Shown here piece by piece: positions 1-64,000 of a DNA stretch of 64,000 nucleotides (its first letter is position 1; each line of letters starts with the position of its first letter). The stretch spans positions 62,001-126,000 of the forward strand of contig BAAIJX010000024.1 in the NCBI GenBank assembly GCA_054600435.1, read 5' to 3'. The notes under the pieces are model-generated. The model searched no databases and was not told the DNA's origin. It was given only the letters and a program-made list of their open reading frames with translations. The position numbers and the translations under genes are program-made. Source of the DNA: Neophaeotheca triangularis (Eukaryota).

Positions 1-1562
1 TCATTCAACCAATCTGGCGGAGGCGGCATAAGCCTGGGGTTGAGCCACGACGTCGCACGTTTTTTAAATGTGAGGTCCGTGTTGCAAAGAAGCGAGTAGA
101 GGAATTCATCGGATTGGCGAGAGCTTTGACTCGGCTCCTCCGCCTGGGCGCTACGGAGGTAGACTCGTTGCGTTTCCAGAGGCACAATGTACTTACGGAT
201 TCTTCACCCAGCAATCGGAAAGGTGAAAAGGCTTCCCGATCGCTATGCCAGTCACTTGGTCGAGATTTTTAGGCTTCTCGCGTCGGGCTGTCGTCTCGCT
301 TCCACGAGGCTGCGAGAGCGTGTCTGTCCCGGCGTGCAGGAGACACAGCATACAGTATTATGGCGGGTACCCATGGAACGATTTGACGAGGCCGCATGGA
401 TGGTGTCGTCCATGAGGAGATTGCGCAGTCTTTGTCCAGTCTCGTCAGTCTACGCATGATAACCGATTCTGATGAACGAATTTGCCGTTGATTGATAATG
501 ATGGGTGATCTACAGTGGTAGAATTGCAGCAGACGGGGTCAGGGGTAGGTACTAGGTACTACTGGGTAGTAGGTAGGGGTGAGGTCGGTTTCGCCTTTAG
601 TTTCAGTTGGCGGGCCGTCCCTTTACCTTATATACCTTGTGCCTACATATACATATATACTTTCCCGTGACCTCGGACTCTTGCTTTCTCTGTGCGGCGA
701 GCCACGTGCAAGTCCGGTGGAACTTGAAAGGGGCCCCCGGGTGCATGCAGCATGATGACTTCAAGGCAATTATCTACCTTCTATCTACCTTACGCTTTCA
801 CTCTTCTCGTGAAAGAAATGCATCCTGCAATCAACCTCGTGTTACCCTGACACTTTAACGCATTTCGTCCGAGGGTCCAGCTCGCACCAACCTCGGCTCC
901 CCATCCACGTCGGGCGGCTGGAGTCTGGATGTAAAGCAATAAGTGGCTGTTCCTACTTGAAACATCATTGGCGTCCGCGTTGGCACCAATGCCTGTGCTA
1001 GGAGAAGCGCGCAGCCATGCAAAGGGGGGGGCGTTTGTCTTCCGCAACCAAAGTGTATCGTATCTCCAGGACCATGTCAGGGTCACGTCGAGAACTACAT
1101 GCTCCCCGAAAACGTTTCGTCATGGCATCCAGGCTATACCCGGGTATCGTTCCAACAACAGTACCTCGATTGCCTTTTGTAGCGTTTGCCGAGGCCACCA
1201 CGGGATTTTGAGACGCCCAAAGATATACATACGTCCTCGGTCGTCTCATTCAGCATTCAGTGACGCCTGCGTCGTCGGGGTCTGACAGCCTGCGTCGGAT
1301 CTATCAAAGCCTAAATAGCTCTCCAAGAATACGGTAGTGTTTTAGCAACCGAATTCAATGTTTTCTCCTTCTAGTTGCCTCACCAAGATTGGCGAATAGG
1401 TGATCTGCTTGGTCGCGAGCCTCAACATCTTTTGAGCTTGTTCAAGCCCGTCCGGGCTTTCCGCTGGTTCTTGTTGCCCATCCGGCAGAGCCTCGCAGCC
1501 CGAGATATGTCATATACTGAGGAATCGCAGGCAAAGCAACATCTCTGCAAGCCACCGCATGA

Positions 1563-2239
1563 TCACTGTTCCTTTTTGCCCCCGGTCCTGCCCTTACCAA
1601 CTGCTCCATTCAGCCTCGCGACCATATCTAACCCCATGAACACCGCTGCACCCAAGGGTATCAGCTCATGATCTAGATGCCATCCAAGGCAGAAAGGTAA
1701 ACTTACACAAAGCCAAATACGGCACATACAGCTTCCCCAACTCCAGCTTCTGCGCACTACTAATAGTCGTCCAACTCAAGTAGTCCGCAATACAAGTACT
1801 CGTTGTGACAGCAGTTTGAACGGCGAAAACCAGCAATTGAATCGAGAGCCTCGGGTCATCTAAATACACTACAGTCAGCTAGAACAAGTATGTCGGGCTC
1901 GCAAGGACGATCTCACCTCTCAACAATGCCCCCACAGCCCAAACGCTCACCGGCACATGGTAGAGCACTTCGAACCAGAGGTATAGGCCGAACCATGGTG
2001 GGGGGGAGATGAAGAATTGATCCTGGTAAGTCTCGATGTAGTAGGTACGGAGGTCTGTCATGAATTCCGGGCGAAGGCTTGATGGCCAGAGGTTGTAGGC
2101 ATCGATGACTGTGTGCTGTATTAGTATTGTTGCGCTCGAGTTTGTGATGTGCAAGCAGCGTACAGAAGATGACCGGAATGTGGGTTGCGAAGAAGACCAG
2201 GTAGGCTAGGTCACGCTTGCGGCTGAGTATTGATGCCAT
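1563..2239 (-). CDS. EXPERA-domain (TMEM97/TM6SF2-like) small membrane protein, 4 exons
   Basis: Joining the ORF pieces across three GT-AG introns gives MASILSRKRDLAYLVFFATHIPVI...YYIETYQDQFFISPPPWFGLYLWFEVLYHVP...DDPRLSIQLLVFAVQTAVTTSTCIADY...GKLYVPYLAL...AVFMGLDMVARL. This is the typical fungal EXPERA pattern (DQFF..PPxWF, LYxPY). Confidence 0.85.
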
Positions 2240-2677
2240 CGTGATTTGTGTGTCTCTTGGCTCGGTTTGCTATGTTGTTACAAGGTGGAAGGTCGACGTT
2301 GCAATGTGCAGAGCATTGGAACTAAACATTCGACCAAAAACTGGCTTGTCTTGGCGTGCACTGTTGCAACAAACTGCGAGAAAGACGAGGGAAGCAGCTT
2401 CAGAAGCAAGATTTCTTCAACTAAGTGGACAATCTCGCTGATGGTATTTTGTGCACATCTACCCAAGCGTAGCATGCCAGTCTCTCGCCTCGGCCAATAG
2501 ATGGCCTACCAAACGCGCAAACGCCTCGCTCGCTCAATGCTCGTTTGATACAAAGAAACCCACACTGGACCCCTCGAAAACCCACAAATACCGTACGCTG
2601 GAGAGTTCCGCCTTTCCTTCTCGCCACTTGCCTTAGTATACATCCCGTACCAATCACCAAACACGAATCAGCCATGT

Positions 2678-5600
2678 TCAACGCAGAGCCATGGCAATCT
2701 GCTGCACCAAGAGCTCCGCCTCGTGGCGACGGTTGTTCTCCAAATCCCCGGTCCTGAGCAAGCTTTGCAAGCAGTCCTGCGCCGTGACCGCGTTCTCTTC
2801 GCTACCGAAAAGCATGTGTTCGCCCCTCTTCTCGCTGTTCTCCAACCATCTCTTAATGAGGTACACCATATCGCCGGCAGGGATCTTGCGGTTCTTGCCC
2901 TGGAAGGGTGGCTCGTTGCTGTAGTAGGTTTGCTCTAGCACAGGCAGCAAGGTCTCGAAGGGAATTTCCAGCTCGAGAAAAATGTCTATGGCCCAGCTGG
3001 GTGGAGGCTGCATCTCTGGCGCTGCTTCGAGAGCATATTCCTCCAGCGTCGGCAGGAGGATATTAATGGGGAATATCGCGTCTCCAGTATTGAGTCGTCG
3101 GCCCAGAGATCTGACCGTTTCTCCTACCATCTCATACGACTGACCATGCTTCAGGTACCGAGCTTCGTCGTTCTTTGCCGCAATGAGCGATCTCCAGCTT
3201 TCAGCGATGTCCGCTGGGTTGCGGTGATCAGCTGCAGCGTAGATGAGGATGCAGATGTCATGGTACGAAGCTTGGTCGGCGTATTCGTTGAACAAATCGG
3301 CGATGCTTTTAATAGGTCCGTCGAGCTGCGCAAGCACCTGGGTGCGACGTTCGCCAACAAGGCGGCCTTCGCTCTTCATGCGCTGGAGTATGTCATCCTG
3401 GATGTTGGCAGCTTCAAGGAGGTCGGAGATCTCGCGCAAGAGCTGCTGCCGACTCTGCCTGCTTTCTACGAGCGCGGACTGGCGTGTGTTTGCATTTGTA
3501 CGCGCGCGAGAAAGATAGCCAATACGTTCCTCCAAGGTGAGACTATAGAAGCCCTTTGCAAGCTCCAATTGGACCGCAGCTGCTTCGGGGTAGGCGTTGT
3601 TGTGCGCAAAGTAGCGCCACAAAAGATCTGCAAACGGACGGCTCTCGCCGCTCTTGCGGCGTAGGTAATCCACGACGAAAGGGGAGTCAATCTCGAGCAG
3701 GCGGTCAGACTGGCCAATGGACATGTACCAGTCGTAGAGTGCCGTCTGGAAGACAACGTCGTCCGTGCTGTTGATAATGTCATAGGCCTCGTTTCGACGC
3801 TTCGCGGCGACAGTAAAGTGGCCATCGACACTTTCGGGAGAGGAAGCAGTCGATGCGTCGAGGTTCTCAATCACTCGGAAGGCGAGCTGATAGCAAGAAT
3901 CTCTGGCATCGAAAGCCGCCTTGCGTGAGTCTTCCTGAGGTCTTCCGTCCTTGAGCCATGCCTGTGCCGACTTTGCTTTGTCGCGGGCGGCGGCGACAAC
4001 GATGCAAAGCTGGATGGCTCCTGCGTAGAAGGCCATGTCGATGTAGCGCGAGATGGCCCACTCGAGGTGCTCAATGCTGAGGCTGCTCGCGACCTTTTGG
4101 AAGAGTCGCTGGCTCTCGTTGAGCAGTATTCTCCCTGACTCTGTGGATGCTCCGGCTTCCGATGCTCGTTTCAGTTGTTCTTGCGCTTTGAAGATCACCA
4201 CGTCGTCCGCCGAGCAAAATGATCCGCAACGTCGGCGCAGAGAATCCGCAACAGTATCAACGTTGCTACCGTTGACGATGCTGCGATTGACGATGGCCTT
4301 GACGAGCTCTTTCGCTAGATCCCGACCTTGCTGAGACACGAAAAGGCCTTCGAAGGTAAGGTTCTTCAGCTTCCCTTTGCTCTCGTCGGGCAGAGCCATG
4401 AGTATCTCCTCCACCTTGTCCTCGAAGAGCACAAGTACAAAGTTGATGCCCTCGACCATGTTCTCGACTAGCTGGCACAACGAACGCATGGCGCGGTGCT
4501 CGCCTTGGAGCGCAATCTCCCCCTGCCTCGAGCCTGCCTGACCCAGCGCCTGGGGACCTGCGAGGCCATCGATGAAGCTCTTGTTGCGTTCGATGAAGTC
4601 AGAGATCGAGTTGAGGTTGCGCTGCACTTCCTTGAGCTTGCTCAGACTGACAAACGGAACAACTTGGGCTCCTGCCGTTGGTGTAACAACCTCACGGATC
4701 ACATGTGCTGACCAGACTGATCGTACAAGACGCGAGATGTACAAAGCCATGCCATCGTGCCTCGGGCTCGGGCGCACGCCATCGATGGGGGAAATGCTAT
4801 TGTCGACCACCATGTTTGGATTGTACTCAGGATGGCCGCCTTGCTCGAGGAAGACACGCCTAGCCCGCTCAAGAACCTCGGGTTCTGTGACGCTGGCAAC
4901 TCGGAGATCAGAAGTGACGTCCACGCCTTGGCCACACACTACAGCTAGAGCGCTAGCGGCAGTCTCTGCACGTCCATAGTTGGAAACAAACTTCTTGATG
5001 TCGCCTTCGAGACCCTCGGTATCGGTAGATCCGTGTCTCATCAGCGCGGCAAACGTGTCGACAAGCCGTCTACGTCGAATGGTCTCAATGCCGGTGGTAG
5101 TGACAATGCCAAGCTCCGTGCTCGGCTTGTCAAATTGAATCGCCATTTCGTTACCGAAACCCTGTGGCGTGTTCACGGCCCTGGAGTCGTTGCTCAAGAC
5201 GACCACTGACTGCATTCGAGCCGGCAGCCTCATCCACTGTCCAAATTCTGGGTAAAAGGTGCTGTTCGGAGGTGGACGGTGACTGTTGATGCGAGCATAA
5301 TCAGGGGCTGAGCAAAACATGGTGTCTCTGTTGGGATCGGCAGCGTCCGAAATGAAATCAAAGAAGAGTCCGGGCGGAAGACGTAAGGCGTCGTGGGTGT
5401 TGTCGAGCATGAGGGATTTCATGTCCATGCCGGTGTTGCCATGCATGGTCGTTTGCGAGGGTGCCGAAGCTTGCGATCCTGGAGGCGGGAAGCGAACGTG
5501 TCTGATCTGAAACGACGGCGCTCCAGGAGGCAGATCGATATGCAAGCGACATCCGGTGTTGGTGATTGCAACGAGCATAGTAGCCCTAGCCTCCTCAGCA

Positions 5601-6724
5601 GGCACCACGTCAATATCGACGAGCTTCACGTTGCAATGCGGGGCCAGTAGATCGGGCGCGAAATTGTGAGTGCTCGCCTGGTTGATGAGATTCGCGTAAG
5701 ACTGGCTCTTTTGCGAAGCAAGCTTATCCCCAGCGGATCCAATGGCCCACGACTGAACCTCGGTGATGCGCTGCTTCGTGTGGTCCTTGAGCGTGAAGAT
5801 GAGATTGCGACTGTCGTCCACGACAAGTTTCGAGAAGATCGCGGCGTTGCCCTGGTTGCCAAAAGGAATCAAGGCAGAGAGCGAGCTTCCCCCTGACTGG
5901 CTGTGATTTATCAATCTGGTCTTCCCGCTAAACCATCCTTCTTCTTGCTGGTAGTAGAACTCGAAGATGTGGGGCACCGTCTGACTCGCGAAAAAGATGC
6001 GGCCAGTGATTGCTGAGGAATCAATTGGACCAATGCCACCGACAGCGCGGACGTCGAGGCTCATTCGAGTGTTGTAGAGTGAAATCTGCTTGGCTCCGGT
6101 TGCTGTTGTCTGGACTGCGACACCAAGTAGAGAAATCTCCCTGTTGGTCGCGATGACAATGAGGTGCTCGATGGCCGGCACAAACACGCCAGGTTTGGGC
6201 TTGACCAGCTTGACAGCCGTAATGGCACCATTTGCCTCCTCCCAGCCAATAATCTCTGGGTTTGGGCTTTTGTAATCCCACAGGTAGATGCAGTTGTCCA
6301 TTGACATCCATCCGTGCTCCAAAGGCGCGAAAAGACCCAGTTTCATGCTCGTGCTTGCGTAGTTGGCTTGTTCGAGAAGCTTTGGAGGTAGATCGTAACT
6401 TCTGAGCTTTTGAAAGGGTTCCCATGCGGGATTCGTAGGTTGTTCGTATTCTGCACTCAGGCCATTACCGGCGTAGTTCTCAAGTTCTATTGAACGGGCT
6501 TCGTACGAGAGTGTGTCGTTGATGACTCTTGCTGCTCGTTCAGCCATTGAGGGCGCCTGTGGTTGAGGGGCGGAGCCATTTTGTTGTGTTTGGGGCTGTT
6601 GGTAAGGTTGGCGCGCTGCCTGCGCATTTTGAGAAAAGATACTGGGCTGCGCAGGTGCCGGAGTGTTCAGAAACTGTCCGGGAAGAGGGCGCTGGGGTGT
6701 CGCAGGAGGCGCAACAGCAGCCAT
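2678..6724 (-). CDS. NUP170: Nucleoporin Nup170/Nup157 (Nup155 family)
   Basis: Intronless ORF of about 1350 aa with likely ATG at 6724. Family-like segments: W.SMDNCIYLWDY, VKLVKPKPGVF, FEFYYQQEEGWFSGK, RPSPRHDGMALYISRL, LRRRCGSFCSADDV, TLEERIGYLSRA. Confidence 0.93.
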   Translation of the reverse strand: MAAVAPPATPQRPLPGQFLNTPAPAQPSIFSQNAQAARQPYQQPQTQQNGSAPQPQAPSMAERAARVINDTLSYEARSIELENYAGNGLSAEYEQPTNPAWEPFQKLRSYDLPPKLLEQANYASTSMKLGLFAPLEHGWMSMDNCIYLWDYKSPNPEIIGWEEANGAITAVKLVKPKPGVFVPAIEHLIVIATNREISLLGVAVQTTATGAKQISLYNTRMSLDVRAVGGIGPIDSSAITGRIFFASQTVPHIFEFYYQQEEGWFSGKTRLINHSQSGGSSLSALIPFGNQGNAAIFSKLVVDDSRNLIFTLKDHTKQRITEVQSWAIGSAGDKLASQKSQSYANLINQASTHNFAPDLLAPHCNVKLVDIDVVPAEEARATMLVAITNTGCRLHIDLPPGAPSFQIRHVRFPPPGSQASAPSQTTMHGNTGMDMKSLMLDNTHDALRLPPGLFFDFISDAADPNRDTMFCSAPDYARINSHRPPPNSTFYPEFGQWMRLPARMQSVVVLSNDSRAVNTPQGFGNEMAIQFDKPSTELGIVTTTGIETIRRRRLVDTFAALMRHGSTDTEGLEGDIKKFVSNYGRAETAASALAVVCGQGVDVTSDLRVASVTEPEVLERARRVFLEQGGHPEYNPNMVVDNSISPIDGVRPSPRHDGMALYISRLVRSVWSAHVIREVVTPTAGAQVVPFVSLSKLKEVQRNLNSISDFIERNKSFIDGLAGPQALGQAGSRQGEIALQGEHRAMRSLCQLVENMVEGINFVLVLFEDKVEEILMALPDESKGKLKNLTFEGLFVSQQGRDLAKELVKAIVNRSIVNGSNVDTVADSLRRRCGSFCSADDVVIFKAQEQLKRASEAGASTESGRILLNESQRLFQKVASSLSIEHLEWAISRYIDMAFYAGAIQLCIVVAAARDKAKSAQAWLKDGRPQEDSRKAAFDARDSCYQLAFRVIENLDASTASSPESVDGHFTVAAKRRNEAYDIINSTDDVVFQTALYDWYMSIGQSDRLLEIDSPFVVDYLRRKSGESRPFADLLWRYFAHNNAYPEAAAVQLELAKGFYSLTLEERIGYLSRARTNANTRQSALVESRQSRQQLLREISDLLEAANIQDDILQRMKSEGRLVGERRTQVLAQLDGPIKSIADLFNEYADQASYHDICILIYAAADHRNPADIAESWRSLIAAKNDEARYLKHGQSYEMVGETVRSLGRRLNTGDAIFPINILLPTLEEYALEAAPEMQPPPSWAIDIFLELEIPFETLLPVLEQTYYSNEPPFQGKNRKIPAGDMVYLIKRWLENSEKRGEHMLFGSEENAVTAQDCLQSLLRTGDLENNRRHEAELLVQQIAMALR

Positions 6725-7276
6725 ATCGGCTTCCTCCACTCGTAGTTCTCGTCGCAAGCTGCTCTGTCAACAGCGCAAGGGTTCTCGGAGCGTCGCAAGG
6801 GAAACGGTTCAATTGCGGCGCATCTGTGTAGTTTGGCGCTCCGCAAAGTGCGTGGGCCGTGCTATTGCTCAGGCTTGTAAGAAACATGTTCGGCTTCGGA
6901 GCTGCTGTCGCAGATGCGATACCTACTGCTAAAGACGGTGACGGTGAGGAGGGTGAGTTGGCGGAGAGGGTAAGAAGGATGCGAATGTGTAATGGAGTTG
7001 CCGGGGGAGTGAAGGGTTGCTGGCGCAATGTGTACAAATGCGCGGTAGAGGTGAAGATGGAGGTGATGGTAGTAGTAAGCTAGCGGTGTTTTTGCCGTAG
7101 CTCCTTCAAGTTCCCTCAGCGCACGCGCAAAAGTCGCGTCAAAGCTTCAGGCTTGGCGTCCATTCGCTAGCGTGCTTGCGGAACGAGTACGCTCCATCTT
7201 TACCTTACCCCTTGAGCCTCAGGTTATTTATACCGCAACAGACACGAAGACTTGCAAACCAACACATATCGCTACC

Positions 7277-7864
7277 ATGTCAATGACACCGATTCGGACG
7301 CTCCTACAGAGGAAACTGGCGGCAAGGACCGGTTTCGTTTGCTCCAGCTGCCGTCACTATGCCGCGCCCCCTTCTTCCGCCCTTCCAGCACCACCATTGC
7401 TCCTGAAGCTGCGAAGAGACCTGAAAACCGCAATGAAAGAAAAGGATACCAGCCGGCTCAACGTACTGCGGGGACTCTTGTCCGACGTCACTAGCCAGGC
7501 CAAAACCTCGAACCCTGTCAGGACAGACATGCAAATACTTTCAATGCTACGAAAGCGAGCTGCCTCTGCCAAAGCAGCCGGGGAGGAATTCAAAGCTGCT
7601 GGGCGCAGCGACCTAGTGGACAAGGAGGAAGGTCAGGCAAAGATTCTCGAGGAGTACGCGGGGGATGTCGAGACCATGAGCGAGGATGACATTAGGAACG
7701 CTGTAAGCAAGAGCATAGATGCGGCAAAAGCAGAGGGCGGCAAAGTCAACATGGGTGATGTGCTCAAAAGGTTGCTTGGACCCGGTGGAAGCCTTGATGG
7801 CAAGCCCGTGGAAAAGGCTGATGTCGCCAAATACGTCAAGGAGCAGCTCGCCAGTAGTTCGTGA
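7277..7864 (+). CDS. AIM41: Mitochondrial GatB/YqeY-domain protein (Aim41-like)
   Basis: Arg/Ser-rich presequence-like N-terminus, then LRRDLKTAMKEKDTSRLNVLR...EEFKAAGRSDLVDKEEGQAKILEEY...NMGDVLK, which is the YqeY signature. Confidence 0.85.
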   Translation: MSMTPIRTLLQRKLAARTGFVCSSCRHYAAPPSSALPAPPLLLKLRRDLKTAMKEKDTSRLNVLRGLLSDVTSQAKTSNPVRTDMQILSMLRKRAASAKAAGEEFKAAGRSDLVDKEEGQAKILEEYAGDVETMSEDDIRNAVSKSIDAAKAEGGKVNMGDVLKRLLGPGGSLDGKPVEKADVAKYVKEQLASSS

Positions 7865-9501
7865 TAGCCGGTGCGCACCCGAGTTGGTCAGACATGAAGC
7901 TTGCCTTAAGAGCTACAAAACTCAGCATGGTGGCGCTTTACAGCTTTCGGAGGCGGCAGCACAGTGTCATCAGGCATCCTGCACCGTGTCGCAAAAGCGG
8001 ATCACGGGCTACTGGCAGGGCGGCTCAACCACGGGCCACTCGCGAGAGCTTCGCGAAGGGGTGCCGTGGCCCGTAGTAGTACTAGACCCTGCCATAGGAA
8101 GAGGCCTCCACGGGATACCCCCTCAAACACACCTGGCAAAAGCCAATTCAGCGTGCAAGCCCTGGGACTGATCGCACATCGCAGCTGTATGAGAGAATAA
8201 TAACTAGGTTTCGGTTATAGACTATTGCCAAAGCAAGTAACGCGACGCGTACCAAGTCACGGAACAAACAGCCCGAGTCATCTCCTGGCGATCTTTGTTG
8301 CGAACAAGAAGATCCGACGCATCATGCACGATTACCAACAGCCCGTCCGTTGCCAACCTTGTAGATGCCGTGTGGCCGTGGAAGTTCTGAAGCTCATCAG
8401 AGATGCGCGGGAGAGTGCGGTAAGCCTCGCCAAGAAGGAGCCCTTCCTAGCCGCGAAGTCTCTCCACATGACTTCACTTCTCCGCATTTTGATTCAACCT
8501 CACCTGCGGCACGAGACACTCGGGCGAGCCCTACCACTGTTATGCGCGGCATTCCTTCGCGCTTGCGTGTCCCAATATTAGTTGTCTCAGGTCATTGAGC
8601 TTTCAGTGACATCGCATGAGCCACATCGGAAGCACATAATGCTCGCTGCTACATATTCTGGTGAAGCTCCAGCGCTCTGATGCACGTGATGGGGGATCAG
8701 TGGCCACAATACTGCGCAGAGAGACGGCCATTGCATCCAGGGGCATGCAAAAATGACCGCTTTGCAGTTCCAAGGGGTCCCAGGCGCCATAGGCTATTTC
8801 TATCAAAGGCGTATGGATAGTAACGGCTGTGCTGGCGCGACGATGATCACGAAGTAGAGTTCGCAGTGCTTCTATTCGTGGCAAATGGGGAACTGTGGAG
8901 CGGCCGCAACGTAAACGTGTATCGATCTTAATCTCCGTGGGTGAACTACCTAATAGGACGCAAAGGCGCAGAAGCTATGGTGGAGAGATGCGTTATGACG
9001 AACAACAAGGATCACAGTGACTCTGTTGGTATAGGAGGTACATATGTCGGCGAAAAACATGCCACGCGCGGTTTACTACTACTGACGACCCTGACCTTGC
9101 AGTACAGCGAGAGGACAGACACCGAACGTAGCTATTGGCTCTCTGGCCATGGTTCCCCACGAAGGCGGCCCACAAAAGGATCGCGAGCTCCTTCCTCAAC
9201 CAAGCTCATTCCTTTGTACCGGGTCCACGGTGCACTGCGCTCTGTTCGATCATCGATGTGAAGCTCAGAAGAGTCTCGAATGCAATTGTTGATTAGGTTT
9301 GATGCAGTCAGGAAATCCCTCAAGAATCTTATGATGACATGCTGGCGCTGGGAGCGATATGGTTCTCGGAAGAGACAATCTGTAAGTATAAGAAACGAGT
9401 GGCATTCTGCAACGCTCCAACGTTCAATCGATTCTAACTCATAAACAAATTCCCCTATCTTTATCTCATTTTATTTCTATCTTGTTTGAACGTATTCAAC
9501 G

Positions 9502-11091
9502 ATGTACGCCTTCGTCGCGGCTAGTCTGGTCGCTTCATCCTACGCAGCTCTCATCCCCCGCGATGACTGCTGTTTCGGCCTGTCATCCTCAGGTGGCGTC
9601 TCCGGCATGCTGGGACAGCTCGAAGATGGCCAGAACCGTGTAGTCACCGGTGGCGATCAGCTCCCCAACCCAAACGCACAGTACTGCATCAACGGTGATG
9701 GCGCCATTACCGACGGCCGTGGAAACGGCTGCATTCTGACACCTCCCACTACCCAACTTCAATGTGACGAGGGCGCCGCTCCAATCCCTGGTTTCTCCGT
9801 CTCACCAGACGGTACTCTTCAGTACCAAGGCGACTCGACGTTCTACGCCTGCCCAGCTGACGAGGGCGAGTACAACTTCTACACCCAGCCTGTCGAGGGT
9901 CAGTCGAAGTGTGTTGAAGTTTCTTTGAGCACCGGCGGGAAATGCTCAGGCAATGGCGACAATGGTCAACCCAAAGGTGGAGAAGGCAACAACGGCAAGC
10001 CTACCACTACTCAACCGGCTCCCGAGGGTAACCAGGGCAAGCCTTCTGCCACCAAGCCAGCCTCGGACAACAGCTATGGGAAGCCCTCGGCTACCAAGCC
10101 TGCTCCAACCCAGCCGGCTCCTGAAGACAACGGCAAGCCAGACAACGGCAAGCCAGACAGCGGCAAGCCTGACGAGGGCAAGCCTGACGAGGGCAAGCCA
10201 GACCAAGGCAAGCCAGACCAAGGCAAGCCAGACCAAGGCAAGCCAGACCAGGGCAAGCCCGACCAGGGCAAGCCAGACGAGGATATGCCAGACCAAGGCA
10301 AGCCTGACGAGGGCAAGCCTGACGAGGGCAAGCCTGACGAGGGCAAGCCTGACGAGGGCAAGCCTGACGAGGATATGCCAGACCAAGGCAAGCCTGACGA
10401 GGGCAAGCCTGACGAGGGCAAGCCTGACGAGGGCAAGCCTGACCAGGACAAGCCAGACCAAGACAAGCCAGACCAAGACAAGCCAGACGAGGGTAAGCCA
10501 GACGAGGGTAAGCCGGACCAAGGCAAGCCAGACCAAGGGAAGCCTGACGAGGACAATGGGAACGAAAACAACGACAACCCATCGCCCACTAAGCCTGCAG
10601 GCAAGACGTGCCCAACGAACCTCTCCGGGACCTACGAGTACCCTCACCTGATCGTCCCAGTCAAGGAAGACAACCCTGACAAGGCTTACGGCACCTCTTA
10701 CAACGGCGAGGTCAGCGACTCGACTTCATCGATCTTCAACTTCGATATTCCCTACTCTTACGAAGGCAAGACATGCACCGTTGTCTTCATGTTCCCGAAG
10801 AAGGAAGATCTCGAGACCTCCGACTACGATTTCTCCGGCAGTGGGGACGTCGATTTCTCCATGCTTGAGAAGCCTGCTACTGAGGACACGACTTACAATA
10901 CTTGCCCCAAAGATGCGGAAGACTATGGCACCACCCACATTCAGCCTGGCAACAGCTACGTGGTCTCCACTGGTGATTGCCAGGCCGGCCAGCGAGTTGG
11001 CTACAAGATGAGCGCTGGAGACGACACCGATCTGACTTGGTTCAATGACTACAATCCTGCAAGTGTGGGCATGTTCATGACCGTTTGCTAG
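9502..11091 (+). CDS. Secreted cell-wall protein: PIR-like Cys-rich N-domain, repeat linker, But2-like C-terminal domain
   Basis: Signal peptide MYAFVAASLVASSYAA. N-domain GQLEDGQNR...ITDGRGNGCILTPPTTQLQCD. C-domain TCPTNLSGTYEYPHLIVPV...SIFNFDIP...GKTCTVVFMFP...WFNDYNP. Confidence 0.85.
   Translation: MYAFVAASLVASSYAALIPRDDCCFGLSSSGGVSGMLGQLEDGQNRVVTGGDQLPNPNAQYCINGDGAITDGRGNGCILTPPTTQLQCDEGAAPIPGFSVSPDGTLQYQGDSTFYACPADEGEYNFYTQPVEGQSKCVEVSLSTGGKCSGNGDNGQPKGGEGNNGKPTTTQPAPEGNQGKPSATKPASDNSYGKPSATKPAPTQPAPEDNGKPDNGKPDSGKPDEGKPDEGKPDQGKPDQGKPDQGKPDQGKPDQGKPDEDMPDQGKPDEGKPDEGKPDEGKPDEGKPDEDMPDQGKPDEGKPDEGKPDEGKPDQDKPDQDKPDQDKPDEGKPDEGKPDQGKPDQGKPDEDNGNENNDNPSPTKPAGKTCPTNLSGTYEYPHLIVPVKEDNPDKAYGTSYNGEVSDSTSSIFNFDIPYSYEGKTCTVVFMFPKKEDLETSDYDFSGSGDVDFSMLEKPATEDTTYNTCPKDAEDYGTTHIQPGNSYVVSTGDCQAGQRVGYKMSAGDDTDLTWFNDYNPASVGMFMTVC
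10132..10551 (+). repeat. Coding minisatellite, 28 x 15 bp, encoding (G/D)(K/M)PD(E/Q/N/S)
   Basis: Unit ggcaagcc(t/a)gac(g/c)a(g/a), counted from the translation. The variant unit DMPDQ recurs 90 bp apart. Confidence 0.97.
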
Positions 11092-13600
11092 AGTATTGTA
11101 TGGGAAGGTGGTGTGTCGTATGGATGAAGTAAATAGGGAGGTGGTTGGGATTTTTGGGAGGAACTTGAAAAAAGTAGCTTACGACTGTATCTTATGACCT
11201 ACAGCGCATTCCACGCTTCAATACAAAGCAATCATCTTTTGCAACACCATCCTTGGCGCATCTCCTGTTCAACCTCGATGTTGTTGCTCTCTTGTCGAAT
11301 TTAGCAAATTGATCGCTTTGCAACTGTGGGAGGGACGGTTTCTCCAGCGTCTTGAGTCCTTAAGAAACAACTAGCCGATCTTGAATCTGACGTGGACGAT
11401 CTTTACACTGTCATTTATTCCGACCTTTCTGCATTATATGGAATGTGATTTGGATCTCACGAGATGTAGTAAATGTAGTAAGCTTGGCGTTGTTAGGGTC
11501 AGAGTTTGGGACTGCCGGCGGAACTGCAGGTAGTTTGCTACCTCCTGTTGTTCGACAACTTCTACACGAGCTTCTAGTCGTCTCCCGAGATTCCTCTAGA
11601 CCGTGTGTATTGAATCTATCATCAACGCAAACGACCCAACTATCTGGGTGGTTGAACTACGCGCCCACGCCTACGGGCTCCAAATCCGGCGCTATCAATT
11701 GCGGGTGGCTCACGATTTGTGGATAGTGACTTGCCGGAGTCGTGACCAGACCAAGCTTCGCGACGATAATTACAATAAAAGCTGTACTAGTAGCCCTACC
11801 CGGAAGAAGCAACACGTGTATTAAATGTTTCGTGTTGAATAACAATTTTCAGCAGCAGCGCGGTACTGCTCGAGTGGCGTCGGTCTAGATAGGCTTGGCC
11901 TTCCAACGGCGTGGCGAGGCGAACCACAGGTCACTCGGTGCTGACAATAATGATCATCACAATAATGTAGCTGCACTTCTTACCGAAAGCCCCTTCACAT
12001 GTTTTGCGTGCACAACAATTTGATATAGGGAAGGCGAGGCAGCACGACGTCGGCAGGCAGCACAACATCGCTAACCGGCCTGCTGCTTTTAGCCATGGAA
12101 GTGTCAATAGGAGAGGAAGCGCCAACATAACACAGGAAGGCTAGCGTCACTGGCCACTGAGCCTTGAATTGCGCATGTTCCAATCTTCAGATGCTTACCC
12201 ACTACCTAGGTCTAAAGGTATCCTTTCGATAAGGCAGTAGGGCTAGACAATCGGGGAGACGGACTGCTCGGGATACCTTAAAAGTGCTGGTCAGGGATAG
12301 AGTTCACGGTGAACCATGTTATGAGCGCCCAATCATCTCATCTAGTTGGACAAACGTACATATAGTGTGAAATGAGGGCAAGCCGTAGAAGGCCCTTCGT
12401 CTCCCGCCAGTAATTCCAGATGCCCTACTCTTTCCAAGCTGCGCGGTGCGGTACAGCACTCAACCAAGGTGTGCATCGGATTCGGCAGCAACAATTCATT
12501 GGCGAGTATGTATTTGAATGGGTACCCGCCTTTACGCCAAGGGGGGGCGCAGATCTAGGGTTGTGAAGCAATAGTATAAGGAAAAAGTGACAAAGGAAGG
12601 AATTAAGGGGCGCAAGTAGCTTTGCAAAAGTGCATCATGACGACGCTCTTTGACATCGATATACTTTTTCGACCAAGCATACGGGGAGTAGTGCCTTGCG
12701 AAGCATCTTCACACTCACTAGGTTACCAGTGCCTTGGGTCGATGCGCGATCCGACTTGCTCTCCAAGATTGCTTTGCCCAAGCATTCATCCCGTTCCTGG
12801 TTCCCATTGCTTCGAGCGCTTTTACTCTCTTGACCACATCAACATCATCTTCCCTTTCTCGTCTACGCCCCATACACGAAGTCTGATGCTCCAACACGTC
12901 GAGAGATGCCAATCGTGTCTTGGAGTAGTCGCCGCTAAGAAAGATGGTCGAAATCCGTGCTGCACCGCATTGAACCAACTCTAAAACCGAAACCGTGGAC
13001 GCCAACACAGCATGCTTATCAACATGCTAACCGGAAGGAAGGGAGAGTTCAGTGGATAGGAGTAAGAGGCTCTGGTGTTCGACAACGACCCAACGCCGGT
13101 GACAGCCGGGTCCTTCCCGCTCTTTAAATCAACCTCACCCCTTCGCGTGACACCATCACCATCAATTCTTGGAACCCTCGTCCCAGCAACATCTTCGGGG
13201 ATTGTTGCTTTGGGAATCTAGCGGCTGCTAGCCTCGTTCGATCCATCCAGACTCTGCAGACGGTCCCGAGTTTCCCTGAGCCATCACCTGGAGGGCACCC
13301 TCTAGGCACCCATTCAGTTCCTTCGCGGAACCGACCTGACATGGAACCGTACATTGACCTCGTCACCAGGTGGTCCCCTTTCATCGAGACTTGTGTACTT
13401 TGACCGCGCGTGATCTGGCCATTGGCATCGTCCAGAAAGATGACCCGAGCCTTGGAAGCCGGCCGACCATGGCCGAGCAGACGTCAACGATAGAGCGAAC
13501 AATTATCATACCACGACATGGAACATCAAGACAATGGCCATCGGTGGAAGTCGCATAGAAAAATTTATTGGGTGGCATCCGACAAAGGACTCGAGTATTG

Positions 13601-14867
13601 TTACCGCCTCCGTCGCCGACCGACTGCGAAATACCTATCAATTGGTTAACGATACCACAGTGGAAAGAGCGTGAGCGTACACACTTACCCGTTAATGTAC
13701 AGTTTAAGGCTTGGATCAGCCAATTGGGTACGAGCGCCGCTGATGAGGTCGGCGTACTGCTGGGGATCCATACCGGCGACTCGAAGGAAAGTCCACAGAG
13801 AGTAAGATTCGAGCAGGCCGTTCATCAAATGGAGCATCGATGCACCTATCTCCACAGCATCTGCAATCGGTCGTCAGTCGGTCCAACATCTACGTGATAA
13901 TTTACAATACCTACCTTGTTTCCAGGTCCCAATAGGCAGATCAAATATTTCCGAGCGGACTGCTTCGAAATCGTGCTCAGCCATGAGTGCATGCAAACGA
14001 CTACCAATGCGCGACTCTTTGTTCATTCTGGACATCGCGACATCATACCATTCAGACCACCTTCGCAAAGGTGAGTCGTCCGGAATGGAATTGTTGTTCG
14101 ATTGGAACAGCATTCTCAACTCGAGCATCTGGAGCCAACCGCCGGGTTCGAGTAGCTTTTTCAGTTCGCCAACGTACGGACTCCATCGATCTCTGTTGAT
14201 GCCTTCAGCGAGGAGACGACTATTGATCAGATGGAACGATTCCGGTCGCAAGTGCTGGGGTCTTTTGTCTTGACGAAAGGGTGCGTTCAAATTCCACCTC
14301 TTCTTGATGAAATATTCCTCGGTACTTTCGTCGGCCTCTGCTTCATCCTCGTCTTCTCCATCGCTTACGAAGATATCGACGCCGGTAACCTGGTGTTTGG
14401 TCGCAATCAGCCTTGTGAGCTCGCTCTCGATGTCCATTTCGCTTACGTGGGCAGCGTTCTGGTACCCGGCGAACACTTTGCATCCTCGGAAGATTGTACA
14501 TACCAGACAATGACTGAGACCTTCGAGCAGAACGTCTATCCATGCCCCTCCACCATAGCCGCAGTCGAGTACAGCGGGCTCCTCGACGTCTCGGGGAGGG
14601 AATCCAGTAGCGAGAACGACTCTGCCCAAGCGGGCTCTAAGAACACGGGTAAGCAGTGATTCCTGGGCTCTTTCTTCCTATCGAATGTCAGTACCAGAAC
14701 TTATTTGGGGCATGGTATCCAGGCGAAGCATCAATAGTTCAGGTGAGAAGTACCTCGTCCACAGGCACGCAGTAAACGTTGTTGCGAAGTGCAAACGAAG
14801 CGAACTCGCGATTCTGGAAACGAACGACCTGATCGCCCGATGGCTGTGGCACCGGAGGACTCGACAT
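13601..14867 (-). CDS. SAM-dependent methyltransferase (TAM/LaeA-like fungal family), 5 exons
   Basis: Exon 1 MSSPPVPQ...NNVYCVPVDE. Motif I VLDCGYGGGAWI, then VTGVDI, FHLINSRLLAEGI, KLLEPGGWLQMLE, LPIGTW. Last exon YFAVGRRRRR* (TAA at 13601). Canonical introns, including 14390-14503. Confidence 0.85.
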
Positions 14868-17800
14868 CACCGCAAGATCAGCGTCTCACAGCAGAATGCA
14901 GTGAGCAAATGGCGGAACGCTATTGCAACTCCACTCTCGATGGTCAGAAACGAAGTTTCGAAAGATTGCAAAAGACTTTCGCAAACTCGACGAGGGTGTT
15001 TAGAAGGCTTCCGTGATGTTGCATAAGGAGAAGATTGATGGGCTACTGATTCGTAAAGGCTAGAGGCTCCACTAGGTCTGGAGACGAAAACCTTCCTTAA
15101 TGGTTTGATCGGAGCCTCTATTCATACGTCAGCCTGCCCGTATGCATGCTCTTAAGCCCAAAAGCCAGCTCAGTGCCGACGAGTTTCATTGGGTGTTCGC
15201 GCCGTCACCCTGGAGCACTTAAGTATACCTACCTACAGCTAAACCCCCCTTAGTGGGACTGAGAAGCTCGTCATTGCCCGAGAACGGTCAAGAGCACCCT
15301 TCCTTCCATCCACCAGACGAGCAGAATAAGTATGAAGAGACTTTCTTTACTTTCACTCTCCCCCTGAAACACCGTCCCAAGGTAAGGGCACAGTACGGAT
15401 CATTACCAGTAGAACGGATCAGCTTGGAAGCCCGAGAGAATGGTAACGGGGCGGGTCGCAAAGTACTCAGTTAGACGGCGTGAATTGACAACGTGATCCA
15501 TGCAATCTACCGTTCGCAGAGAGACGATGGAGTAAACACTCACAACACTCCCTCGCTACTTCTCACCGAAACTGGACTCAAGAGGCCAGTCTCGCTCGAG
15601 CTTCTACCTCACCGCCTAGCAGATCGCTATCCCGACTTCTGCGTCACCTTCGACGACTGGTATCCAGCCGAACTTCCCCGTCCACCTCTGCTGCGCTTGT
15701 GATTGGCGAGCAGCTGAATCCTCTCAAGCACATGCATCAGCGGCACAAAGTCTTGACACAGATGGCTGCCTCGTGGCGTGTGTCGTTGCGCCTCAGCTTT
15801 CACGTTTAACCAGATGTTCCTTGACGCCACGAGGAAGCTATACTGCGGCATCTTGACCAGATACCAGGATACCGTGGAGCTGTAGGTTAGTTGGAGGGCC
15901 AATGGAGAGCGACGTGAGCGGCTTTGGTGATTCATGATTTGGGAAGTCAAAGACGCACCAAAACCCTTTCTCTCTCGTTTACCCTGGATTCACCGAAAAT
16001 GCAGGCCACAGCACCGTCGTCATTGTGCATTTGGCTAGCCCGGAACGAACAATGCTCTAGAAGGTCCTTGAGCAGGAGAGCTTGACCAATAAATAGACCT
16101 TCAGCCAGCGAATACACAGAGCGGCTAGAGCGGAATCGCTCCAAATAGTTGTGTTTCCGCACACCAGCCGCCCTCATGTCAAAGATAATGAAGCTCTTGC
16201 GTATGCGACGAGGCGTCACATGTCACCACAGACGAACGTTGCAGCAGCAGCAGGACTTGTCTGGACATCCAGCCGGTTCTCCAGCAACCATCCGGCAGCG
16301 CCATGCCAATGGCCGCGGGCTGCCGGCGACATGGCCTTTGCCGAAACTCAGGCTGCTGAAGTGTGAAAGTGTGATTACGAATAAGATTATTAACATGTAG
16401 TAGCTCGCGAGGTGGAAGCGATCGGCACTTGACTTGCGGTCTTGCACCTTTCGACTCAGCTTTCATTATATGGCGGGAGCGGCTCGTTCGCATGGTCGCC
16501 CGCCGTGACCATATTATCGGGTCGAATTGACTTTGACTGAACCACAGTAGAGGCAGTAGCCAGTAGCCACGACTAGGACCACCACTCCCTGACAATAATG
16601 CAGCCCAGTTGGCAAGATTACGGAGCTTGGGGAGCGCTGGCAGACGTTGCTTCAGAGCGCAAGGGTCGACTGGTCAAGACTCAAGCGCATACACAAGCCG
16701 AGCAAGTCCGTACCCGGGCAATAACAGCCGACATGAACCAACGCTCGACCTGCAACCAAAGCGATTTTTGTGAACAACAAACAGTAATGATGCGGTGACG
16801 CGGTCCCACTGTCACCGTGAAAGCGGATCAGTTTCACGATCCCAACACTCCGGTCCGGGTGCCTGCACCTTAGAAGAGTTGACACTACTACTACTACCTA
16901 GGAGGTACTGACTACAGCGAGTTCTGCTGCGGTTCTTCACCGACCCCTTGGGTTAGTAGAAGGCAGAGACTACTACTACTACAGGTACCCTTCCAGAAAG
17001 CACGGCGCATGGCTCCGCTGGACTCTGCAGACTGCACTGTATTCCTCTTATGTCTGGATATTGGACAGCGATGAGCACAAGCATGAGCATGAGCATTTGC
17101 AATTGCGAGCTGCCAGCTTCTACTCCATGTCGAGTACGTTAACGTGCATCATTTACTTATTAACTTTCCCTTACCCGAGCTCTATCGGCAAGCAAAGGGA
17201 AATTATCCTGCTTTGTGCTAAGCCTGTTCATTCAATAAAAGAGGAATGTCAGCTAAGGTTTATTGATGTTTGCCTTTAGTCCGCAGCATGCTAGTATAGT
17301 ACTACCAGTACTAGCGTTATTTGGGGGGCTTCTTGGGGGGCTTCTTGGGGGGCTTTGCCTCAATATGGTCCATGCGGAAGAAGAATTACAAGAGGTATCT
17401 CGCAGCGAGCAGACTGCATGCAACCATCTCATCTATTGCAGGCTGAAGCAAGCTATCCGGTTCCGCCGTCTCCAACAAGTGCCGTCGGCATCCCGTTCTG
17501 CTACCTCCTATACCTATCTCCATTGCTAGACTGCTGCATCTTGACGACGTGAGCAAGGAAGGGAGGTTGATCGCAACTGACAGCAAAGTCTCTCTATCAT
17601 AGAGATTCAAGTCCTCGGGAGCCTCTCCGCTGATGACGCCTCTCCTGAATCACTCATTACTAGCTAAAGTCTAGCAGATGCCAGATCGTGGACTACTCGG
17701 GCCACAGCGATCAACGGCGGTGATCCAACCACGTGCAAAGCAGGATGACCCCGGTCGGACAAAACTAGCAATCTTTCTTTCTTAGCGACCCGGCAACAAC

Positions 17801-19848
17801 CAAACCTCGATCTCGCTTCTGCCCAGTCTTATTAGGCTTTTAGATGCCGAGGACAACTACAGCCAGATAAACGAAGCTTGCTATCCTCGACTGACGCAGG
17901 ATAGTAGCTGTGCAATGCCAATCCTCTCGTTGACCGGACGCGCTACTAGCCTCTTCGACACAACGATCGCTTCCTTCGTCGAGCCAGGAGCCTCGGCTCT
18001 CGCAAGGGTTGTACTTGGGCTGAGTTCGCGGGTCCCTTTGACCGACGCTGTTAACAGTATGATTGTGGTTCTGTCCAGCTGATCTGAAACAAGGGAGATC
18101 TCGGTGCTTGCCACCTAGAACTGCTGAGAGGATTTAAAATCCCGTATCGCCGCTTCAATCCTTATGAAGAGTTGTCTCATTCCTTCGGTGCGTTTTGCTT
18201 GCCATTGCCTCCTGCCACGCGCGTTTCTTGTTTATGTCAAGGGAGGCGGCCAAACAAGCCCGCTTCAGTAATACTTCATATCCGTGCTTGGTCTTCGCTA
18301 TATTGGGTCTTGTCTTCGAAGGAGACAACACTTTGTCCTGTCCGAAGAGGGCTACAATAGTGCTTGAGTGGGATCTGTAGAGAGTATCGCTGGAGTGCTG
18401 TTGTTCCCATTTGGAAAGACAGAAAGATGGCACGGCTTCTTTCGCTCGATGAAGTGTCAACGGTGCAGGCTCAAACGTTGTGATCGACGATAACACCTAT
18501 GTGTCAGCTATAGCGGGGAGACGTGCGCCACTAGAAGTTAAGAGCCAGTCAGTAAACTGCTGTCCAAATGTACAAGCTTGTCTGACGGATAGTGCGCCTT
18601 TGACAGATTGACTCCGTCTGTACCTCAACAAGACTGCCGCCCTAGCGTGGATTTTTGTGTCAACACCAGCTGCGCTACGGTCGAGACTGGCCAGTGATGA
18701 CTAGACAATGCCTACGAGAAACCCCATAAGATCTTTTGTTCATTGGTAGTACTAATGACTAGACAGATGCGGTGGGATTGAGAGTCACGTGCCAGCTTCC
18801 TTCCTATTACCTTTTGCTCTAAAGCTTAGGTAGCTTCTAATAGCAGAACAGATGCCATGTCTGCTGTTCACAAAGGCACCGTACCCATCCCTGGCTAACT
18901 CAAAAATGTCAATGAATTCCTACAATCAGATGCTATTCTTGTCTTTAGTCCATGACCACGATCTATGGAAGTCATCAACGGCCGACCTGTTATACATAGT
19001 CAGTCGACGGCACGCTCATGGACACCATCGACCAGACACCTTTGAAGCCAAGTGCCTTCAACGGACGGCAGGATGGGCGGTGACAAGAGCAAAGGCGTTA
19101 TCTGCGGTGGTCACTTACCAGACTTTGGTGCAATTGCAGCAGCTAGAGAGAGTTGTTAGTAGAGACCCCCTCCCCTACTCGGCAACGTCTTCGGGCAGTA
19201 ATGGAGCACACGGAATGATGCAACAGATAGAATCGAGTAGGAACAGCAACGGTTGTAACCTTTTAAGGCGCCAATCTGACCATTGGAGTGGATATGGGTC
19301 ATGGATAGCAACTGCCGGGAAACGTGCTCGACTCTGTTGTTAGGAACATTGAGAGCCGTGTAGGTGAGTGAGGCTCATTGCAATCGTGATGGTCATTACC
19401 AAGCTGTCCTAATTAAACTCCCTTACGCCTGTCAAGTCCACTAGGGATAGATAGAAAGATTCTTCGCCGCCAATTTCCAAGAATTCGCAGTCTTCCCCTT
19501 CTCAAACAGCGCGGAGCTGTTCCATCCTTGCTTGTACTTTCAAATTGGTGTTCGGGGTATCTCACTAGCTGGCCTCCCGACCTAAAAGTGCCTTTTCCCA
19601 GGTGCACGGCTGTATGGCCTGCCTCTTAGTACTTTACGAGAGTGTGGCTATGGCGGCCGCAATGGTCTTCTGACGGCGACGTTCTGTCACACAGCAAAGT
19701 CAGCATGTTGGCTCTCAAAAACGCGGGTCAAACATCAAAAGACAATGCAGCTTTCGAACTTCTCTTGCAACCAAATATCAGCAGAGAACAAATATCCAGG
19801 GAAGGAGCAAACCCACCGTTCAAAGCCAATTGAGGTAGGTGAAACAGA

Positions 19849-21473
19849 TCAATGCGTAGACCGAACCAAAGCCATCCTACCTTTCCGGTCCTTTTCCACC
19901 CTCACCACGTTCCTCGGCGGGCTCCTCTCGCGTACTTCCTCGTAGACTGGCCGGCGGTCCCTGTATTCAACCAGCTGGAACTCATCTTCAGGTCGCTCAC
20001 GGACCCTCAAAGCCATGTCGCGGCGGTCCTCCGCCTCGCGTTCGAGTCGCAGAGCGCGCTGTTCGGCTTCCAGAGCTCGAATTTCTGCCTGGATGTCTCT
20101 GTCGCTGCGCTGTTCGCGATCAGGTGCAACGAGCGCCGTGTTCTGGTTATGTAGACGCGATCGCTCCTCGTACAAGCGGTCGATGCGCTCTTCGTAGACG
20201 GGTCGCGGTGGACTGGAGGGGCGCCGCGAGCTGCGGCTGCGACGCGTCGCCATGCTTGCTGCTGGTGACGGAGCGCGGACGCTGCGAGCGGGCGCGACGG
20301 ATGGTGGGTTAATCCATTCGGTGCGGAGAGCTTCGTAGTGTTCAGCCGGCGGCTCCGGGGGTGGTGGAGGAGGTGCCTCGTCCACCTTCTCTTCGTAACG
20401 GTAGACCTTTCGCTCTGATGGCTTTGCGTTAGCGGCACAAGTGCTTGCTTATGTACCATGGGAGAATCCTTACCTGTCTCTTTGTAGGTCTCAGAGATAC
20501 GGATCACTTCATCAATGTGTTCCTTCTCCAGTGCCCTCCTCACAACAAGAAAGTCATCCTCTTCCTCAAAGGGATAGCCAAGATCAATGATTGCCTGCTT
20601 TTTGACCAGTCTCTTCGGCATTCTTGTCTTGCCCTTCTTGCCAATCTTCCTCTCCGGGCTGCTGTGCCTGCTGACTTCCTCAAAGCTGGAGCTGCTGCTA
20701 GACCGACGGCTACTCTTGTGGCTCTTCGCGCCGCCTCGGTGCCGATGAATGTCTCGCTCGCGGAAAATTTCGGTCTCGCGGTAGCCTTCAGGTTGAGCAT
20801 CGCGGTAGCGCACCTGCTCGTAATCGTCGTCAGGTCCACCATAGCGGCTGCGAGGTGGGGGTGGAGGATCAGCTCTACGAATGGGCAGAGGCACAGGCGT
20901 ATAGGCGGGCATTCGATAATCATCCCTCTCGCGCTCCTCGTAGCGCCCTGTTGGCCTGCGATCAAACGTATTAAGACTACTTTGACGTCTCAGCAGTTGG
21001 CCTGGGCGTGGTGGAGGCGGCTGAGGCTCTCCACGGTTGATATCAATGTCGATGTCGATATCACGATTGATGCTCTTGCGACGGTGCGGAACCATGGCCA
21101 TGTTGGCGAGCTCTCGAGGATCTTCTTCGCCAAAGAGTTCACGATCGGTGCGCCGACGCTGACCACCCACATATTGACTCCTGTCAGGGCCGCCGTAGCG
21201 CCTGTCGTCTTCGTAGAAACGGTCGTGCTCCTGGAAGCCTCGAGGGCCTCTGCTCCTTTCGCGGTCCATGACTTGGACGTCACGCCTTCCCGGGCGGTCT
21301 CGCTCAGCGAAATGGTAATCTTCTTCATAGCCGCGGCCTCCCATTGGAGGCATAGGTGGTGGACCGCCGCCTCGGCCGAACTGCTCGAAACGGTCGCGAT
21401 CCCATCTTTGAGGACTGTCGCCGTATGCTAAATCGTCAGCTGACGAGCGGAATCCGCCACCATACCGGGACAT
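19849..21473 (-). CDS. Conserved fungal Arg/Glu/Pro-rich protein of unknown function, 2 exons
   Basis: The 488-aa ORF joins the 178-aa ORF via intron 20415-20473 (GTAAGG...GCTAAC...CAG). Ordered block KGKTRMPKRLVKKQAIIDLGYPFEEEDDFLVVRRALEKEHIDEVI; C-terminus RVEKDRKGRMALV. Confidence 0.8.
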
Positions 21474-21884
21474 AATGGGCTGGTCAAGGTAGATGAGAAG
21501 GGACGGAAGTCGAGCTGGCGGTCAAGCTGCGGAGAAGAATGTGGGCGCGCGTTGAAACAGGGGTCAATGTGTTCCGTCGTAGTCGGTAAAGACAAGCGGG
21601 CCGCTTCAAAGACGCACGAGAGGCGGTGATGCAGCGGGCTGTAGTGAAGTATGAAGAGGTAGGAAGACGAAAGGAAGAAGGGTGGAAAAGAGGCAGAGAG
21701 TCAAAGCAAGCTGAGGCCTGTGTGTGGGTGAGTGGAGGAGGTACTACTGTAGGTAGGTAGCCGTAGCGTACAGTAGGTACCGTACTGTACCTAGCGATGG
21801 GATGTCTCAGTACGTCAGAATGGTCTGGGCACTCTGTTGGTGGGGCTGCGACTTCGAGCAAGCACAGCTGCACAGGTATGTAGG

Positions 21885-21922
21885 TACACTACACTACCTA
21901 ACTTACACTACACTACCTAACT
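21885..21922. repeat. Perfect tandem duplication 2 x 19 bp (tacactacactacctaact)
   Basis: Read directly from the sequence; lies in a TAGGTA/TACCTA-rich intergenic patch. Confidence 0.9.
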
Positions 21923-22242
21923 TCGGCTGCTCCGAAGCAAGTCTCCCCAAGAAGTCTGAGTGCACTCTAGGGCTCTGCAAAACCGGGCACGCAGTGGCTG
22001 GTATTGTAGATGCATAATGAAACCGAATGGTTGTTGCACGGCCTGTTGTCTTTTTGGGCACCAAGGGCGCGAACAGACCGTTTGTGACGTACAAACTACC
22101 GGGATCAGGGTGGTATCACAAAGTACTCTGGGAAAACGCCAGCGCTCCTCCACACAAGACACATCATTCCCGCCATGCATTCCAAAGACCATACTGCGCT
22201 CTGCCGGCTTTACATAAGGCGTGAGTGAACATTGCACATTTC

Positions 22243-24815
22243 CTAGAAGCTGAGCAGGTCGCCCTCCCCGTTTTGCGCGTGTACGCTCGGCTGCACCACC
22301 CCCAGCGGTTGATGCGCATTCACCACATATCTCTGCTCTGCGGTCGGAGCTGCAGACGGGCTGCCTGCGAATCCGTCGTCGTTCAAACTCATGCCGCCTA
22401 TCCCGCCGGATCCCATGGAGGCGAAGAGTGCGTCCGCCTCGTTCAGCACGCCCGGACCGCCGTTGGCAGCACTTCCGTTCCTAAGTCCAGCAGCAGTGGC
22501 AGGTACCGCTGGGTTGTGGGTGTGAGCTAGGCGAACGCTTTCCTGAGCTTGCCATGTAGGAAGCTGTTTCTTTTGCAGAGCGGGGGATTCTTGTAACCGT
22601 CGCGGCCGCGCAGATCGAAACACGGTGTGGACAGGCTTCAGGTACACAGTTGCCAGCGTACCAACAGCAAGACACATTTCCTCCAACGTCGTGGGATCCA
22701 GTTTCTCGGGGTCTGCGTTGATCGGTGGCTTCTCACCCATGACGATACCTTTTGCTGCAGCAGGATTCGAAGACAGCAGACGCCAGTACATGTAACCTCG
22801 GTCGCGAAGGTCGGGGTTATCTGTGTCTTCTGTTGCCCATTTGAGTACCTTTGGAACCAGCTCTTGGCCTTTGGTAGGCCGTTGAATAAACAGTTTCACC
22901 GTCGCAGTAAGCAGGGCCAGTTGCACGTCGTGCGGCTCGTCTGACCAGCTGTCCAGGAAGTCTTCGAGCAGGACCTCGGAGTTCTCGATTCGATCTGCGT
23001 ATTGCCCGATAACCCAGATCATGGCGGCCTTGGCTTCAGGCTCATCCAGCGAGTCCAAATTCTCACAAAGCGTGCTGATGATGCTTTCATACTGGTTCGG
23101 ATATTTGCGGAAGATGTTTTTGATGACCACTGTCGCCTCCTGGACAATGTAGCTGACCTTGGTCGCCACCAGTTCCAGTAGCGTGCTAATACACAGCTTA
23201 GCTGCCGGCTCGATCTTGATTGCAAGCTTGCCGATAGCTCGCACGGCCTTGCGGACGAAATGAACATCAATCTCGGTGGCATACTCGCGCAGCTCGGTGA
23301 GAACCTCCTTGATGTTTTTCTCGGAGGCTAGCATGTAGATGAGCTCCAATTTCGTGACTTTGACGTAGATTGGGTCATTGTATTTGCAAAAGAACACCCG
23401 GATATCGTTGCGCAGAACTTCCGGTCTTCTTTGCAGGATAAGCAAAGCGTTCCGTAGCGCCAAGTATTGAATCTCCGGGCCTTTGCTTAACAGCGTGACC
23501 AGCGGCGGGCTTAGCTTTGTGCATAGCAGCGCAATCGTTTTCTCCGAATCGATGTAATTCATCAGGTACAAGATGACGCGGATGCAAGTCAAAACTACGG
23601 CGCTGTTTGTGTGAGATAGTCGAGGCGTAATGCGCTCGGCTAAGAAGGCGGCTTCGGAAGTGTCATGCGGGACGTAGGCCATGAGAGCTTCGAGAATGTA
23701 CGTTTGACCCCATTCTGAGCAGTCAGGCAGGATCTGGACAATTTTGCTCGCGCTTGCGTAGTCGATTGTGAGCTTTATGCTTTCGCTGCGCTCCCAAATG
23801 TCCATCAGCGCAGCCAGTGCCGATGAGACCACGGTGGGATTCTCGTCCCGCAGCATCAAGTTGAGCCTATCGATGAGATCGCTTCCTTCGACCAGCTGCT
23901 TATCGTGGTCGTAGAGCTTGGCGACACAGAAAGCAGCCGTTTTCCGAACGTATGGGTCCGGGTCCTTGAGGGATATTTTGAGTGGTGACAATGTAGCTTC
24001 GACAAATTGTCGGACGTGGATGTAGGAAAGTGTCCGAAGGGCCAAGGCACGCATTAGCGGGCTCGAGTCGTCGAGGTCCTGTTCGTACGTTAGGGGAAGG
24101 TGGCTCGTGTAGACAAGTTCAGGATTCACGCACGTTGACCAGAATCGGCAGAGCCTTGAGTGCTACCTCTGGCTTCATCCGAGCGTAGTTGACAAGGTAA
24201 AGGAAGCACCTGACCGTAAAATGTCAGTCTTGTCCCCCTTTGACCTCAGCAGCTTCCCTTCTGAGACCCACATCTTTTTGATCTCCAAACTCGGTATTCC
24301 CATACACTCGACGATGTCTGGGAACAAGCTGATCATGTCATTATTACTCATGGTCATGTTTGCAACAATCTTCTTGAGCGCAATCTTCTTTGTTGAGTAA
24401 TTCCTGTCCTTCTTGCCGCCACTGCTGTTGAGTTCGAGGCGTAGCTCCGCAACCTTGCCCTGCGGTGTAGGATTCACGAGTAAGTTTCTGTACGATGGAG
24501 GGACTCCCATATAAGGAGAAACGATGAGGCTCGCTGGCATAAACATAGTGGTGTTTGCGCTACCCCGAGGTGGTTGGGGTTGATTGAAGAGCAGGGACAT
24601 TATTCTGGCTGGCAACAGCAGCAATCGTTTCGCGTAGGTATCACAACGAGTGGCTTTGCCTCGGAGGTCGCCCAGTCCAGGGTCGCGAGGGACAGCAGCT
24701 TCCTAAGGTGTCCCGAAAGCCTGGGCGAAAAGGGAAGACTGAAATGCAAGAGAATGTATCTGCGCAGACGTACCCTAGCAAAGAGCTTCGCATCTTGGCC
24801 TCCAGAAGAGCTCAT
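22243..24815 (-). CDS. APL1: AP-2 adaptor complex beta subunit, 4 exons
   Basis: MSSSGGQDAKLFAR|GKVAELRLELNSSGGKKD...KKIVANMTMSNNDM, RALALRTLSYI, DPDPYVRKTAAFCVAKLY, FFCKYNDPIYVK, NPDLRDRGYMYWRLL. First intron 24460-24773. Confidence 0.92.
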
Positions 24816-25325
24816 GGTTGTAGTAGAAGCACCCCTCCCGTGCTACCAACACCAGCCCAAACCCTAGCTATTGGTGCACATGCGCCGGCGAAAGATAGTG
24901 CCCTCGTGTCCTATGCTGTAGTGTAGCAGTCTGGCAGAACCGATCGGGTGTCTCGTGATAAGGATGCGGGGTCGTTCTCGGCTTGAGCGTGGCGTCGCTG
25001 CGGCGGGAAAGTATGGAGGAGTCGCGGTGTCTGTATCACGGTAGGGCGAGGTCGAGCTGTCTGTTTTCAGATGCAAGATTAGGAGGTAAGGTAGGTTCTC
25101 AGATGCTTTGAGAGACTCTAAACGCCGGGTGATGTTCGCATCCAATGCTTAGCCAAGGCCCAACAAGAGATAGACTTTCGCCGCCGTCTGGGGATACGCT
25201 ACCGCCTTGGCATCAGCGTGAGATGTTGAACAGGTGAACGTCAGATCAAACGAGATACAGTAAACGCTCGGAAGGGTTGACAAGTCGATCGTGAGCTCAA
25301 AATACCACGACTTCATTCGGGAACC

Positions 25326-26014
25326 ATGGCAGCACCTCCGCCGCCGCCCCCTCAATGGGTGCTAGACCTCAACTCGACGCCTCCATCAAAAGCGAAAGCA
25401 GCGTCCGCGATGCCCGACCCTCCAGGGTTCTCCTCTCCCCTTGTGATATCTGGCAACAAGACCGGCGGGGCCAAGAATAATAAGAACGCACCTACGCCTC
25501 GAAAGCCGCCATCAGCAGAAGAGATGGACCAGCTCAAGCTCAAGAAGGCCTGGGAGGTTGCGATAGCGCCTGCGAAACAACTGCCTATGAACGCTTTCGG
25601 CATGTACATGACGGGCAACTCGTTGCAGATCTTCAGCATATTCATGGTCTTTACACTCTTCAAGGGACCGGTACAGGTGGGTTGAAGTAGGATACATTCA
25701 TTTGCGATTCAGTAATATTGACGCCTGGTTCATAGGCTCTTCTCAATATCCAGAACCAGTTTCAGCGCTTCGAGACGGACGGCACAAGGCAGCAGATGCT
25801 TGTTGTCAAGGCTGCGTTTGTTGCATGCAACTGTTTGGCACTCGCTTTGGGAATCTGGAAGGTCGACGCTATGGGTCTTCTACCGTAAGTTCAGGTTGAC
25901 GCAATCTACAAGTTTTCCTCTCTGACTCATTATCACAGAACTACAAGGTCAGATTGGCTAGCATGGGAGACGGCGCGGGAGCCACTGGAATATGCCTATT
26001 TTGTACCTTCGTAG
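25326..26014 (+). CDS. EMC4: ER membrane protein complex subunit 4, 3 exons
   Basis: LKLKKAWEVAIAPAKQLPMNAFGMYMTGNSLQIFSIFMV...GIWKVDAMGLLP|TTRSDWLAWE; two GT-AG introns. Confidence 0.93.
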
Positions 26015-26171
26015 CAAACATACCCGTTAGTGCGATATGAATGCCTTCAGCGGCTGTTGTTTTTGACATTCTGTAGCGATGCTTTTTCAATGCTGCGGAA
26101 ATGGCATCGCGACTTTCCCTGCACAATGAGACGGACCGATAGCATCAGCATCTTTAGGGTGCTCTTTAAGT

Positions 26172-27239
26172 CTACATTTTGTGCACTTCCCTGACCTTTC
26201 GGTCCTTGCCAACCACCAACCTCAACTGCTTGCCTTTCTCCGAGTAGATGCCATTGCGAAGGACATCGGTGTACAGCTCATATGCGGAGTAATAGCCATT
26301 CACAAAATTGATGACCTGCTCATCCGTCATTCCCGTGCCTTTGGCAGCACGTAAGGCAGCTTCCTGTTGCAAACGCCAATCGTACACGAACTGGGTATTT
26401 TCAGCGTCGATCTGCATGAAAGCCCCAAGACGGTCCGTAATGCCATCATACGCCCTCAGCGCATTGTTGACGGACTTGACGTGGTCGAGCTGCAGCCTTC
26501 CCAGCTGGCCCTCATACAAATTATCTCTCTCCAATTCGGCCTTCGCAGACTGCCATTTCCTCTCCACCTGCTCATCGCTCAAAGCCCGAAAGCCAACGCA
26601 CCAGCCCTCGAAGATGATGACCTCGACCGGCGGTTGGCCATCTCGGTTGACAGTCTCCCATTCGGCTTCCGGTCGACGATCACCTTGACCCGAGAAGGCG
26701 GCTTTGTCGTAAGACGGGATCTTGATGTTTGGCCTACGGGAGGCCAGTGCATCGAATAACTTGACGCCGAGCTCGATCTCATGGGTAGCGGGCTGTCCGC
26801 GGTGCTGCACAAGAGGATTCTCAGGTTGAGACTTGGCCAGGCTCTGCTGCTCGTGGTGGGGCAGATACAAATCATCGATAGACAGCACTGCAACTGGGAG
26901 ATTGTGCGGTGTCGATGAAAGAGTGCTGCTTAGAGTCTCGACCTACCGTACTTTGTCTCAGCTTATGAACCGCACCGCTGACAGCAAAGAACAAGTGTTG
27001 CCTCTAGAAGATCGGTGTCGAAGAGACAGCATATGGGCAATGGACAGGGCGAATCGTGAGCCGAGGGACAAATTGCAACCTACCAATGTTGTTTTACCGG
27101 CACCTTGCACTCCGTTCAGTCCTACGAAGAACGGTGGTGCTTTCTTGCCTTTGTCTGCATAATGTTGTTGGTGTGACTTGATGTGCGCGAGGATGAAGGG
27201 CACACAGTGCTCAGACTTGTCGTCAATAATGTCCGGCAT
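26172..27239 (-). CDS. TDA10: P-loop kinase, TDA10/D-glycerate 3-kinase-like, 2 exons
   Basis: Walker A GLNGVQGAGKTTL, SIDDLYL, NPLVQHRGQPATH, IPSYDK, IIFEGWCVGF, VYDWRLQQE. Intron at about 26944-27083. Confidence 0.88.
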
Positions 27240-27529
27240 AATTGACCAAGCACGTAATGCTTTGTTTGATGTTTAATACTGAGGTGAGACAAGGTGGTGG
27301 ATGTGCATGTGTATGTGCATGTGATAGGTGCCCAGGTGGTGTCTGCGTCGATGTTCTGCCTCAGGTGAAGTCCGGGGCATATGCATTGTGAACATGTGAA
27401 AGCGTGGCAGTTGTGGGAAAAGTGGAGTAGTGTTGTGTGGGGTTTGGATGGATGAAGCCGAAGTTAGGAGGTACCTGGTAGTGCCGGTCGCACCTTCCGC
27501 TTGCAGGCAGGCCCTATTATTACGTCGTA

Positions 27530-27535
27530 CCGAGG
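27530..27535. promoter_or_regulatory. Candidate FarA/CTF1-type fatty-acid response element (CCGAGG/CCTCGG) about 200 bp upstream of FOX2
   Basis: Exact 6-mer in the promoter of a beta-oxidation gene. It matches the known Aspergillus FarA/FarB core, but a 6-mer could arise by chance. Confidence 0.5.
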
Positions 27536-27727
27536 CCCGACGCACTTCTGAACCGACGACAACATGATGAGCATCCATGCTCGTGCCAGACGGCTGTCAT
27601 TTATCTAGTTAGCTTTCCCTCTTTTGATACTTACCTTACTCTTCTCGCCCTTCTCTTCTCGCTACACCTCGATCTAGTCTTCTTTACCCCCTTAGCAGTG
27701 CTTAACATCGCCATCGTAGTCACCATC

Positions 27728-30665
27728 ATGGCAGATCAACTCCGATATGACGGCCAAACCGTTGTTGTCACAGGAGCTGGAGGAGGACTCGGCAAGTCAT
27801 ATGCTACCTTCTTCGCTTCCCGCGGTGCCAACGTAGTCGTCAACGACCTTGGCGGTTCCTTCAAAGGTGAAGGTGGAGGCAATGCGGTAGGAAACACAGC
27901 GATCTTACAGCTTTCCGAGATGTGCGTACTGACAAACACGTGACAGGCTGCCGACAAGGTCGTCAACGAGATCAAGTCTGCCGGCGGTAACGCAGTCGCC
28001 AACTACGACTCGGTCGAGAATGGCGACAAGATCATTGAGACGGCTATCAAGGCCTTTGGCCGGATAGATGTGCTCATCAACAACGCTGGTATCCTCAGGG
28101 ATATCAGCTTCAAGAACATGAAGGACGAGGACTGGGACCTGATCATGAAGGTTCACGTGGTGGGAGCGTACAAGGTAGGGACGCAAGCTGCGATTCCGTA
28201 GCGCAAGATCCGGTTGGACTTACAGAATACAGTGTGCCAAAGCAGCATGGCCGCACTTCCGAAAGCAAAAGTACGGAAGAGTGATCAGCACCGCGTCAGC
28301 CGCTGGTCTCTTCGGCAGCTTCGGGCAGTGCAACTACTCTGCCGCCAAGCTGTCCCAGGTCGGCTTCACCGAGTCGCTCGCGAAAGAGGGTCTCAAGTAC
28401 AACATCCTCTGCAACGTTATTGCACCTATCGCAGCATCCCGAATGACTGCCACAGTCATGCCTCCCGAAGTGTTGGATGCCTTGAAGCCCGAGTGGGTGG
28501 TACCGTTGGTCGCCGTACTGGCCCACAAGTCGAACGAGAACGAGACTGGAGCTATTTTCGAAGTAGGAGGAGGTCACATGGCGAAGCTGAGGTGGGAGAG
28601 AGCGAAGGGCCAGCTTCTCAGGGCAGACGACAGCTACACACCCGGCGCACTGCTGGCCAAGTGGGATGGTGTGAGCGACTTCAGCAAGCCCAGCTACCCA
28701 ACAGGCGTCGCAAATTTCATGGAGCTACTGGAGGAGGCACAGAAGCTACCACCCAACCCGCCCGCGGAGATGGTCGAGTTCAACGGCAAGGTCGTACTAA
28801 TCACCGGGGCTGGTGCTGGTCTTGGGCGCATCTACGCATTGCAGTTCGCGAAGGCTGGTGCCAAGGTTGTCGTCAACGACCTTATGGACCCGGAGCCCTG
28901 CGTTCAGGAAATCAAAAAGATGGGTGGGAAGGCGATCGGCGTCAAGGCGTCGGCAGAGGACGGCGACAGAGTCGTCAAGGAGACCATCGATGCTTTTGGC
29001 CGCATTGATGTCATTGTCAACAACGCAGGTATTCTGCGAGACAAGGCATTCCACAACATGGACGACAAGATGTTCCACCAGGTGCTCGACGTGCACTTGC
29101 GTGGTACCTACAAGGTCACCAAGGCGGCCTGGCCTTACATGCTCAAGCAGAAGTATGGCCGCATCGTCAACACCACCTCGACTTCCGGCATTTACGGCAA
29201 CTTCGGCCAGGCCAACTACGCCGCAGCCAAGTGTGGCATCCTCGGTTTCTCTCGCGCGCTGGCCAGAGAGGGTGCCAAGTACAACATCTACGTCAACACC
29301 ATCGCTCCGAACGCCGGTACCAACATGACAAGGACTATTATGCCCGAGGAGATGGTACAGGCATTCAAGCCTGATTACGTCGCTCCCCTTGTTGTTGCTC
29401 TGTGTTCCGACAAGGTACCAGAGCCAGCCACCGGCCGTCTCTTTGAAGTCGGTTCCGGCTGGGCAGCCGAGACCAGATGGCAGCGTTCTGGCGGCTACGG
29501 CTTCCCCGTCGATGTCCAGCTCACACCCGAGGAGGTCAAGTCCAAGTGGGACACGATCCTCAACTTCGACGACGGCCGCGCCGACCACCCTACCGACCCA
29601 TCTGCTGGCACGGAGAAGATAATGGCGAACATGGAAAACAGGGCCAAGGGCTCGAAGAAGTCCAAGGGTGATGACGAGGACCACCTGGCCAACATTGAGA
29701 AAGCCAAGAAGGCCCAGGCTGACGGCACTGACTTTGAGTACACTGAGCGGGACGTGATTCTCTACAGTAAGTCTAGGCACAAGCCACTACACTTATTTCT
29801 GCTACTGACATTTCTTCACAGACTTGGGCATCGGCGCCAAGCGTACCGATCTTCCCTATGTCTTCGAGAACGATGAGAAGTTCCAAGTTGTGCCCACCTT
29901 TGGTGTCATCCCAACATTCAACGCCCAGGCACCCTTCAGCATGTCTGAGCTCGTACCCAACTTCTCGCCCATGATGCTGTTGCACGGCGAACAGTTCCTC
30001 GAAATCCGCTCCTTCCCTATCCCCACCGAAGCCGTCACCACCTCCTTCCCCAAACTCGTTGAAGTCGTTGACAAGGGCAACGCAGGCATCGTCGTCACGG
30101 GTTCAACCACCAAGGACAAGAAGTCCGGCAAGGAGCTCTTCTACAACGAATCGACCGTCTTCATTCGCGGATCGGGAGGTTTCGGTGGCCCGAAGAAGGG
30201 TGGTGACCGTGGCGCTGCGACTCGCGTCTACACCCCACCCAAACGTGCCCCCGACACCGTGGTCGAGGAGAAGACCACCGAGGAGCAGGCAGCTCTCTAC
30301 CGCCTCAGCGGCGACCGCAACCCCCTGCACATCGACCCCGAGTTTAGCAAGGTCGGCGGCTTCAAGACCCCCATCTTACACGGCCTGTGCTTCTTCGGTA
30401 TCGCCGGTAAGGCTGTCGTGCAGACCTACGGCATGTTCAGGAACATCAAGGTCCGCTTCGCCGGTGTCGTGCTCCCCGGACAGACTATTCAGACCGAGAT
30501 GTGGCGAGATGGTGGGCTTGTTATCTTCCAGAGCAAGGTGAAAGAGACGGTAATAAACTCCTAGCCAAATTTTACCTGCTCATTGCTAACATTCTCCAAC
30601 AGGGCAAACTCTGTATCGCCGGGGCAGGAGCTGAGCTGATGAGCGGAGGACAGAGCAAGCTCTAA
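27728..30665 (+). CDS. FOX2: Peroxisomal multifunctional beta-oxidation enzyme (two SDR domains + MaoC-type hydratase), 5 exons
   Basis: Two SDR domains (VTGAGGGLG / [27 protein letters not shown]). Hydratase motif [14 protein letters not shown]...ILHGLC. C-terminal PTS1 SKL*. Confidence 0.97.
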
Positions 30666-30852
30666 GGGTCTAACACGATCCCAGATAACCTTTTTCTAAG
30701 AGGAGTAAGTAGATGGCTCCCATGGGAATTTGATGGGGAGTAGCATGGCGTATGTAGCCCGCCTTGTATTCTATGCTTTCGTTAATCATCTCTTGATTAC
30801 GGGAACGACCATGCCAACGCGTGAGGTGACGGTAAATGAGCCCGATTTTGAT

Positions 30853-30865
30853 ATGGTGCCACGTG
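30853..30865. promoter_or_regulatory. Candidate sulfur-regulon site: ATGGTGCCAC (1 mismatch to CYS-3/MetR ATGRYRYCAT) overlapping the E-box CACGTG
   Basis: About 320 bp upstream of cystathionine beta-lyase; motif match only. Confidence 0.3.
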
Positions 30866-31178
30866 CTCGGCTCTTCCTATTGACTGCCGAAGCTGGGGGC
30901 CGACATCGGCTTGACTGAAAAGGCGTCATTCTGCAAGGGTCGACGACTCAAGAGTCACGAGGCGACGACTGCTGATTTTACATCACGTTATTATTTCACC
31001 TCACCCACTCTTCCTTACCCTAACCATATCATTGACCCCGACCCACACATACTACAAGTAGTACTCGTCTCACCACCACCTCGAGACGTAGCCCACCATT
31101 CCGCCACCCACCTAAAGGATCGCATATAGAGGTCTCTGGTCCTCTTCAAAAACCACCACCCCCTCCCCCGCTATTATC

Positions 31179-32537
31179 ATGTCTTCCAACACCGCCAATG
31201 GCGCTGGCCCTTCGGCCCCGGTAAAGGCCTTGAACGGCCTTGACTTGGACGGCCACGATATGCCTCCGTCCCCGGCTCCCTCGACGCCGACCAATGGCCG
31301 CAAGTACGCGCTTGCGACAGAGTTGGTGTACACCGAGAGCAACGACCAGTTCAACTCGTCTAGCACGCCTATCTACCAGAGCGCCACTTTCAAGGGCGGC
31401 CCGGGCCAAGAGTATGACTACACTCGCTCTGGGAACCCTACGCGCACTCATTTGGAGAGACACCTTGCCAAGATCATGGGCGCACAAAGAGCGCTGGTAG
31501 TGTCGAGTGGTATGGGTGCCATGGATGTTATTACTCGTGGCTTGAAGCCCGGCGACGAGGTCGTCACAGGTGATGACCTGTACGGAGGCACGAACAGACT
31601 GTTGGGACATTTGCAGAACACCGGAGGGATCAAAGTCAAGCACGTGGATACGACGCGAGTGGAGGTGGTCAAGGCCGCATTGACGGACAAGACGGCTATG
31701 GTGTTGCTAGAGACGCCCACGAACCCTTTGATCAAGATCGTGGATATTGCTTCGATCGCCAATGCCGCTCACGAAGCGAACCCGGAGGCTTTGGTTGCGG
31801 TCGACAACACCATGCTCAGCCCCTACCTTTCCAACCCATTGGAACTCGGTGCAGATGTCGTCTACGAGTCTGGCACCAAATATCTGTCTGGCCATCACGA
31901 TGTCATGGCTGGTGTCATTGGTATCAACAAACCTGCACTAGGTGACAAGTTTTTCTTTATTATCAACAGCACCGGCTGCGGTCTCGCACCCTTCGATTCG
32001 TGGTTGCTTCTCCGCGGCATCAAAACTCTAGCAGTGCGCATGGAAAAGCAACAAGCCAGCGCCATGGCGATTGCCACCTTCCTCGAGAACCACGGATTCC
32101 GTGTTCGTTACCCCGGTCTGAAATCACACCCTCAACACAGCTTGCACTCTTCGCAATCAAGAGGCTCTGGCGCCGTTCTTTCCTTCGAGACGGGAAGCAT
32201 TCCTCTCTCCGAACGCATTGTGGAAGCGGCGCAGCTATTCGGCATCTCCGTCTCCTTTGGCTGCGTGAACAGTTTGATTTCCATGCCATGCCGTATGAGC
32301 CACGCCAGTATCGACCCCGCCGTCAGGAAGGAGAGGGCCCTACCCGAAGACATTATTAGGCTGTGCATCGGCATCGAAGACCTGGGTGATTTGCTAGACG
32401 ATTTGCGACAAGCGCTCGTTAGGGCTGGTGCAGTGAAGCTAAGTGGTGATAGCTTCAGGGCGCTGGGGCAGAACGAGGTTTTGGAGAAGGAGGGTGAGCT
32501 TTCTGGGAAAACGAGGGACGTCGTAGATGAGCCATGA
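31179..32537 (+). CDS. STR3: Cystathionine beta-lyase (Cys/Met PLP-dependent family)
   Basis: PIYQSATF, YDYTRSGNPTR, DDLYGGT, LETPTNP, VDNT, PLP lysine in ESGTKYLSGHHD, SVSFGCVNSLISMPCRMSHAS. Confidence 0.92.
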   Translation: MSSNTANGAGPSAPVKALNGLDLDGHDMPPSPAPSTPTNGRKYALATELVYTESNDQFNSSSTPIYQSATFKGGPGQEYDYTRSGNPTRTHLERHLAKIMGAQRALVVSSGMGAMDVITRGLKPGDEVVTGDDLYGGTNRLLGHLQNTGGIKVKHVDTTRVEVVKAALTDKTAMVLLETPTNPLIKIVDIASIANAAHEANPEALVAVDNTMLSPYLSNPLELGADVVYESGTKYLSGHHDVMAGVIGINKPALGDKFFFIINSTGCGLAPFDSWLLLRGIKTLAVRMEKQQASAMAIATFLENHGFRVRYPGLKSHPQHSLHSSQSRGSGAVLSFETGSIPLSERIVEAAQLFGISVSFGCVNSLISMPCRMSHASIDPAVRKERALPEDIIRLCIGIEDLGDLLDDLRQALVRAGAVKLSGDSFRALGQNEVLEKEGELSGKTRDVVDEP

Positions 32538-33105
32538 TCCTTCCCATAAATGTGTTTCAGCATGAACGAGCGCACTACTGATCGGTAGAGAAACATGTAT
32601 TTTGGAAATCCTGATGCCAATGATATCGCTTTGCATGCTCCTGGCGAATACTAGTGCATTCAGCCTCGACAACGGAGTGGATATCGCTCTTTTGCTGCTG
32701 AGTGGCCTTCAATGAGCCGCAACGCTGGGAACCGATCAGCTTCTTTGTTCCATGCCTCCTAGCCCTCGACGGAGACAATGGATCCACACTCAGACCCTTT
32801 CAACGTACAATGGGGATCACTGCCACATCTCATGTTCTTTGACACGCGCACAATGGTATTGAGACTTTCCTTTGACGGCTTATGCAAGGCCTCGAAATGC
32901 AAGGCATTTTGCATGGATTTATACCTCTCAGCAATGCTGCCTGTTACACGCTTTCTTTTCCTCCCCCAGCGGCGTCCACTGATCGATTGAACACCAGCGA
33001 CAAGACCTTTGTTCTACTCGATCAAGACAATCTTCTTGCCACTCACTAATACAGCACTCGCTAACCCCCTACAGCTTACTCCACTAACCCACCGAATCCC
33101 GCGCC

Positions 33106-33735
33106 ATGCCCGGACTTGGTAGAGTACCGGGTCGAAATGACCGCAGGACCACCAGACGGGCCGTTTCCTACGCGGACGACGCAGCTAACACGTCTTTAAC
33201 CGCGCCGGCCTCTCCACCGAGGGCCATGTTCTCCGACTCTGACCATTCACCTTCCCCCCCTCGTCAATCAACTCAAATGCAAGCCACGGGCTACCGCGAT
33301 GACACCATCTCTCCCGCATCAACCAACACAGCGTCTCAGGAGCCGCCGTCCAGCATGGAACCGCCAGCCAGGACTCCTCAGCTCAGACCAGCAGCCCGCC
33401 AAAGTCCTTATCCGTCCCCGTCCACAACTACCCGCCGTCGTGGCTCAGCGACCACTCGACTCCCCTGGCCACACCCAAGAGTCACGATTCTACAAGATCA
33501 GATTCTGCCAACGGGGGAGACCGAGTACCAGATCGCGCGCGGCGGTGTAAAGGAGGAGGGTTGGGCTCCCGCCGAGGACGTCCCACAGGCCGCTGTCAGG
33601 TACTGGGACGCGACTCACGCGCCAATCGCTAACTACACCAGGGCTGAACGAGTGGCAGCCGCCCGACTGCTCGCCGCGGTCGAGGGCACAGAAATGGAGC
33701 CGACAGAGGCCCAAGACGAGAGCGCTAGGCGCTAA
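33106..33735 (+). CDS. Hypothetical 209-aa protein: disordered N-terminus plus degenerate chromodomain-like segment
   Basis: ATG in good context (cgccATG), intact ORF; segment VTILQDQILPTGETEYQIARGGVKEEGWAPAEDVPQAAVRYW. Confidence 0.55.
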   Translation: MPGLGRVPGRNDRRTTRRAVSYADDAANTSLTAPASPPRAMFSDSDHSPSPPRQSTQMQATGYRDDTISPASTNTASQEPPSSMEPPARTPQLRPAARQSPYPSPSTTTRRRGSATTRLPWPHPRVTILQDQILPTGETEYQIARGGVKEEGWAPAEDVPQAAVRYWDATHAPIANYTRAERVAAARLLAAVEGTEMEPTEAQDESARR

Positions 33736-35124
33736 ACAACAGCAACAACCCCCCAAAAAAAAGGAGAGGAAAAGACCAAAAAAGAGGTAGGTTTTTTGCA
33801 GCGTTCGGGTAAGTTGGTTTTCAATGTTTTTCGCGCATGTGTTTGAGCAAGCCTGCTCCACCCCTTTTCCTTTGGCGTCGAGTTTTCTTTTCCTTTCCCT
33901 GTCCTTCGGGGCGGGGCGAGTGCGTCTTTCTGGATCGGCATATGGCCGTGTTTAATGGTCCCCTGGTTTATAATCGGGGACTGTCGCATTGCCTGGCAGT
34001 GTTTAGTGGTTTCCTGGTTTATAATCGGAGATTGCTTACGCTGCCTTCGGGGGGCCCCCTAGTACATAGTTGGGAGGTTCTTTGCTAAATTGCTGGTTTG
34101 GTGGATGTATAAGTGCTCGGCGCCCGTGTAGGGGTGCATAGGTACAAAAATAAAAATGAAATAATCCAGAAAGGTAAGGGTCACTTCTTTCGTCTCTCCT
34201 GTATCTCCTTGAACCTCGAGGTCTAACGGCGGCGATCAAATCTCTGCCGCTACTCACTCTGTGTGCCGCCTAATGCCGTTTCTTGCTGCGCTCTCATGCT
34301 GTAGATCTTGTCTCGAGAAAGAGCATCGAACCTCGTAATTGATCAAGGTGTCAACGTCCATTTTCGTGCAAATCCGAAGCATCCTGCAAAGTCTGATGTC
34401 TTCGTCGATAGTAAAAACACTGGTGGTATCGCTCCTGAGCATCCAGAAAATCGAGCAGTCTAAGTTTTGGCGGAATTCCTTCTCTCTTCCACCAGCTTCG
34501 CTATCTGTCTGTCTATAGTGGGAAACGGCTATCGCTCTGAACAATGAGTTTGCACTACTATTACCTCGCCAAAACTCGGAGCCCCACGAGAGGAGAATAG
34601 TTTCTTAAGATCCAGCCACAGGGGTCAATGGCGCTCGAGGGGGACCCGTAGTTGCTCCCTAGAATGAGAGCAGGTCAGCTTTGACCAGTTGCGACATGAA
34701 GAAAGGCAATGGAAAAGGTTTTGTGCGAGGAACTGTTGGCAGCATCAATAGAGAGGAACAGAAGCAACAGAATAAAGTAGAAGTCTCGGCCTTTCATATA
34801 AACACAGCGCAGCAGAGTAGCATACTCGGAATTTTGCAAACTTGAAGCACAGCACAGCTGGCGTTGCTTTATTCTCCATACCGCTACCAACACAAGCTCG
34901 CAGAGCCCAGACGACACCGCCGAAGTTGCTCGAACAGACGACATTGATTCCATGCGCGCAAAAGGCCACAAACGCCCGATGAGCGCAGTCAAAGCCGAGT
35001 GGTATCCAACGCAGAAACCCCCGAAACCAGTCAGAAAAAGGACAACATCAAATCGTTTCAAGCCATCCTCATCAGAACAAAAAGAATCAACTTTTCCATC
35101 GAAACCTCAAATGCATCTCCTACA

Positions 35125-37221
35125 TCACTCCCCGGCCGCCCTAACGGCAAGCGTAAGCTTCTCATTGCGCTCCAGCGCAATCTCCAAATCCTCATCGCCC
35201 TCGAGACGATAATACTCCCCATCCGTTTCATCCCTGTACTCAATCTCGAGTTCCTCTTCATCCTCCTCGCCGTAGCCACCTGCGGCGCCGCCAGTGTTGA
35301 ATTCGAGCCGTCGACGCTCGACAATTTTTCGGTAGAGATCGTGGAAGTTGAATTGGTTGCGGCCAGCCATGCGGAGCACGACGCACGTATCGCGGTCGAA
35401 CCAAGCCTTGACCTTGACTGGGGCGGACGCAGAGTTTTGTTGCGGGCGAAGGGTGGTGGTTGTCTGGGTAGTTGTTGTTTGGGAATGGGTCGTGTAGGCT
35501 GAGGGGGAGCGGTAGTGGTTCTGTTGCTGAGGCTGTTGGGGTGGAGGTTGGCCGCGCGCGCTGGAGAGGGATTGTTGTTGCCGTTGGTGTTGGGCATAGG
35601 AGGCGGGAGCGGCATTGGAGCTTTGACTTTGACTGTAGGTGTGAAGATTCGTGTCCGAGCCTTGACCTTGATTTCGAGAATACGATTGGCTGTGATTGTG
35701 TTGGATTTGGGGCTGGGCGGTGTTGTAGCTGTTTTGTGAAGAGGCGGAGTATCTTTGCTGTTGTTGCTCTATCGGCCGCGCGTGATCGTTGAGGTCGATG
35801 ACGCCGGGGTCGACTTCGTAATCACCCTCTCTGCGGGAGAAGAAAGTCCGGACGAGCGAGGATCCTGTAATGTGAGGTTGCAATCTCAGGAGATCTCGTA
35901 GGTACTCATCGAGATTTACTCTCCGGCCCTCGCTGATATTGTCAGTCACGAACTTGACAGGCCCGGGCATATATGGCAAGATTCGCGGTTTGCCTGCTAC
36001 TTGCCCAGCCTCCTCTGGGAAAGCATTTATTAGGTTGATCTGAAGCTCGTAGAAATCCTCGTAGATGCGCGACAGATCCCAGTGCGAGCCATCAGCAAGC
36101 CGACACTCGACAATGAAGTGAAACTTGTCGTCAGCGAAGATGTATCGAGGCACTGATGCGCGCATGGGGGCAAAGAGAGTTTGCTCCTGTTGCTGCTGGT
36201 ACGCGGCTTGAGAAGGCGTCCTCTGGTGGCCATTTGGCTGGTGTCCATTGGAGGCAAGGCTCATACGGTCCATGCCTTGGCTCAGACCACCCATTCCTTG
36301 CTGGCTACTCGTCACTGTGCCTAAAGGTATGCTCGTGTTCTTGTACTCGGCCGCCATCTTCTTCCACTCCTCTACTCGAGGTATCCCCGCTGCCGCCACA
36401 GCCGCCGCAGAGTCTTCCGCAGCCAGACCTGTCTTTGCATCTCTGATCTCAATGAAGGAGACCGGTATCAGACCCGGGCCGCCGAGCCGAGTGATGGGCT
36501 TCGCAACAAACCACTCCGGATTTGACTGCGCAATGACAATAATAGCCTCGCCCTCTTTCGCATCCAGCTCATCCGGTCTCTCAGCCTGAAAGTCATAAGA
36601 CACGATCCCATAGACGCCCCCACCAGCTCTCCCGACCGACTTGCTCGTCCGATGACCCCCCGGCGCACTCGTCGGCGCTTCGTACTGCTGTCCCATCATA
36701 GTACTCGACCTGGAGGCACCTACACTCCTGGCACCCTCAGCATACCCAGAATCATGCGTTGCGCTGCCGGTGGACCTGGTTGATCCCGCGCTATCCCTGA
36801 CAGTCTTGCCGATCTCTCCAAAGTACTTGACCGGTACGAGGCCCCTCGTGCCCTGCAGCGGGTTGCAGGCCTCGTACCAATCTGTGTCGTCCTCGCGAGC
36901 GACCACGTGCAAGAAATCACCGGCGGAGAAGGAAAGGTAATCGGGGGAGTCGGTGGGGGCACGATAGTCGTAGAGGGCTTTGATCACCTGCAAGGCGTTG
37001 TTAGAAACACTTAATGCCGCAGCCGTGGAAACATACAGGGCAATGCGCACCTTTTTCGGGGGCTCAATGGCTATAGCATCCTTTTGTGGTATAGAGATCT
37101 GAACGGGCTTGGCCGAGTCGTGTTTGTCGCTCTTGACAGAGCGCCGGAACTGCATGACGCTGTGGATTAGCTTGTGCGCTCGTGTGTCGCTGTGGGTGCC
37201 GATTGCGCCCACCTTGACCAT
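35125..37221 (-). CDS. BEM1: Polarity/NADPH-oxidase scaffold Bem1/BemA/Scd2 (SH3-SH3-PX-PB1), 3 exons
   Basis: SH3 VIKALYDY...GLVPVKYF; SH3 YDFQAERPDEL...GPGLIPVSFI; PX LSRIYEDFYELQI...LPYMPGP; C-terminal PB1. Introns 37150-37212 and 36988-37050. Confidence 0.95.
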   Translation of the reverse strand: MVKVGAIGTHSDTRAHKLIHSVMQFRRSVKSDKHDSAKPVQISIPQKDAIAIEPPKKVRIALYVSTAAALSVSNNALQVIKALYDYRAPTDSPDYLSFSAGDFLHVVAREDDTDWYEACNPLQGTRGLVPVKYFGEIGKTVRDSAGSTRSTGSATHDSGYAEGARSVGASRSSTMMGQQYEAPTSAPGGHRTSKSVGRAGGGVYGIVSYDFQAERPDELDAKEGEAIIVIAQSNPEWFVAKPITRLGGPGLIPVSFIEIRDAKTGLAAEDSAAAVAAAGIPRVEEWKKMAAEYKNTSIPLGTVTSSQQGMGGLSQGMDRMSLASNGHQPNGHQRTPSQAAYQQQQEQTLFAPMRASVPRYIFADDKFHFIVECRLADGSHWDLSRIYEDFYELQINLINAFPEEAGQVAGKPRILPYMPGPVKFVTDNISEGRRVNLDEYLRDLLRLQPHITGSSLVRTFFSRREGDYEVDPGVIDLNDHARPIEQQQQRYSASSQNSYNTAQPQIQHNHSQSYSRNQGQGSDTNLHTYSQSQSSNAAPASYAQHQRQQQSLSSARGQPPPQQPQQQNHYRSPSAYTTHSQTTTTQTTTTLRPQQNSASAPVKVKAWFDRDTCVVLRMAGRNQFNFHDLYRKIVERRRLEFNTGGAAGGYGEEDEEELEIEYRDETDGEYYRLEGDEDLEIALERNEKLTLAVRAAGE

Positions 37222-39140
37222 GGCTGCGTTTGTGTTTGGTGTCTACCGTCGATCCTCGTTTTTTGCCTTGTATGACTCAGCCTTGCGCTCTGCCGTTTCA
37301 CTTGTGTGGACGCGAAAGGAGGGGAAACAGCTGTTTGTGTGAAGCCTCTCCCTTGGGTCACCGGCGAGTGTAGTAAGTGTTCGACCGTCTGACCAGGCGA
37401 GCGAGCGAGTGAGTATATGATATGTATTGTAGGCGGGGCTCTGTGGCGTGAGACCAGCTGCTGCGCGACAATGCGCAAGGCGAGCCGGGAGGGCAGATGC
37501 TGTAGATGTGAGGCGAGGCGGATCGGGGCTGGTGGGATTGTGGGTGCGGGCGCGCGCTGAGGCTTGCGCGTAAATGGGCAGGAGGGGGCTGTGGAAACTA
37601 CAGCCTAGGGTATAGCTGAAACGCTGTCGTCGTCGCCGTTGTCGATGTCGGTGTCTAGTGTGGTCGTTAACTAGAAGGTGGTGGTGGTGGTTGTGGTGGA
37701 TCGGATCTGAAACCGAGGCAGGCTCTGGTTGTCTTCGACTCCGGTCTTGTCCCAAAGGGCGCCGCCACCATCTCTCGCTTCCGCATCTGGCATGTACATG
37801 AACGAAAGCCAAGACTTATAGTCCATTGACCTACACCTCTAGGGATTATTATTGTACAGTGCCCACGAGTGCCGTAGCTTCAGCAGATCATTGCTATAAG
37901 GTAGACGCTACAGCGAAGACCGCTCAAACTCTGACCCTGCCCTTACACCTACTAGTAGTGTGGTGAGAGGGCAGTGCCAGCTTCTCCTAGATGCGAACCA
38001 GGCTCCGCCCAGTATCGTTATTGATCAATCAAGAAGGAAGGTTCAAACAAAGGCCGCGAAAACAGTAGTACTTGATTTCCATCACCGGTATCGACGTTAC
38101 AACCCGAACGAAGGGATAATCTCCGTCGATAGCACGACGACTACCGACAGTAAGGCGATTGAACGGCTTCCGGTGATGCTCGGCCGTTTCACCTATTTTC
38201 CCTATCAGCCTGTGGTAAAACCATCCTGCCCGTGAACTGTGGGCTTGGGAGCTTCTGGAAAGAAGCATGAACCGTTACAGAAGCATAAAATCCTCGCCTC
38301 GTGAAAAGTAGTTTTTCTTCCCATTGTGAACAGGGGATTCGAACTCCTAGTCATCATCTGCGCTCCAACACCGGTCAATAGGAGGCTGCTTGTTACAGCA
38401 CCTGGACTGCGCAGGTTGACTCTTCGATGGCGATAAGAGCATGGGACTCCGCGAGCTAGTAGCAAGGGTTGTGCATCGTTCATGGTGCTACAGAACCTTA
38501 GCCCTCACTCATCGGTATACATCATTACCGCCGCGTTGAGTTGAAGGTGCACGTCGGCATCTGGCCAGAAGAAGCCGAGAGAAGACTCACATGATTGAAC
38601 AACTTGCAATTGATGACTATGGACTAGAAACACGCCTTGAGCTTCGTTCACGCATGCTTGCCCATGACCGAGCAAAAGAAAACCGAAGTCGTGTTGTGAT
38701 ACCACCACCCGCTCGGTAGTTGTCTGGCACGATGCAACGCGCTCCAGAAAATTCGCAAAACCAGCACGATTGCCCTCGCAAAGACGCCAAAAAACACCAA
38801 AGAAAAATCCAAGCCAATCCACTTCAGCTTGATAGCAGTGATGTTAGTCAATATGTCGGGTAGATGATGTCGTGGATGACCAATCATCTCGCTCGTACTA
38901 TACCGTTCTTTCAGGGTTGCTTGTCGGTCTCCAGGGGAGGGGCTTCCCGTGTCGACAAGGATCGCGTGGAAGATCCAACCGACCTAGAAGCAGCGACGGG
39001 CGCGGGATGTATGCTCTCAACGGAGCACTTCTGGTGCCAAAAAGCGAGATTCGGCTGGGCAATATGATGTCTAGTGACAACCGAAGACATGCAGCGTCTC
39101 GTATTGCCTCAAAATGGTGATCTGTGATAGAAGAATGCTT

Positions 39141-40755
39141 TCAACCAGCAGGGCGAGCCGAGGGCCCTCCATCACGGTTAATGGCAGCTTCACTCGCGCG
39201 CTTGAAGGTCTGGTCGTTGCCATTGCCATTGAAGCTCAACCCGCTATCCTTCTGGATTAGCAGGTGCTGACCCCCGTGCTCGCTGATGAGCTTGATACAA
39301 TGCTGGCGGGCAAGCTCATGATCAACGGGGTTGCCGTCCTGGTCGGTGGTAACAAAGCCGAGCTCGTTGACGATGAAGTCCAAGCTAATGCCTGCCCTAT
39401 ACCTAAGAGAGAGTTAGTATGTTCTCGTGAGGCTTTTGATCTGTTACTCACGCCTTGGTGATGACTGCAAGCGCCTTCAGGCGTTCTCGGTCGACAAACA
39501 TGTTGAGCATATACTGCGACATGTCCTTCTTGGTTTTGGTCTTGATGTTGTAGAGTCTAAAGAATTTGTGGTAATTCCCCGAGGCCAAGGCCTTCCTCAC
39601 TTGCAACGCGTATTTAACGCTCTCCTCCTCTTTGTCTTCAGGGGTTAGATCGGCCAGCAAGTCGTTCATGTCCGTCTGGTTGCAAGTGTAGATGATGTAC
39701 AAGATGCGATACGCAAGGAACTCGCCAGGATTGCCTCCCAGCTTCTGCTTGTACAATTCGCGAAGCTGCGTCTGACACTGGTTATACTCACCCATATCCT
39801 TCATCTGCAAAGCAATCCGGGCGTGGCACTCGTACACTCTGACTGTGAATTCATTCTTGATGCGCTGGACAGTCAAGTCCTGACGGATAGACTTCAGCTG
39901 GTCCCAAGCGAATTCGTAGTCTTCCTTGGCTTTCCAGTTCGAGATGACCATGGCAAGAGCTTCTTGGAGGACAGGCAGTGGACGAACATCCTCACGTTTC
40001 GCGGCCGCGGTAAGGCGAAAGTACTTCTTTTCCACGGTTTGAGAGGTACCGATGAAGGGGCCAAGGTCGGCAGGTGGGGACTCGGACCGGTTGGTGAATG
40101 GAGGGGGCGAACTGGCGATGCCGAAGCGGGCCCGTCGCTTTTCCGCCGCTCCCATGAGTCCTTCATCCGCTCGGTGGTTCATCCGTTGTGTTTCGGCCTT
40201 TTTCTGCTGCTTGGTCTTCTTGTTCGATGCGCTCTTGTTGTCCTGGCTGGGCTTGGACTTGTTCTTTTTCCATGGCGGGCTTGCGTCGGGGCGCAGCTGA
40301 CGGCCAAATTCGTCCACATCTGAAGACTTACGTTTCCCGTTGGCAGAATGCGGGTTGTACGGTTCGCGCATGATGTCCTTGTGAAAAGGCGTAGATGGGG
40401 GATAACTTGGGTTAGTAAGAGGCGCGTTCTGCCTGCTCAGTGCGGCGGCCTGTTCGCGTTCGCGGAGTATGATGTGTTGCGGCAGAGGGTAGGTGGTCCA
40501 GTCCACTACAGACAAGTCGCTTCCGATGCTCCCGATGATGGCCTTGACTTTGTCCTGTAGCTCCGGCACGGTAATACCGGGGACTTTATTGTCCTCGTCG
40601 AAAGCTCTTCGCACGTAGTCGCGAACTTCTTCTGAGAAGGCAGGACGCTTTGGTGGCGAGCTTTCCGGTGGAGGAGGGGGAGGTGGATATGAAACCATGG
40701 GCCGCTGAAGTGACTGTCGGGCCATGACTGAGGTGTAAGCTGGGGCTACGTTCAT
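39141..40755 (-). CDS. THP3: SAC3/GANP-domain protein (THP3/LENG8-like), 2 exons
   Basis: EKKYFRLTAA...VRPLPVL, DQLKSIRQDLTVQRIKNEFTVRVYECHARIAL...EYNQCQTQL, EFLAYRILY, GNYHKFFRLY. The start codon is uncertain. Confidence 0.88.
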
Positions 40756-41338
40756 GTTGAAGTGAGCGCAAGGCGCGTGCAAATGGGAAGGTTCGCGACG
40801 GTTCACTCGCGAGTGAGACAAGCTATCGTACGGATTGTGCTGCCAGTGTAGTTGCTAACGTGTGCAGAACGCTAAAGTGTGGCGTGGTATTGAGGAAAGC
40901 AGTTTTGTGTCAATCACAGTGAAGGTGATGTGTTGGCGGTGTAGGTTCTTTTGAGAGAGAAAGAGAGGTGGAAGCCGTCGGGCACGACCGCCCGCATTTT
41001 GGGCAAGCGGGCTGCCAAGAATTGCCTCGCGGACGTCATGTGACTGACCCTCGATGTCCTCAGGCACGCTCAGGCTCGTTTCTCGGTGGAGAGGGAAATA
41101 GGTAGATAGGGATAGGTACTTTACTACTAAGTAGTAACTCATCACTGATCAAGTCATCGCTGGAAATACGAATACACCGGCTGGAATATCAATTCTTACC
41201 ATCACATCGAACCTACATCACGATTCTGCTGCCTCAACCCGCCACTCCACACCTACCTCACTTAGATAAGAACGAGCGGGTAGTCGTACATCCATTTCGG
41301 CGTGGCACAGCATTCTTCCCACCAACCCCAATGTCTGA

Positions 41339-43234
41339 ATGTTCCTTCGTCAGCTCGATCTCACCACTGCGCTACGGCCCTCACTCTACGATGATGAGAC
41401 GCTACTCTTCGTCCAAGACAGCGTTGGCTTGTACGAAGGCAAATACAAGATCCCCCACTACCAGAATGGCCACGCCTATCTAACCTCACATCGGGCTTGT
41501 TATGTCGATAATGAGGAGCCTCGTAAATACTCGGTTGCTGTCGATCTGAAAGAAATCGAAAGAACCGAGTTCTACGGAGGCTTCCTGAAGAGCAGTCCGA
41601 AAGTCACCCTCTTCCCCAAGGCAAAGAAAGGGACGACGGCTTCTGCACGCGGCGTGTTTAGAAACGCTACGCCAAAATACGCCAACCCAGCCGATGCGCT
41701 GGTCAGTGTCAATGGCTCTCCGACGAGGTCGGTCACTCAGAGTCCAGCGCCTGCAAGAGACGTCAACGCCACTTGGATATGCCCTATCTGCGGCATGTCG
41801 AATGCAGTGCCCGCCAACTTTGATGCATCGACCGCAAATCAGCATACTTCACTCCCACCATGTCAAGCATGCGGCATTAAACCACCGCTAGTATTGCTGG
41901 TGAAAGCCTCGATCGCTGCTATGTCGAACCGCGTGAATGGTGCCCCGTCAACGCCAACCTCGCAGCCAAACAATAACGCAGTCGATTCTCCGAGCAGTAC
42001 CGGCATCACAGGCAACGCATCGTCGGCACCGAGCGAGTGTCCAAGGTGCACGTACCAGAATCATCCATCAATGGCAACCTGTGAGATGTGTGGCGCTGCG
42101 CTTCAAGCACGGAGAAATGCACGCCCATCAACTGTTGAAGACAGTGCATCTGGGTCAGAGTCCCCCGGTCCTCCAACAAGAAGCACAATCATTGGAGATG
42201 ACACGATCGAGACGATTAAGTTCTCCTTTCGTGCAGGCGGCGGGCCCGTCTTTCGAGACAGACTGGAGAGTGCATTGGTGCAGCGTAAGTGGCTGCTTCA
42301 AAGCGCTCCACCTATACCCAAGCCTGCGTTGCAGAGCACTCAGAGCGAAGGAATTGTGCCTTCGACGAGCAGCAACACCGCGCAGCGACCCCCTTTGCCC
42401 CAACAGCGAACCGTTGGTATTGCCGGCCTCGAAAGAAAGGGAGCCGAACTACGACAAAACAACCAGGCCGTCATCGGCACAGCTTTTGAGGATCTCGAGG
42501 CACTCATGACATCTGCCAAAGAGGTTATTGCGATGGCAGAGCAGTTCAGAAATCGAACCGAGAGCGGCCTTGAGACAGCATCTCCGGAAGCGCGGGCAAT
42601 CCTAAACGACTCGGCTTCAGCTCTAGGCCTGTTCACGACAAAAGATATGCTAGGCCCAGGCTCGTCGTCGGAGAATCTCTACGTTACAGAACTATCGCGC
42701 AATCTGGCAGAGTTCCTCACCGACGACCGTCGTGGTGTCCTCCGTCGAGAGGGCGGAATCATGTCGTTGGTAGACTTGTGGGCTGTATTCAACCGATTGC
42801 GGAATGGTATTGAATTGGTGTCTCCACTGGACTTTGAGAAGGCAGCCAACATGTGGGACACCCTGCACTTGCCAATTCGCCTTCGACAATTCAAGAGCGG
42901 GCTTCTGGTAGTACAGGAGCGCAGCCGAACCGATGAGAAGACAGTCTCAAGCCTGTTGGCTTGGTTGCGCGAGCCGCAATACAGATTTCCGCCACCAGAA
43001 GGCCAATCAGTCTGGCAACAATTTGGTAGAGGAGTGACGGCTCAAGAAACGGCCGAAAAGTTTGGCTGGAGTGTAGGAGTCGCTAATGAAGAGCTCGAGA
43101 TGGCAGAAGAGTTGGGGAGCTTGTGTCGCGATCAATGCTTGGATGGGATGAGATTTTGGGAGAACCACCTGATGCGAGCTATCGAAGGCGGAGTGGATCG
43201 GAATGTGCAGCAACTGGACGAGCTATATATTTGA
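41339..43234 (+). CDS. VPS36: ESCRT-II subunit Vps36 (GLUE domain with NZF zinc fingers, EAP30 domain)
   Basis: LLFVQDSVGLYEGK...YLTSHRACYVD, WICPICG, CPRCTYQNHPSMATCEMCG, IKFSFRAGG, AFEDLEALM, GGIMSLVDLWAVFNR. Confidence 0.95.
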   Translation: MFLRQLDLTTALRPSLYDDETLLFVQDSVGLYEGKYKIPHYQNGHAYLTSHRACYVDNEEPRKYSVAVDLKEIERTEFYGGFLKSSPKVTLFPKAKKGTTASARGVFRNATPKYANPADALVSVNGSPTRSVTQSPAPARDVNATWICPICGMSNAVPANFDASTANQHTSLPPCQACGIKPPLVLLVKASIAAMSNRVNGAPSTPTSQPNNNAVDSPSSTGITGNASSAPSECPRCTYQNHPSMATCEMCGAALQARRNARPSTVEDSASGSESPGPPTRSTIIGDDTIETIKFSFRAGGGPVFRDRLESALVQRKWLLQSAPPIPKPALQSTQSEGIVPSTSSNTAQRPPLPQQRTVGIAGLERKGAELRQNNQAVIGTAFEDLEALMTSAKEVIAMAEQFRNRTESGLETASPEARAILNDSASALGLFTTKDMLGPGSSSENLYVTELSRNLAEFLTDDRRGVLRREGGIMSLVDLWAVFNRLRNGIELVSPLDFEKAANMWDTLHLPIRLRQFKSGLLVVQERSRTDEKTVSSLLAWLREPQYRFPPPEGQSVWQQFGRGVTAQETAEKFGWSVGVANEELEMAEELGSLCRDQCLDGMRFWENHLMRAIEGGVDRNVQQLDELYI

Positions 43235-43678
43235 TGATCTAACCGACGATTCTAAGGTCTACTGTCGTTGCATTTGAGTAGTTGCCACCATCCAGTCCGG
43301 TGGCAAATATAATGATCAATGATTGGTGAAGAGGCGGTCTCATCATATGTGCTCGCTGTCCGTGAAAGCCTCGGAAATAATAGGAGAAGGGCCAGTGCGG
43401 ATGTAGGGCGGGAGTGAAGGCCGTGACAAGGAGAAGGAGCCGAGATTTCGACGGGCTTCCAGTCGAATTGCTTGGCCCGTGCTGAACGACACATTTTGCT
43501 ATCCAGCGACTCGAACGCCATCATCGCCATCTTTCCACATCTTCATTCCCCTTCACCTCACCACAACCACCACAGAGACTAATTCCCTCTCTCTAATATC
43601 TCCATCATCTCCCTCACCCGTTGCGCTTCCTTGTAAACTACACTTCCCATTTCTGTTTCTTGCTGAGCGCTCTTCATC

Positions 43679-45883
<2,205 letters not shown>

Positions 45884-46549
45884 ACGAACATTGATACCCG
45901 TTCGTTGTGACATCTCTTTCCTCCTATCGCCCAAGCCCTCGTTGCTTGCGAGAGCTTGACGCTCTTCCGTTCGCCGCCCTTCAACTGTACCTATACCACC
46001 AGACCTCGCCACTTTTATCGAGGTCTTTCACGCACTGTCTTACTACCCCGGCGATGATGGGCCGCCATGTATCGATGGAGTTCTTACCAAAAAATCTGGC
46101 GGGGACTGCATTTGCGTGTGTTTTGATTTGGGAATAGTGGGCAAAGACGCCCTTGTAGCCAGCAGACCGAGCGAAATCTGTGTATTCTAGATGTACTGAA
46201 TTAGAGGTGTGCTTCGTTGCCTGTCTTGGGTTGTGCTCGGAGGGCTATGTATGTAGTTGTTGCAGGCAGACAATGCAAATCTCTTCTCCAGTTCGCACAA
46301 GTTCCTTTACAAGGTAATCAATTGAGTGATTGGTGTTCAGAAGTTGACTTGAGAAATTATTAAGTACTAGAGACGGTGCAATCAAAGATTTGTAAACGCA
46401 TAGTAGTGGTATCATACAACTCGTGAAACAGGCACGGCCTTCTACGAGAAGGCCATTTGCTGGACTGAGACCATTTCATCTAAAACCTGCCGCAAAACGC
46501 CTTGTCCAGTGAAAACCCACAACCCCAACCAACCCGGACCCTTGGAATC

Positions 46550-49500
46550 CTACCGCCTCCCAATAGAACTCCCGATACTGCTCGGCGTGAGATTGCTCGC
46601 CTTGCTACTGACCCAACTCCCCGTACTCGACATCCAACTCGGGACACTGAGTCTGCTGCTCCAACTACCCACGCTCTTGCTCGCGCCAAAACTGCTCGTG
46701 GCCTTTGCACTACTACCACCACTACTGCTCCCACCACCACGGTTCCTAAACTTCAGATTCCCTTCCGCAATCGAGTGCACGATGTTGATGATGCCGAAAG
46801 TGCTGCTGCCTATGGCGCGGAAGAGCGCGAGCGCAGCCACCGACCACAGGATGAATTTGAGGTAGTAGTTCTCGCTGACGTTGGCGCCGGAGTAGGCCTC
46901 AGACACGGTCATGGCTAGGATCGCGTTCGAGACCATCCATACTATGACGACGTAGGTGCGAACGGCGCGGTAGTAGTCTTCTTGCAGCTGGGACTCGGAG
47001 GTGGGTGGGCTGGGGACCTCGACGCGGTCGCGGAGGTTGCGTAGCGCTTCGTCGTAGCCGCTGTCGATGTCGAGTTGCTCCGATGGCATTTCGAGTTCCA
47101 CGGTACCCGTTTTGGAATTTGACTTAGCGGCGCCCAGGTCGGTGGAGGCGCGGTTGTCGCCTTTGGTGCCCCAGGTGACGTCGTGGGCGTTGCAGAAGGC
47201 GTAGACTTGGAGGGTGCAGATGTAGGAGGGTAGGAGGGCGAAGTACTGGGCTGAGGAGGTGAACATGTGCCAGGGGTCGAGGTAGAGGAAGGACATGAGG
47301 AAGTAGAGGCCAACGGTGGAGAGGGTAGAGACGATCATGTTAGTGAAGATGTTGTTGCCCATATCGAGGTCCCCGTCATCGGAGTTGGAGGAGGTGAGTT
47401 GGGTAACGACGATGTAGAGTGCTGCAAAGGTTGTGTAGGCCATGATTATGCTGTAGCCCACCATGCTGGCGAGGAACATGCGTTTGGCACCCTGAGGCCG
47501 GTTCCCCATGGATAGGATGAATTGCATGCAAATGAGGAGCACGCAACTGTAGCGGAGGATGTAGAAGACGACTTTACCGATGCTGTGGCCGAAGGGGTCG
47601 AGGCGATCGTCCGCGAGCGAGCCGGCGATGAAGTAGAATGTCAGGTAGAAGTTGCCGATAGAGAAGAAGGTGAAGAGGAGGTTGACCAGTTGGTACACGA
47701 ACTCGATGTGCAGGAGAATCTTGCGGCCCAGGGTGTGGTCCGTCGCCCACACTTGTCTGAAGTGCAGCAGAGAGTAGACTGCCGCGAAGAAAGCGCCGTT
47801 CAGCCAGCGTCGGCGTTGTGAGATAAATTCCGGAACGGCATCTGGCACGTCTGTCTCACCGGTGGCGCTCTTTACGTATTTGAGCACCCAGCGTTCGCTG
47901 CGTTTGGCCACGAGCTCCCAACAGAGGATGCGGTCCTCGGCGAGGTACATGTTCGCCGTAAAGACGTCTGCGTCCTGACCGTGAAGAGTTTCGCCTTTGA
48001 AGTATTGACTCAGGGGGCCGTGGCCTGTTGCCTCGTCGTTTTGAAGGGCGTGGTATCTATAGGCACTCAGAGCACCCGGCAAGACTGTAATGTACCCAAA
48101 AACAGATTCCAAGGGCTTGTCAAGGATGTTGGACATCTTGTACTCGAAGTTCTGCGAGGCAACCAGTGGGTTGAGAAGAGCGAGGAAATTCTTGCCCTTT
48201 GCAGCCTTGATCTCACCAGCAGCTCCTGCTACCGTGGAGTCACGATCAAAAGCTTTCCACAGGTGGTAAAGCGAATCCGGCCCAGGTTTGGTACCAACAT
48301 CCAGTAGAATGCATACATTAGGGTTGAGTGCCCGGCCAAATGCGTTGAAGAACCATCGGTGGCTATTCAGCTTCTTTGTGTTCTTCTCCTTGAGGCAGAA
48401 AATCATCTGGCACGGGACGATTCCCTTTTCGGCTCCCTTGAACTTCAAGTCGGCGTCCAATGAGACCTGGGTGGTGTATTCGTAAACGTGTGCCGTGACC
48501 TCCTTCTGGTTGACTAGATTCTTCGCAATACCATCCTGATAGCAGCCCATGGCTGCAAGCGCATCCAGCGTTCGAGGGTGCACCTTGTGACGGCCGTCTG
48601 AGATGATGCAGACCACGATTTTCTGCCATCCGTCTTTGCCCCAAGTCCTAGACTTCGCTCTGCTGCAGAAATGCGAAATGTTGCGCATAACACCGTGCAT
48701 GGTCCTTGTAAAGTCGAGCTCGTTTTCGTTGTACATTGTCACGCAAATGAGAAGCTCAGTCTCTCGTGCTGTGAAACCAATGTTCTGTCTAAGCTTGTAT
48801 CCTCTGTCCACGAAATCATTCGGGTCACACGTTACGGCCGTGTATCTCATATGCGTGAACTCGACATCGTCGCGTCTTGGCAGGAAAGAGTAGAGGATCG
48901 TCGGAATCTTGCACTCCAGGATAAGCTCCCCATTGATCAATTTGACCTCCCTCTTCACCATCTGCGCTTGCCTCGCTCCTCTCCGTTCTTGTTTGCCAGA
49001 GGGCGCTGGGCCATAATGGTCCTCTTTTTCGTCGTAGAATTCGTCGGTCATCGTGGATGAGGACACGAAGCTCTCGTGCTTGTTGAGGATGGGTCGGCCT
49101 GTGGCTTCACTGTCACCCGTTGTTGGGCCAAATACATCATCGGCTTCTTCATCAATTGGGATGCTTGTTGTGTCGTCGCGAGCATCTCTATCGATGTCAG
49201 ATGAAACTGGCCGACCACCTGCAAATAGCGGTGCTGGTGGAAGTGGCCGTTTCGGAGAGCCGCCATATCTTGAAGAAGGAGTGCCGGGTCTAGGTGCGCC
49301 GTTGATATCCGCCGGCTCGAACGGAACGTTAGAAGGTGGTGGTCGTGTGTAGTCTGCCGAGCTTCGCGTAGGTGACCAAGAGCGCGAAGGCGATTGGGAG
49401 CCTCTTGAGGACGGTCTGTATGGGGAAGTTTGCGCGGCGTTGACGCTCGGCGGCGGCATGTCGGGTGCATTGTCGAGGACGGAAGTCTGTCTTGAAAGCG

Positions 49501-49954
49501 GGCGGGTATGGTATGAAGGTTGATACGATCGTTGTAGCGGACTCGGTCTGGGTTGATGGAAAGTCTGGTCAGCATGACTTTCTACGTCAGCCGCAAAGCG
49601 GACGTGTTGCGTGTTTCTCGATGAGGTTGGTGGATGCTGGTTGAAGGCAGCGTCGTCCGACCAGTGGCCGTCGGATGAGGTCCAGTCTGAGAAGTGGGCG
49701 GCATAACTCTGCGCCGCTCGACCTCTCGTCTCTCCCCTTCGCATGGGATGATCGCTTGACGAGGAGAGATTCGAGGATGACACGTGAGCAAGGGTGGATT
49801 CGTTGTGGTGTACTAACGGTCTGAAATCATCGTCGTCGGTGCTGGTCAACAGGCGCATTGTCGCGCCATTCTGAGGCGTTCCAGTAGGCGTGTCATCGTC
49901 GGCGGGGCCTCCAGAGTACGCTGGAGGAGGGCCGTAGCCATTTGGCGCGGCCAT
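46550..49954 (-). CDS. Chitin synthase, division 1 (probably class II)
   Basis: [68 protein letters not shown] possible in-frame intron lies at 49548-49817. Confidence 0.95.
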
Positions 49955-50650
49955 TGGAGCGAGTTAGGCGTGTAGCGAAAGGAATGGAATGAGGAATGTG
50001 GTTCAGGATGTCATGCTGTAACGATAGTAAAGTGTTGGTTGTTTGCGCTGAGTGTAGCAATATTCGTGCGACAAACGTGGAGATTCGAAAAGACTCTGGC
50101 GAAAGGGTCGAATATCTTGAGTTGAGGGTATCTTGTTGCTTGACAGTAGTGAAGTGTACCTTATGCGCCAAAGTGGTCCTTGTGGATAGTGGTCAGCCCA
50201 AATTCGCCGAGAATAAACACCCAGCCCTCCCAAAGCAGCCGTGGTTGCCTCAGCAACGCCCATTTTCGCGCGACGCTACGTTACGTAGTCCGCATACACC
50301 CAGCTTTATTATTATGTTCTCGAGGTAAGGCATATCTACACTACTGCCGCGAAACAGATACTGTGTGCAGACCGGCTTGGCAGCATTGATGTCGAGGAAC
50401 ATTTGGATTTTAGCCAGATCCACGGCTAGACTGGGGATCAATATGTTGGCCGTCTGTGGTCCAAAGGATGTGAGATTGTTTAAATCGTATGTCATACATC
50501 GTTCCTGGGTAGAGACACCATATGTACATTATTGTCGTGCGGTGAGCTTGTGGTTTTCGTCTCGACCAAAGAGCGTCCGGACCATCTGCCTCCGGTATTC
50601 TGTACTCCCTACGTATTGTCTTATATTCTTTGATTAGCTAAACCTTCAAC

Positions 50651-51565
50651 CTACAATTCCTTGTCCCTCCTCTTCCCCTCCTTCGCCTCCGTCTCCTTCA
50701 ACACTGATCTCCCAACCTCAGGCCGGTGGCCCACTGCGCCAGGCCCACCCACAGCCTCAAAAGCTTTGTGGAACACCCACTCCGTCGCATACTCAACTGG
50801 CTCGTCGAAGATAAAAGGCAGCGCCGGCACGGCGGCAAGGCCCAAACCTATTGGGCCCCACGTCCGTATGCGCGGGTTCTGCACTTTCTTGAAAGCCTGC
50901 CCGCTGTACCGCACGATACTGTGGATAGTGAAAGCGGGCAAACCCATCGAAGCGATCGACTGGAAAACAGCGCGTTGCGCCATCACTGACCTATAGTCTT
51001 CGATGGGCACAACGTGGCCAGACGGTGCGGCTTGCGTGGTGCTGGAGCCTGTCAGCCCCGGACCCAACGAGGTACTCTCTCCAACTTTCGCGGCGGTCTT
51101 GTCAGAGCTCGAGACATCCTTGACAGGCTCTATAGCTCCACCCTCGGCCGTGTCCGGTTTCAACACTCTCTGATTCCGCAAGTACGCCTTGTAGCCTTCG
51201 TATCCCACATCGCCCATCAAGTACGCCCAACTGATGCCATAGGCGGTCCTGACCCAATTCGGGTGCGCTACGGGCCGGAAGCTCTCTCCTATGTCCGATG
51301 TGTAGGCGACGTATCTCTGGCCAGCGAGCATGATTGTGCGCAGTCTGTTGGCGTAGGCGGCATAGCGGAGAGACGTGTCCGTGGATTCGCCCGCAGTTCC
51401 TTCGTAGACAGCGTTAAAATAGGACTCATCGTCTTCGAGGTTCTTCTGGAGCTCTTTGGGAAGGGGCTTTCTTGCGACGGGTTTCGAGAAGTCGGGCCGT
51501 GGTTCTGGACGTTCGCGAGGTATGTCTGCTGTAGGATCCTCTTCGGGCCTCTTTGAATTGGACAT
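50651..51565 (-). CDS. Mitochondrial fission process protein MTFP1/MTP18 homolog
   Basis: RYVAYTSDIGESFRPVAHP...AYGISWAYLMGDV, RAVFQSIASMGLPAFTIHSIV, GLAAVPALPFIFDEPVE. Confidence 0.88.
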   Translation of the reverse strand: MSNSKRPEEDPTADIPRERPEPRPDFSKPVARKPLPKELQKNLEDDESYFNAVYEGTAGESTDTSLRYAAYANRLRTIMLAGQRYVAYTSDIGESFRPVAHPNWVRTAYGISWAYLMGDVGYEGYKAYLRNQRVLKPDTAEGGAIEPVKDVSSSDKTAAKVGESTSLGPGLTGSSTTQAAPSGHVVPIEDYRSVMAQRAVFQSIASMGLPAFTIHSIVRYSGQAFKKVQNPRIRTWGPIGLGLAAVPALPFIFDEPVEYATEWVFHKAFEAVGGPGAVGHRPEVGRSVLKETEAKEGKRRDKEL

Positions 51566-51915
51566 GTTCGTCGGGCAAAAATCTATCAACCGTACTGGAT
51601 AGGGATGAGTGTAATGCAAGCGAAAGCTAATACCTTGCGTGTAAATATGTATGCCTAAGCACTACCTAGGTACAGTACAAACGTCGGGTGCTGTCGCAAA
51701 GCTGGCCTGGCCTAGCTGGATGCTCATTAGTGAGGTCAAATATCTGAGGCGGTGCAAATGTGGCTTCGGAAACCTCCCGCAAGCTTTCCCGAGAACGTCC
51801 GCCCATCTGGCAGACCTCACGATAGTAGCGAAGACAGCCATTGAAGACCCAGCGACCCTCCAAATCATCCCAGACACACCACTCAATCCTCTAGAACACA
51901 GTCCTAACCGCCAAA

Positions 51916-52350
51916 ATGGTCGCCATGTATGAGATCGCCGGCCGCAAGATCGGCTCCCACTACGTGAGCCACCACCAAAGATCACCCACCCTTCCGCCTT
52001 CCACACCTCTTCGCGCAAACACTACAGCGCCCGGCGACTTCTGTTATGCCCAGATCTACATACTAACAAGCTCCCGATGCCTTAGCTTGCCATTGCCACC
52101 CTCTCCACCCTTTTCGCAGGCAGCTGGGCCATGTCCGGCGGCAGCAAGAAGCCCTCCCAGCAAGCCCCCCCGATCAACGCCTCCAGCAAGGACGAGGAGA
52201 ACTTTATACAGTATGGATACCCCGAATCGGCGCAGAAAGATTGATAAGGGGAGGTTCCTTTCTGGAACGAAGTTTTGCTAACGTGCGTGCGTGTTCCGCA
52301 GAGAATTCATGAAGAGCGCCGAGGGTGAGAAGAAGGAGGGAAAGCAGTAG
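51916..52350 (+). CDS. ATP19: Mitochondrial ATP synthase subunit k, 3 exons
   Basis: MVAMYEIAGRKIGSHY|LAIATLSTLFAGSWAMSGG...PPINASSKDEENFIQ|EFMKSAEGEKKEGKQ*; two canonical introns. Confidence 0.92.
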
Positions 52351-53709
52351 GCGCATCTGAGAGAGTGGAGGAGTTAAGGAGAGGGTGTAAGAGGGACGAG
52401 GACTGAGGTTGCGCGATATCTGCGATAGTACGATAGAGGCGCGCGACATGGGATGCGGCAGCTTGTGTATATATGACCGCAAGAAGCTGAGATCCATGAC
52501 CACCTCCTCTTCCGTCGTGTGCACTGAAGTAAAGTGGTCAGGTAAGGTCGTCGCGCTGTTTCGACGGAGACTTTCCTGTTTCATGAATACGCGAACTGTC
52601 CTTGCAGCGAATTGAAAGGAATGCTCTTGGAATGAAAGGCATGTAAGGCCTGGTCTTGTCTCAGATGGACCTTCAAAGAAGAACGCCACTTCTATGTTGT
52701 AGGTGCCCAAGATCGGTGAGTGTAACCGTCGAGAGTGGGTAACATCTCACTGCCACCACGAGTGCCGTCCGCCCTACTAAAGCGGACTTGCATCGCTCCT
52801 CAGATTTCCCGCTTCATTTTTCGCGGCTTTGCTACTTTTCCTATCTGAGCCGGTTGCGCCTTTACGCAAGACATAGATTCGCCCGAAACTTGCGCTCCTC
52901 ACCAAGTCACAAGTTCCTCTCAAGTCTGCGTGCACTTCCAACCGTGGGGGATATAATCTATTTCACCGGCTACCTCGTGCTCTGCCTCTTCTACTTAGAC
53001 TATCGAAGAGAAGAGATCGCCTTGAAAAGAAACCTTCCACCTACTACGCGTGCAAAGCAACTAGGTACCTTAGGCGAGCTGGCTTGCGTCGACAAACAAT
53101 TAGAGTATATATTCGACGCTTGCAGAATGGAAACAAGCAAAATGACGAGACTCAATGGTATGTTCCCCCTCCCTCTCCTTCCATAAAAACTACGCTAACA
53201 CTGCTACAGAACTCCCTCCCTCTCCTCTGGCTATAAGCCTGAGTTCGATCCCCGTCCCCTCCTTCAGTTACGACGTTAAATTAGCGACTGAAGCGTCATG
53301 TAGACGATAAATACCTGTAGGCTAAAGTTAAACCAATCCTTCATTGGACGAGTTTACTTTCCCATCAGTGCTTAAGTTACTGGTGGCTTTCTTTTTTTTT
53401 CTTTTTTTGCCTGATTCCAAGGAGGCATTAGAATGTCAAGCGCTTGGTACTGATCACAGGTGGCCAGGCTATAGACGTATTTTTCGCAGGGAATACACTT
53501 GTTGTTCCTTGACTTCAATGGGCTACACATGTCGAAAGAGAGAACAACTGTGGCAGCCCGAAACTGACAATCTTTTTTAAAACGCTATCCATCGATACTT
53601 ACAACGAAACGGCGAGAGTCATGCTTGACCGCTTCCCATGGAGAATATGTCAGGTACTACCCCTTGTGAGCGCTCTTTCTATTCTGTACTATTTACCACT
53701 TGCACTTAT

Positions 53710-55390
53710 TCAAAGCCCCACAACCCCCCTGATCACCCCGACAAGCGGCGGTACACTGGTCAAAGCCACGGTGATTGTGCCGAATAGTCCCATACTCAGA
53801 CTACTGAAAGCCGCAGCACGCGGATCACTCGTCAACAACATGGCAGTCGCAACCGCCGAGCTATTTGCTCCCAAAGTAATGCCCCTCGAAATGTAATCAT
53901 CTTCCGGTACGCGCAACTGCCGCAGCAGCCAAGGTCCGCACAACACGCCCAAAATGCCGCTGAAGATCGCCACTGGGGCAACGACGTGGAGATTCCCGCC
54001 CAGATTTTGGGTTGCCGGTGTGGCGAGGGCGAGAGTCAGGGAACGGGAGGCGAACGCTAGGCTATTTTCTGCCGAAATTCCGAGTTGTCGGCAGAGGGTA
54101 GGATAGGCGAAGAGGGAGCCTACAGCGAGGGTAAGGTTGGGGAGGATGATAAGCAGGAAACGCTGTCGGAGTTCGGAGCGGTAGGTGTACATTGGGAGGG
54201 CCAGAGCTATGATGCTGACGTCGAGGGCAGAGGAGAGGACATCGCCGGCGCCTGGGAAGGGAGATGCGGTTATGGAGGAGCTTGTCCAGAGGTAGGTGTA
54301 GGTTGAGCCGGTTTTGTAGGCTTTGAGGCCATGGGTGAGGGATGATGATTTGGTAAGGGAAAAAAGCCAAATAGTAGGGATGATTAGTGCGGAGCTGACG
54401 AGAACTGGGTGGAGGTAACTTTTGTATTGAGGAGGAAGGCTTGCAGCGAAGAGGTAGAAGAGGACAGTTAGAGTTAGTTGGAGGGGCATGGAGTAGTCTG
54501 CGCCGTAGTAGGTTGGAATACCAATCAAGAGTAAGAGAGCGGAGTAAGTGAATAAGTCTAGGCGAGCTGTTGCTTGAGCCGCCCATTTCCGCGGTCGGGT
54601 CAGGGGTAGAGGATCGTGTCTTATGGCTGGGGCCTGCTTCAAGCTGTCCGTAAGTAGGGGTGTGCCACTGTCCCCGGCCTGTGGTGGCCCTCCGGTGCCC
54701 GTGATGCTGTCAGGATCCTGTGTCCTTGAAGGTGGCCTTGGTTCTTCCATGGACGGTGACCGAGTGTTGCTCCCGGGCCTTAGGAGCCCGGTGTTTGACG
54801 TAACTCCGGGCATTTCGGTCAGGGGTATATCGTCTGCTTCCACGCCCATCTCCTCTGCTCTCTCTGTCGCGCCTCGCTTCTTGGCACCTAGCACAATTTG
54901 AAGTGCTCTGACGAGATAGGCTGTAAATGTGAAGACAACAGCGTAGCCAATCAAGCACACAGCAATGATCTTGCCAACTTCCACTCCACTTATCGGAGGA
55001 CTGAGCGGTAACACTACGAAAGCCGGACAGAAGAAGATGTTGATCCAGCGTAAAGCAAAGCCGCAAGGTACTTCGATCACGTTTACGATATACTTGGTCT
55101 TCTGAGAGCCAAGCAAGCGTTCGCAAAGGAGAAGGGCGAAGAATAGAATAACCATGCATGCCACGGAAGCTGGGAAGGCTATGGAGCTGAGAGATATGAG
55201 GCTATGCACTCCAAAGCAGATGGCCAGTACGGTGAAGTATCCAACTGGCACGTAGAGCCACGAGTGTAGCATTCGTTGCCATGATGATTGAAGCACCTAC
55301 CGAGCCTCTTAGTATGTCGTTGGAGATATCGAGTCTCATTGGGGTACCTACCAGTCGGGCAGCGCTGGCGGAATCTTTAACGGCAGACAT
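53710..55390 (-). CDS. LrgA/LrgB-like fused membrane protein (LrgB family, PLGG1-like)
   Basis: MSAVKDSASAARL|VLQSSWQ (intron about 55297-55351). LrgA-like FPASVACM...LRWINIFFCPAFV; LrgB-like RSLTLALA, RGITLGANSSAVATA. Confidence 0.85.
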
Positions 55391-55728
55391 ATGTAGTGAA
55401 GAGCGCTCGCGAACAAATTACTCTTTCCACATCTTCCCTGTTGTTTCAAAGGAGGTTCTATAACATCTTTAAGCGTGCCATTGAGAGACGAAGTCGGAGA
55501 GACTCGGCTGGCATCCTGACTGGACGCACCTTCCTGCCTGAGGCCAAAACATTGATCGAGACAGCTTACCGACGGCCAACATCTCACTACCATTATTGAT
55601 TTACATTACCTTTCGCTGAAACACCACTTCCACGACACGGCTTTCGACACAATCTTCGCGGATCTAATTACTCGAAGACTTCTCTATTTGGACCGCCACT
55701 ACTGACAACTCCGGACTACACATCGAGA

Positions 55729-57302
55729 ATGGCTCTCGCCAGCAAGACCGAGTCGCAGGAGATATTCGCCAAACTCAAGACGAAGCCGGCCAACAAGATC
55801 TGCTTCGACTGCGGCGCAAAGAATCCTACATGGTCGTCTGTCCCTTTTGGTATCTACCTTTGCCTTGACTGCTCCGCCAACCACCGGAACCTGGGCGTGC
55901 ACATCTCCTTTGTTCGATCGACGAACCTTGACCGTAGGTTGATCCGCCAAAGCTGCTTTGGCAAGGCAAATGCTAATTGTTGATTCAAGAATGGCAATGG
56001 GACCAGCTACGGAGAATGAAGACTGGAGGCAACGAATCGGCGACCAAGTACTTCCAATCTCACGGAGGCTCCGCTGCTCTTGCAAGCAAGGATCCGAAGA
56101 CCAAATACACTAGCAATGCAGCCACCAAATACAAGGACGAGCTACAGAGGAGGGTGGAGGCGGATATCAAAAAGCATCCAGAGGAAGTTACAGTGGAAGA
56201 TACGGACGGTGCTGCAAGTACTGGTGCCAACACGCCCGCCGCAGACGATGAAGACGACTTCTTCTCCTCTTGGGACAAGCCGGCCGTGAAGCGACCCAGC
56301 AACCCGCCGTCACGCACAGGTACACCAGGCATCAACCGTACAAGCTCTCCTTTCCTCAACGCGAATGGCAACGGAACAGCGCGATCGAAATCCCCGCTCG
56401 GAGCAACTGAAGGCTCCGACGCTGCTGCGCCATCGACAGTTCGGACTACCTCATCTTCCGCCATTCGACGACCGGCTGGCACGACCAAGCCAAAGGCAAA
56501 CATCCTAGGAGCAAAGAAGAGCAAGCTGGGTGCGAAGAAGGTGGACGCGGGCGCACTGGACTTCGATGAGGCGGAGAAGAAGGCTCGCGAAGAAGCGGAG
56601 AGGAAGGAGAAGCTAGGCTACGACCCGAATGAGGAGACTCCCAGCGAAACACAGATCACCGCCGCGCAACCCGACAGCTCTACCACCACCATCCACCAGC
56701 CTACCCCCATGAGTCCCGGCAGTGCTGGTGGCTTTGCGCAAGCCGGCAAGGGGCAAGAGAAGAGCAGCGCAGATGTAGACAAACTCGGTATGGGAGTCAG
56801 GAAGCTTGGATTCGGTCAGGTGGGAGGCGGTGCGGGCGCTGCTGCAGCGAAAGCAGGACCTCCCAGAATGGGCTTTGGTTCAACCAGCAAACCTGCGCAA
56901 GGTACGCCTCGACCCCCCACTCTCGCATTTACTTCGATTAACACTAACGCACTCTTAATAGACGACTCTGAACGCTACGCCCGTGACAAGTTTGGCAGCC
57001 AAAAAGGCATTGGATCGGACGAATTCTTCGGCAAAGGCGCTTTCGATCCTTCGGCGCAATCAGAAGCCAAGAATCGTCTTCAAGGCTTCGAGGGCGCGCA
57101 ATCCATTTCTTCCAACGCTTACTTCGGCCGCCCGGAGGATGAGAACAACGACGCCGAGTACGGGGATCTCGAGGGCGCGGCCAAGGATTTTGTGCGCAAG
57201 TTTGGTATCACGGCCGGCGATGATATTGAGAATCTGAGTAACTTGGTGGGCGAGGGTGCGACCAAGTTGCAAGGGGCTATTAGGGATTATTTGAACAGTT
57301 GA
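55729..57302 (+). CDS. GLO3: ARF GTPase-activating protein Glo3/ArfGAP2-3, 3 exons
   Basis: [44 protein letters not shown]; Glo3 motifs GIGSDEFFG and SISSNAYFG. Second intron 56902-56961. Confidence 0.93.
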
Positions 57303-58450
57303 AGATGGGTCGGGTTACTCGAGGATTGTGATATTGATGGTGAGAAAGGACGTGGTATGCTTGCTTTGGTCGAGCGTTCGGTGTAACGCAAAAGCAACTG
57401 GAGATATTAGTGGCATTGGCTTGATGTCGGCTCGGTAGAAGGCGTTATTGTTGCATATAGTACGCAGTATCTCTGCGCATCTTGAGCCTGGGATGGAGAT
57501 GTGCTGGAGGTTCTAGAGATGCTGCTTGCCGCGTACAAATACTACTTTGCCGCGACGCTGGTATAGCACGAGATAATTACGAAAAGCTGCCCGGGTGCAA
57601 GTCTTCAAAGTCATGTGCAATCCCCGAATGCAGCAATATTGTAAAACGTGTGTAGATGCAGTATCGATGGAGTATCTCACTCACCCCCTACCTGGTGAGT
57701 TAAGCACCTTACCTTAGGTTGACATTGAATCAGGCGGGGGAAAGTTGCAGATGACGAAGTCACGACACTCCTCACCAGCCCTGCCGTGCCCTATGCAGCG
57801 TTTTGACCAGAATGCGAGCCGTGCAAAGTCAATCACCGCCCCTAGACCGATCGGCTGGCGAAGCTTGAATCCAGACTAGGCCTACAGCTGGCGTACAGTA
57901 GCTGCATCCAGGTAATGATCAACAAGCTGGGCCTGTCTGGACTGGAGATTGATGAGAGAGAGAGAACTTTTGCTGTTGCTGTTGCTGGCGGGCACGCCGG
58001 GCACGCCCAGCCCAGCCCACAAGAGGCGGCTGGTTAGGTAGTTTCTTATTAGAAGGTACACGTATCGCATTTTCATTGTAGGTACTACCTAGGTATTACC
58101 TTGTCATTCGGAGTTTCCACCGACCTGCTCCTTCCACCACTCCACCTGCTACCTACTGTACCTAACCCTTCCACACCAAGCCTGAGGAGCTCGAGCTTCC
58201 CGTCGTTGTTTGCCTGCCCTCACCCGTCATCTAACCTTGGAGCCTCCCCCCATTTCTTCCACTCGACCTGCGCTCCTTTCTCGTCTACACTACCTAACCT
58301 TCACACTTATTCCCTGCGCGCTGCGCATCGGACCACCGTGAACTCCATCACAGTCCTATTTGGGCATCCGTAAACCCTGCGCATCCCATCGCGCATCGCT
58401 CTCGGCGCGAGTCATTACACCTCGACAACACATCCACATCTACCGCACTC

Positions 58451-60238
58451 ATGGCATACAATCAAGGTGGGGAGGCCGCGGGCTACTACAACAACATGGG
58501 TCCTCCCAATGGCGGCGGCAGCTACCAAATGCAACCACCACAGCAAGCATACGGCGCACCACCGCACCACAACAAGGGAGGCTACGGCGGGCCTCCTCCT
58601 CAACAAGGCTACGGCGGGCAACCACCCATGCCTCCACCCCCAAACTATGGTCAAAACTACCAAGGAGGCCCTCCCCCTCAACAGCAACAACCAATGCCCA
58701 ACGGCAACTACGACGGCAAGACATTCCAGCAGCAATTTCAAGTCAGCAAGCCCAAGTTCCACGACATCCCTTTCGCTATCGCTCTGCTGGCAGTCATGGC
58801 TGGGTTCGTTGCCGTTAGCGGTATCTCCATCCAGGGTTATGCAGCGACGAGTGGTTTCAATGGCGGGGGTATCTATGGCAGCCAGAATGAGTTTGGGTTG
58901 ACTACCAACACGATTGTACTCTTTGCTTTTGTGCTTTGCGTAGCACTTGTGCTGGGGTACGCGTATATCTGGACTGCTAGGAAGTTTACAAAGGTGGGTG
59001 GCTCTCTGGAGATTAGGAGGAGCGAGGACTACGTGATGTGGAGGAATACTGACTGTGTCGCAGCAATTTATCTGGATTACGGGCATTCTCAACATCATTT
59101 TCGGCTTTGTCACTGCCATCTACATGCTCTATCGGAGGTACTGGAGCGGCGGCATCGTCTTCCTCCTGTTCGCGGTCTTCACGCTCATCTGCTTCATCAC
59201 CTGGATCCCTCGTATCCCCTTCAGTGTGGTGATGCTGCAGACCGCAATTGACGTCTCGAAGAAGTTTGGTCACATGTACCTTGTCAGCTTTATCGGCGGT
59301 CTCATTGCTGCAGCCTTTGGCGCATGGTTTAGTGTCACTTTAGTGGCGGTTTATGTCAAATACGAACCAGGGCAGAATCCAGCTTGCAACCAGGGCGCAG
59401 GAGATTGTTCAAGCGCGACAGTCATCGGATTGATCGTCTTCATCACATTTGCCGGTTACTGGATCTCCGAGTGGCTCAAAAACACTATTCACACCACCAT
59501 CTCCGGTGTCTTTGCGTCGTGGTACTTTGCTCCAAACAGCCCAGCGAAGGGTGCCACCCGAGGCGCCGCCAGGAGAGCCCTGACCTACAGTTTCGGCTCC
59601 ATTGCTTTTGGCAGCTTGATCGTGGCCATTATCAACATGCTGCGTCAATTGTGCTCCATTGCGCAACAACAAGCGGGCGGCAACATGGCTGTCGAGATCT
59701 GCTTCTGCGTTCTGAGGTGCTTGATTGGTCTCATCGACTGGGCAGTGCAATTCCTCAACCGCTATGCCTTTAGGTAAGCCATTTTTTCTTTCCCTCAGCC
59801 TCCAAACCCAACTAACATACTGTCCGCAGCTACCTCGCTCTCTACGGCTCCTCCTACATCGAATCCGCCAAAGCGACCTGGTCCATGATCAAAGACCGCG
59901 GCATCGATGCCCTCGTCAACGAATGCCTCATTGGCCCCGTCCTAACCATGGGCGCAACCTTCGTCGCCTACGCCTGCGCCCTACTCGCCTACCTCTACCT
60001 TGTCTTCACCGACCCGGCCTATAACTCTGACGGCTCCTTCACCCCCGTCGTTGTCGCTTACGCTTTCCTGATCGGACTGCAAATCCAGAACTGCTTCAAC
60101 GTGCCCCTGAACTCGGGTATTGATACCATTTTTGTGGCGGCGGCCTGGGATCCCGAGGTTTTGATGCGCGAGCACCCGGAGCTTTATCACAAGATGGTTG
60201 AGGTTTATCCGCATGTGCAGCAAGCTATTCATGCTTAA
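58451..60238 (+). CDS. PNS1: Pns1 / choline transporter-like (CTL/SLC44) membrane protein, 3 exons
   Basis: Q/P/G/Y-rich N-terminus, KPKFHDIPF, RIPFSVVML, ALTYSFGSIAFGSLIVA, FLNRYAF|SYLALYG, SGIDTIFVA. Confidence 0.92.
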
Positions 60239-61920
60239 GAATGTGTACTTTCCTATTCGGGGGGATGGGAAAAAGGGAACGGGACGAAAAGGTATTGTCA
60301 TTATTGGAGGCGCGGAAATGCTGAGATGGGCGTTTGATGGACGGATGGATTGAGAAATTGGCGGCACTGTGTAAGAGTTATCAAGAGACAGAGAATGATA
60401 CCCACACTTTACCTTGCTTCAACCCAGAAGCGTCACGGAATGGTAAGCTACAACGTAAGGACGCAGCGGTCTCCTTTTCTTTTCCATCCAATTCATTAAT
60501 TTTTCCACGCGAGTTCGGATCAAGTTTGCCCGCCTGGGGGTGGTTTACCGTTTGCGTTGCGCCGGCCATGACTGGTGCTCTTGCGTTGTGAAAAGAGGAG
60601 AAAAAATGTTCGAGAGTCCGTTTGCGACCATGACGGCCCTTTTTTCGCTACCAGCTTTGGACTGCAGGGAAGATGGCGTGGGTCGAGGTAAGAGCTGCCG
60701 TTTTCTTGGTCTCATTTCGGAAGAAAGCTGCCGCGATCTCTGTCTCACTCGCTCCGCCAAAGATATCAAACATCATGCCTCGCACTAGAAAGATGGGTAG
60801 CAGCGCGGAATCCAAACGCAGTCGTCTATAAATGACCTCGATGGCGCACGTCGCTTGGTACACGTACGGATTGACTGCTCGTCAATGGGGGAATATCGCA
60901 TTCTTCAAAGCCATCTCCCTCGAGCTCTTCGTGCTTTCGGTCTCTGATGGACCGACACACAACTGGAAAGTCCTAGGTGAAGAGGCCGAGTAGAATTCGA
61001 CATGACACGCGAATATGACTAGTCTCGTGGGTTGCGCCTGATGTTGAAGTTGGTGATGTGTACCTAGCATTTCCCCCGGCTGGATTTGCTCTTGATGACT
61101 TCCCGCCGTTTTCCACGGAGATTCGGTGCTCGTTCTTCCAGCTAGCTCCTTTCACGAAGGTTCGAGGCGAGCAGAAGATCACGACATGTTGGCAGAGTCT
61201 CGTTGGGTGTTTACATGTTGGCGGCCATGCATCGGCGCGAAAGATACCGAATACTTTTCTCTCGGCCGAGCTTGATGAGGGCGCGACAGATGAGTGAGAA
61301 TGCGACCGGCTGTATAGTCCCCTACTGGAACAACTGGTCTGAGTACCTTAGCTCTTCCCCTCGCTTACTCTTCAATGCACGGTCGGCGACTGTATTTGAA
61401 GACTGCCCCGAACGATGTTCTTCTTGGGATAGATTGAGCTTTCGACTCCCACGTGGTCCGCTAGCGACTGTGTGCTCGCTAGGTTCTCGTCCTCTCCGGT
61501 ATGATATCCGCTCGATAACTCTCTATGCCATGATTTGAGCGCACGAGGAATACCTGGGTCACACCTTGCGAACGATTCGCTAAACATTACCTACCTCAAC
61601 GCAAGCGTAGTCGGTTCTCGAGCACGGTATCGCATGTGTCCGAGTACTAGCTTCATCGAGCATGAAAATCCCACGGAGGCCCCATTCTATGCCATCGATA
61701 CTGTGATCTAGCATTAGACAAAGCATGTCTTGTATCGGATTATTACCATTGACAGCGACCCTCCCGAGCAGCAAGGGGCGCTCCCCTTTTGTACTATGTA
61801 GACGTCAACAATATTATTAATGCGCGAACGTGCTGACTCATCACTGTTACTGGTTCACCAGTGGCACGATGCTTGCCCCAAGCAGGCTCAGTGGTCTAGT
61901 CGTATGATTGTCGCTTCGGG

Positions 61921-61949
61921 TAATACCCAGCAGTTAACGCTGCCGAATT
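61921..61949 (+). other. Canonical tRNA intron (position 37/38), 29 nt
   Basis: Begins one base 3' of the anticodon and contains CCGAA, complementary to the anticodon-loop TTCGG. Removal restores the GTCGC/GTGAC stem and a 7-nt loop. Confidence 0.88.
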
Positions 61950-61981
61950 TGTGACAGGTCCCGGGTTCAAATCCCGGCTGA

Positions 61982-62037
61982 GTGAGTTTAAATCAACCAA
62001 GTCAAAGGATCAGAATTGATTCTAATAATTAAATTAG
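61982..62037 (+). other. Putative 56-nt spliceosomal (U2-type) intron between tRNA positions 69 and 70
   Basis: 5' GTGAGT, branch TTCTAAT (CTAAT at 62022-62026), 3' TAG at 62035-62037. Excision gives CTGA|GCC-C, complementary to the 5' GGCTCAG. Confidence 0.8.
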
Positions 62038-62059
62038 GCCCTTCGAACTATTCGAAATC

Positions 62060-62089
62060 TTTTTGGCGTTTTTTAAACCTTTTTTTTTT
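62060..62089 (+). terminator. RNA polymerase III terminator T-tracts (T5, T6, T10)
   Basis: The first runs of 4 or more T downstream of the tRNA start begin 19 nt after the restored 3' end; none occurs inside either intron. Confidence 0.85.
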
Positions 62090-62357
62090 GCCGGAATATG
62101 AACCGCTGGGTGTTACCCGACGTGACAATCATAGCTTGCCTCCGGGGGCACTTGCGGCGAGCATGTTATCTTTTTACGTTCGGGACGATTGTACTACTAT
62201 CGTAAGTCTATATTCCTTCTAGCGTCGTCTTACTTCGGAAATAGTACAAGGTATGCATGGGTAAGGTTCGTCGGTTGCACAATCGCGGTCGTACCTGGAA
62301 GTCACCTCTTAAAGTACTTTTCAAGTCTGTAGGGCTTGGCAATAATGCCGACGGACA

Positions 62358-63665
62358 CTATCTTGCCATTGCACGAGATAGACTCTGTCGAAATCGTGCA
62401 GCTACACCGTCAGATGCAATGTTCCTCCCTATCAGTACAATTTTTCCGCCACCTCCAGACCCATCACTTCCACCATTGGCGTCGATCAGCTCAAAAATCT
62501 CTCTTACGCCTTGAAGCACCTTCACAGAACCCGAATGCATTGGCAACCTCCCCTTGACGCGATGAACCTCCCAACTACCCCTTTCCCCCTCGCACGGTAG
62601 CTTACCCTCCCATAACGTCGATCGAAGCCATCTATCCAGCTTCGGTAGCGAAGCCTCATCCAGAACGGGTACATCCAGCACAATAGTTCCAATTGCCGGA
62701 TCCAAATGACTATGCCCCTTGCTCGCAAAATCTAGCGCATCGGCAGAAATATCATCGTAAGCATGCAAATCCAGCACCAGCCCTTCCAGCTCCGGTATCC
62801 GGCTGTGGTCGGTCACCTCAACCTTCGCAAGAGCATTGATACTCTGCACCCTATCCTGCACAGCCTGCAACTCCGCCTCGGAAACAAGATCAGCCTTGTT
62901 AATAACAACAACATCGGCGTGAGAAATCTGTAAATGCGCAGTCGACAGATGCGGGCCATGAGCGTGTGAGCCGGCCTCATCATCCTCGACTTGCTCCTCG
63001 CCGACAGGCTCATCCAGACTGCGTAAAACATTCTTCGCATCTACGAGCGTCACAATGCCATCGAGGTAGATTGTCGAGCCCAAGCCCTCGTCAACCCAGA
63101 AGAGGGGAGCGAGATTTCCGGGATCAGCCAGTCCAGTCGTTTCGAGAAGAATGTAGTCGAAAGTCCCGCGCCTCTCCATCAGCGATTCGATGGCATTGAC
63201 GCCGCTGTCTTTGACCGAGCAGCAAATGCATCCGTTGGCAAGGTCAAGCCATTCTTCCGCTTTGGTGTCGCCTTGGGAGACGGTCAGGGAACGCTCGATG
63301 TCGCTGCTATTGCCGAATTCTGTTATATAGATAAGGAGTCAGTTGATTTGACTGAGGGAGTATATTTTTGTTGGTGCTGATTACGGCACTAACCTACCGT
63401 TCAAAATTACTGCGATTTTCTTGCCATGGCGTGCTGTGAGGATGTAATTTAGGAGGGTGGTCTTGCCTGCTCCTAGGTAACCTGCGTGGCCGTTTAACAA
63501 TTGTCCCGTCAATGAAGATCAAGGTCTTCTATATAAAATAAACTCACCCGTGATGATCGTTATGGGAACTCTAGAACTCGGAATATCTGATGAGCTAGCT
63601 GTTTCGTCGACAGCCTGGCCATCAGCGTCGACAAGCATAGGAGGAGCATCGTCGTCGTCGTTCAT
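62358..63665 (-). CDS. ZNG1: CobW/COG0523 zinc-chaperone GTPase (ZNG1/CBWD), 3 exons
   Basis: [22 protein letters not shown]...[19 protein letters not shown] (CxCC), [14 protein letters not shown], CobW-C RVKG...QGVREIF. Confidence 0.93.
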
Positions 63666-64000
63666 GTTTGCGTCAAATGGAAGAAAAGATTCGCATACTA
63701 CTTTAGAGGAGGTCAAGATGGCATATATGGGTCGCTGCACAAAGTGCAGGTGGTCTCGCTCTGATGAAGCGATCGCTGGCGCCGGCTTCAACCGTAGAGC
63801 CTCACCGTGCTGCAGGGACTAGATCAAAGGAGCGGGAGCTTTACTTATGCCCAACACTTGCCCTCTGCGTTTGCTTTTATAACATTTGGCCGTACTGATC
63901 TTCAACGATACAGAGTCTCCTCACAGTGCAAAGCGACCCTCCTTACTCCCACCTTAGTCCTCTTTTGGCCGCGAGACATCCAACCCACCGCGTACAACAT

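Follow-up and report, generated by a model that had tools for sequence, protein, structure and literature searches.

We found a tRNA-Pro(CGG) gene (61885-62041, + strand) in which the 3' acceptor strand is split after position 69 by a 56-nt insert. The insert has the signals of a spliceosomal intron, and the gene carries an ordinary tRNA intron as well. On balance we favor the view that this is a working nuclear tRNA gene with two introns of different kinds, on which the spliceosome would act before the 3' end is trimmed. The features of the locus, within the 64-kb stretch of DNA that was analyzed (the window), are as follows.

61885-61920, + strand: tRNA-Pro(CGG) positions 1-37 (Rfam tRNA, 34.4 bits; ARAGORN cloverleaf)
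61885-61891, + strand: 5' acceptor strand, GGCTCAG
61892-61902, + strand: A-box-like stretch
61917-61919, + strand: anticodon CGG
61921-61949, + strand: ordinary 29-nt tRNA intron at 37/38 (ARAGORN)
61950-61981, + strand: tRNA positions 38-69, comprising the 3' strand of the anticodon stem, variable loop, T arm and CTGA (Rfam, ARAGORN)
61964-61974, + strand: B-box-like GGTTCAAATCC in the T arm
61982-62037, + strand: 56-nt spliceosomal-type intron (splice signals; kept in the relative X2)
61982-61987, + strand: donor of the insert, GTGAGT, which fits the consensus GTRAGT
62022-62026, + strand: branch of the insert, CTAAT, with the branch A at 62025, 12 nt from the insert end
62035-62037, + strand: acceptor of the insert, TAG, the first AG past the branch
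62038-62041, + strand: 3' exon of the mature tRNA, GCC (positions 70-72) and discriminator C73 (ARAGORN, shuffle test)
62042-62089, + strand: 3' trailer with T runs resembling RNA polymerase III (Pol III) terminators
62358-63179, - strand: last large exon of the adjacent CobW/ZNG1-family GTPase gene (context only; assigns the window to Ascomycota)

The A-box-like and B-box-like stretches were named by comparison with the consensus. The broken tRNA, the 56-nt insert and the GCCC behind it had all been described in an initial annotation of this DNA, and all are present.

The tRNA itself is recognizable by two methods. When the locus was searched alone, the Rfam tRNA model matched 61885-61985 with 34.4 bits (gathering score, 29). 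ARAGORN, with introns allowed, reported a tRNA-Pro(cgg) with a 29-nt intron at 37/38, the normal intron of the initial annotation. (ARAGORN prints this intron as 61922-61950, which is equivalent to 61921-61949 given the T on either side.) The intron thus occupies the position of endonuclease-type introns; the insert, at 69/70, lies outside it. After processing, the anticodon loop, T arm and acceptor stem are intact by Rfam and ARAGORN. Between 61885 and 62120, runs of at least four Ts were found only behind the gene (T5, 62060-62064; T6, 62069-62074; T10, 62080-62089) and none inside it, in agreement with the earlier statement that T-tracts follow GCCC. The 3' exon of a precursor reaching to the first T run would be 22 nt.

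Removal of the insert restores the acceptor stem. CTGA, ending at 61981, makes up the first four letters of the 3' acceptor strand, and without splicing the last two positions of the stem are a G-U pair and a G.G mismatch. When the insert was removed in a script, ARAGORN drew seven Watson-Crick acceptor pairs and the discriminator C73, as had been proposed for removal at GT/AG.

The insert (GC 0.27; longest T run, 3) also agrees with the introns around it. A strict intron motif (GTRAGT, CTRAY and YAG, in that order) had only seven matches on both strands of the window, the insert included. The six others have the same donor consensus. They are 41-85 nt long (insert, 56 nt), with the branch A 11-15 nt from the 3' end (insert, 12 nt), so the insert falls inside their range on both counts and the likeness to mRNA introns of the window that had been claimed holds. 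Removing these six in the script joined open frames of at least 27 aa on each side in every case (6/6), and of at least 87 aa on each side in two (2/6).

We then kept the donor as given and shuffled the downstream sequence 50,000 times, counting as a success a YAG that was followed by the three letters the stem lacks and preceded, 7-30 nt upstream, by a CTRAY. This stem-restoring arrangement arose in 0.14% of the shuffles (0.0014). Because the strict motif occurs just seven times in 64 kb and restoration is this rare, the arrangement of the insert is more than chance. In contrast, one point taken earlier as evidence does not stand: that the insert is free of TTTT is not significant as a sign of Pol III read-through, since 78% of insert shuffles were free of it as well.

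These results might also be explained by a dead gene, the main rival reading, which we consider possible though unlikely. Intron-like DNA would have landed in a Pro(CGG) gene that was intact until then and inactivated it, the insert would not be productively removed, and other Pro tRNAs would decode CCG; an intact Pro(CGG) gene may lie elsewhere in the genome, and by the wobble rules, a Pro(UGG) tRNA could cover that codon. The source of the insert would be, for example, an introner-type element, or an intron that was reverse-spliced and reverse-transcribed. A restored stem alone is no proof of function, because any precise insertion leaves GCCC behind. In addition, the D-loop (AGTCGTA) has one G instead of the usual two, as seen in the sequence and with Rfam and ARAGORN, and UCG is aligned to the Rfam consensus UGG. 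G18 and G19 of the D-loop are normally conserved in tRNAs, and the missing G could be decay. However, the pseudogene signs in the tRNA come to this one atypical letter and the insert, with the comparison to X2 (below) covering part of the tRNA; the anticodon loop, ordinary intron, T arm, GCCC and terminators are otherwise intact.

The insert persists in a relative. X2 is a run under the same organism label from another sample, and its flank is ~7% diverged from the window (22 differences in 300 nt, 62101-62400). A single X2 contig (227 letters) spans 61918-62088, with the insert, and so begins beyond the 5' half of the tRNA. It differs from the window at four positions: 61984 in the donor, 62011 and 62014 in the insert interior, and 62048 in the trailer. 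The covered tRNA letters, branch, acceptor and GCCC have no difference. The sole change in the donor (G>A at 61984) turns GTGAGT into GTAAGT, still within the donor consensus. Over the 68 covered letters of the tRNA and its ordinary intron there were 0 differences, compared with ~5 expected at the flank rate. Both observations argue against a dead gene. However, at a divergence of only ~7%, the conservation of the 14 signal letters between window and X2 has little statistical power.

Other features of X2 fit a dead gene better. The contig with the insert contains a foldback (an 'opposite strands' joint, 61978/62088), and its depth is about half that of the flank (50.8 vs. 115.7). A second X2 contig, of low depth, follows 61923-61969 with 4 differences and then exits the locus inside the T loop, so X2 may also hold a broken or rearranged copy. 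Together, the foldback and the second contig hint at instability of the locus. A contig from a further run, X4, is 99% alike over 61832-61963, has the same D-loop letters as the window, and stops before the insert. The contig from run X3 was set aside: it holds a different, intron-less tRNA and has only 61885-61921 in common with the window. Run X5 contributed no contig.

We found the same design in other tRNA genes. The initial annotation had proposed a search of fungal genomes for truncated tRNAs that are rescued by GT-AG removal, and such tRNAs turned up in metagenomes. The scan demanded only a T arm, 1-6 nt, and then GTRAGT; 3 of the 18 loci obtained (L007, L011 and L016) share the split-tRNA design of the window gene. 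In L007, a tRNA-Pro(AGG), the ordinary intron is 52 nt long, and an insert of 50 nt lies at 71/72 (signals GTGAGT, TACTAAC and CAG). Removing the insert converts a G.G end to G-C, followed by C73. Rfam did not report L007 at E up to 1, although ARAGORN finds it. L016, a tRNA-Glu(TTC), i.e., tRNA-Glu(UUC), combines an ordinary intron of 28 nt with an insert of 51 nt at 66/67 (signals GTAAGT, ACTAAT and CAG), and its stem would be restored by chance with a probability of 8e-5. Across the set, which comprises Glu and two Pro tRNAs, the interruptions thus lie at 66/67, 69/70 and 71/72.

The Glu paralogs L011 and L016 are informative about function. They have the same metagenome prefix, identical tRNA letters, and the same GTAAGTT at the same place. 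In contrast, the ordinary intron of L011 (10 nt) and its flanks are unrelated to those of L016. Judging from these letters, this is the pattern to be expected if tRNA and donor had both been under selection, and it is unlikely to arise from dead copies. That three other tRNA genes have the design at all is a further point against a dead gene in the window.

The inserts of the window, L016 and L007 were not significantly alike when compared with shuffles (p = 0.21, 0.30 and 0.08), and we rejected a single mobile intron family for them. The other metagenome loci were also rejected. L001/L015, L003/L004, L009/L012 and L013 do not read as tRNA; in L006/L017 and L008/L014 the tRNA is complete, and its acceptor strand and trailer spell GTRAGT by chance; and L002/L018, L005 and L010 resemble tRNAs but are closely followed by T runs and have no exon that would restore the stem. 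As a control, the same pattern gave three loci in prokaryote genomes, none of them a rescued tRNA (0/3), and 0 loci in viral contigs. Pfam found 0 families in 8 reading frames of the metagenome loci, and a 58-aa frame of L007 matched only unnamed bacterial clusters in the Atlas. Overall, the initial interpretation of a spliceosomal intron in a tRNA finds partial support: its anatomy and the likeness to local introns hold, and the comparisons with a relative and with other loci point the same way.

A functional gene that keeps its insert is improbable. RNase Z would then cut after the A at 61985, giving a stem that ends in G-U and G.G, with A73, and GCCC would be a relic. ARAGORN and Rfam do accept the unspliced form of the window gene as a tRNA. 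Moreover, in the window gene and in L007 only the last pair is broken, and with just the terminal pair missing, the unspliced Pro form need not be useless. However, retention leaves unexplained the full set of splice signals, as well as the GCCC and terminators just behind the insert. Position 72 of the unspliced form is G in the window and A in X2, both of which mismatch G1, and the two Pro genes regain the same CC 3' end only by removal. Finally, Rfam flagged three of the seven acceptor pairs of L016 as non-standard, and L011 and L016 are unable to form an acceptor stem as long as the insert is present. Retention therefore cannot cover the whole set.

It is very improbable that the insert is instead removed by the tRNA splicing endonuclease, acting on a bulge-helix-bulge-like fold. 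Introns of this non-canonical kind, outside 37/38, do exist in Archaea, Cyanidioschyzon and nucleomorphs (PMC4033280, PMC9602550). However, a simple script (run without a positive control) gave 0 bulge-helix-bulge solutions at the insert junctions of L007, L016 and the window gene. In the precursor's minimum-free-energy structure, the insert folds on itself and does not pair across the junctions. According to PMC4033280, the yeast endonuclease cuts only at 37/38, and the GT, branch and AG signals would be left unexplained.

Returning to a working gene with two kinds of intron, we suggest the following path from transcript to tRNA. Pol III would start just upstream of 61885 and, with no run of at least four Ts before 62060, would read through both introns, stopping at the T5, T6 or T10 run (62060-62089). 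In the precursor, the donor (GUGAGU), branch (CUAAU) and acceptor (UAG) would let the insert be recognized as local mRNA introns are, and the spliceosome would excise it as a lariat, joining A69 to G70. Only after this excision would the 7-bp acceptor stem with C73 form, and the ends could then be finished by RNase P, by RNase Z with a cut after 62041, and by the CCA-adding enzyme. The 29-nt anticodon-loop intron would be taken out separately by the tRNA splicing endonuclease and ligase.

We lean toward a broader reading as well, that the window gene is one of a group of nuclear tRNA genes, so far hidden, which occur in fungi and perhaps in other eukaryotes and have a true spliceosomal intron in the 3' acceptor strand. 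The similar cases, all known as DNA, suggest that there may be spliceosome-dependent tRNAs, which have not been described before. A full-text literature search, with subscription journals largely outside its reach, found no published description of a spliceosomal intron in a tRNA gene.

The initial annotation had also supposed that such genes could hide from tRNA finders. This was so for default ARAGORN and for a whole-window Rfam scan at the gathering score, both of which missed the tRNA-Pro(CGG) gene. However, ARAGORN with introns allowed finds the gene in the window. From L016 the same program reported no gene until the insert was removed. If our reading is correct, finders undercount, and the tRNA gene sets of some fungi would be under-annotated, given that default ARAGORN and the whole-window Rfam scan missed the gene described here.

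Reviews present tRNA splicing and spliceosomal splicing as separate systems, and according to one the two types of intron are unrelated (PMC12530127). A spliceosome-dependent tRNA would link these systems. Spliceosomal introns would then be able to establish themselves in tRNA genes read by Pol III, beyond snRNA genes near the catalytic center, with a bearing on the origin of new introns. An order would be imposed on tRNA maturation, with splicing ahead of 3' trimming by RNase Z and CCA addition. The supply of certain tRNAs, and the decoding they perform, would depend on spliceosome activity, and some of these tRNAs would need the tRNA endonuclease as well, for their second intron.

Several known systems resemble the tRNA-Pro(CGG) gene in part. 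Archaea, Cyanidioschyzon merolae and nucleomorphs have tRNA genes with non-canonical (bulge-helix-bulge) introns or with several introns (PMC4033280, PMC3978253, PMC9602550). As in those genes, the interruption is outside 37/38, there is sometimes more than one intron, and standard tRNA finders miss the gene. Unlike those introns, which depend on an RNA fold and the tRNA endonuclease, the insert has spliceosomal sequence signals, and the search for such a fold at its junctions was negative.

Introner-like elements and other transposon-derived introns (PMC11282704) are a possible source of a ready-made intron that lands in a gene. Unlike such elements, the insert has no second copy that we could find within the 64-kb window, which led us to reject it as a member of an introner family, and the three inserts are not significantly alike. 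Spliceosomal introns have also been noted in rRNA genes (PMC5855946, in a passage citing Bhattacharya et al. 2000). Those, too, are in a non-mRNA gene that is not read by Pol II; they differ in sitting in a Pol I rRNA transcript and not in a tRNA.

Another close parallel is in fungal snRNA genes. A passage of PMC5855946 describes mRNA-type introns in the Pol III-read U6 gene of Schizosaccharomyces pombe and other fungi, and also in U1, U2 and U5. The S. pombe U6 intron, removed by the spliceosome according to that source, is a precedent for Pol III transcripts. In the cases covered there, as here, a short GT..branch..AG intron lies in the gene for a small structured non-coding RNA, the U6 gene is likewise read by Pol III, interiors are not conserved, insertions at different positions are independent, and the host is a fungus. 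Unlike the snRNAs, the host RNA here is a tRNA, outside the spliceosome, so the explanation offered for snRNA introns (reverse splicing at the catalytic center) is not directly applicable. Across the set, the mature 3' exon is only 2-7 nt, and the tRNA-Pro(CGG) gene, unlike snRNA genes, also carries an endonuclease-type intron, so that two splicing machineries would be needed to produce a single tRNA.

We found that the tRNA-Pro(CGG) gene is split within the 3' strand of its acceptor stem by a 56-nt stretch resembling an mRNA intron. This is the single tRNA gene in the window. With the locus searched alone, the Rfam tRNA model matched 61885-61985 at 34.4 bits (gathering score 29), and ARAGORN, with introns allowed, identified a tRNA-Pro(cgg) with a 29-nt intron at 37/38. 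The features are listed below.

Features of the tRNA-Pro(CGG) locus, read from the sequence (ordinary intron: also ARAGORN).
From 61885, + strand: 5' acceptor strand, GGCTCAG
61917-61919, + strand: anticodon, CGG
61921-61949, + strand: ordinary intron
Up to 61981, + strand: T arm, then CTGA, the first four letters of the 3' acceptor strand
61982-62037, + strand: insert, 56 nt, GC 27%, starting with GTGAGT and ending in TAG
62022-62026, + strand: CTAAT within the insert
62038-62041, + strand: GCCC, directly 3' of the insert
Between GCCC and the first T run, + strand: trailer, 18 nt
62060-62089, + strand: T runs T5, T6 and T10

Every element described in the initial annotation was present: the tRNA, its ordinary intron, the signals in the insert, GCCC and the downstream T runs. 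In the unspliced form, the last two positions of the acceptor stem are a G-U pair and a G.G mismatch. When the 56 nt were removed in a script, ARAGORN drew seven Watson-Crick pairs and a discriminator C, the restored stem that had been claimed. The placement of T tracts only 3' of GCCC was also borne out, as T5, T6 and T10 are the sole runs of at least four Ts in 61885-62120.

Default ARAGORN on the window did not find this gene, and an Rfam scan of the whole 64-kb window at gathering thresholds reported nothing. The Rfam miss was due to speed filters and not to score; the gene exceeds the threshold in a 600-base search with the filters relaxed. From sequence, we judged the neighbouring CobW/ZNG1-family gene to mark the window as ascomycete. 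Elsewhere in the window, 10031-10631 holds a long array of 15-nt tandem repeats (unit about GACGAGGGCAAGCCT), recovered as a 206-nt unit in 26 overlapping copies spaced 15 nt apart. The array probably encodes a five-residue protein repeat.

The insert matches the local mRNA introns. A strict intron motif (GTRAGT, 15-70 nt, CTRAY, 4-18 nt, YAG) had seven matches on both strands of the 64-kb window, one of them the insert. Its length (56 nt) and the distance from its branch A to its 3' end (12 nt) fall within the ranges of the other six (41-85 nt and 11-15 nt), in agreement with the initial annotation. The insert is more AT-rich (GC 0.27 versus 0.34-0.55). Removal of each of the six in a script joined open frames that were 27 aa or longer on either side. 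Two joined very long frames (529/247 aa and 467/87 aa), and at least these two are therefore real mRNA introns.

The restoration of the stem is far from chance. We took the donor as given, shuffled the downstream 154 nt 50,000 times, and scored a success when YAG plus the three missing stem letters occurred with CTRAY 7-30 nt upstream. Restoration occurred in 0.14% of shuffles, and the split architecture is real. The lack of TTTT in the insert is uninformative, because 78% of its shuffles also lack it.

We found that the insert persists in a relative. We compared 61600-62400 with four DNA sequencing runs. One of them (X2) carries the organism label of the probable source run but is a different sample, and 22 of the 300 positions in its flank 62101-62400 do not match the window. 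The insert is present in X2, since one contig spans 61918-62088 with no gap. Four differences were seen in this interval. One (61984 G>A) changes the donor from GTGAGT to GTAAGT, the other allowed form, and without splicing position 72 is still mismatched; two (62011 and 62014) are in the interior of the insert, and one (62048) is in the trailer. The tRNA letters covered by the contig were unchanged, as were the ordinary intron, branch, acceptor and GCCC. This pattern is compatible with constraint, but weakly so because divergence is low, the contig is a half-depth foldback and a second contig leaves the locus.

The foldback, the sole X2 contig carrying the insert, has 227 letters at approximately half the depth of the flank, and joins + strand 61923-61978 to - strand 62088-61918 (an opposite-strand joint, 61978/62088). 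The other low-depth contig (depth 20) matches 61923-61969 but for 4 differences, departs inside the T loop, and then has unrelated sequence and a long stretch of As. X2 may contain an inverted or broken extra copy of the locus. Two contigs of similar depth (58.7 and 52.9) also cover 61600-61650, one with a 2-letter deletion at 61619, suggesting two haplotypes or a mixed sample. A contig from X4, a run with a different organism label, is 99% alike over 61832-61963 and stops before the insert. Upstream of 61832 it is unrelated to the window and from there the match is almost perfect into the tRNA, which suggests a rearranged flank or a second gene copy in that organism. X3 was rejected as a relative of the locus (its contig is an unrelated tRNA), and X5 had no contig matching 61600-62400.

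The design recurs in other tRNA genes. We searched metagenomes for the T arm GGGTTCAAWTCCCGG followed by 1-6 free letters and GTRAGT; the branch site, acceptor and restoring exon played no role in selecting loci. Three of the 18 loci found share the split acceptor. One (L007) is a tRNA-Pro(AGG) with 5' strand GGTCTGG and a 52-nt ordinary intron. Its 50-nt insert (GTGAGT, TACTAAC, CAG) follows six letters of the 3' strand and is followed by CC, so that removal exchanges a G.G end for G-C plus C73, the same 3' end as that regained in the window's gene. Another (L016) is a tRNA-Glu(TTC) with 5' strand TCCGATA and a 28-nt ordinary intron. Its 51-nt insert (GTAAGT, ACTAAT, CAG) comes after one letter of the 3' strand, and behind it are the six missing letters and the discriminator and, after a further 16 letters, a T7 run. 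ARAGORN found no gene in unspliced L016 and a tRNA-Glu once the 51 nt were removed; Rfam placed three non-standard pairs among the seven of the unspliced acceptor stem. Restoration occurred in 0.008% of shuffles. The third (L011) is a second Glu gene, with the same metagenome prefix as L016. Its tRNA letters are identical to those of L016 up to the break, and GTAAGTT, again in the same position, comes before the contig stops. Neither its ordinary intron (10 nt) nor its upstream flank is related to that of L016. The inserts of the window, L016 and L007 have no significant likeness to one another, which suggests independent introns and not a single mobile family.

The other 15 loci were not tRNAs, or were ordinary tRNAs with GTRAGT in the acceptor strand or trailer. 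L008 and L014, rejected as intron cases, are on two long contigs, each with a tRNA-Glu-like gene closed by a G-T pair. Another tRNA starts within about 120 nt downstream, and this tRNA cluster has an organellar, viral or bacterial look. In prokaryote genomes (596 billion bases) the pattern had three loci, none with a rescued tRNA, and in viral contigs it had none. AATC precedes the first T5-T7 terminator run in the window's gene (62053-62064), L016 and L007.

It is possible, though we think it rather unlikely, that tRNA-Pro(CGG) is a dead gene. Two Gs, G18 and G19, are normally conserved in the tRNA D-loop. Here the D-loop (61898-61904) is AGTCGTA, with C at one of these positions. The X4 contig has these letters too; they could be a trait of the lineage or an early sign of decay. 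The odd X2 contigs likewise hint at instability of the locus. However, the rest of the tRNA is intact, and the covered tRNA letters do not differ in X2. The main counterpoint is the pair of Glu paralogs: identical tRNA letters and donor beside a second intron and flanks that cannot be aligned would be expected from selection on the tRNA and splice site, and would be hard to get from two dead copies. There is a slim chance that the tRNA works unspliced with a mismatched end, but this leaves the splice signals and GCCC unexplained, is inapplicable to L016, and meets a position 72 that is not the same in the window and X2. Removal of the insert by the tRNA endonuclease is the least probable reading, and very improbable: a script run without a positive control found no bulge-helix-bulge at the insert junctions of the window's gene, L016 or L007, the insert is paired with itself in the predicted fold, and the yeast enzyme is stated to cut nowhere but at 37/38 (PMC4033280).

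A tRNA-Pro(CGG) gene with a spliceosome-removed insert is, by a modest preference, the best available interpretation, not a proven one. We rate a class of tRNA genes with a spliceosomal intron as somewhat likelier than the single case, chiefly on the strength of L016 and L011. What is established about Pol III genes and tRNA maturation leads us to infer that Pol III would begin transcription just upstream of 61885 and continue across both introns as far as the T runs, giving a precursor 3' exon of 22 nt (23 nt in L016 and 65 nt in L007, to the first terminator run). The spliceosome would excise the 56 nt as a lariat, and only then would the acceptor stem form. RNase Z would have to follow splicing, because an earlier cut would discard GCCC. 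The ordinary intron would be taken out separately by tRNA endonuclease and ligase.

Full-text searches, which covered mostly non-subscription journals so that an older description is possible, turned up no account of a spliceosomal intron in a tRNA gene. In the parts of the sources used here, the word stem "spliceosom" is absent from a 2014 catalogue of tRNA gene diversity (PMC4033280) and appears once in a 2023 review of tRNA processing, contrasting the two kinds of splicing (PMC10275265). Likewise, the tRNAscan-SE 2.0 paper treats non-canonical introns for archaea only (PMC8450103), and according to a 2025 paper the three types of intron in eukaryotes are not related to one another (PMC12530127). 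The proposal is unexpected, and testing it would cost little. Spliceosomal introns are already known from genes for non-coding RNAs; what would be new here is the tRNA host. They are recorded in U1, U2 and U5 snRNA genes and rRNA genes, and tRNA is missing from the list of intron-bearing non-mRNA genes in the part of PMC5855946 consulted. The U6 intron of S. pombe is removed by the spliceosome, and fungal U6 resembles the proposed tRNA case in carrying a spliceosomal intron in a Pol III transcript (PMC5855946, same part).
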